A stretch of DNA of 64,000 bases, from assembly GCF_002113885.1 (NCBI RefSeq), contig NW_018408821.1, positions 1,176,135 to 1,240,134 on the forward strand, written 5' to 3'. Numbering within the stretch: the stretch's first letter is position 1; each line of letters starts with the position of its first letter. Made by a program: the position numbers and the translations under genes. Origin of the DNA: Mizuhopecten yessoensis. Taxonomy: Eukaryota. Positions 1-64,000 of this stretch are shown one piece after another. Under the pieces are notes generated by a model. It saw nothing but the letters and a program-made list of their open reading frames with translations. It made no database searches and was not told where the DNA came from.

Positions 1-1937
1 CATTCAACACTATAACAGCGTTTTATTATTGGACAGATTTTACCAATTCTACCAAGTCTTATTAAATCCTCCCTAATAAAAGCTTAGTTTATCTTAAACA
101 CAAACGGTGATTGAAAAGCTTATTTTGCGAGCTTTCGTAAATGTTTGTTTCCTTTGATGAATGAGTGATAACAACCGAGGACTCCCGGTAAAGCTCCATG
201 AAACAACATAGACCATACTACAAGCATGTGTATCATGGAGGGGTCCTGATCATATGAGCTAAAGAAGTAAGCTTTAATATGTTAAAATGTTAAAGGTTAC
301 ACTTGTAAGTAGTGTGTATTTAATACATGTTAGTATTAATATGAAAATGATATTGCAGACAATATAAGTATACGGAATACATTGTTGTTATGATGCAGAC
401 CGCCTGGTTACAGTTCCTTCGTTCTTTTTGTGTGATACAGAGTTGCACTTTGTAATATTCTTATATAGACATCCTAGGATAACACTCACCCAAATAGTCT
501 CATGAACAAAAAAAGTATTGGTAGAGATATGGGTTTCTCTGAGAGTCATTTGCTATTTGAACCCGTACATTACATATTATAGTATAACATGCAGAAAAAT
601 ACGAAACTATCACATTGAGTAAGAGTGTTTATTGTTGTTTTGTACCCTTAGATATATATCATGTACATAAGTTTTTCGTATTTCCGGTTTTATTGATAAA
701 TTGTCTTATATTGTTCCTGCATACAAAGGTCTAATGCATTGCTATAGCAGCGCCTTACCCATGCATGCGTGACGGTATCGCTGACCAGTCTTGGTTTGGC
801 ATTCATTGTTTAGGCAGCGTGTGATAAATAACGTGCCATTTCTTTGAGAAAGGTCTTTAGTCGTCGTACATAATTACAATATTTATCTCCGTCTTCCTGT
901 CTGGGCTCGTGCTACACAATATCGACTGTATTCATCTGTAACCAATAGAGTTTGTGAGATGTTTCTAAAGTCATATCTTGAACATTATTTTTTCCTGTCT
1001 AAAAGGTCACAGTCGGAGCTAGAACGTATCACCAGAACCATTCATAATAGTGAGCAATGCTTTTATGCGGGACTGATTACTCTTGGTGTCTAGTCCATGG
1101 CGACTGAACTTCCCTGTGTTTCCATGCGACTATCCATTACGTCCCAAGCTTGAGCTGTCATGAGGGCTCCAAATGCTGTCTCTCAGATACCATCGTGCCT
1201 TGTCAGGACGAGGAAACAAAGAGAGACTGGTACCAACCCAGCCTGACAATCTCCTCGTTCTCGAATGCCAAAACGATATATTGGCAAACACAATTATAGC
1301 TTCGGAGCTTCATAGCTTTGTCATTTTCCATTCTGTTTTATCTACAATAAAGAGAATTATAAAGTAAAGGAGCCATGTGGGACTGGGAGTATCGAATCTC
1401 GTGATATCATTTGTTTTTATTCACATGGGGATGTTTCTTGTTTGTTTAAAGTGTTCTATTTCCCTTGTGTTGTGTTTTGTTATTTCGGAATTATTCAATG
1501 ATTTGGTCCCTGGGCTCATCAGTTTCATAGGAAGTTTGTCCTCGTGTTGGGGTGGGGATTGGGGGGTGAGGGGCTCGTTTTTCTCTTGCATATATTGATG
1601 TATAATATGTTTTGTTACACCTCAAGTGAATTTCTAGCTATTTGATTGGTTGGGAGAAAATTAAACAAAAATCTCTTTCACCCTCCGAAAATACATTGGT
1701 TTTAAGGGGCGCGGGTGATATTGCCATGAGACAGTGAAAAATATCACATGCGCAAAAAATGTGCGTGCACCGCTTCGTTTTCCCACCGTGATGGTCACAA
1801 GAACGTTTGACGGCAACAGCCAATTTCTTCAAGCGCCGGTGCGATAGCGATTGTAAACAGCAGACTATCAACAAACAAGATGTCATTATCGAGGTTTGCT
1901 GCCGTTTCTGAGCTACAAAGACTTTTGGTGTAACAAA

Positions 1938-2081
1938 ATAAATATGACATTCATTAGCAGGTGACAGTGAATATTGTCAACCCTCAAAAACCCATTGTCA
2001 CCCTCGGCTTCGCCTCGGGTGACAATGGTTTTCTCGGGTTGACAATATTCACTGTCACCTGCTAATGAATGTCATATTTAT
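1938..2081. mobile_element. Long near-perfect palindrome, likely the end of a non-autonomous DNA transposon (Crypton-like hairpin element)
   Basis: Arms ataaatatgacattcattagcaggtgacagtgaatattgtcaaccc...ccattgtcaccc and gggtgacaatgg...gggttgacaatattcactgtcacctgctaatgaatgtcatatttat surround a tcggcttcgcctc loop. The element may extend left to ~1640. The family call rests on resemblance only. Confidence 0.65.
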
Positions 2082-2714
2082 ATAATATTATTAATCAAAT
2101 TAACGTTAATATATATAATATATTCCTATCTGGTGGATTGTTTAGATAATATTTAGGAAGTATTTAAACCTCCAAATGCTCAACACTCTGCGGTAAGGGT
2201 TTAAACTTATATAAAATCCATAAACTTTAGATCTTGTAAAACACACGACTTAATAGAGAGCACAAATAATTGTATAAAGACGCACCCAAATAAATGCAGA
2301 TACACACATTCATATTGTTACTAAAATGTGTACATTTGAAGACAAATAATGACTGATCTTGCCATAATACGTATGTACCGATGTTTGTAATATCTAAAAG
2401 ACATATGCTAATTTTTCCTTCAGTCTTAAATTCATATTTGATAGGAAAAACTATAGATCAGTGCTAGAATGTTAAAGATTTAGACTTAATTTAAAATACT
2501 TTTATGTACTGTAGCAGCATTTTAATCAAATCACAGTCATATTTGGGCTAGTTATTGAACTTATTCAGGTAAAGACATGCCTTTCGAAGTACATCTACAG
2601 ACACTTTTACCTTTTGTCATAGTCAAATGGGTCTAATGAAATAATATGAAAGGACAAAGGTGAGTGCGATCAATAGGTTATATGATAAATAAACAAATAT
2701 GCAACATATACAAC

Positions 2715-3097
2715 ATTTGATATAGCGCCCTATCTATCTAGAATAAGCCACTCTCAAGAGTTTAACAGTACATAGATACATAATTTATACAATCTGTGTA
2801 CATTAAATAATACATTAATCAATATAATTATGAGGAATTTGTAGGAGCTGCCTTATCAGCCGCTAATTATTAGTGCTATGCCATCTGGCTAATACTGTAC
2901 CTCCCTTTGTTTATATGCCTACGTGTGTGCTAGAGATGTATTGTGTTCTATTCGTAGTGGTCCGCGCGTCCAACATTGTCTTTTAAGGGCCACCTTACTT
3001 TGAATGCTGCAGCACAGATACTGCAACATCCACCCTAGAGCCCCGGCCGCCTGCGCTGAGGGCCGGAGTGTTACATAACCACTCGGCAAATCCATCC
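2715..3097 (-). mobile_element. Decayed tRNA-derived SINE with LINE2-like tail
   Basis: The minus strand begins ggatggatttgccgagtggtta (A-box-like), has a GC-richer body, and ends gggcgctatatcaaat, resembling the L2-type gcgctatataaat SINE tail. Confidence 0.5.
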
Positions 3098-3404
3098 ATT
3101 CAATAAAAATGTAGCTTCATTTATTTTAATATATGATATATTAACTCTTCATGACGAAGTAAGATTAAAGCCGCAGATTTAGGATTTGACCAGTCCTACG
3201 CTACCAAAAGAAACCATATGCTACCTAAGAGGTAAAACTAAAGACTGTCGGAGTAGACTTTGAAGTGTATGAAAACGCAATGAGTTTGATTCGTTATATC
3301 ACATATAGTTTGTATGTTATATGTTTTTTTTAATATCTATTGCAACAAGGAATACGTGTCAATTATTATGAAAAGTTCTTTTACACAACCAATATTGTTT
3401 TTTT

Positions 3405-3463
3405 TCTATGTGACGTTTCGATGACTAGTACGATATGTACACTGTCACCTTCATCAGACAAAG
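3405..3463 (-). ncRNA. Minimal type I hammerhead ribozyme in a Penelope pseudo-LTR
   Basis: Minus strand reads ttgt-CTGATGA-a-ggtgac-agt-gtac-atatc-gtac-ta-gtcatc-GAAA-cg-tc-aca. It has the conserved CUGAUGA and GAAA boxes, stem II ggtgac/gtcatc plus gtac/gtac, a palindromic mini stem III (acgt), a GUC cleavage triplet and stem I tgt/aca. Confidence 0.75.
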
Positions 3464-3571
3464 GTGTACGAGTCGTCCACAAAATCGATGTCGATTTCGG
3501 CTACGCTGTAAGCGTATGCACAATAGTTGTTATATGTGTACCGAAATGACTCGATTCAGCTACGCTTTGTT

Positions 3572-3853
3572 TAATACTAGGTCATAGATGTGTTAGAGTC
3601 TTTGTTCCCCCTCGTTTTGATTTAGAACTGGCCCACTGCGGCGTATCCAGATGGCTTCCTTTATCTGCCGCTTGAACAGATTGCTCTCTCTGTCCAAAAC
3701 TTTAGAGTTATCCCGGTCAATCATATGCTTTTTCTGTGTGGCAGGGTCTGTGAATGTCGATTTAATTATGTGGGACTCCGACTGCTTCCTTTCTGATCTT
3801 GTGAATTTCCTACCATCCTTGGTTTCTGTATCTTTCCGGTGTTCACCAAGGCG
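3572..3853 (-). mobile_element. Penelope-like retroelement (Poseidon-type) GIY-YIG endonuclease C-terminal fragment, pseudogenic
   Basis: Hand translation RLGEHRKDTETKDGRKFTRSERKQSESHIIKSTFTDPATQKKHMIDRDNSKVLDRESNLFKRQIKEAIWIRRSGPVLNQNEGEQRL*HIYDLVL matches the PLE pattern RLxEH...KSAxxDH..H.IDW...RxIKEAIWIR...LNxDEG..LSHIYD. One in-frame stop. Confidence 0.85.
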
Positions 3854-6800
3854 GACCCAACATCGCCTTACATGCCAGTAATGTTTAAAATACCGAAAAT
3901 CAGTTAAATAAATTTGAACCTATCTTTAACCTTCAGTAAAAATGAATTGGAATCGATACCGTCAAACATGAATGAGACATGTTTCATAACAGAAAATGGT
4001 CGATAAGGTCACCTCGGACTTAATGGAAAGCAATTAATTGTTTTAAGTGAAATTAACCTGTCAAAATGATACTCACATCATCAGATATATTAGTGCGGGG
4101 AACTAGTATGATCACGTATTATTTTGCCTTTGTTTTTGTTCCAAATAGCTGACGTCTTCTGTAAAAACATTCATGTAACAGTCCATAATGCTTCAAAAAT
4201 CAGGAATTTTCTACGTTCAGTAAAGCCGTGAATTCTATTTTTTTTCTCTATGAAAGATTTTTAGAGGACAAATCTCGCTCCTAGAGTCATTCTAGCGTCA
4301 TTGCATCTTAATATTCCGCTTTACCTGTATATTAACATCCAACATATGTAGTCAAATAAACACAAATATAGCAGATTATAGTTTTGATATAACAAATATA
4401 CTGTTTACATTTCTTATCAAAGAACTTCAAATCATGTAGCACTTAATGTATTTATATCGTTTCCTCCACAAGAAAAATATTTTTGATTTGCTTTGAACAG
4501 AACATCAACAAAAAGTTAAAACAACAAAGTTTCAAAATATGTGTACATTTCATGACTTTACCTTACACCATTCGATTAATCAAAAACAAAACAATGGTTT
4601 ACCAACAACTCATGTAGTTAATTTATAATTCATTATCTTTAGTAGATATTTTGACATCAATTCATATACAAGAGGCAATGTACATAATACATGATAAAGA
4701 TAAAGCAATATTGCGACCGATAACCCGGAAATAGCCTCTTACAGAACATGGCTGTTATTGCATGACCTATCTCCTTTCTTGAAGATTAACTTCCGGCAGG
4801 ACATTGACCAGTACTATTTATGAAGCTACCCTTCTTATGTCACACATCAGGACAACGTGATATAAAGATTTACGTTGCCAATCCTATCCACATTTGTAAG
4901 TAATTATGATACTGTCAAGGCATAGATATACGAACAAATACAATCAAGACTGACTTCTACAGGATACAACTACCACCTTGGAGCCTCTTGCGGACAGTTT
5001 ATGCCATGAAACGCAATTCCTTGTGAAAGAGGAATAATGATAAAATTGGATATACATATTGGCATCATTTGTCTTAAGTTTTTTCCACGTGTGGATCCGT
5101 TTCCAGATTGCACCATTTAGAATTACTAATTCCCCGTATCGAGTTCTGGTCAAAAGTTTGACTAAGAAATGATTAAAAGGTTAGATAGCCAAAGAGTGAC
5201 ACATCCGTTTAAGAATATTTTTTTTTTATGCATATTATGCATACTTTTCAAATCAGGCAGAAACAAAATTATGGGGAAAACAATCGATTTAAATCCACAT
5301 CCTTGATTCCATTTTAAGAAAAACAGACAGGACATGTAGTTAGATATGGTCTGAGTGTTTATTCCTGAATGTATAAATAGTTACTATACACATGCAATGT
5401 GATATAACACTTAAATTGGTTTAGCAAACAGCGCGTGTAATTACGCGCAATTACCGGAAGTTAGAAGTTGTCACATTTCATGCAAATGGCGTAATTTACG
5501 TCCTCGTTTCCGGTTCGATCACCGCCATTAACTTCCGGGTTCTCCTGCTGCGTCAATATGCAGGATATGTTGGTGGTAATGAATGGTGTCGTTTCGCTAA
5601 TCGACAATTCTACTTCAGTACGAGTTTGTCTACAATTGTAACACGTTGTGACAAAGTGACAAGCTCTTTCCGCATTTATTTCAATGGCATTTTTACATTT
5701 AGTTCCGCACCTTTCATTATGATGTTTATTAAAGTTAATATTCACGTATGTTTAGAAATCGAAAAATATTTTCTTCCTGCAATGCATCTTGGTCAATACT
5801 CCCTGTCAGTTTTTTTAAAGTTATACAATTTGCCCCTGCGTATTTTACTTTACTGTTTTGGGCATATTGTCATCTCCTTAAGATATTGTATATCATATTT
5901 TAATTACGCTGCAATTTATATGACATTAAATAATCGGGACGAATGTTTCTGTATTATGTTTGAAATGCTGTCATATCATGTTTTAGATAAGGTCGTTAAG
6001 CATTTCATGTGAATTAACGACCTTTTAAATGATTAATCACCGATAAAGTTTTTCAAAAACAATCAGCTTAACTTTTGGTTTCGTTTTTAGTTTTAACGAT
6101 TGTTCTCGTAATTGTAGGAATAAGTGTAATTTATCTCAGGATACGGTACCGTAGGCCTTAATCATTGTACGCTCTATTCGAAATCAATCTTGCTGATATT
6201 TGTACCCCTTACGTCAATACTTATACGTTGCATATTAACCCAATGTGTGGCGTGCATAAGCGCAGTAGAAATCGAAATCTGCGTTGAAATGTCCAGTTAT
6301 ATTAAGAGAAAACCATCATGTTTCACATTTCTTTCTCATACTTTTACTCTAAATGGACATTCAGCGTTAAGCATTTGCTAATTATTTCCGGCGAACAAGC
6401 GTTGTTTATGACTTGTGCATATCTTATTGTTTGTTAACATGCGTTAACTGTTTAAATTCCCTTAGCTTAACCTATCTAAAAAGTAAAGTAGCATAAACAG
6501 CCATCCCTTAATACCTGTTAATGGTTGTCATAGGACAAATATGCATAAGACACTACAAGTGTTTTCTATTTTGGAATTTTATTTCTGCATCTTTCTATTT
6601 GGATTTTTTTTTAAATTTTAATTTGATATGTTTTGATTATGGTGCAAGCTTCTATAGAATGTTTAACAAGACTGTTCGTAGAGAGAAAGAAAGGAATAGA
6701 TAAATAAATATATGATTTAATTAAGAAGTACTTGTCGACAAATTGAACTTCCGGTCGTTCTGTATTATGGTCGAGTTTACAACGAAAGTACAGTGAACCA

Positions 6801-7474
6801 GTCAGCTAGAAAGATTTGCTACCCTATTCAATGCTTCCATGTCTAGTCTGTAACTAATTCTCCTGTTCCACACGATACACTGTCTTGTATTATTTGAGAG
6901 CTCTCAGGAACGAGTTGTTGATTTCGTTATGCGATTTCTGTGATTGTATAGTCGTATTTATCTTTGAAATACAATGTCATCCTTGAGTGTTGTCAGTTTA
7001 TAGTGTACATGTAAATTGTTCTATTTAAGGTGATATGTGAAATATTTCTAAGTACAGTCTAGCCATTCTCGGCCCTCATCGTGTACCAAGCTATCTATAT
7101 ACCAACCTCTGCTTCAATGAGGCCTGTTTTACGGTGAACAATCTGTACTTGACAAGCAAAAGGGAATCTATATCGTACTATGTGGTACACGACGCAGTGG
7201 ATAAATAAATATTACTTAACTATATACAGTGTACCAGTAGTGATTCAACTGAAAAAAAAGGCTTTTGATATTATGATTTAAGTTTTTATTTATACATGAT
7301 TAGTGTTATTATATTTTATTTGTTTGTTAAGATCTATTGCGGCGCATGACAGGGATAATACTGTCCAAATTAATAACAACAAAGAGGCTTCGATAAATGA
7401 AATGTTATGCTGAAACATGGTAGCAAAGTTAGGTGATTCAGACAGTATACAGTGACGTCTAACGTTAAAAGTCA

Positions 7475-7740
7475 GGAACCGTACTCATGAAACCGTTTTC
7501 ATGCTCAAACTCATATCCTATGCAATAGCTCAATATCCATTGTTGGTGAAAATTTGATTGAAAATCACATTTTGTCCAATGATTTTGAGAAATTTTGGAA
7601 AGACTTTATGCCAAGCACTATTTTCAAAACTAATGCTTCGGTTTTTTACCTTATCACATGATTAACGTGAGCGTCAGGAAAAATGGTTTGAGCACATAAT
7701 CCATGCTTGACCATGAGAACGGTTGTATGAACACGGGCCA
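7475..7740. mobile_element. Decayed MITE with ~30-bp terminal inverted repeats (PIF/Harbinger-like)
   Basis: ccgtactcatgaaaccgttttcatgctcaa (7479) versus the reverse complement of ttgaccatgagaacggttgtatgaacacgg (ending 7736); right end gggcc. Confidence 0.5.
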
Positions 7741-9134
7741 TGATATTCAAATAAAGGAATCTGACATTAAGGAAAGATATAAATTAATATTTCAAGAAAT
7801 TAAATTTTCAAAATTTGTTATTTTAAATGTATTAATTATACATGATAAAAAGTCTTTACGAGGTTGTGCGGCAATAGCAAATCTATATCAATCATATATA
7901 ACTAAAACGTAGTCGGAATATAGATAGTTTGACTGATTTACTGACTGAAATAATACTGATAAAACCAATACCACAGCATAACACACACAAAAGCAAGATC
8001 GTAGAAGAAAGAAGTGCTCCAGAGGAGATAGAGTCCTTCAAGCAGAGCCAACAAACATTTTATTTGTTTGTGGTATGACGTCTTCACAACAGCTGATGTC
8101 ATTTGAAAATGGACATTAACATGAGGTCAAGATGTGATTTTTAATCTTTGTCCATGAAAAAGTAATTAAATACAGGAAACACAAACAATATTTCACCGGA
8201 AAGGAATATTATTTGATCAATAAAATCTCATCGGTGATGATGGAAGCCACAATGCTAGTTTCAATAGCGTGAAACAGATAATAAAACAGAATTGATCACC
8301 AAATTACGATATTACTGAGACAGTCACTACGTGCCGGAGAACACACGTTTCTTATACACGTGTGCATAACGACGATCTTGCTGGGGTAAAATAAAATGTA
8401 TTATCACTTTTGCCTCGTTCGTCCTTTCTTCATGTAACTTGAAACAATGGACGCTAGAGGAAATGATAGTTGACCATTCTATGAAAATTGGTACTGTTTT
8501 CGTCCCTCCATTTAGTATAAACCATATTTTATTTCGTAAATTTGCAATTACAATATACAGGACATTTAATTATTACATACATGAAATAGGATCCAGAAAC
8601 AAGTTATTAAACTTATATCAATCTGTTTCCTAAGAGAGAGAGTAGAAGAACGAGGAGAAGAAATAGGAAGAGAAGAAAGAATAGCATTTGCCAATGTACA
8701 AAACGTTAACCTATGTAAATGTCACTGATGTCATAATGGATATATAACAATTGAAAATATATGCTGTGTACTACTACAAAGATGCTACGAAAATACTAAT
8801 AGCATATGGCACAACTGATATGGGGAAAATCCCACGCGCGCGCACAACCACACCCCCTCACACACCCCCTCACACACAAAACCGAGGTGAAAAATTGGAT
8901 GTATGATTTAAATAGGTAAAAAAACTTTTGATTTAATAACAAAATTTTGTACACAGCTAAATATAATTCGATTTTGGGCAGGTGAAAGATTGTTGTCACA
9001 AAACAGGAGGGTTTCTACTGAGGTATGATTGTGTATTAATGTGTTCATAGTTACGACAAGATAATAGATAATGATCGTTTGTTTCGTTTGCCTTACGGCA
9101 GGAACAGAGTGGAATCCCTTCTAATTTTTTTATG

Positions 9135-9455
9135 AAAAAGATGGCCGTTTAGTGAACTACATTTCACTCTGAGCCTGGCATGGTATATTTGGCCTATTCT
9201 AGTTCCACAGAAGTAATATGATTCTTTTTGTAGTAAGTTTCTGTTAAGATGTAGCTTTTGTTTTTTTTATGGATGCGTCATTCCGTATGTCTTCACGGAG
9301 TTCATTCCATAGATTGACAGAAGCAGACAGGAAAGATTGTTGATATAAGTTTGTTCTACAACGTACAGGTCTAAATCTATTTGCGTCTCTAGTGTTATAT
9401 TGGTGGATGTACGAATGTCGTTCTGGGAGAATGTTTCTAAGATATTTAACGTTAA
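9135..9455 (-). mobile_element. CR1/L2-like LINE ORF2 C-terminal fragment
   Basis: YLRNILPER...YNTRDANRF...CRTNLYQQSFLSASVNLWNEL, then in another frame YFCGTRIGQIYHARLRVKCSSLNGHLF; both are typical CR1-group ORF2 end motifs. Confidence 0.75.
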
Positions 9456-9756
9456 CCTGAAGTGAAAGTTGGCTATATTTTATGAACTTGCGTTTTGGGA
9501 AAGATCGACTCAAACTATCTGTAAGAGGATCTCTTTCATCGACACATCGTCTGTATTGAAGTAGAATCTCTGTCCTGATCCTGTCATGGGTATTGTGTAT
9601 ACGGTACACCAGCGTTCTAGGTGACGACTGTTGTGTCATAATGTACATACAAATGAAGACATCATTACAAATGATGCAACCCTACGATCTGAATTTGTTT
9701 TCACCTAATCTTTACATACGCATTTCCGTTTTTGCTAGAGAAAAATCTTGATATAA

Positions 9757-9848
9757 TCTTACCTGGGTGTGGTCCGTGGACAGCCAAACTCTTACCTGAG
9801 AGTTGGTATTTCCGTGTCCAAGGACCACTCCCATGGTTCATACTATTT
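9757..9848. repeat. Imperfect inverted repeat (hairpin-type non-autonomous element remnant)
   Basis: tgggtgtggtccgtggaca pairs with tgtccaaggaccactccca; inner aactct/agagtt. Confidence 0.5.
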
Positions 9849-11844
9849 CTACAATATTCGACCTAATATGTTAGTGTAAATGCTTTACTAGTGTTCATAT
9901 GTTTGGACTCCATGATGGTCGCGCATGAATACAATTATGGTTATTTCAAAAGGTAAATAACCCTGAAAATTGAACCAGAAATCCATTTAAAGCACAAAGT
10001 TAACAATATTTTCATTTTATGACACACATGTTATAAGTACAATATAATTCATTTAACACAGACGTATTCAGAATGATATTTATACACCTTAGATTTTTAA
10101 CTTTTCGATGAAACAGATGTATTATACTATGTACGTTGTATCAAATGCGATTGTTAAATAACGGAACAGTACATGTCTTGTTAGGACGTCATACTATTTC
10201 CTGGTACGGATTCATTTCTTTACGTAGCTTTGCCGTGTGATTTTTATAGAAGTTAAATTTGTAACTATTTGAAGGTACATATGCAGATAATAGGTACACT
10301 AATAAATGATTTTGTTTATGAAACGAAATACATATAGTTTGTTTCTGGCAATGACGTTATAAACCGTTGGACGATCCTAATGCATTTCGCTATGTACTTA
10401 TTAAAAGTATTTTTTTAACAAACAAAACACATTTCTGGTCGAGAAGTTAAATTCATAAACTAGTTGAAAACACTATGTACCTATTCTATGTGATTTTATA
10501 TGGCGGTAAGTATACGCTAGGTACTAGATGTGTTTTGAATAAAAAAAAAACCACCAGTACATTCCGGAGAAACCGATAGACATAAGGTATTTATATTAGA
10601 TAAAGATGGCGTCATTTTAATCAATGACGTTTTTGTAGCGTCAGTATACCAGAGAGTATATCAATCGTTATTTTGTATCTAATCCTTCATACGTCAAGTT
10701 TGATTAAACCTGCATTCAGTCAATTCAAACGTAAAGCAATGTACAGCCAGTAAAACTGTTTTTATCAACCACACATGACGTTTGAAATCAACAGCAGGTA
10801 AATACTGTTTTGTCTATAATTATGAAATTGTATGAGCTCCTACGGGTCATTCTTGGTTAAAAGAAACTGCATGAGCGCTTGCTGAAAATGTCACGTTTTA
10901 ACGATCTTGAACTAGGATTACTGCTGTAATTGTGTCTTTTGTTGACTTTAATGTGTACTCAGTATGAAATGTCTCTTTCATTTCCTTCCTTCCCGTTTAC
11001 TATCACACCTGATGACCAATACAGCTTTATTTTGTGACTTGAGGGAATCGTCAACTTATAATCTTTATCAATATCAACAGAATGTACTGGGTGTGTTTTG
11101 TATTGGATTCTGTTATGCTCGACTTTTTGTGACTGAACATAAACTGGCTTTTGTTTCTGTTCAGATAAGGAAGTGCGATACATGTCAAATTTCTTTGGAT
11201 GGATGTAAAACGTACTTGTTTTTACTATGGTTGGTTGTATTCCGCATTTTATTATGTTTCTGATGGGTCTAGGTTTCATGTCTTTTGGTTGTACTTTGAA
11301 TATTGCCCTACTTTATTTTTTGGGTTTGTTTACAATAGCAGTACATCTCATTTGGGAATTTCGTGGTCATAATGGTACTTACACCTGGCATTTGGAGTTT
11401 ATCGTTTAACTACATTCTTTGTATAATAAAACTGTAAGACAGGGGCAAAATTATATAGGGTATTGATATTAAGTGATGATAACGGGAAACGCATTTGTAT
11501 TATGTAGTTCTAATGGTAAAGTTCATGAAACGTGGTATACATGGTACATTTTGAGTAACATAATATGAACAATACACTGTTTATTATTCCATTGTACAAA
11601 TATTATATGCACATTGTATATTGTGTGTCTTACAACTTACAGATAAGTTTAGTGTATGTGTGTTTCGCGGTAGAATTGGTACACTGTATGTAGTGTTAAT
11701 TGGTAGAAAAGATTCATTTCTTTTTAAGAAATGGTACATGTTGTTGTTTGGCATTTGTTTGTACTATTCCGTATATACTATCATAACAATTCCACTCAAA
11801 CGAAGTATGGGACGACTTGCTTTTAATTTTACTCTTCATTATTT

Positions 11845-12550
11845 TTATTTTCTCCTGCCAAATGGTTTCCAGCTTTTTTCTCAGACACACCTAGACGGAT
11901 ACTTATCAAACTTCACATGTGCATTGGTTGGCATATCTAGATGTGCATACTACATTTCATTAACCGATCAGTCATCAAACATGGCTGCCGTGACTTCTGA
12001 TTAAGACATATTGATTTTTTTCTGTGTAGATTGGAATGAAAGTTAGTGAAAATGATATCTACGTAACAATTTTTATGTGTGAAACAAACCAAAGTTGGCC
12101 TTTTCCGCAGTGTGCTTACTGATTGGCTAGATATTGACCGATTTTGCTCAAAATGTGTTATTGTCTAGCTTCTGATTGGCCGAAATCTATATATTGCCTG
12201 ATTTTAATCAAGTTGGTATGTGGGTTTAAATTGTTATACGAATACTACTGCAAACAGCGATTAATGATTGGACACAAATTGTCAACTGGCCTGTTATTGG
12301 TTAAAAGAATAAAAAATGTTCCGTGTTTGTGCAAATGTAGTTTGTGAACACTTTTGGAGTTTATGTTTTCTAATTGGACCAATTACCGCTATTTTCCGAC
12401 TTTTGAAATGGTCAACATTTTGGTATTGACCGATTTTAATCAAATGTTGTATGTATGGACTTTATGACATTACGATTTCTGATGCATCATTGTGACTATG
12501 TGGGCAGTTATGGGGTTATCTGGGATGGTCCCATTATAATCAGGATTTGT
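11845..12550. mobile_element. Probable Helentron-associated (HINE-like) element with degenerate internal repeats
   Basis: Recurrent tgattggc...attgaccgatttt(g/a)..caaa..g modules at ~12120, ~12173 and ~12425, plus atcaaacttcacatg and aacatggctgcc motifs that I associate with mollusc Helentron-derived repeats. Confidence 0.4.
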
Positions 12551-13127
12551 TATTGTTTGCTGTTTCTTTGAGTATAACGATTTTGTATAAAGTGGTATTA
12601 GCTCTAACGACATATTATTTTGGCGCATTGTGACAAGAGCAGCATGTTGTATGATGTTACTATATCTGCATTGTCGGTCGTGTTTGTTGGCACTGCCGAT
12701 TCGTTGTTTGTTACGGTTTTTAGTTGTATCAAATCAATAAATTCTGCGCATGTTGGGAACACATATACTTGATGGCGGTTATTAGAAAACAATCAGTCAG
12801 GTATAGGACGCTAACTGTTCCTCGTTGTGTAAATATATAGCCAGCTAACCGTGCTCAATATCTCTAGGTTAAGCACATTAAGGCCATGTAATGGGAAAGA
12901 CAAACATATAAACATGTCTGGCTGTCTCCAGGTCTCGTCAATGAGTATAGAATATTCGTTCAAACTAAATGACCAGTGGGTAGTCGTTCCAGATGACACA
13001 TAAATCAGTTTGCTGCATAGTACGTTTCATCCTCATCAATTTTCAATATAAACAATTTTTTTAATTAACTAAGAATTCGGAATATCAACTACAAACACGT
13101 GAAATCTTTTAGAGATCCTACCAAGAT

Positions 13128-13590
13128 AAAGAAAAACTTGCCAAGTCCTTCAATTATACAGTTAAGCCTATCAACGATGTGTTGTATTTAAATAAAAAGA
13201 AGTTCATTTACTAAGTCGATCGTATATACTCTACACAATTTGAAACTAAAGCCACTGCATACTCTATTTCAACTGTCGCTTTCCTCGACCTTTACTTACA
13301 ACATGACAGACAGGAACGGCTTAATACTAAGTAGTACGATGAGCATGCATTTTTTGATTTCCTATCGTGAGCTCTTTCTTTCTTTATTGCAACATTCATG
13401 ATTTCCCTTACCAGGGTTTTTACAGGTCGCAATTAATTCGATATTCAAGAGTTTGTTCTGTATTACACGGTATTCCTGATATATTTCGAGTGATGGCGGG
13501 CAAACTGACGAGACAGAATTTTGAGAGATACAGGCTGATAAAGATTGGGCGCAAGTTTTATTGTAGTCATTATGCTCTCGTTTGAAAATG
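13128..13590 (+). mobile_element. Penelope-like (Neptune-type) reverse transcriptase fragment, pseudogenic
   Basis: Degenerate translation KLAKSFNYT..INDVLYLN...DRIY....E.K....VAFLDLYLQHDRQERLNTK*YD...FPIVSSF..CNI....GFYRSQLIRYSRVCS matches PLE RT motifs (FRYIDDVL, ASFLDL, TKLYDKRDDF, SQLIRYSR). Confidence 0.8.
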
Positions 13591-24518: not shown

Positions 24519-27500
24519 TTATAATGGTTGACTTCTCAATAATTCTTTTCAAATAAACCTAGTAAATATAATATTGGGGATGTTTTGACGTGTTACTTTG
24601 ATCTGACCTGTGCTATCATGTAATGGCGGTTTGAATCTAATAAAATGAATTCAGTTAAAGCCTATTTATTGTATAAGTTTTTGTTTTATTCCACTCTCGA
24701 TGTGAACATTTTTTAGTTAAACAATACGTAAGGTTGATGCTTTCTCCTCCGACTCTTTTTTTCCTCCAAAATATAATATCACTCCAAAACCCCTAACAGC
24801 CTTTCTTCTTATGTACAAATGTATGCATGATATCAGTATGATATCACCATTGGAAAAGACTTTTATATTTATTTAATAAACTATGTTTAAAATAAACTAA
24901 AATCCACATTAATGAGAAATTGATCTTTTGAGGTAAACATCTAAATAATGCAAAACTATAAAAAAAAGTTACTCTCAAACATTGTATAGCATTAAGTTAT
25001 TTAAAACAAAATATCTTAAAGCATTTATATAATTTAAATTACTTCGTAGAAATAGACCTTCGTTAAATTTTGATATCCACAACTGCGATCCTAGATGAGT
25101 GAGATTTTTTCTTGTTAAAATGGTTAAAAAACTATTTATTGTTTAATAAATCATAAAAACGTGTCAAAGCAAAAAAAAAGAAGGTCAAAAAAATAAAATG
25201 GTATACGCTTAATATCAGGACTGGTTAAGGGCATTGAATTAATAAAATTCAGGACACGTTTACAGCAGGTGAGTAAAGCAAATTTGGTGTAACAGCTGGC
25301 CACAAACACTAATATCGCATAATTTATATGACAAATTATGCGAAAATAGTGAAAATATTAATATAGCTAACGATACAGATATATACGAAAAGGATCAAAG
25401 AAATGAAAATAAAATCAGAATCCCTTTCTTATTCAGTTTGAGTTTTAATTGACGGAATATTGGTGATATGAGATCTATAAACAGTAAATGTGGTTCTACT
25501 TTTAGTTATAAGAGAACTATGTGAAAAGTGAAAGAACCAGATTTCACAAATTGTTTACCTCCCTCCATCTACACGAATCATCTCATCACATAATTTGAAT
25601 GTGAAACATGACAATTACACTGAACCATAACGAACGTTGCTTCCATAAAGTCAATGTTGAATGACCAAGTTCCAGCAAATACAGTGATCGATTGTTAGGC
25701 ATTGTGCTTTTAAGGGAATGTACACTTCCGAATTTACATGACATTTACGTGCTGATTTCTTGCCACATATTATGAATGATGTCTACTTAGTGATATGACC
25801 CTAACTGTTCCATGATGAGTACACGACAAAAGTAATTATTCGTGAAATGGTCATTGATTGCTCTAGAGATAATGGAATCTAAACAAGGAAAAGAACTGTT
25901 CACGGAATGATGACAATTACTGACCTATGGGCATTGCAAAGTACAAAAGTTTGCGAAGAATGCGTCTATTTTCCCAAGGGCCTCGTCAACACGTCTGTAT
26001 GTTGTCGTTATCGTTCACAGTTCACAAATTACAGCTCATGGCACAGAATGTAGCGTACACGCTGGTAAAATAATCATTCTTGTGTTTGATGAAGAATTTG
26101 TTATATATATATATTCACACAATTATAAAACTAGATAAATACGATATAATCTGAAATTAACGAAAACTGTTACACTTTTCTACGCAGTTGGCAGTACGTA
26201 TACGTTTGGATGTTTAGCTCACATGATTGATTGTCAATGACAAATTGTCTGATATCAAACTGTACAGTGACAATATTATATGGGGAAAACGTAAAAGCAC
26301 GATATTTCATTTACATTCATGTTTTTAAAGTCAATTTATTAGTTAAACAATAACATTTAACTAACATACTTGAACGAGAAGTTACTGTGTGCTGTACGTC
26401 TGTTCACATCCAGCGTTCGTGGTTGTAAATCTTTATTTATATACAAGTCAGGTAGTTAACCCCGATTATAAGTTTCAGAAATATTAAAATATTCTCATCA
26501 CAGATCACAAATCAAACATCAAAACGGTGAAAGACAAATTCATTTTTGCCCCGTCAGTTTGATAGACAGATAAAGCAGACGATAACTAAAGAGCATCTTT
26601 GTTGTTAAACCTTTGTTTTCTACCTATTTGAATATATTGTTTTGGAGTATTTGAAAGACGTCTTAATAATCTATAGATCATAAAATTGTTAAAAATAAAC
26701 GGGTACCCTAATAATTCGTTTTTGTTTAAGTGGAGACAAATCGTATGATTTGGGCAATAGAATAAAAACAACTCTATGACAAACAAAAAAATGCAGCAAT
26801 TAAAGCTGCTGGACACCAAATTAATTCATGAATATGGCTAACTGACAGTACACCAACCTCGAGGGAATGGATGTTGCATAATCAAATTTATCGAAATTTA
26901 ATAATTTAATAAATTGATAATGGCATTAATTTTTCATTTAGAGCTGTTGTCATTCAATATTTGTCACACAGCACACACATGTACATTTTTAAAGGCTTTT
27001 ACGAAGACACATTTTGCCACAACGCTGTTTTTTGTTGTTGTTACCACATATTTGTTTTATACAAGTGAAATGAATAATTCGTATTGAGCGGGAAAACCAT
27101 AAAGTTTGCTATTTCTTACTTTTTTCACGTCACACCACGCAAATCTTGCTATATCAGAAAAGCGCGGGGATGCGTAGCGTATTTTTTGACGCCAAGTTCT
27201 TATTACTTCACGTCACAGAGCACCATTTTGAATGAGTTTTTACTGCAGTTTTGCCGTTTGCTGCTATTATCTGGTAAGATTACCAGACAAAAATGATATT
27301 AGGAGTGTGTTTATGTGAAAAAAAATATGTATGCTGTATAGGTGGAACACACAACCACTTGTTCTGCTGTCGCTTCAATTAAACCTGACACTGAAAATCT
27401 ACGCAGAGAATAGAATGTACCGTTCAGATTGGACCATACTTAAGATAAAATGTTTCGTATATTTCCACTGCATTATGATATGTTTATATCAAATGGAGAA

Positions 27501-27756
27501 TTCATGACATTTCACTAATAAACTGTAATAATTACAGATATCGTAGAGTTTACTATCATATTTTGAAGACAGTATGCGGCCTGAATTTCCCAGAAGGCTT
27601 TCACGCATGGTGAAGCACCGGAAGTTGACAAAGTGTTTACATATTAAACCCCGGCCCGCCACTTTGGGTTTGAAAAAATTCTAGTATATCTGAACCTAAC
27701 TAATTTGGATATGCATCAATATGATCCAACACATAAGAAATGTGTGATTCTGGCAA

Positions 27757-29039
27757 GTGTTCGAACACAATGGTATGAAAGCCAACCCTGATAAATGTCA
27801 GGCTATTTGTGTTGCCATCAAGGCTAATAGTAGCATCAAATATTTTCGGATTCTGTTAAACAGTGTGATTTATGTAAATCTTCTTGGTGTCAATGTTGAC
27901 CATAACCTCAAGATGGATACCCACATATCTAACATATGTAGAAAAGCTACTAAACAACTAGCTGTTCTCAAAAGAATTGGTAAATTTGTATCTAAACAAA
28001 GCAGAATGGCCATATTCCAATCTATTATTGTGTCAAATTTTAATTATTGCCCTCTGGCCTGGCACTTCTGCAGTAAAAGTAGTACATCAAAAATGGAAAA
28101 CAATACATTTTGTGGTAGATGACCACACTACTCCTTTTTATAACATTTTGATGAAGTTTGATTATTTACATTGAAGATTGTAAATATTTTACCGCTTGCA
28201 TTAATTTAAGATCTTATCATCCTTAAAAATGTTTCTTATAATCTCAGGAATGAAAACACAGTCGAGATTTCAAGAGTGAACACCACCAGGTTTGGCTTAA
28301 AGTCCTTCCACTTTGTGGCAGCCAGAGTGTGGAACAGTCTGCCTAATGAGCTCAGAACAGCTCGTTCTTTTCCGGTTTTTCCCAGACTGCTCAGCGTTAC
28401 CTGGGTGACTCACTCTGCAATTTCCCCTTGTGTTCACGCTAGTTTGTCACTGCTCATTTTATGTATTTATAATTTTCTTGCATATTTCTCAAACTACATG
28501 TTGTTTTATAATTTCGCTATGGTGCTTGTTTGTTGTGTAGCTTGCTTGAGATGCTTTGCATATCATATGCTTTGCGGCATTACTTGCCAATTGTATTACC
28601 TTTTAGTGCTTTTTCTTGTTGTATAGTTTGCTGGTATTTCTTTGAAGTCATGCGATTTGCTTGCTGTGCTCTGTCGTTATGTAACTTGTGTGTAGTGCCT
28701 ATCGTCATATTATGTTTTAAATAACCCTCTTAACATTATCTTTACTATTCCTTTATCATTTGATCCATACACTCTGTATGTATTTTAAACTTTGCTATAT
28801 TAGCATATATATATTAGTCACCCAACAGTTTTGCATGAGATTTTCGCTTGCTCTTATCTATGTACTTTTAATCAATTTGTTTAATTCATTCTCTCATACT
28901 TAGCAATGGTAGTTTTATATCTTTGTTACCTTGCTGTGATATTTTTTTCTTATGTTTTCGTAATAATAGCTTTTCAGAGCTAATGTTTCTGTTTTCATTT
29001 ATACGACTATGAATAAAATTTATTGTATCTTGTATTGTA
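27757..29039 (+). mobile_element. 5'-truncated CR1/L2-group LINE (RT C-terminus plus 3' UTR), decayed
   Basis: NGMKANPDKCQAI...LLGVNVDHNL..DTHISNICRKA.KQL.VLKRI...SNFNYCPLAWHFC, then NTTRFGLKSF..VAARVWNSLP. T-rich 3' UTR ending aataaa plus a tattg/tatcttg tail at ~29012-29039. Confidence 0.8.
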
Positions 29040-30850
29040 ATAGTCTTTGGTTTTGATTCTTGTTGTTGGCTTTTTGTATTAATGTTAATTTTCTATTTTG
29101 ACCTTTTGTCATATTGCGGATGCATAAATGTTTTTCTTTTTTTTTCTTTTTAGTGTCAAAGCGATTAAAGTTGGTCACTCGTAATATCCCTTGACGGATT
29201 CATACAATAAGAATTATTTTAAACTTGCAGTCTCTTTTATCGAGTTCGACTTTAAATTTGTCAAAAAAGACCTAACTTGTTTCATAATTTGTGTTGACAA
29301 ATTCTAAAACGCACATGCTTTGAGATACGAATATGAAGCATGGAATATGAAAAAAAAGTTGTATTATATGGTTACGTAAGCCGTGATGTACACTTTGCAT
29401 ACATACATCCTTGACACTCAGACAGCTCATGCAAGCTTCAGCACGGCGTTGCTATGGACATTTAGCTGCCATGATTACCACTGTTGACGTGGATGCATTG
29501 CGGCAGCGATGCGTCTCGCACCCTAACGTACCTTTTCCCTTGGGCTATCTGGCCACCAAATTATCAACACACGATCATACTCAAGGACGCAACAATACAG
29601 ACAGTTGTCTGGCGACACTTTGACATATTATCGTCTTTCCGGAGACCGCTCAATTGGTTTGACATATCATACTTACCACTTGGATTGGACATATTGCCTT
29701 TTAAACACTCGTAAAGTATACCAAATGTAAGAAAGAAAAGGGAATACGTCCGAAATGATCATTACAGAATAGATCTAAAACGATACCATTAATTCATTCA
29801 ACATGTCACAGTTATAGTTCAGTAATCGATTCATTCACAAGCATTCAATTTGCGATTTAAATGTTGGCTTGATACTTCTGTAACTTGACCAATTTCGTAC
29901 CTCAATCACATTTTGTTCAGTCGTCTTCTGCATAGACCTATATATAGTTCACACATATTGGTGTGTTCATTGTAACAAAGGCTAACAGGTAACACAATGC
30001 TACCAAAGAGCAAACACTACTAGATATACGTCCCTATAATTATATGTCATTTTTTCTTGCCTGCCGTTCGCTGAAATCATCATAATGTAACAATTAGTTT
30101 GTGTCGTGGCTTAGAATCTCTCTGCAATACCACTTCACGATTCTTTGAATGCGTTAACATTAAAATAGAACCATATCTACCCAGCTGAAAACACAACACA
30201 TCATTGTCTGTGCTATTGATTCAATTTATTCCTAAAGATAATATGTTTGAAATCAATAAATGATAGCATTATCATTGTATATATTGACGGCTAGTTGAGT
30301 ACCCTACGTCAACAACCTGATGCTAAAGCTTACCCATCCCTATTGACACGTGACGTCAGATATCTCCGTTCAGCTGTCCTAGTCCGAGATGTGTGAGATA
30401 GAGATATCCCATGAAAGATTGTGGAGCAGGATATAACTGTCTGGCATCACATGATAACAATCAAATGACGTCACGTCTACAAGGTGTATAATTTAAAAAA
30501 GCCGGAAGACCACAATGAAATCTTCAAGTCAATTAGCCTTTTACCGTATACTTTTTTTTATAAATACAACTGTAGGTCTATTTTTAAAGAACAATGGCAT
30601 TTTCACGAAAGTTCCCCATTTATATGTCATTCCACATATAGACATACGGCACTAATTTAGACGCAGACAAGCGATAATTTCAACTACTGCAGCCACAAAA
30701 CATAAATATATAACATATTACCCTGTTTTCATTGATTCTAATTGGCTACTCCTTGGTATAAGCTTCACCAATTTAAAGCGAATCGACCCAATGATTCTAT
30801 TTTTTTTAGCTATCGACCTCCTTATTCTTACATTCGGATATTACGTTCCG

Positions 30851-30852
<2 letters not shown>

Positions 30853-30883
<31 letters not shown>
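30853..30883. repeat. Poly-C/poly-G tract (31 bp)
   Basis: Uninterrupted C run. Confidence 0.95.
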
Positions 30884-31584
30884 TTGTTCTAACCTTTTGA
30901 ATACCTAATATAATCTAAAGATATGTATGATATTCAATATAAAAAATAAAGACGTTTGTTTCTGTCAATACGTTGTTATATTAACTATCGTTTCAAGTCC
31001 ATAATTGATAAATATAAACGTTATCATTTCGAACCCTGTTTGTATGATATCTTTATTAATCAATAGGCATAAATGCCTTTGTGCAGCATAATCATCATAC
31101 ATAATTGAATGATAACAGTTACAAATAGTACATTTTCAGCTTATGGACATTGTGACGTAGCCAATTTAGCATTTAAATATACTTAAATAATATTGGTATC
31201 CACGTGTACAGCGTCAGGTACAGGGACGCATGTAATTCAAGTTTAGGTTACAAAAACATTGATATCTAGGTCCACATGCACTGCAATATAATGTTTTATC
31301 ATAAACCTGAGTTCCCCGTATATTAACAAAAGACATTTAAGTTCTGTAAATGTCAAAATTTTTCGAATGCATAGGGGCCTTAACTCTGCTTAAAAATGGA
31401 AGCATGACCGACAAAGACAACCCACTAAGTGAGTCCCAAGCATCTGCCATGCCTCGTTAGGCAACACAGAAAACAAATGATATGACTATTTAACGAATTC
31501 CGGTTTTCCCCTGTTTTGTCAGGTCCTGAGTATCCAGAAACATCACCTTCATCCTTACCTATTCACCTTAGCCATTAAACAGCA

Positions 31585-33500
31585 AGTTATTTCTTCTTTC
31601 ATTAGCTTTAAAAATACAATTTGCTAAATTCTTAATAACAGTCACATTTTCTGAAGTCATCAGCTCCAGAAATTTTACCATATTTGGATTGGTATACTAT
31701 CTTCGTTGGATAACCTGTGATCTTGAGTCAGAAAACTTGCAACAAGCAATGATAAAAAGGTACTCATCTTCCAACACATTACAGAAAGTACATATTCTCA
31801 ATTGATACTGATTGAAACAGGTCTATGCCATCGCCTTAACTCTACACTGAGGTGATGTGATGAAACTTTCTGTCCTGTCATCGCTTACACTTTATTTGCA
31901 ATATCCAAGTACTTTTTGTATTCAAAATTACATGTGTCGATCAGTTGTTCATCAAACCTACCTCGGGATGACCCGGTAAACTCAACATTCTAGTCATGTA
32001 CAAAAAACATCTCTGACTCTTCTTTTAAATAGACACATAACATATTTATACTACCTACCGCCTCGAAATACCATACATAACCAAATCCATGGGTATAAAG
32101 CAATGACTTTACTAAACTTGCCCAATCATTGACATCATGCGACTCACACTGATCATACAGTACCTTATAAACAGATTATTTCCACGCACAATTTTTAACC
32201 AATACTTTATAATTCTGTTATACCTCAACAGCCTCAAAGGCGTACGACCATGTTCACCATATACAAAACTATTCTGTGTGGTAGATTCGACGCCCAGTAA
32301 CCTTTTAACTTGAAATGTAACCTCTCAATAGCCATATCAGTATGGAAACCAACACCTCGGTCCCATAACCTAGCACTGGACTGACTAGTTTATCAAATAA
32401 ACTGCACATGTGTTTAGGACTCAGTCAAATAAACTTTTTTGTCCACTTTTCCAACCTTGTTCCGCTTACGTTTTTTGAGTTTCCGAAAAGGCATCCCCTG
32501 CCGTAAACACAAGATCTAAGTTGGACAATCTGCTAACAATCTCAATCTCCTGGCCACCTAGGAAAAAAGTAAGGAGTCGCTGAACCTTCTTCTCTTGCGA
32601 AACACCATAACTTTTGTTTTTCACTATGTTTACCTTCATTTTCCATCTTTCACAGTAGTCATGCAAAATATCCAATCCCAACTGTAAACCAACAGCTGTG
32701 TCTGCAATAATGGTTATATCATCTGCATGCAACAGAAGGAATACTTTTAGGAAGTTAACTGATATACTCTCAAAACCTTTCACAATCAATTCGTTCTCCA
32801 GATAATTAACATGCAAATAGAAAGGGTGAACGACTTTCACCTTGTCTTACCCATGTGACACAAATAAACTCATCTGATACTTCATCATAAACTTTAACTC
32901 TAGACTTAGCAGTGTTGTACATTGACTTTTGGGAAATCTTCAAAAGTGCAAAAATATTGTCTATTTGATTTGATAAAATGTGAAATTAACCCGTGTAAAT
33001 GAAACATATTTTCCACAGTGCAATGCTCAGCTCTAAAGCCTGCTTGGGCATCTACATATACCCCATGCTCCTCTGCCCAGGCAGGGAGTCTGCTGTTAAA
33101 CACTCTAGTAAATAACTTTCCTACTACACATAACAGAGTTATTCCTCTGTAGTTTTCCACATTTGATAATGGCCCCTTTTATGCAAGGGAATGCCGTATC
33201 CATCAGACCACGAATCTAGAAAAATGCCAGATTTAAAAATGTTATTAAAACTCTTGTTGAAACATGGTTTTAAAATATGTTTACCAATAATCAAAAACTC
33301 ATTTATAATCAAAGGACCAGCACTCTTACCATTTTTCGACTGTTTTGCAGCCTTTCAACTTCTTCAATACTGATATCAACATTCGGACTCTCAGACCCCA
33401 CTTGCGTTTGGTAATTATAATATCTCTCATTAAACTCAATTATGTCGTCATCCGGTGTAAAAATGGATCTACTTGGTTGTACACCATTGAGAAAATATCT
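31585..33500 (-). mobile_element. Decayed LINE ORF2 (RTE-X-like), RT plus C-terminal Cys/His region
   Basis: ENYRGITLLCVVGKLFTRV...QAGFR; LLLHADDI...GLQLGLD.L..YCERWKMKVN; C-terminal WHRPVS...ICTFCNVLEDEY-like segment. Many frameshifts and stops. The clade call is tentative. Confidence 0.8.
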
Positions 33501-36380
33501 TTAAAACCATTAACATATTTTTTTGTTGTTGGAGCTTTACTTGTTGTCTTCTTTAACAATTTCCAGTACTCTTTTACATTACTTGCGCCTGCAGCTAGTA
33601 GTTTGCCTGTTTGTAAGATCTTGTTTAAAAGCTGCGCTAAAAGTTAATCCTGTCGCCGGAATCGAACCCGCGCCTGCCAACATACTAGGATCCAATATCT
33701 GCCAATGACTCTAAATCTAACTACCACCGTGGGTTTTAAGCCGGAAGGGAAAATTACCATTTATTAAATGCAATGATGTTGGATAGGAATTTCATATTAA
33801 AGTCACAGATTGAAGTCTGGTGCTAGGCAACTCACATTTCTTGAATAAAATAATTGGATAGAATATACATATTTCACGTAGAACTGCGCTGAATGCAGAT
33901 AATATATTGTCAAAGTAACCTATGTTACTGTTACTACCTTCACACACAAAAACTTAAGTAGGATGATCGAGTTTTTAATACTCTTTATACAGAGACGTGA
34001 ACGAAGGTGGGGACCGAGCAGGCTGCTAGAGAGGATCATTGTGGTCGTTTATCTGTTGTCTGAATTTTCAAGACTGTGAACGAAATCAAAATTTTTTCAC
34101 AATAGGACAGTTCGGGGAATGGGATGTGAGAATATAGGGGCGATTAAATTGGGTGTTCCATTGACACGCTCAGAAACTATAAATGTGGAGGAGGATGTGT
34201 AAATGTGGAGGTGGGAATTGTCGTACGTTTTCTTCTGGTACTGTTGTTATGTTATAAGAACCGAGATCACAAGAAATACTATATCGGTCATGAGTCACAA
34301 CGGACTGTTTCATTCATTTATGTTATCACTCTAATATGAAACCATATTCATACAACAAAATCAACCAATCAAAGTAGATATGTGACTCCCATCAGAGATT
34401 CCGAGTTGTTCAAAGTATAATAACCTTTCTCTATTAACGAACATTCTAATGAGAGAGTGCGCGTATTGATTACTGCATGCTGTCTTTGGAAAACAGCAGT
34501 AACTAACACCAATCTCCCCTTCGGGCTCGGTCGTGGTCGGTATCATAACATCAGAACTTGAAATTACTACCACAAATGTCGACATTTCAGCAATAACACA
34601 CATTTCCTCAACATGAAATCGGGCATTTGTGTGATGAGTGCAAAGCAGCGCAATAGGTTAAGTGTATGTGTTTTTTTTATATTCACTTAAAATACGAAGA
34701 AAAATCACATATTTGAACATTTCGTTTATAAAGCAAACAAGATGCAAATGCGTTAACATTGAAATGCACCATATGGCAGTTTCATCTACTTAGGACTCGT
34801 CAATGGTACTAATGGTCAATCGAAAAAGTCTATGTTATACTTTTAGTGAAATATTGATTATACTCCCTTAATGCTCGTAGGCATAATTATCTTCATATGT
34901 TGAACATGTATTTTTTAAACAAATTTCAAAAATGCCTCCCTTGACACAAACCATTTATAAATTCCCTCCCAATTTGACCTTGTTTGACCACATAGTCATG
35001 TTGATAGGTCATTTGCACAGCATATACATAAATAAATCATACTCTTTCCCTATATGTATCAGGAAAGACAAGTTGGTAGGCTTTAGAAAAGCAAGCTTGA
35101 ACGAAATCAATGACAAGGAAGACGTTTTCTGGACTTGCACAATCAGATAGTCCTAATCTAGTATAAACATGTCGTATGGTGAAGAGTATGGGACGTCTTG
35201 TCTTGTTTCAGAAATTAAATGTCAAACCTCACGTAAAACCTCTGATGACTCTTATCAGACAATGATGTAGATTACCGTGCTCTTGTATCATTATATACAA
35301 ACTATTTAGATTACTAGTTGTGTCCGAGATACCCCGCAGGTTCGGCGCACTGTATCTCATTGTATAATTGTAAATGGCAACTAATGTTTAACCCTCTGTA
35401 GAATCGGATTATTTTGTATTGTCTGCTGTTTCTGCTATTGTCTTGTGCGTGCTGCAGCCATTGTGAAACTCATCATGTTTCGATTCTCGCTTCCGCTGTG
35501 TTTTACATTATTAACAATTGTTTTGTCTTATCTTGACATTTCATCTTTATTTTTCTACATGTTCCCTAGCTGGTACGTATTCTACACTCTGGTGAAGATA
35601 CGCTTTACTAGCCATTTTTATGAAATGGTGGCGGAATATATATCGTACTAATCATGGAAATGTCACACAGAAACATTTCAATGGTTGTGACGTATGAGCC
35701 TGTATAAAACAGACACTCTTTGCATAGCAATCGAGATAGGAATCATGTAAAAATATAGGGGAGGGGAATTAGTTAGTCATTCAAACATATACTGTTTACA
35801 TCTTTATTAATCAAACTAGTGTTAAGATGGCATGCAAGTTAAAGATGTCCAATTTTGATTAAAAAAAATACAATTAGGAATACGTTTTTTGCATTTAATG
35901 ATTTAACATTAATGTTTTTGTGTATTATGCAACGTGTTTGCTAGTCTAACACTCGACAATATCTGGTATTAACTTTGAAACAGTGGTGTTAGAGGTAGAA
36001 TATTTAATGTCATAAGATCAATTTATGATAACAAACGTTCTCGTCTTAATAATAAGGGAAATTATCTGCCATTTTCAATATACATGTGTGGCTACTAGCA
36101 TTACATGGGGAATGTGGGAATGTTAATGAGAAAAAGTTTTATTGTTATGAAATCACTTTTAATTACGTTTTATGTTACTGTATTTGATGATTATGCTTTA
36201 TTAACAGAAGATGTGAACTGTCTTGATGTTTGCTAGACTGTCTGGTATCGTACACTGAAACTAGAAACTCACAGTTATAGCGTTTAAACGTTTAAACCAA
36301 AATTGTTTGGTTTCATTTGAAGGAAAAAATTGAACTAATGAAAGTGGAAACATCACTGGAAAATCATATGAGATAATGAT

Positions 36381-36475
36381 TTTTCATTTCACAAAGATTT
36401 TATTGAATATAAAATTTTATACAAATTCAACAGGAATACGGCAACAGGCGAGTGCCTATACAAGCTCTCTCCTGT
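36381..36475 (-). mobile_element. Severely 5'-truncated CR1-like LINE 3' end
   Basis: Minus strand acaggagagagcttgtataggcactcgcctgttgccgtattcctgt (stem-loop), then aataaa and a short gaaat-type tail. Confidence 0.45.
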
Positions 36476-37345
36476 GATAAATAGTGTTGTATTGAAAGTT
36501 GTTATGAAAATAGCGGCTATTTGCATAAACACATTATTATGCAAATTATATTCTAAAATTGTATATTTACCTTTACACGGTCATGACAAGGCCCTTGATT
36601 TACCATTGTATAGAAAATTATTCTGTTTAAACGAGACAACGAATCATTAATGTTATTTAATGGGATAACTTGTTCGTTTTAACGAGGGAACTAATGGATT
36701 TTAACAAAACAATTAACGCATTAAATGGAGATCTGTACTTATTTTTTAAATTAACGCTTCCTCAACAACCAATTATCTTAAAAAGTTAGATATCAGTCAA
36801 ATGTGATCTAAGAATAATGTAAAACAAAATACTGCGCATAAGGTGTATACGGCAGGTGTGTCATCATCTTCGTATTAACCTATATATATGTTCGCTGACG
36901 ATTTCCTATCTAACTTAACACACATATGACCTCGTGTTATCGCGGGATGTGTCCGTGCATCTATATGCCAGATAACCTACTTGACGCTTATCACTGTATA
37001 TTACGTAAGTCTAAGCTCCTCGTCTTCAAATGATGAAAGTGATAATATATTTCAGCAATACTGCGCCTGATAACGTTTGAGTTGGTCACGTTGTCGTACT
37101 GCTGGTCTATGCTTTCCCCACGTGCTATGATTCACTATCACTGTGCACTGTTTTCTCAATAGGTTACAGTATACAAACGCATCAAGGATTTTGAAACGTA
37201 CAGCTGCATTAACCGTATACGATCATTCGTTTATAGACTCAATATTATCGCATCTTACACAATATCTATGAAGAGGTGAATTTTATCAACAGTAGCATAC
37301 ACACGTGTTGCTTTTTACACAAAAACATATATTTTGAAACTCAAC

Positions 37346-38548
37346 ATGAATGAGGAAAGGAGGGGAAGTTTGAAGACGGCCAGTGATGGCGATGAAACGT
37401 TTAACTTCGACGGTGTATTTCGTGATGTCAATGACAAAAATACGCGCGTGAAATTGTACTCTGCACAAGCCAGCGTCAAAGACGGAAAATGGACAGAAGC
37501 CGAAACTATTTTGAACGAAACAATTAAAAGTCTTTCGGAAGGACACGATCAGCGAAACCTTAAGCTTGTGCTCAGGGAAATAGAACGGTACCAGAAATTC
37601 CACATAGCCATGGCAAGTCCAGCAGTTTCCGGCATAAACTGGATTGATGTATGTGAGCGCAAACCGGAAATGTATTTTGAAAAATTTGACGAATTACCCC
37701 AGAGTATTTTTACTCTGAAGAACTGGCGCCTTGCAGAGAACGTCTTGGTAGGACGTCGTCTGCTGTCACATCAGTGGATTGCCAACAAAATCCGGGAACT
37801 TCACTGCAGTCACGTGAGAGCTGGTATGCTGCTTGGAGTTCTTGTTGATCAGCGCGTGCAAGAAGATGGAATCCTAGTATACTACTATCCTCTGACGGCC
37901 AAGGAAAAGAGGTTTTACATGCATGACGTCGTCAGTAATCATCTCAGAGATATCGAGCTCGTGTTTCCGTTTCCACCACTTCAGTCCATTATGAAAACGG
38001 AGATTCACTGCCCGGATGAGGGTTGGGAAATCGACGAGAAACTAGCATTACAACTTGGAGAAGGTGAAGTCTTTCTCAGAGAATACTCAGTAAAGTTTTT
38101 AAAATCTCTTGGACGAGAAGATTTATTCCTTTTTGATCCGGCTTGTTCTACAGGTCAGTTTCTTTCAACGATGAAAGCTGGACTTCCAAATTGTTTCACG
38201 TTCGGACAAGACTTAAGCTCGTGCATGGTAAAGTACGCCAAAAACCGCGTGGACGAAGCTAGGTGTGCAAATGCCCTTGACCCTCAAGTGCCAGACGAAA
38301 CTGCCGATGTCGAGTTTGTCAGGTTCATCAACTCGGAGGTAGTTAAAGCCAAAGAGGCAAGGATAATGATTGAACCGTTATTAAAACCCCTAAAAACAGG
38401 AGGATACATGATAACTTTTGGACATACGCCAGTGTTAGTTTCAGCAGCTGACTTTAAAATGTCGGGACGTTTCGAGATTATGCAATGTGTCGGAGGAGAC
38501 CCGGAATGGGACGGAATATTTCAATATTACGTATGTAAGAAGATTTAA
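37346..38548 (+). CDS. Intronless class I SAM-dependent transferase, isonocardicin synthase (Nat; 3-amino-3-carboxypropyl transferase)-like, 400 aa
   Basis: Uninterrupted 1.2-kb ORF, GC-richer than its flanks, with a caacATG start context. Motif I LFDPACSTGQFL, acidic GQDLS, VRFINSEVV, LKTGGYMITFGHTPVL, terminal IFQYY. The SAM-dependent fold is well supported; the Nat-family assignment comes from recalled motifs and needs a search. Confidence 0.85.
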   Translation: MNEERRGSLKTASDGDETFNFDGVFRDVNDKNTRVKLYSAQASVKDGKWTEAETILNETIKSLSEGHDQRNLKLVLREIERYQKFHIAMASPAVSGINWIDVCERKPEMYFEKFDELPQSIFTLKNWRLAENVLVGRRLLSHQWIANKIRELHCSHVRAGMLLGVLVDQRVQEDGILVYYYPLTAKEKRFYMHDVVSNHLRDIELVFPFPPLQSIMKTEIHCPDEGWEIDEKLALQLGEGEVFLREYSVKFLKSLGREDLFLFDPACSTGQFLSTMKAGLPNCFTFGQDLSSCMVKYAKNRVDEARCANALDPQVPDETADVEFVRFINSEVVKAKEARIMIEPLLKPLKTGGYMITFGHTPVLVSAADFKMSGRFEIMQCVGGDPEWDGIFQYYVCKKI

Positions 38549-38602
38549 AGTTTAGAGATTTAAAACTAATTTACTTGATTACCGATCTTTTTGCTAAACG
38601 GC

Positions 38603-38608
38603 AATAAA
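38603..38608 (+). promoter_or_regulatory. Polyadenylation signal AATAAA for the SAM-transferase gene
   Basis: AATAAA 55 nt after the stop codon; a second one near 38775. Confidence 0.45.
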
Positions 38609-39480
38609 GTATGCCTAGACTAAACCACCAGATATTCGAACATTCAAAAAAGAAATATTTTTTTGTAAATTGAACTGATGCAAATTTCCACGTTTCCAAG
38701 TCATGACACTTGCTTTTGCTGCCTTTTCTATTTCATATAATGCAATGTACATTTTGTATCTGTATTGTCATATGAATAAAACAAGGTTTAAACTAAGAAA
38801 TGCTTTTCATAAATACCACGATACAAAACGTCTCAACAGTAAAAAGAGGTTCCTAGAATTGTGTAGGCATATGAGAAAGAATTTGAGTGATGTTTACCAG
38901 AAGTACCAGAGGAGTCGGGTTAATCATATTAGTTTTTCTTCGGAAGCCCTCTGATTTAAACGTTTTGTGTTGTGATTTATTGTAAAGGTACCGTAGTGGT
39001 ATTGTACCATCTGAAGTAATCTGTTTTGGTAAAGGCCAGTAAAGTTTGTCGGTAGAAATCAGGTCAATACCGTGCAGGTAATACATTTATTAAATAGATA
39101 TTGATGTACGACGAGCACTCTAGATGATAATATTTGATAACAGTCAAATACTTGATATAACCAGTAGAAAGAATTCTCAAATACTGTTTTCTTGATGTGA
39201 GAAGAGGAGAGTTCATTTAGGTCGCTTTTCAAGTCAATGAATAACACATATTCACCGAATTAAAAGTATTTATTTCATTTATTAATTATTAAAACATTAT
39301 TCTTTTGTCAATAATCAAGAAGAACGTAAATAAAGATAAAAAAGACTGCATTTGGCTGAGAGTATTGTAACTTTACTATTGATGTGACGTCAAAAAGCGA
39401 ATAAGTAACTCCGAGTCACTATGACAAAATACAGATATTCTGTGATTATACTACTGAAGAAAATACCTAGTGAATGCTAG

Positions 39481-39701
39481 ATTGTGACACAATCAATGTT
39501 TTAGGCAGGGTAATACAATTATCTCTATGTCACATTGTGACACAATCAGTGTTCTAGGCAGGGTAATACAATTATCTCTGTGTCACATTGTGACACAATC
39601 AGTGTTTTAGGCAGGGTAATACAATTATCTCTGTGTCACATTGTGACACAATCAGTATTTTAGGCAGGGTAATACAGTTATCTCTGTGTCACATTGTGAC
39701 A
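39481..39701. repeat. 53-bp minisatellite, ~4.2 copies
   Basis: Unit attgtgacacaatcagtgttttaggcagggtaatacaattatctctgtgtcac. Confidence 0.95.
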
Positions 39702-42700
39702 AAACAACAATGTTTTACAAGGTGCAACTCTTTTATGACAGAAACTCATCGGTTCTTATCAATTAATCTTATTGCTGAATCGAACGAATGGGTTCCGAAT
39801 GATTAGCTCCATTTCGTGGTAAGGAAACGTGACATCCTTATTTCATCCTTTACGTTACTTTGTCCGCCATTATATTCTAAAAACCCTGTATTTTCACCAT
39901 TTTCCTCAATTTTTCCCCCATGGAAACCATCCCTGGAAATTTGGAAATCCCACCAGATATGTCTCTGGATCCGCCACTGTTATTGTTAGGTTCAAGCTTG
40001 TTCGATTCAAGCAAAATGAATGTTAATACATAATATAGATGAATGATATATCGAGAGCTGGTATTATTCAAAAGAAGTTTAAACCACTAGCATAAACCAA
40101 TATTTGATGCGCTCTTCCCAATTGTGCAAATTATTTTAAATCGGTTTAGTATGCATACAGTTGATTGTTTTGCCACAAGATGGCGTCTACACACCTCGAT
40201 CAAATATATTGATAGGCAATGCCAGAGAATAACCCTATCGTATGCTATTTATGTAAGATAGAACTATACAACCCTTGGGTACTCAATCTGGGTTTATAAA
40301 CCTCGACACAAGGTAAACCTTTGTCCCGAATTCCGTTCCCTCGTGGATAGGTTTATCCTATAATCTATTGGTAACATAACCTTAAGTTTTTGAAAACGTT
40401 ATAAATTTAGACACAGCAACCGAGGTTTTCACTAGAACTTAATAGCTTGCCTCACGTGTCCCGTTATGTAGTATTTTATTTGGATATTAACATTGGTGTT
40501 CTCGATGTACACGATGTCTTGGTAACAGCCGGCGTTTATGTAAGATTAGACGGGAGAATGTTCCCGACTCCTCCTATTTAAGGACAATGGGGTCAGATTT
40601 TCTCTGACCGAATTGCCTTATTACGTTTTTTTGTAAAGTGCGAATAGCATCGTAGTTACATTTACATACAACCAGTAACTACGTGCAATTCGATGTAACT
40701 CGCCAAAGCGTGATGCCATCCACAGCTTCATATCATAAGCCTTGATATCATAGGTGTTCATTATGTTTCGAAAATCCTACTCTAATTGATTATTTATAAA
40801 AAAAAAAGTAAACTCATTGAAAGGATTTTTTTCTTTCAATTATATTTTACAGAACGTCATTTACATATTGCGTTCTTTTGGCTGTAATGTCATATCTATT
40901 ATTACAAAGGGAATTTTAACAATACACAGTTCTACAAAGGAAGAGTACTTGTACAATCATGTGTCTTTCTTCACATCGCTAGACATCAAAGTGGTACATG
41001 CACGTAGTGAGATGTTTCCGTGCGTAATGGCGGCTACGTCACCATTACTCACGCTTACACGTATATTGATTGAGATCTGTAATCTCTTATGCTGATATAG
41101 ATCTTGTTAAAATCGACATCATCGCACACCTAATTGCCCAAGTATGTTTCTGTCACACCAGGTGAGTGACGATAATGCACTGCTACGGCTTTAATCTGGT
41201 GTAAACAATGCGACTTTACAACGATAGTTTAACAAAGATAGACCCTTGGAATCAAAATGCAGTAATACACGAAAACATTCATTAAAACAATTCGATCATT
41301 TTTTTCCCAGATATAGTCTTAAAGAGAGGAAAGTACTAAAAGGCGAAAAGTGTTTATTAAACTTTAATATGCATATTCACATGGAGAAACCTTTTCTCTG
41401 AAGGCGTAATAAATGAAACTGTTCTACAAAATGTCAGAACAAGCGGGAGCACAATATTGATCAAGCCTACTCAATTATTTCTAACAAAATATTATATTTG
41501 CAAAATTTGAATCAAATCTCACAGAACAAATATTAGCGTCCTATTAATTAATGAATTAACGTTATGCAAAAATGGCCAATTGAGTATTTGATCCTTTTGA
41601 CAAACCCACACGTTGCTCAGAAGAGTTATTCCACACGGCGAGTGATTTGATAGTCTCCTAAAGCATTCTAAGCTCTGCTCATCCTTTAAATGTCGCTATT
41701 GAATTACAGTGCACGCTCGGTGTGACCTGATTTATTAAACGTTGGCATTCCTTATAGCCTTGTGCAATATGGGATTAATTAGTGGAACTATTTCTTTGTT
41801 ATTTCTCACAGCCAGCCCGAAGGTTGTGAAAATAGGAGAGTCTTACCGTCCCGAGTTCCATGAAATATTAGAGCAAAAACGTCACTATCAAGTCATAAAA
41901 ATAACCAGTTTGGGTTAAATTATGTGACTTGTACCTGCACTTAGTCCCTGTTATATAAACGTACGCATCATGATTTTTGCCGTATACTGATATTTCAGCT
42001 GTGATGCTGGTGTGATGCTGGAGTGTTGCTGGAGTTTCCATAATTTACATTAGATATCTAATCAGAGACATAATTTTGTCGTGAGATCAATAAATCAGTA
42101 TTCGTTCGATAAACAGAGTCGTTGACTGTCGTTTCCGGAGGCGAGTAATCATAGAAACATTGGCGAACAAACAGCCGAGCTTACACACTGACCATGGCCG
42201 TTACAACTCGGACTGTCCGTTAACAGAGATAAGTGCGTCACGCAGAAATTTTGTCAGATCGGTAAAGATGAGTTCTGTAAGTCAATTGTTACAAGGCTAA
42301 CTCACCTGCCCAGGTGTGCTAACATACCACGCACTCTCAAACTACTTGCTTTATCTATTCTTTAATACCGTAGGTCGGTGGTTGTCTTTAAAATTGCGAT
42401 TGGCTACACTCATTATTGTCATATGTAATATATACTTATCGATTTGGCAATAAACTCAATGTTCTTTTCAAAAAATGAAAAGAATATTAATATATATTTG
42501 CTATCGCCAGTAAAAAAGCGACTAGATTCAGTCTGTAATCAATCACGTTACATGTTTGTCAATCTGCAGCGTTTTTACTTTATTTACTAAACACTGCTAG
42601 GAAAGTTCAAATGAACTCAACGCGATTCATGATCAAAGACTTCATCTGATGGTCCTTGAAATACATTCTTGTTATCTACCAAATTTATTTACAACAAGTA

Positions 42701-43404
42701 TTGTCGATTTTCACTACGTCCAACTGCCTTTTTGGAAACAGATTCTAATATGGGAACCGACTCCGGTCTTTAATCTGATCCTAATGTTGACGTTGTTGCC
42801 ACATTTGGCGTCGATTGCATCAAGGATACATTTCGCCTATGCATTGATGAGATTTTTTCTTCAAGTGAGTGTTGATGGATGTTGATCAATATGTATTGGG
42901 TTATGTTAATTCTAAAGATTCCCGTATCACTGTCAAACTCTCGAAGTTGGCAATGGGAACATGTATCTGGCAGGACTGTAGCTTTAATAAATCATTTCAC
43001 AAAAGAAAACTATACCTTGTTGAAAAGTATGAAAATAATAATAAAGACTAAATAAACAAAGAAAGGAATGAATATTTTTTCTGTCTTTTTAATTGCAACT
43101 GTGTCAGATCTGGATTCAGACGCTGGATATACGAGTATTTTGTTTATTATCAAGCCAACCAAGCTACCTAGTACGGAAGTACGCTTGCCCACTCGCGCTA
43201 CATGTACATGTATATTCAGGTCGAAATTTTGGAGATGTTATTGTATATTTAGTTTTTGCCTATATTGGGAAAGTGATCCTAAGAGATATAGAGTATTTCA
43301 CCATTCACAAGTTATGTCTCAATGCTACGTGTATAAGAATAATTAGACTGGCTAACAGCCCCTAAAATTGTATGAAGAATTTCTCAACTGCATTTCAATA
43401 CTAG

Positions 43405-43490
43405 CTTATCTCCCCCTAGTTTGACATTTCACTACTAAATTATCTCCCCCTAGTTTGACATTTCACTACTGGCTTATCCCCCCTAGTTTA
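43405..43490. repeat. Short ~34-bp tandem repeat (~2.5 copies)
   Basis: ttatctccccctagtttgacatttcactact repeated. Confidence 0.85.
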
Positions 43491-43644
43491 GAATCCGACA
43501 TCAAAGTGATCCAAAAATCTAATATTCTAGAAACGGCGGTCAGATTTAAAAATAAAATACAATAAGGAATGTTTTTTTATTTCGTGACTAGGCTTGTCCA
43601 ACAAGATCACGTCCATACAATTGTACATGAAAAAATTACATATG

Positions 43645-43827
43645 CAGAAAACCTCGTTATAATGTCCCACGTTTCATTTAACACCTCGCTTACGGCCAAC
43701 CTATTTCAACATACAATTTTCTTTTTCTGAAGAATTCCTTTGTATATTTCCCTCAGTTTATAGCCAAACTACTTTATAATGTCATTTTTCTCTAGACAAA
43801 TGGTGGCAGTGAAACGAGGTTTTACTG
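43645..43827. mobile_element. Tc1/mariner (pogo/Tigger-like) MITE
   Basis: TIRs cag(t)aaaacctcgtt and aacgaggttttactg, followed by TA on the right. Confidence 0.6.
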
Positions 43828-45597
43828 TACATATAATGTAAGTAGCCTATATGACGTAAAACATCTTGGAAGTACACATGTGGTGCCGGAGTTGCTTGCT
43901 TTCAGGCATACATTTGCCTTTTAGTGTATGGTGTCTGTTGACCTCTTCTAAGTTTCTTTGTTCCTTTTGTTCAGTTCTTTCACATGGAATAACTATTCAA
44001 TAGATAGTGAATAACATTTTTGAATTATGATACGACCAGTTTGAGTATACGATGTTATGGTAACCTTATCTTTCAATGGATTTTGCTTTGGGGCTATGCG
44101 ACTGGATCATGTAATTTAATTTACGGCTAGTGCTAAAAGAAACAGTCGACTAGCCGGTATATATTAAAGGTTAGAAAACGAATGCGCCAGCGAAGTCGTG
44201 AGCGAGGCTGCTGTTGCGCGAGCCATGTTGTCTATAGTTCCTCATCCTCACCTCAGTAATTGTCTCGTTAACGGTTATATTTGCCGACAAAACCCATCGC
44301 TGGCATCAGTATACATGTAAACTAACCATGCCAGGACCCGTCCACGAGGTCAGCAGTGGTTCGCCAGCCAATCAGCCCGTTAACACCTTGCACTCTTATA
44401 AAGCAGGCGACAGAAAAAAAAGATTACGTAAAATGTCAGAAATAAAATTATAATCAATTATTTATCAGGTCAGATCGTTTAAATTACTATTGATACAAAG
44501 TCTTCTTACATTTGTAAATATTTCTTTCAGTTCTCTTGGATTATTTTATATTGATATATTCATATGCACATGTACAGAGTTCACTAGCATTTCGTAACTA
44601 TTTAACGATATCAGCGTCTACCTGTTTATAGCCAACTTTCCTTCTATTTATCAGAACTTAAGACAGGTTTTATGATGCAAGTTAAACTTTAATTATTTTG
44701 TTAAATGCAAAAGATAACCGAAAGTTCACAAAACATTAGCAATTTTAACATTTCCATGTGAAAATATAAAGTTGAATTATGTCGAATAGACAGTTACATT
44801 GTATGTATATTTCACTGACTTTTTGTACAAAACAAATGTCAGAAGCGTCTACCTATTCTTAAAACCATATTCATCTGAACACATATGTATTAAACTGCAG
44901 TATACCAAAGTAGTGTTGGTTTGAAGGGCAGTCCCGCAAAAAAAATATTTTATGTATTTCCTTTATGAATTTTTTCTTTCTGCTTTGTTTGCTTTGTTTT
45001 ATCTACTAAAAGATAAATACAATTAACTCACCCTTTTATCTAAATACACGACATCGCTTAATTCAGTATTAAGGCTCTGCAATTTTCATAGACCGTTTCA
45101 GAATCAATTTTAGTTGATGTTTCCAGATGAATGCGTAACAACGAGAGGTCCTTTGGAATTAAGATATCTCGAAAACATTGTACTATAATTCTGGAGTTAA
45201 GAATTAAAAAAGAGAAAATGATTAACCAAAGCGTCAACATACAAAAGCGAAACCGGAGGTTGAGTTCAGATAGGAAACGCCAACACAACCTTATAATTTT
45301 CTACCTATGTTCCAAAGGTCTATGTCATTCTTTAACCACATAATGTTCTTTTGAATTCATATATGTATATCGGTCACAAATTGCCTAAGACATAACGTAC
45401 ACGTCTTCAATCCGGATAGTGAGATCTCATGGGTGGAATTCGGGTTAAAATTAATACTGTAAATGTCTTAACATTAGCTTGAAGCCATAACATAAAATTA
45501 AACCAGCTACGAGACGTATTGTTTCTTTCTCAAATTTTACGACATTGTCCATTGAACGATCGACATCGTGGTTTTTTTTTTGCAAAAGACAATTTAA

Positions 45598-48500
45598 GCC
45601 ACGTAGATAGTTGTTAGGGCAGCCACGTAGATAGTTGTTAGAGCAGACACTTTGATAGTTGTTAGGGCAGACCCGTACATAGTTGTTAGGGCATACACGT
45701 AGATAGTTGTTAGAGTAGACACGTACATAGTTGTTAGGGCAAACACGTAGATAGTTGTTAGGGCAGACACGTAGATAGTTGTTAGGGCAGACATGTAGAT
45801 AGTTGTTAGGGCTGACACGTAGATAGTTGTTTGGGCAGACACGTAGATAGTTGTTAGGGCAGCCACGTAGATAGTTGTTAGGGCAGACATGTAGATAGTT
45901 GTTAGGGCAGACACGTAGATAGTTGTTAGGGCAGACACGTAGATAGTTGTTAGGGCAGACACGTAGATAGTTGTTAGGGCAGACACGTAGATAGTTGTTA
46001 GGGCAGACACGTAGATAGTTGTTAGGGCAGACACGTAGATAGTTGTTAGGGCAGACACGTAGATAGTTGTTAGGGCAGACACGTAGATAGTTGTTAGGGC
46101 AGACACGTAGATAGTTGTTAGGGCAGACACGTAGATAGTTGTTAGGGCAGACACGTAGATAGTTGTTAGGGCAGACACGTAGATAGTTGTTAGGGCAGAC
46201 ACGTAGATAGTTGTTAGGGCAGACACGTAGATAGTTGTTAGGGCAGACACGTAGATAGTTGTTAGGGCAGACACGTAGATAGTTGTTAGGGCAGACACGT
46301 AGATAGTTGTTAGGGCAGACACGTAGATAGTTGTTAGGGCAGACACGTAGATAGTTGTTAGGGCAGACACGTAGATAGTTGTTAGGGCAGACACGTAGAT
46401 AGTTGTTAGGGCAGACACGTAGATAGTTGTTAGGGCAGACACGTAGATAGTTGTTAGGGCAGACACGTAGATAGTTGTTAGGGCAGACACGTAGATAGTT
46501 GTTAGGGCAGACACGTAGATAGTTGTTAGGGCAGACACGTAGATAGTTGTTAGGGCAGACACGTAGATAGTTGTTAGGGCAGACACGTAGATAGTTGTTA
46601 GGGCAGACACGTAGATAGTTGTTAGGGCAGACACGTAGATAGTTGTTAGGGCAGACACGTAGATAGTTGTTAGGGCAGACACGTAGATAGTTGTTAGGGC
46701 AGACACGTAGATAGTTGTTAGGGCAGACACGTAGATAGTTGTTAGGGCAGACACGTAGATAGTTGTTAGGGCAGACACGTAGATAGTTGTTAGGGCAGAC
46801 ACGTAGATAGTTGTTAGGGCAGACACGTAGATAGTTGTTAGGGCAGACACGTAGATAGTTGTTAGGGCAGACACGTAGATAGTTGTTAGGGCAGACACGT
46901 AGATAGTTGTTAGGGCAGACACGTAGATAGTTGTTAGGGCAGACACGTAGATAGTTGTTAGGGCAGACACGTAGATAGTTGTTAGGGCAGACACGTAGAT
47001 AGTTGTTAGGGCAGACACGTAGATAGTTGTTAGGGCAGACACGTAGATAGTTGTTAGGGCAGACACGTAGATAGTTGTTAGGGCAGACACGTAGATAGTT
47101 GTTAGGGCAGACACGTAGATAGTTGTTAGGGCAGACACGTAGATAGTTGTTAGGGCAGACACGTAGATAGTTGTTAGGGCAGACACGTAGATAGTTGTTA
47201 GGGCAGACACGTAGATAGTTGTTAGGGCAGACACGTAGATAGTTGTTAGGGCAGACACGTAGATAGTTGTTAGGGCAGACACGTAGATAGTTGTTAGGGC
47301 AGACACGTAGATAGTTGTTAGGGCAGACACGTAGATAGTTGTTAGGGCAGACACGTAGATAGTTGTTAGGGCAGACACGTAGATAGTTGTTAGGGCAGAC
47401 ACGTAGATAGTTGTTAGGGCAGACACGTAGATAGTTGTTAGGGCAGACACGTAGATAGTTGTTAGGGCAGACACGTAGATAGTTGTTAGGGCAGACACGT
47501 AGATAGTTGTTAGGGCAGACACGTAGATAGTTGTTAGGGCAGACACGTAGATAGTTGTTAGGGCAGACACGTAGATAGTTGTTAGGGCAGACACGTAGAT
47601 AGTTGTTAGGGCAGACACGTAGATAGTTGTTAGGGCAGACACGTAGATAGTTGTTAGGGCAGACACGTAGATAGTTGTTAGGGCAGACACGTAGATAGTT
47701 GTTAGGGCAGACACGTAGATAGTTGTTAGGGCAGACACGTAGATAGTTGTTAGGGCAGACACGTAGATAGTTGTTAGGGCAGACACGTAGATAGTTGTTA
47801 GGGCAGACACGTAGATAGTTGTTAGGGCAGACACGTAGATAGTTGTTAGGGCAGACACGTAGATAGTTGTTAGGGCAGACACGTAGATAGTTGTTAGGGC
47901 AGACACGTAGATAGTTGTTAGGGCAGACACGTAGATAGTTGTTAGGGCAGACACGTAGATAGTTGTTAGGGCAGACACGTAGATAGTTGTTAGGGCAGAC
48001 ACGTAGATAGTTGTTAGGGCAGACACGTAGATAGTTGTTAGGGCAGACACGTAGATAGTTGTTAGGGCAGACACGTAGATAGTTGTTAGGGCAGACACGT
48101 AGATAGTTGTTAGGGCAGACACGTAGATAGTTGTTAGGGCAGACACGTAGATAGTTGTTAGGGCAGACACGTAGATAGTTGTTAGGGCAGACACGTAGAT
48201 AGTTGTTAGGGCAGACACGTAGATAGTTGTTAGGGCAGACACGTAGATAGTTGTTAGGGCAGACACGTAGATAGTTGTTAGGGCAGACACGTAGATAGTT
48301 GTTAGGGCAGACACGTAGATAGTTGTTAGGGCAGACACGTAGATAGTTGTTAGGGCAGACACGTAGATAGTTGTTAGGGCAGACACGTAGATAGTTGTTA
48401 GGGCAGACACGTAGATAGTTGTTAGGGCAGACACGTAGATAGTTGTTAGGGCAGACACGTAGATAGTTGTTAGGGCAGACACGTAGATAGTTGTTAGGGC

Positions 48501-50790
48501 AGACACGTAGATAGTTGTTAGGGCAGACACGTAGATAGTTGTTAGGGCAGACATGTAGATAGTTGTTAGGGCAGCCACGTAGATAGTTGTTAGGGCAGAC
48601 ACGTAGATAGTTGTTAGGGCAGACACGTAGATAGTTGTTAGGGCAGACACGTAGATAGTTGTTAGAGTAGACACGTAGATAGTTGTTAGGGCAGCCACGT
48701 AGATAGTTGTTATGACAGACACGTAGATAGTTGTTAGGGAAGACATGTAGATAGTTGTTAGGGCAGACACGTAGATAGTTGTTAGGTCAGACATGTAGAT
48801 ACTTGTTAGGGCAGACATGTAGGTAGTTGTTAGGGCAGATACGTAAATAGTTGTTAGGGCAGACACAGATAGTTGTTAGGGCAGACCCGTAGATAGTTGT
48901 TAGGGCTGACACGTAGATAGTTGTTATGGCAGACATGTATATAGTTGTTAGGGCAGACATGTAGATTGTTGTTAGGGCAGACATGTAGGTAGTTGTTAGG
49001 GCAGATACGTAGATTGTTGTTAGGGCAGCCACGCAGATAGTTGTTAGGGCAGACACGTAGATAGTTGTTCGGGCAGCCACGCAGATAGTTGTTAGGACAA
49101 ACACTTGGATAGTTGTTTGGGCAGACACGTAGTTAGTTTTTAGGGCAGACACGTAGATAGTTGCTAGGGCAGACACGTAGATAGTTGTAGGGAAGACACG
49201 TAGATAGTTGTTAGGGTAGACACGTAGATAGTTGTTAGGGCTGACACGTAGATAGTTGTTAGGGCTGACACGTAGATAGTTGTAAGTGCAGACACGTAGA
49301 TAGTTGTTAGAGCAGCCACGTAGATAGTTGTTAGGGCAGACACGTAGATAGTTGTAGGGAAGACACGTAGATAGTTGTTCGGGCAGCCACGTAGATAGTT
49401 GTTAGGACAAACACTTTGATAGTTGTTTGGGCAGCCACGTAGATAGTTGTTAGGGCAGACACGTAGATAGTTGTTAGGGCAGACACGTAGATATTTGTTA
49501 GGGCTGACACGTAGATAGTTGTAAGTGCAGACACGTAGATAGTTGTTAGGGCAGATACGTAGATAGTTGTTCGGGCAGCCACGTAGATAGTTGTTAGGGC
49601 AGCCACGTACATAGTTGTTACTGCAGACATGTAGATAGCTGTTAGGGCAGACACGTAGATAGTTGTTAAGGCAGACACGTAGATAGTTGTTAGGGCAGCC
49701 GCGTAGATAGTTGTTAGGGCAGCCACGTAGATATTTGTTAGGGCTGACACGTAGATTAGAGCAGACACTTTGATAGTTGTTAGGGCAGCCACGTAGATAG
49801 GTGTTAGGGCAGACACGTAGATAGTTGTTAGGGCAGAAACGTAGATATTTGTTAGGGCTGACACGTAGATTAGAGCAGACACTTTGATAGTTGTTAGGGC
49901 AGCCACGTAGATAGCTGTTAGGGCAGCCACGTAGATAGTTGTTATGACAGACACGTAGATAGTTGTTAGGGAAGACATGTAGATAGTTGTTAGGGCAGGC
50001 ACGTAGATAGTTGTTAAGGCAGACACGTAGATAGTTGTTAGGGCAGTCACATAGATAGTTGTCAGGGAAGCCACGTATATAGTTGTTAGGGCAGACACGT
50101 AGACAGTTGTTAGGGCAGCCACGTAGATAGCTGTTAGGGCAGCCACGTAGATAGTTGTTATGACAGACACGTAGATAGTTGTTAGGGAAGACATGTAGAT
50201 AGTTGTTAGGGCAGGCACGTAGATAGTTGTTAAGGCAGACACGTAGTTAGTTGTTAGGGCAGCCACGTAGATAGTTGTTAAGGCAGACACGTAGTTAGTT
50301 GTTAGGGCAGCCACGTAGATAGTTGTTAGGTCAGCCACGTAGATAGTTGTTAGAGCAGACACTTTGATAGTTGTTAGGGCAGCCACGTAGATAGTTGTTC
50401 GGGCAGCCACGTAGATGGTTGTTAGGGCAGACACGTAGATATTTGTTAGGGCAGACACGTAGATAGTTGTTCGGGCAGACACGTAGATAGTTGTTCGGGC
50501 AGACACGTAGATAGTTGTTCGGGCAACCACGTAGATAGTTGCTAGGGCAGCCACGTAGATAGTTGTTAGGGCAGCTACGTAGATAGTTGTTAGGGCAGCC
50601 ACGTACATATTTGTTACTGCAGACATGTAGATAGTTGTTAGGGCAGCCACGTAGATAGTTGTTAGGTCAGCCACGTAGATAGTTGTTAGAGCAGACACTT
50701 TGATAGTTGTTAGGGCAGCCACGTAGATAGGTGTTAGGGCAGACACGTAGATAGTTGTTAGGGCAGCCACGTAGATATTTTTAAGGGCAA
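45598..50790. repeat. 24-bp tandem array (~215 units) with a homogeneous core and diverged flanks
   Basis: Unit gtagatagttgttagggcagacac; invariant from ~45891 to ~48553, variant units on both sides. Confidence 0.98.
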
Positions 50791-50960
50791 CCAAGGACAG
50801 ATTAGGAATAAATGTTGATATGAACGGCATCTCGCGTGTCAAGGTCAATTAAGGTACTGTGATTTTCTCGTGGCGTTTGTCGTCTGCTGAGTGAGATTCT
50901 TTTATGGTTTATCGTTACCAAAACCGAAATCGTGAATTTCGGTCCTTGTCGTCTACTTAC

Positions 50961-51195
50961 GGGAGATTTTAGAACTTGATATGTTGTCCCTATTGTAACA
51001 CTTACATTGTAGTAGACAAATTTCTTCATATAAAACCTTGTCAATATTTTCAGAGAATTTTTTGATAGTATCTGTATATATCATGTTAAGCTTTTTCATC
51101 AAAGATTCAATTTTTGAGTTTCCAAGGTAACGTTTTCCTCTCGAAAGTACAACACGCAACAGTAATAGAAAATAAATCCATTCTTTCACTAGCAT
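50961..51195 (-). CDS. Candidate first coding exon of a secreted protein
   Basis: ATG with A at -3, signal-like MLVKEWIYFLLLLRVVLS, 78 codons plus 1 nt, then a consensus donor gtaagt at 50960-50955 (phase 1). No recognisable domain. Confidence 0.3.
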
Positions 51196-54181
51196 TATTA
51201 TTATAGTATAACCTGGAGCAATATTTTCAAAGAGATATGGCGGGTTGCTATGCCTATTTCCCCAAAGCTATGTTTCGCTAGTGTGAGCTTCCAACCGTGC
51301 ACTGTTATGACGCGTCCTCATGTATTTTTTATACAGGTAGCAATATCGGAATCCCGTGTCTAAGAATGGATTATTGTAAACAGACCACACATTTGGTATT
51401 TCGGCATTATTTGTTGGTGTTACTACTTGATATGATTACTATTGCCAGTTGGAGGGTAAAACAATTCATAAATTTCATCAAAAATAATGTCTTACCTACA
51501 AAGCGTAGCTGTACAGTAGTACACGTGTACAGGGATTTGTTGACATGCTTCGATAGAAGTATGTCGCACTAAATAGTAAAGAAATTATTACTAACAAAAC
51601 TGATAAATCAATAGGTATGTTATTAAAATGTAAACAAAATCTTCCATCGATTTAAAAAAAACACCATTGCCTTATTAAGGAAATTGATCACATGCCTAAA
51701 TAATTTTTTTAAAAAAAGGAAGGAGGTTTCGAACCTGCACCGTTTATTTTCCCAGTCGTAAGTAAACTGCGTTACACATTCCGCTACATAGAACATATAG
51801 GTTTTGGCAATTACAAACTTATTTAACCCGAAACACAGCTGTCGCAGTTTAGAGAAACTTGATCACCCCTGTTTTTCATTATTTTGAGCACTTTCCCAAA
51901 GGAGGACCACTTTTCCTTAATACGATTTGTTTTTGCATATTACATCACGGTCACAAAAAGTTTATTCAAAAGTTGGTCCTCGGATGGGAAAGTGTTGAAA
52001 GTATTTTTTTAAGTCCGGGAAACCCCTTCACTTTCATAGATATAGTGTATATGGCTATATTTGCAGTATCATATTAGTAATATCTAATTTCTCAGCTGTT
52101 TAAAAATTAATATTCAATTGGTTTTGTATCTTTTGCATTCATTTTTTCTACACGAAATGTTTTACTCCTTAATGTTTGTTTCCCGTTTTCATAAATGACG
52201 ACTTAGGGAAATACGGGCAGTTTTCCGCCATACCCATTTGTATTGTCAAATAACACCTTTTATACTACTTTGAATTTACGACAGACATCTTCAACACTAG
52301 ATATTTGAAACAAAAACATTACCAGTCCTTAATCGAAAGCCTTGTCCTTTCAAATACTAAAAGGTTTTACTTTAAACGTATAGTGACAATTACAATACAC
52401 TGTCCTTATTTTATCCATTACAGTCAACCGACGGTAATGTTCTGGCAAAATCGAAAGTTAAATGCCACTGGTAGTTCGGATACATTACGAGTGATTTCGC
52501 TCAAAATGAATGGTATATTGAAATGTTACAATGCTGCATAACAATTGATCATGTAAAATATATATGCAATATAACGAACAAACGGGATGAACAGATACCC
52601 AAAACACATAAACTAATCTACCATCCGTTAACGCATTTGGAATAAATACTTTGCTACACTGTATATATAAATGAGTTTGTCTGGTTATTGTCGTCATTTA
52701 CCAATTATTAAAAGTGTGAAAAGGCGCTGTATTAAAATGGGTCCACGCGTTTTGAATCGCCACATTAACACATTAAGACCTTCAGTTTTTTTAAGGATCG
52801 ACCAAATAAAGCAGATACGGAACAATTGATATCTGTGATAGGAGCTTAATCGGATAAACAGTATCTCACCTGTTAAAGCCACCGATAGCGGTCACTAGTT
52901 AATGTTAAGTGAAATCACATCATAAAACCAGCGATATTACTCTTTGTTCAATTAGTGAAAGTGTCGAACCCAACCAATCGTTAAGACCTGGGTGTCTGTG
53001 GTAGCGCACTAGTCGTTATCTTGTACATCGCCGTGTCAGCGTGGCAATGCCATACGACATTAGTGTGGGCTGAGTGGCAAGTTTGAATATGTTATCCCTA
53101 CGTTACTGATTAAACATGATGATAGTGTTGCAATAATCTAGGAAAAAACAAGTGTCGTCTGTAAATAAAAATTGACAGACCGTTTCCATGTTTCGCCTAT
53201 CACGAGGCGTAAGGAAGTGTTTCCTGTGCGACACCTTGTTACCAATGCGCTTTTAAAAATATACATAAACTAAAATCTTTAAGATGTTCTTGCAGTTACA
53301 TGTATGATTGGGAGCGGCATTTTCTTATCAAGTCGTATGTATATTGAATGAACAATTCCCTATCATCCAAAAGGCACAATTTTATTTAAATTTACATCTT
53401 TTGTAATTCATTATTGGTGCATACGTATGCACCTTGTATGCTTGAATGTGTAGATATGTCATCTTTTTTTCTGTGGAAGTATCTATACATACATACATAC
53501 GGCGGACCCAATACCAGACTACCTGAATATTGTATAAGCAACATACTTCATCCTGGTTTTGTGCATATGAAAAATAATGAAACAGAAATAATCCTATGTC
53601 CAGCATGAGGAATGACTATGCACTGTAGTGAAGTGAGCCGTTTCACAAATCATTTATAGAGATATGGTTCACTTTTAATTCCTCATATTATCACAAGTAG
53701 CAACACAATGTGTTGTCCTTTACTAGCGTCAGAATCATGGCCAACAGTTTCAAAAGCGGAGTAGGAAGAAAATTGTAAAAGAACAGCTAAAAACCAACGT
53801 TGGCTGTAAGGACGCCTTTGCAATTAAGTTATCTTACAGCACGGTCCTTCTTTGAAACATCAAATTATAACAGAGCATGTATCTGAGTGGTCGATATCTC
53901 GTCTCTATAACGCGTCATGTGGTAGAAGGTGGGTCCCAAACACTGTCTACGAATCCGCGCTCCTCCCCCAGGTAGGCAGTCTACATCACTACACCCTCAT
54001 AGATAATGTTACAAGAAGCCTTATGTGGCGACACGACTACATACCCATCATTGAAGCTGAATTAACATTCCTGACTGAAACGTTGTGAGTTGGCATTACA
54101 CCCTTCACATCAAAGTCGGTAAACAAACATCTCCAGCAGAAGAGTAAAACATCATTATCCTACTAAGCCTGGACATTTGAT

Positions 54182-55280
54182 TCAAACCTATCAAACCTAT
54201 CAAACCAAACCTACAAACCTATCAAACCTACAAACCTATCAAACCAAACCTATCAAACCTATCAATCCTACAAACCTATCAAACCTACAAACCTATCAAA
54301 CCTACAAACCTATCAAACCTACAAACCTACAAACCTATCAAACCTACAAACATATCAAACCTATCAAACCCTATCAACCTTATCAAACCTATTAAACCTA
54401 CAAACCTATCAAACCTACAAACCTACAAACCGATCAAACCGATCAAACCTATCAAACCTACAAACCTATCAAACCTACAAACATACAAACCTATCAAACC
54501 AAACCTATTAAACCTACAAACCTATCAAACCAAACCTATCAAACCAAATCTATCAAACCTATCAAACCTACAAACCTATCAAACCTATCAAACCTATCAA
54601 ACCTACAAACCTACAAACCTCTCAAACCTATCAAACCAAACCTACAAACCTATCAAACCTATCAAACCTACAAACCTATCAAACCTACAAACTTATCAAA
54701 CCTATCAAACCTATCAAACCAAATCTACAAACCTATCAAACCTACAAACTTATCAGACCAAACCTATCAAACCTATCAAGCCTACAAACCTACAAACCTA
54801 TCAAACCTACAAACCTATCAAACCTATCAAACCTATCAAACCAAACCTACAAACCTATCAAACCTACAAACTTATCAGACCAAACCTATCAAACCTATCA
54901 AGCCTACAAACCTATCAAACTTCTCAAACCTATCAAACCTATCAAACCAAACCTTCAAACCTATCAAACCTACAAACCTATCAAGCCTACAAACCTATCA
55001 AACCTACAAACCTATCAAACCTATAAAACCTATCAAACCTATCAAACCAAACCTACAAACCTATCAAACCTACAAACCTATCAAACCTATCAAACCAGAC
55101 CTACAAACCTATCAAACCTACAAACCTATCAAACCAAACCTATCAAACCTATCAAACCTATCAAACCAAACCTACAAACCTATCAACCCTATCAAACCAG
55201 ACCTACAAACCTATCAAACCTACAAACCTATCAAACCAAACCTACAAACCTATCAAACCACCTATCAAACCTATCAAACA
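54182..55280. repeat. Compound simple repeat of 9-, 8- and 5-bp units
   Basis: Mixed aaacctatc, aaacctac and aaacc units. Confidence 0.97.
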
Positions 55281-56188
55281 TATGATAACAAATGAGTTTC
55301 CGTCATAAAAGTCCTTCCACCTCTTGACTTGTCCGCGACAGCCTTCAGTTAAGAATTACAATAGTCAATGTCAAGTTAATCACCTGTTTATCTTTATATT
55401 TTGATATGTATGTAAACAAGCCTTTCAATTTCCAATCACCAACTATGTCTGGTCATTCGTAGCGACGCGACAAATAGGCTCATTGCAGATATAGAATCGA
55501 CAAAAATTGAGAATAATCAATTACATTTGTAAGGCGAACAATGGACACGAGTACTGTAACATTTGCTATTAATCTGTCTACCCTATAGTTTAGACAATGT
55601 GAAAGAAATACTGTGAGGTTAATCTTAAAGTTAACAATGCTAATTTAACAAAGAAGCATACAATTAGAAGCATATAACTTGAACAATAAAGTGTATCAAA
55701 CGCCCCTCACTTTACAGGACCAAATCAATAATTAATTCAATGACCGATGATAATAGTTTAATGGTCATGTTCATTTGATATATCCAAACACCTCCGGTTT
55801 CTGCATATATTGTATTAATGAAAACTTATTCAGTCAAAAAAAGCACAGTCACCGGATATTACATATGTAAGTTACATCTTATATCCGATAACGCCAAACA
55901 TTCCGGTGAATCGAAGATTTTTTTTGTTTTGAATTTATTAGCTATTTAAATCAATTTCAAGTAAAATGTCACGTATAATATAAGACTATTTAGTTTCGTA
56001 TTTGTAACGGGATGTGTATAGAATTTGTCTTGAGATCAATATACGCCACGTGCGGAGGATATATCACTACACAGTATTAGTAATGGATGCTTTGCGAAAA
56101 CGGAAATCACATGTAGTCGGTAACATCACAACGTCACAGGGTGCCTTTTCACGGAGGAGAGGTATATCCTTACGCCTTCCGGAGGCTG

Positions 56189-56407
56189 TATAAAACTACG
56201 GTAGTTACTGACTAGCTCTGTACGACTTATACATTAAGCTGCCATCTGTTAAACAGGCATTGAAATGAGACGTAAGACACAACAGGGACCCATCGCCAGC
56301 TAACAGGACTCTTGGAAGACATTAACTAAAGGATCTCATCGAATAAGGACTCACTTCAAAGACTTTGTGATTATTATTCAACGCTTTTTAACTTTTCAAA
56401 GGTAAGT
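56189..56407 (+). promoter_or_regulatory. Candidate TATA promoter and first (probably non-coding) exon with splice donor
   Basis: TATAAAA at 56189-56195, ~180 nt of GC-richer sequence, AAG|GTAAGT at 56401/56402, then abruptly AT-rich intron-like DNA. Confidence 0.4.
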
Positions 56408-59400
56408 GATTTAAATATTTTTAAGATTTTCTTGTAAAATCTTAGCAAACGTTTTTAAATAACTTTCAAAAAATACATTCTAATTGCTTAAGGAGTGTTG
56501 CAAATACCACGTATGGTTGTGTTTTAACAATTATGATAAAATACTTAAATGTTCAAAATTTAAGTTTTTCAATTAATATTCTATTTGATATACAATGTGA
56601 AAATTTGTATTTTAAATTGTTTTAATTGATAAATTTTCATTTTAAATTAATATCGATTCGCCATTCTGATACTGAACTCTTCTTCTGGTTCCAAAAATTA
56701 TGGGTTAAAAAACTGACAATGCGTATAATTAAAGATAAAATGATGGTGTTACTTTTCCTAGTTTCCATAGTGTTTTTATGGAGGTTTTTTTAAGTTTGTG
56801 TCCTTGTGTGTTGAGGTTGTGGTGAATCTTTAACCATTTGTTTTATTTCTGGACTTTTTGTGACAAAAATTACTTTCGATAAAATTAATGGAACACTGAC
56901 AACATCCAATAAATAACACAACAGATTCAGCTAGTGATAAGAAGATTTTTTAAAACGATGTAATCTTTTAAATTTATGTTCTCTGTGTGCTGATTTCTGT
57001 GTCAACAAGGCGGTCTTTTAACTTCCACGATAATGACTTATTATGTCCAAACGCTAACAAAACTTCAAAGCAGTAAAATCAGTTAAATATGGACATGCTC
57101 ATATCATTGGCTTTGTCGGCGTTATGGCCAGCTAAATACAAAGACGATTAAAGCAATGACGTCGAGATGACAATGCTCATATCATGGAAGAAGCGAATTA
57201 TTCAATACTTTTAATGAATTCTTTGGAAATTTACCAGTAATTGCAGATGTTCCATTTGTTTAATTTGAAAGCCATTACCTGCATTTTTCCTATCTCAAAT
57301 AAAATGATAAACAATTCGTTAAAGTCTTAATCTTTAAATTATTGCTGCTTGCACATTGGTGAATATATCCCTTGCCTCACAAAATCAATTCATGTAAGCT
57401 GCTTTATACTCGTAATAATTACCAATAAAGAATGTTTTTTCGATTGTGTTTGTTGAAATCCGGATTTTGAGTTCTTAATAAGGTGACATATTATACGTTA
57501 TCAACTCCAAAACATGAATGATTGAATACATTCCTGTCGAAACTTTTACAAGTAAATGTTATAGGATGCCTAAACAATGAAGACCCATAGCAATCTGACC
57601 TGCCTTATTGCATGCGTTTGCATAAAATTGTTGTTCAATTGTCTTCATTAATCTTGTAACCAATAAATAATCGTGTATTAATTACGTGTGAAAACTACAC
57701 CAAATAGAAATAACGTTAAACAATGAAGAGAAATTTATCCTCCAGATTTCAATTAATTCCTGTATAAATTAACAAAAATCTGTGAAAGAGACTGCAACAG
57801 AAGATATCATCTTAGTTTCAATAATGTTGTTTCAGTAACCATCGGTATTCATTTCAATTATATCTCATATATATATATATATATAAAAAAAAAAAAATGT
57901 CTGTGTATGCTATTTCCTTAATTTGTTTTCCATGTTCCTATCAATTGGGTATATCAAATTTTTCCTTTCCCCATGTTACCCTATCCCATCTTCCCCTATT
58001 GGATATCAAATCTTTAAAACTACTCCGCGTATAATAAAAAGACATTACTTAACTATATTGGAGATCTCATTCATCGATGAACACTGCATCCCAAGAGGAA
58101 AATACACTATTGAAAAGTGCAAAAGGATCGAATTTCGAAACTGAGTTTTTCACTTCAACTTGTCGTGAAGAACCGAGAAATGACAAGTATGTAAAGTGAA
58201 TGACGACAGTTCGGTGCTAGGAAACAATATCACTGTTGTATTAAAAATAGACATAGGTCGGTAAACCTTGTCGATCATGGTGTGTATGACATATATAGCA
58301 TTAGACTTGTTACTTGAAATCGCGCTAATACAAATTGATTCTCGATTTCAATGGAAATAATTGTCTAACCTTTTAACTCGTTTGCATTTTAGTACTACAC
58401 CGGTGTAAATGGTATGTGAGGTTTTCGAGTCTGGATAAAGTAAGTTGTTACTATTCAATAACTCATTATATAGCCAACCTTAGAAATGTTGAAAAAGCAA
58501 AATCGTGAAAAACTTGATATTTGTAAAAAAATAAAAAGGCTTGCATCTATCTTCATCCTAGCATTTAGGGAGCCCTATCTCGTCTTAATGGATTTATATA
58601 TAGCTTTGTTGCTCACAAAAGGACATACAAAATGTATACCAGTTGGTGTGTAAGTAATATAAATCTTATTATATAACAGTTATTATATTTTTATCGCCAG
58701 GTCTATAACAGCGAAAGCTATACATAACTATATAATGCACAGAAAAGTACTGTTTACCTTTCTTTTCTTGAAGCGTACTGGTTTTATTATTATTGCACCG
58801 GGTAAATTTTTCTATTTTCTATATGTCTTTACAGTCAAAATATCGTGAGACCAGACTTCAATTTCGAAATAGATTGATAAGAATTGTATCTTTTTAATTC
58901 TTTTTTCAAAGTCTGGATGATTTTCAGTTTAAGAAGTTTACCGTATCATTACATAGCAACCAGCTTAAAGTAAGAAAAATGCTGACAGATCGAATAGTTA
59001 ACCTTACAGTTTATGGTAAAAAGGCAAAAACGTCAACTTTCTGTTAACATAGATCTTTTATTTTTATGCATCTGAAATTTAACTTATTCGATTTAGATTG
59101 TTAAGCTAGTATGCGATTTTTAGTCAATATTGATAACTACAAATACGTACGTGTCTTAGCAATAAGGAAATTACTGACATCACGTTTAGCAACATTAAAT
59201 TAAGACAGAGTTGTCCGTACAGTTCGATGCATTGTAGGTCGTCAGCAATAATTATTTGTCTTAACAATAAGGCGTTTGATGTATCAGCAAGAATACCTAG
59301 TTTTGCATTGAGTATGGAGCTTCATGTATTGGCATCAATGCCTAATTATCTCGTGACAACTAGACGTGTGTTTTGTGAGCATTAACAAACTGTTATTTCA

Positions 59401-59507
59401 GCAATAAGTTGTCTGGTATTTAAATTTTACGGCTAGATGTCTTTTAACACGGTGTATGGTGTGTCAGGACTAATAAAGAACTGAACTCGTAATAAGAGGT
59501 CTTGTGT

Positions 59508-60935
59508 GTCAGCATGAATAAATATTCGACATCGTCAATAATAACTGTTCGACCAATAAGGCGTCTTGTGTGTCAGCATTATAAACTAACTATACAACCA
59601 ATAAGGCGTCTTGTGTGTCAGCATTATACACTAGCTATACAACCAATAAGGCGTCTTGTGTGTCAGCATTATAAACTAACTATGCAACCAAAAAGGCGTC
59701 TTGTGTGTCAGCATTATAAACTAACTATCCAACCAAAAAGGCGTCTTGTGTGTCAGCATTATAAACTAAATATACAACCAATAAGGCGTCTTGTGTGTCA
59801 GCATTATAAACTAACTATCCAACCAAAAGGGCGTCTTGTGTGTCAGCATTATACACTAACTATACAACCAATAAGGCGTCTTGTGTGTCAGCATTATAAA
59901 CTAACTACATGTATACAACCAATAAGGCGTCTTGTGTGTCAGCATTATAAACTAACTATACAACCAATAAGGCGTCGTGTGTGTCAACATCATAAACTAA
60001 CTATACAACCATTAAGGCGCAATATTCGACATCGTCAATAATAACTGTCCAACCAATAAGGCGTCTTGTGTGTCAGCATTATACACTAACTATACAACCA
60101 ATAAGGCGCATTATTCGTCATCTTCAATAATAACTGTCCAACCAAAAAGGCGTCGCGTGTGTCAGCATTATAAACTAACTATACAACCAATAAGGCGTCG
60201 TGTGTGTCAGCATTATAAACTAACTATACAACCAATAAGGCGTCGTGTGTGTCAGCATTATAAACTACCTATACAACCAATAAGGCGTCGCGTGTGTCAG
60301 CATTATAAACTAACTATACAACCATTAAGGCGTCTTGTGTGTCAGCATTATACACTAACTAAACAACCAATAAGGCGCATTACTCGTCATCTTCAATAAT
60401 AACTGTCCAACCAAAAAGGCGTCTTGTGTGTCAGCATTATAAACTAACTATACAACCAATAAGGCGTCTTGTGTGTCAGCATTATAAACCAACTATACAA
60501 CCAATAAGGCGTCTTATGTGTCAGCATTATACACTAACTATACAACCAAAAAGGCGTCTTGTGTGTCAGCATTATACACTAACTATACAACCAAAAAGGC
60601 GTCGTGTGTGTCAGCATTATAAACTAATTATACAACCAATAAGGCGTCGTGTGTGTCAGCATTATAAACTAACTATACAACCAAAAAGGCGTCTTGTGTG
60701 TCAGCATTATACACTAACTATACAACCAATAAGGCGTCGTGTGTGTTAGCATTATAAACTAACTATACAACCAAAAAGGCGTCTTGTGTGTCAGCATTAT
60801 AAACTAACCACATGTATACAACCAATAAGGCGCATTATTCGTCATCGTCATTAATAACTGTCCAACCAAAAAGGCGTCGTGTGTGTCAGCATTGTAAACT
60901 AACTATACAACCAATAAGGCGTCTTGTGTGTCCGC
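59508..60935. repeat. 45-bp minisatellite interleaved with a 44-bp variant unit
   Basis: A unit ccaataaggcgtcttgtgtgtcagcattataaactaactatacaa; B unit ccaataaggcgcattattcgtcatcttcaataataactgtccaa. Confidence 0.97.
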
Positions 60936-62719
60936 ATATAAAGTTAGATATGAAATTGACATACAAATATGACGATTGATTTGCCATGATAAATTATTCT
61001 CGTAACAAGGTACCTTTTGTACCGACTAGTTTCTTCAACTATAAAGGCGCGTTGTTTGTTAGGTAGCACTTTTGCCTGTTGTCCCAACAAAAAAGACGCT
61101 TTGTATTTAAATTCAATTTAAAATTCAATATTCTTCTTATATGTCGACAATGATCTGGCTTCTATCTTTTGTAATTTTGCTGATTTGTTCAAATGAAAAT
61201 GTTGACATGTAGAGTTCTCCTGTTCTAAACATCGGTGTTCTTTTATTGGTAATCAAGAGTTTTTATTGAACCGGTATCACACTTATCTGTTTCCTGATAG
61301 TGTAATTGAACGACAAGATAAGTCAGCTCTTCTGGCAAAATACGGGATTTATAAAGTCAACATGTGACCAATGGTATAACAAGATTCCCAATAGAGGACG
61401 TGGTATAAAATGAAAATGCGCCCTTATAGTCGACACTGATCCGTGCTATGAGAGCTTCTGGTACATTTCCTAATACAAGTGAATGTAAAAATAGAGTATT
61501 AATGGGTTAAAGATACCTTAAGTGACCGGGTATTCGTGTTTCTAATGATACATATCATCAATGATGCTATCTTATATTTTCGAATAGGACCACAGTGATG
61601 GCTGTAAGCAGTTGGTGATACATGTTCATATTTAAAGAAAATGTAAAAAAAATAAGCAGCATAGATAACGATATGTCCCAGACCTTGCGCCGTTGAGTAC
61701 CATACGTAAAGAGATAATTTATTCCTTGCTCTATTTAAGGATGCACTCCTCAAAAGTCAAAACATTCCTGAATTAGTTTGTTTTCTTATAAATATTTTGG
61801 GAAAAATGCAAAAAAAGAAATGATATGTCCGTGTGCTCGGTTTTTGTCTTGGATTGGTCATGGATACCAATTTAACATACTATGTGATTTTAGGTGTTTA
61901 TATTTGGTATTGACCATTTGCAAAACAGCGTCATACAATATCTTCCAAATGCGTTTTCAAATTTTTTTTTTTTTTATTATGGTAGTTAAATTTCAAACAT
62001 ATTCTTTTAACTCAGAAAAGCAATTTAAGATACCCCTACCCCTTTTTATTAATGAACAAAATCTCATTTTTCATTTCTGTTTCGTCGATATAACACTTTA
62101 TATGAAAAACGTTCTGCTATTAAATTTATTTTAATATTAAATGGATTAAATAAAAATGTTCTAAAACAGACACAAAATGGGGCGACCGTGTGCTTCTTTT
62201 TGCCCATGATAATTTATTATAGTTTTCATCTTTTCGGTGTCACAAATCAAAAGTGCTTCAGTAACACTAAATATGTAAAAAAAAAAAAAAATATCAATTA
62301 TGCATAATTTTCCACTTTGTTGCATACTATTTCATCATATTCAACACTATAAAGTTTTACAGCAAAATGAACTTGCTTCAATTAAAACTGGGGACACAAT
62401 AAACGATTGATCAGTCTTGTGTCAAAAAGGTGTAAATATGGCCTTTGATGAAACGTAAGAAATACACTTTTTCGAAATGCCGTCGTATTGATTTAAAAAA
62501 AAAAATGTATTTAAGCAATTCTACAAACAACAGGCGTCTAGTTTTTTCACATATTTTCAGATGCTTGTTTGCTTTTAAAATTGATCACAATTTGTTAAAT
62601 AATATAAAAACCTGTTACACGAGATCAAAACGAAATTTGAACGTTGTTTTAACTTCTGAAGAGTACAGATAAAATATAAGGCCTCACCTCTAATGCCGTA
62701 CAATATGCATTAGTAAGTC

Positions 62720-62990
62720 CCCGAGTCTAGCGCCATGTAAGTACCGCAAGAAACAAAGGCAAGACAATGCCAGCCTTAGCGCAATGTAAGTATAAAGGGC
62801 AATGATATGGGCTCATCCAAATCGCTATATCCGTACTATGAACTGTATAAAAAGTGCCAGACTAAGTGCCATGTAAATACCAAATAAAAGCAATGATATG
62901 TATCACACCTAGCACCATTTAGGCACCGTATACAATAATAGGACCAAGACTTAGCGCCATGTTACTACCAAAGGAGACGATAAGACCTAT
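62720..62990. repeat. Degenerate minisatellite (~44-bp subunits, ~89-bp dimer)
   Basis: Recurrent (c/t)tagcgccatgtaagtac-like cores at ~62727, 62775, 62861, 62909 and 62951; gcaatgatatg occurs twice, ~90 bp apart. Confidence 0.6.
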
Positions 62991-64000
62991 TTTCGTTTTA
63001 ATAGTAATATGCATTCTGTAATTTGTGTATATCTGGGAATTGTTCGGTTGTCGTCATGAGCTACGCTGAGACGGAAATTATATTCTCTCAGGATATTGTT
63101 GATTATAATAGTAGAAGATATTTGACACTCCAGGGAGATCGTATTAGTGTGTAAAAAGGATTTCCAAATTTTAAAACAATTAGTTCGCACCGTAGCATCA
63201 ATATTTTACGGAAAATGATAATATAATAATGAAATAGTTGCCACTTCAAAAACGAACTCAAATTCAAAAGCGCGATAATGTGTCTGGTGTATTCAGGAAC
63301 GGCCTTATCTTGAGTGCTTTGGAAAGTAAATCGTTTGAACAAAAATGTTCTGAAAGATTTTTACAACAGTTTTAAAATGTTTTCTGATAAAATAAAGCGA
63401 TGCTATCTTTAAGTATAATTGTAAAAATAGTAAACACCAGTATCCCTTATCAAAATGCGTATTTCTTTAAATCCAAAACACATATAGTGCAATTGATTTC
63501 AAAATTATACTTTAATTCATATGTCAGATACTTTTCTTGATAATGCAATGACGAAAACACTGTGAAGATATTTGTTACATTTATTTAATGATTTTTTTTT
63601 GCTACGAAACTAATTATTATTGAGGCATGTCACACATGTACTTTGGCAGTAAACCATCGGCAATCGTTCCATTCCTTGACATAATTATGTTTTATTTAAG
63701 GGTAAAATTTTGAAAGAGTAGTGCACGGAGAAGGTATTATGTGGAGTTGTTATCGATGTTTACTCCTTAGTATGTCTTGTTGTTTCGTGATCATACCCTG
63801 GTGCTCACTTTGAGAAGGATGCATTAATCGGATTTGACCTAGATTTACATGACGGGTGTCGTTGAAGAGCATGCAGCGGACGCTTACCCTTCCGGAACAT
63901 CTGGTTTTGTTCAACTCGTACCTTTTTCAAGAGTCTCCATGCTAACATTTGTTGATATTTGCCATAGTTTTATTGGTTTTTAAATCGAATCCATCGGTTT

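What the first reader, a model, noticed from the sequence alone, without database searches (positions are those of the whole stretch)
37346..38548. Bacterial nocardicin Nat-like SAM:3-amino-3-carboxypropyl transferase homolog in an animal-type genome (candidate HGT-derived biosynthetic enzyme)
Seen: an intact, intronless 400-aa ORF, the only convincing non-transposon gene in 64 kb, flanked by LINE relics and minisatellites. Knowledge (recalled, not searched): DPACSTG, VRF(L/I)N(A/S)EVV, GG..(L/I).FGHTPVL, terminal F(Q/E)(F/Y)Y and the upstream LPQ..F.L..., L..GE..LR segments are the hallmarks I associate with isonocardicin synthase Nat of Nocardia uniformis and its bacterial homologs. Nat transfers the aminocarboxypropyl group of SAM, not the methyl group, in beta-lactam biosynthesis. 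Inference: an invertebrate has acquired and kept an antibiotic-pathway tailoring enzyme without the rest of the cluster. That implies an undescribed aminocarboxypropylated metabolite, or a detoxification/defence reaction, in the host.
Basis: partly seen in the sequence, partly recalled or inferred. Interest (0 to 1): 0.9.

Follow-up and report, generated by a model that had tools for sequence, protein, structure and literature searches.

The report
Scallop paralog of mollusc aminocarboxypropyl transferase
This is an intact scallop gene for a bacterial-type enzyme that probably moves the amino-acid side chain of SAM, not its methyl group, onto a small molecule; the enzyme family was described in molluscs in 2025, but this copy belongs to an old sister branch that lies outside the published gene cluster and has no known substrate.

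Summary
Window 37346-38548 (+) is an intact, single-exon 400-aa ORF. Its residues 151-399 match isonocardicin synthase Nat (PDB 8zhu, E=1.4e-37). Its predicted fold matches the Nat crystal structures (TM 0.90, E=4e-29).

The window comes from a 1.47-Mb contig of the Mizuhopecten yessoensis assembly. This rules out contamination and a private acquisition.

Venugopalan & Schmidt (JACS 2025) showed that molluscs carry a bur-ox cluster (FmtATR NRPS, ACT, p450, FMOs). They showed that its Nat-like ACT O-aminocarboxypropylates tyrosinols (+101 Da) on the way to bursatellin/oxazinin, and they proposed ancient HGT.

What I add:
- Mollusc ACTs form two old clades, each 100/99 support and each holding gastropods and bivalves.
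- The assayed, clustered enzyme is clade B.
- The window gene is clade A, about 40% identical to clade B.
- Clade A is unclustered in scallop, pearl oyster and mussel.
- It is under strong purifying selection.
- It occurs in gastropods absent from the published bur-ox list.

Its chemistry is probably ACP transfer. Its substrate is unknown.

Verdict: a new member of a known kind, of moderate interest.

The parts
37346..38548 (+). Single-exon coding sequence (400 codons plus stop) of a clade A Nat-family aminocarboxypropyl transferase homologue
   Evidence: ORF. It is identical to public protein P0001, called on contig NEDP02005494.1. GC is 0.44 against about 0.36 in the flanks. It carries the consensus residue at all 54 alignment columns that are at least 90% conserved.
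37346..37657 (+). N-terminal extension (aa 1-104; three predicted helices at 31-45, 49-62 and 67-85). It is shared with mollusc clade B and the rotifer clade and is largely missing from the short (~335 aa) bacterial homologues.
   Evidence: Structure prediction and residue counts before position 100. PMC11869996's supplement notes that McalACT is 96 residues longer than Nat. A search with this region alone found only the scallop orthologues.
37796..38542 (+). Region aligned to Nat (aa 151-399): substrate-side beta/alpha part plus the class I SAM-binding Rossmann-like domain
   Evidence: phmmer against 8zhu_A gives E=1.4e-37, query 151-399 to chain 83-325. Foldseek gives 8zhv_B at E=4.3e-29, TM 0.90 normalised to the target.
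38135..38413 (+). Generic methyltransferase-domain match (aa 264-356)
   Evidence: Pfam Methyltransf_25 and Methyltransf_11 at E about 1e-4. Only Methyltransf_11 passes its cut-off.
38135..38155 (+). Motif I variant D-P-A-C-S-T-G (aa 264-270) in place of the usual GxGxG SAM-binding loop
   Evidence: D264, A266 and C267 are invariant. S268, T269 and G270 are at least 90% conserved in 57 sequences. Nat has D-A-A-C-S-T-G at the aligned position.
38603..38608 (+). First AATAAA after the stop codon (candidate polyadenylation signal; inference only)
   Evidence: Pattern scan.

Best explanation
The ORF is a functional, vertically inherited nuclear gene of the Yesso scallop (Mizuhopecten yessoensis). 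It encodes a Nat-family SAM-dependent 3-amino-3-carboxypropyl (ACP) transferase.

It belongs to 'clade A'. This is one of two mollusc ACT lineages that arose by duplication before gastropods and bivalves diverged, after a probably single, ancient acquisition from bacteria. The other lineage, clade B, is the ACT of the published bur-ox (bursatellin/oxazinin) cluster.

Shown here: homology, fold, conservation of every family-invariant residue, purifying selection, clade placement and lack of clustering.

Inferred: the enzyme binds SAM in the Nat manner, so a substrate nucleophile attacks the C-gamma of the methionine moiety. This transfers the ACP group and releases 5'-methylthioadenosine. By analogy with both characterised relatives, the nucleophile is most likely a phenolic hydroxyl of a tyrosine- or hydroxyphenylglycine-type small molecule.

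The gene sits alone in three species and also occurs in gastropods that are not on the published bur-ox list. I therefore favour a substrate or role distinct from the clustered clade B enzyme.
For: Homology and fold:
- Nat homology at E=1.4e-37.
- AlphaFold model with pLDDT 91.8. Its best PDB matches are the four Nat chains (E about 1e-29, TM 0.87-0.90), 20 orders of magnitude ahead of ordinary methyltransferases.
- All 18 invariant and 36 near-invariant family residues are retained.

Host gene:
- The protein lies on a 1.47-Mb contig of GCA_002113885.2.
- Paralogs on other contigs of the same assembly are named M. yessoensis by NCBI.

Selection:
- Against two scallop-like orthologues, dN is 0.11-0.12 while dS is saturated (2.5 or not computable), so omega is below 0.1.
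- Nucleotide similarity stops at the CDS borders.

Two clades:
- In the careful ML tree, clades A and B each have 100/99 support. Each has gastropods sister to bivalves. A+B has 88/91 support.
- Four species (Mizuhopecten, Mytilus, Tegillarca, Potamilus) have both clades. Identity is 38-43% within a species against 52-65% within a clade.

The assayed enzyme is clade B:
- McalACT is modelled as UniProt A0A6J8C2P8, and its top BLAST hits are CAC5390678.1 and VDI72202.1. These are members of the clade B cluster P0286.
- In M. galloprovincialis these lie next to p450 genes and the Formyl_trans_N/AMP-binding/PP-binding/NAD_binding_4 NRPS.

Clade A is unclustered:
- The 64-kb window holds no p450, FMO or NRPS exon (tblastx).
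- None lies within 10 kb of the gene in Pinctada or M. galloprovincialis.

Occurrence outside the bur-ox list:
- Clade A occurs in Patella, Pomacea and Batillaria. None appears in the paper's supplement.
- The paper states that some patellogastropods have the ACT homologue but no NRPS.
Against: - No enzymology or expression data exist for any clade A member. ACP transfer rather than methyl transfer is inferred from homology alone, and I could not obtain the Nat structure paper to check the residues that set regiochemistry.
- Only ten sites are fixed differently between clades A and B, and half lie in the N-terminal extension. The active sites may therefore be nearly the same and the two clades could share substrates.
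- Unclustered genes can still serve a clustered pathway.
- Absence of clade B or the NRPS in Pomacea, Batillaria and Patella rests on a word-indexed search and on a published list, not on genome scans.
- The deep branching among molluscs, rotifers and bacteria changes with sampling.
Confidence: 0.7

Rival explanations
1. Clade A is simply a second, dispersed ACT of the same bur-ox pathway. It would O-aminocarboxypropylate tyrosinol intermediates in another tissue, stage or branch (for example oxazinin versus bursatellin), with no separate metabolite.
For: - McalACT is promiscuous toward N-acyl tyrosinols.
- Clades A and B share the N-terminal extension and all family-invariant residues.
- Few sites are fixed differently between them.
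- Most bivalves examined carry both clades.
Against: - The two clades have been kept apart with similar constraint since before the gastropod/bivalve split.
- Clade A is never next to p450, FMO or NRPS genes in the three loci seen. Clade B is next to them in four of the five clade B loci with readable neighbours; P0029/L007 had none within 10 kb.
- Clade A is present in gastropods that are not on the published bur-ox list.
Confidence: 0.25
2. The protein has reverted to, or always was, an ordinary methyltransferase, and the Nat resemblance reflects fold only.
For: Pfam recognises only generic methyltransferase domains, and weakly. The chemistry cannot be read from sequence, as PMC11869996 notes for ACTs in general.
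Against: The match to Nat covers 249 residues with family-specific motifs, including the unusual D-x-A-C-S-T-G loop. The fold match to Nat is 20 orders of magnitude better than to any methyltransferase. Both biochemically tested members of this family, Nat and McalACT, transfer ACP.
Confidence: 0.06
3. Recent, lineage-specific HGT of a stand-alone antibiotic-tailoring gene into this animal, or bacterial contamination or a chimeric join in the assembly.
For: The gene is intronless, its closest non-animal relatives are bacterial, and its GC is higher than that of the flanks.
Against: - Orthologues at 49-81% identity exist in scallop-like, pearl oyster, ark shell, mussel, unionid, dreissenid and gastropod genomes, with a species-like topology.
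- The best bacterial identity is only about 37-41% over 75% of the length.
- The gene lies 1.2 Mb into a 1.47-Mb contig, between host minisatellites and retroelements.
- Its GC of 0.44 equals that of the other scallop ACT genes.
Confidence: 0.02
4. Decaying or non-functional retained copy.
For: The clade A copy in the M. coruscus assembly shows frame disruptions. No expression evidence was obtainable here.
Against: The 400-codon frame is intact, omega is below 0.1, and every conserved residue is kept. Clade A copies are intact in Pinctada, M. galloprovincialis and many others.
Confidence: 0.03

Closest known systems
McalACT / bur-ox aminocarboxypropyltransferase of molluscs (Venugopalan & Schmidt, J Am Chem Soc 2025, PMC11869996)
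   Same: - Same protein family and the same phylum.
- Same ~400-aa architecture, with a ~95-aa N-terminal helical extension in front of the Nat-like core.
- Intronless gene.
- Same invariant residues.
- Presumably the same SAM-to-MTA ACP-transfer chemistry.
   Different: - The window protein is only 38-43% identical to clade B proteins of the same species and sits in the sister clade.
- It is not adjacent to p450, FMO or FmtATR genes, whereas clade B genes are in four of five loci seen (not P0029/L007).
- Its substrate is untested.
- The paper's main text does not mention paralogs, and the ACT BLAST hits it shows are all clade B.
Isonocardicin synthase Nat of Nocardia uniformis (PDB 8zhu/8zhv; Reeve, Breazeale & Townsend 1998, as cited in PMC11869996)
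   Same: Homologous over aa 151-399 at E=1.4e-37 with about 31% identity. Same fold (TM 0.90), the same D-x-A-C-S-T-G, RF/HLN, GHTPVL and C-terminal FQxY motifs, and a phenolic O-ACP transfer precedent.
   Different: Nat lacks the ~95-residue N-terminal extension. It is bacterial, sits in the nocardicin NRPS cluster and acts on a beta-lactam peptide. No such substrate is expected in a scallop.
Other SAM ACP transferases (TYW2, Tsr3, TapT, nicotianamine synthase/CntL, MccD, BtaA)
   Same: Same formal reaction: ACP transfer from SAM with MTA release (named in PMC11869996).
   Different: No detectable sequence relationship in my searches. They are absent from the PDB, Pfam and NCBIfam hits. They have different folds or subfamilies and act on RNA, peptide-nucleotide or lipid acceptors.

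Membership tests
Nat / isonocardicin synthase family (SAM:3-amino-3-carboxypropyl transferases with a class I methyltransferase fold) | Significant sequence homology to Nat across the catalytic region | tested here: met
   phmmer against PDB gives 8zhu_A at E=1.4e-37, query 151-399 to chain 83-325. The next hit has E=0.11.
Nat / isonocardicin synthase family (SAM:3-amino-3-carboxypropyl transferases with a class I methyltransferase fold) | Three-dimensional fold superimposable on the Nat crystal structure | tested here: met
   The model has pLDDT 91.8. Foldseek gives 8zhv and 8zhu at E=4e-29 to 4e-28 with target TM 0.87-0.90. The best non-Nat hit has E=5e-9 and TM 0.35.
Nat / isonocardicin synthase family (SAM:3-amino-3-carboxypropyl transferases with a class I methyltransferase fold) | Family-specific conserved residues and motifs (D-x-A-C-S-T-G loop, R-F-x-N, G-H-T-P, F-Q-x-Y) | tested here: met
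   There are 18 invariant and 36 near-invariant columns in 57 sequences. The window protein has the consensus residue at all 54.
Nat / isonocardicin synthase family (SAM:3-amino-3-carboxypropyl transferases with a class I methyltransferase fold) | Catalyses ACP transfer (MTA released, +101 Da product) rather than methyl transfer | not testable with these tools
   This needs an enzyme assay. It has been shown only for Nat and for the clade B enzyme McalACT.
bur-ox pathway ACT (orthologues of McalACT, mollusc clade B) | Falls in the same orthologous clade as McalACT | tested here: not met
   McalACT corresponds to A0A6J8C2P8 / CAC5390678.1 / VDI72202.1, which belong to cluster P0286 in clade B. 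The window protein is in clade A. Each clade has 100/99 support.
bur-ox pathway ACT (orthologues of McalACT, mollusc clade B) | Genomic clustering with p450, FMO and FmtATR NRPS genes | tested here: not met
   tblastx of p450, FMO and NRPS loci against the 64-kb window gives no hits. The only neighbouring gene call within 10 kb is a spurious minisatellite ORF. Clade B loci do show p450, FMO and NRPS neighbours.
bur-ox pathway ACT (orthologues of McalACT, mollusc clade B) | O-aminocarboxypropylation of N-acyl tyrosinols | not testable with these tools
   No assay was possible. No publication on clade A was found.
Horizontally acquired bacterial gene fixed in an animal lineage | Patchy animal distribution with otherwise bacterial relatives | tested here: met
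   The family has 185 clusters at E<=0.001 in 1.84 billion representatives. Named animal members are only molluscs and Rotaria. Named others are Alphaproteobacteria, Clostridia, Cardinium, Bdellovibrionota and Saccharothrix.
Horizontally acquired bacterial gene fixed in an animal lineage | Animal clade nested within bacterial diversity on a rooted, well-supported tree | tested here: inconclusive
   Molluscs are monophyletic (88/91), but the sister group changes with sampling, from a bacteria-like clade to the rotifer clade.
Horizontally acquired bacterial gene fixed in an animal lineage | Physical integration in host chromosome (not contamination) | tested here: met
   The gene lies on a 1.47-Mb contig with host-type minisatellites and retroelements on both sides. 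Orthologues lie in chromosome-scale scaffolds of other molluscs.

The most novel reading that the evidence does not exclude
Clade A is a second, functionally separate animal aminocarboxypropyl transferase. It would have been retained since before the gastropod-bivalve split and would work outside the bur-ox pathway on an unidentified acceptor. That would mean a still undescribed ACP-modified (homoserine-ether or similar) metabolite class in molluscs, including lineages with no bursatellin machinery.
Probability: 0.4. Interest if true: 0.6.

Novelty: new member of a known kind. Interest (0 to 1): 0.4.

Why it matters
Animal-encoded natural-product enzymes of bacterial origin are rare. The mollusc ACT is one of the few with proven chemistry. 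The family has two equally old, equally constrained branches, and only one is tied to the known cluster. This gives a concrete, cheap target: express the scallop or mussel clade A enzyme and look for +101 Da products. It could lead to a further mollusc metabolite. It also matters for genome mining: counting 'ACT homologues' without separating the clades will mis-score which species have the bursatellin pathway. The patellogastropod case noted in the paper may be an example.

Tried and rejected
(1) Rest of the cluster in the window. I looked by tblastx with p450, FMO, NRPS and SYF1-bearing loci and by Pfam on all large ORFs. Nothing turned up but transposon pieces and repeat-derived false ORFs.

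(2) Conserved synteny for clade A. Pinctada has SYF1/XAB2 downstream and Mytilus has an unannotated 636-aa model. Neither is in the window.

(3) N-terminal extension searched alone, as the operators advise. Only the two scallop-like orthologues came back, and Pfam finds nothing there.

(4) A paper on the Nat crystal structures (8zhu/8zhv), to map residues that dictate ACP versus methyl transfer. It is not in the library.

(5) dN/dS with more distant orthologues. Synonymous sites are saturated, so only an upper bound is possible.

(6) Whether A-T-R-ACT fusion proteins are the sister of molluscs, which would suggest co-transfer of NRPS and ACT. They are not in a quick tree, and the deep nodes are weak.

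(7) Contamination and a recent private HGT. Both rejected, see rival explanations.

(8) Unnamed key sequences (P0002-P0004, P0097 group, P0110/P0123).

Full report
1. THE OBSERVATION

The window has an uninterrupted reading frame from the ATG at 37346 to the stop at 38548 on the + strand, 400 aa. The stop-to-stop frame begins at 37280. These motifs coincide with the consensus of a 57-sequence family alignment.

Pfam sees only weak generic methyltransferase domains at aa 264-356, and NCBIfam sees nothing useful. A phmmer search of PDB sequences returns isonocardicin synthase (8zhu_A) at E=1.4e-37 over aa 151-399, with everything else above E=0.1.

An AlphaFold model built on the alignment is confident: pLDDT 91.8, pTM 0.90. 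Its four best PDB matches are the Nat chains of 8zhv and 8zhu, at E=4e-29 to 4e-28 and target-normalised TM 0.87-0.90. The next matches are ordinary methyltransferases at E about 5e-9.

2. WHERE THE WINDOW COMES FROM AND WHAT SURROUNDS THE GENE

The exact protein is called on contig NEDP02005494.1 (1,473,216 bp) of assembly GCA_002113885.2. Two paralogs from other contigs of the same assembly are named Mizuhopecten yessoensis by NCBI. The window is therefore Yesso scallop.

- The window has no N.
- Repeats: a 24-bp minisatellite of 217 copies at 45600-50789, which yields long spurious ORFs and a spurious public gene call; a 9-bp array at 54182-55283; a 45-bp array at 59552-60942; and a 53-bp array at 39481-39701.
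- A retroelement at 20991-24518 has a 959-aa ORF (zinc knuckle, RT, RNase H, weak Dam-like stretch) between 192-nt direct repeats that are 98% identical.
- A faint RT relic lies at 32469-32846(-).
- No other ORF tested has a credible family match.
- There are no tRNA or Rfam hits.

3. THE FAMILY IS ALREADY DESCRIBED IN MOLLUSCS

A full-text search for 'isonocardicin synthase' returns Venugopalan & Schmidt, J Am Chem Soc 2025 (PMC11869996). They describe a mollusc gene cluster, bur-ox, containing:

- a formylating NRPS (FmtATR);
- an isonocardicin-synthase-like aminocarboxypropyltransferase (ACT);
- a bacterial-like p450;
- two animal FMOs.

They show in vitro that the Mytilus californianus ACT uses SAM to convert N-formyl-tyrosinol to its O-homoserine ether (+101 Da). 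They find oxazinins in mussels and clams. They propose an ancient HGT that predates the divergence of molluscan classes.

4. WHICH ACT IS IN THE WINDOW?

Homology searches give 91 and 188 hits for two queries. An index-free search of 1.84 billion representatives gives 185 clusters at E<=0.001. The family is small.

A careful ML tree of 68 sequences resolves two mollusc clades, each with 100/99 support. Together they have 88/91 support. In each, gastropods are sister to bivalves (the quick versions agree).

- Clade A holds the window protein, two scallop-like orthologues (81% and 78% identity), Pinctada, Tegillarca, Mytilus, Dreissena, Potamilus, Batillaria, Pomacea and Patella.
- Clade B holds the other Mizuhopecten proteins, other scallops, Ostrea, Mytilus, Tegillarca, Potamilus, Sinanodonta, Ruditapes and Haliotis.
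- Mizuhopecten, Mytilus, Tegillarca and Potamilus have both clades. Identity is 38-43% between clades within a species, against 52-65% within a clade across species.

The duplication is therefore older than the gastropod/bivalve split, and both copies have been kept under similar constraint.

5. THE PUBLISHED, ASSAYED ENZYME IS CLADE B

The preprint's supplement models McalACT as UniProt A0A6J8C2P8. Its top BLAST hits are CAC5390678.1 (93%), VDI72202.1 (91%) and CAG2199368.1. These accessions are members of cluster P0286, which is clade B.

Clade B genomic context:

- In M. galloprovincialis contig UYJE01009310.1, VDI72202 lies head-to-head with a p450.
- VDI72207 lies head-to-head with another p450 and about 8 kb from a 1608-aa protein with Formyl_trans_N, AMP-binding, PP-binding and NAD_binding_4 domains. 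This is FmtATR.
- In the scallop, the clade B gene KP79_PYT01546 is 350 bp from a p450, and KP79_PYT18090 is 3 kb from FMO genes.
- An unnamed clade B locus shows p450-ACT-FMO-FMO.
- One further unnamed clade B locus (P0029, L007) has only a 7tm_1 receptor gene and no partner gene within 10 kb.

Clade A genomic context:

- The Mytilus gene VDI70785 is on another contig with no Pfam-bearing neighbour within 10 kb.
- The Pinctada orthologue is flanked by transposon fragments and SYF1.
- tblastx of all these partner loci against the 64-kb window finds no p450, FMO, NRPS or SYF1 exon.

The paper's main text never uses the words paralog, duplicate or copies. Every ACT BLAST hit it shows is at least 53% identical to McalACT, so all are clade B.

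6. IS THE WINDOW GENE FUNCTIONAL?

- The frame is intact.
- It carries the consensus residue at all 54 columns that are at least 90% conserved.
- Against the two closest orthologues, dN is 0.11-0.12 while dS is saturated (2.5, or beyond the estimator). Omega is therefore well below 0.1.
- Nucleotide similarity to those contigs begins and ends at the CDS.
- GC of the CDS is 0.44, like the other scallop ACT genes and above the 0.36 of the flanks.
- All ACT genes seen, in both clades, are single-exon.
- I have no expression data.

7. MECHANISM

Shown: Nat-type fold, an intact SAM-binding loop in its family-specific D-P-A-C-S-T-G form, and all conserved residues.

Inferred: SAM is bound so that an acceptor nucleophile attacks C-gamma of the methionine moiety, giving an ACP (homoserine-type) adduct and MTA. 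Both characterised relatives alkylate a phenolic oxygen of an aromatic amino-acid derivative, so that is the most likely acceptor type.

Ten positions are fixed differently in clades A and B: 15, 21, 26, 37, 41, 138, 142, 150, 276 and 344. Five lie in the N-terminal helical extension. I could not place them relative to the acceptor pocket.

Three observations favour a role separate from bur-ox:

- Clade A is consistently unlinked to the partner genes.
- It is as old and as constrained as clade B.
- It occurs in Patella, Pomacea and Batillaria. None of these is in the paper's supplement, and the paper reports ACT without NRPS for patellogastropods.

I give this about 40%. The main rival is a dispersed second ACT serving the same pathway, at about 25%.

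8. ORIGIN

Named non-mollusc members are a bdelloid rotifer (Rotaria socialis) and bacteria: an Alphaproteobacteria MAG, a Clostridia MAG, Cardinium, Bdellovibrionota and Saccharothrix. Most bacterial proteins are about 335 aa and lack roughly 55 of the N-terminal residues. This pattern fits ancient HGT.

The sister group of the molluscs is unstable: bacteria-like and rotifers. The tree is also unrooted. Direction and number of transfers are therefore not settled here.

9. VERDICT

The homology and the likely bacterial ancestry are right. The 'orphan acquisition' and 'undescribed chemistry' are wrong for the family, which was characterised in 2025.
- The gene is a new member, in an undiscussed sister clade, of a known kind.
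- Interest is moderate.

Noticed in passing
window 20991-24518 (-): Young-looking retroelement. A 959-aa ORF (21450-24329) has a CCHC zinc knuckle, RT, an RNase H-like domain and a weak Dam-like DNA methyltransferase stretch (aa 774-841, E=6e-5, below cut-off). It is bounded by 192-nt direct repeats that are 98% identical. No protease or integrase hit was found. From memory, the RT-RNase H-methyltransferase order recalls DIRS/PAT-like elements; I did not test this.
   Followed up: partly
window 45600-50789: A 5.2-kb minisatellite with a 24-bp unit, about 217 copies, 93% matches and strong GC skew. It creates open frames of 505-1090 aa with artefactual Pfam hits (DUF3432, ALTTAQ_rpt). A 1074-aa 'gene' is called there in the public collection (L001 18249-21203).
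   Followed up: yes
window 54182-55283; 59552-60942; 39481-39701: Three more tandem arrays: 9-bp (or 17-bp) unit x ~134 copies, 45-bp unit x ~31 copies, and 53-bp unit x 4 copies. The 45-bp array yields a 179-aa ORF with spurious Pfam hits.
   Followed up: partly
window 13122-13582 and 2707-2950; L008 7616-8058; L004 ~12120-13470: Short translated similarities (38-82% aa identity over 16-61 aa). Window 13122-13582 matches both intergenic DNA of another scallop contig and a stretch upstream of the Mytilus clade A ACT. Window 2707-2950 matches the scallop contig only. Both are probably interspersed repeat families. Pfam finds nothing in the ORF tested.
   Followed up: partly
L004, L005 (other contigs of the same scallop assembly); supplement of PMC11869996: The scallop has at least three clade B ACT paralogs (KP79_PYT18090 beside FMO genes, KP79_PYT01546 beside a p450, and KP79_PYT09613 listed in the paper). 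The bur-ox ACT-oxidase unit therefore seems duplicated or split in this genome. PYT01546 sits at the end of its contig.
   Followed up: partly
P0110, P0123, P0114, P0208, P0140 (representative-library proteins, organisms unknown): Nat-like ACT domains occur fused to other biosynthetic modules: A-T-R-ACT in one chain of 1155-1208 aa (the bur-ox logic of NRPS reductase plus ACT as a single protein), T-TE-ACT, YcaO-ACT and LGFP-repeat-ACT. In a quick tree the A-T-R-ACT fusions are not sister to the molluscs.
   Followed up: partly
P0318 (Rotaria socialis) with P0094, P0064, P0301, P0303: A bdelloid rotifer and four unnamed ~400-aa proteins form a separate, well-supported clade (99/97). It shares the N-terminal extension with molluscs. 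Its position relative to molluscs changes with sampling, so a shared or an independent acquisition is open.
   Followed up: partly
L002 10013-11211 (Mytilus coruscus CACVKT020001735.1): The clade A ACT in this M. coruscus assembly is broken by frame changes near codons 47 and 244-335 and is annotated as two gene models. The M. galloprovincialis, M. trossulus and M. edulis copies are intact. This is either assembly error or a pseudogene allele.
   Followed up: no
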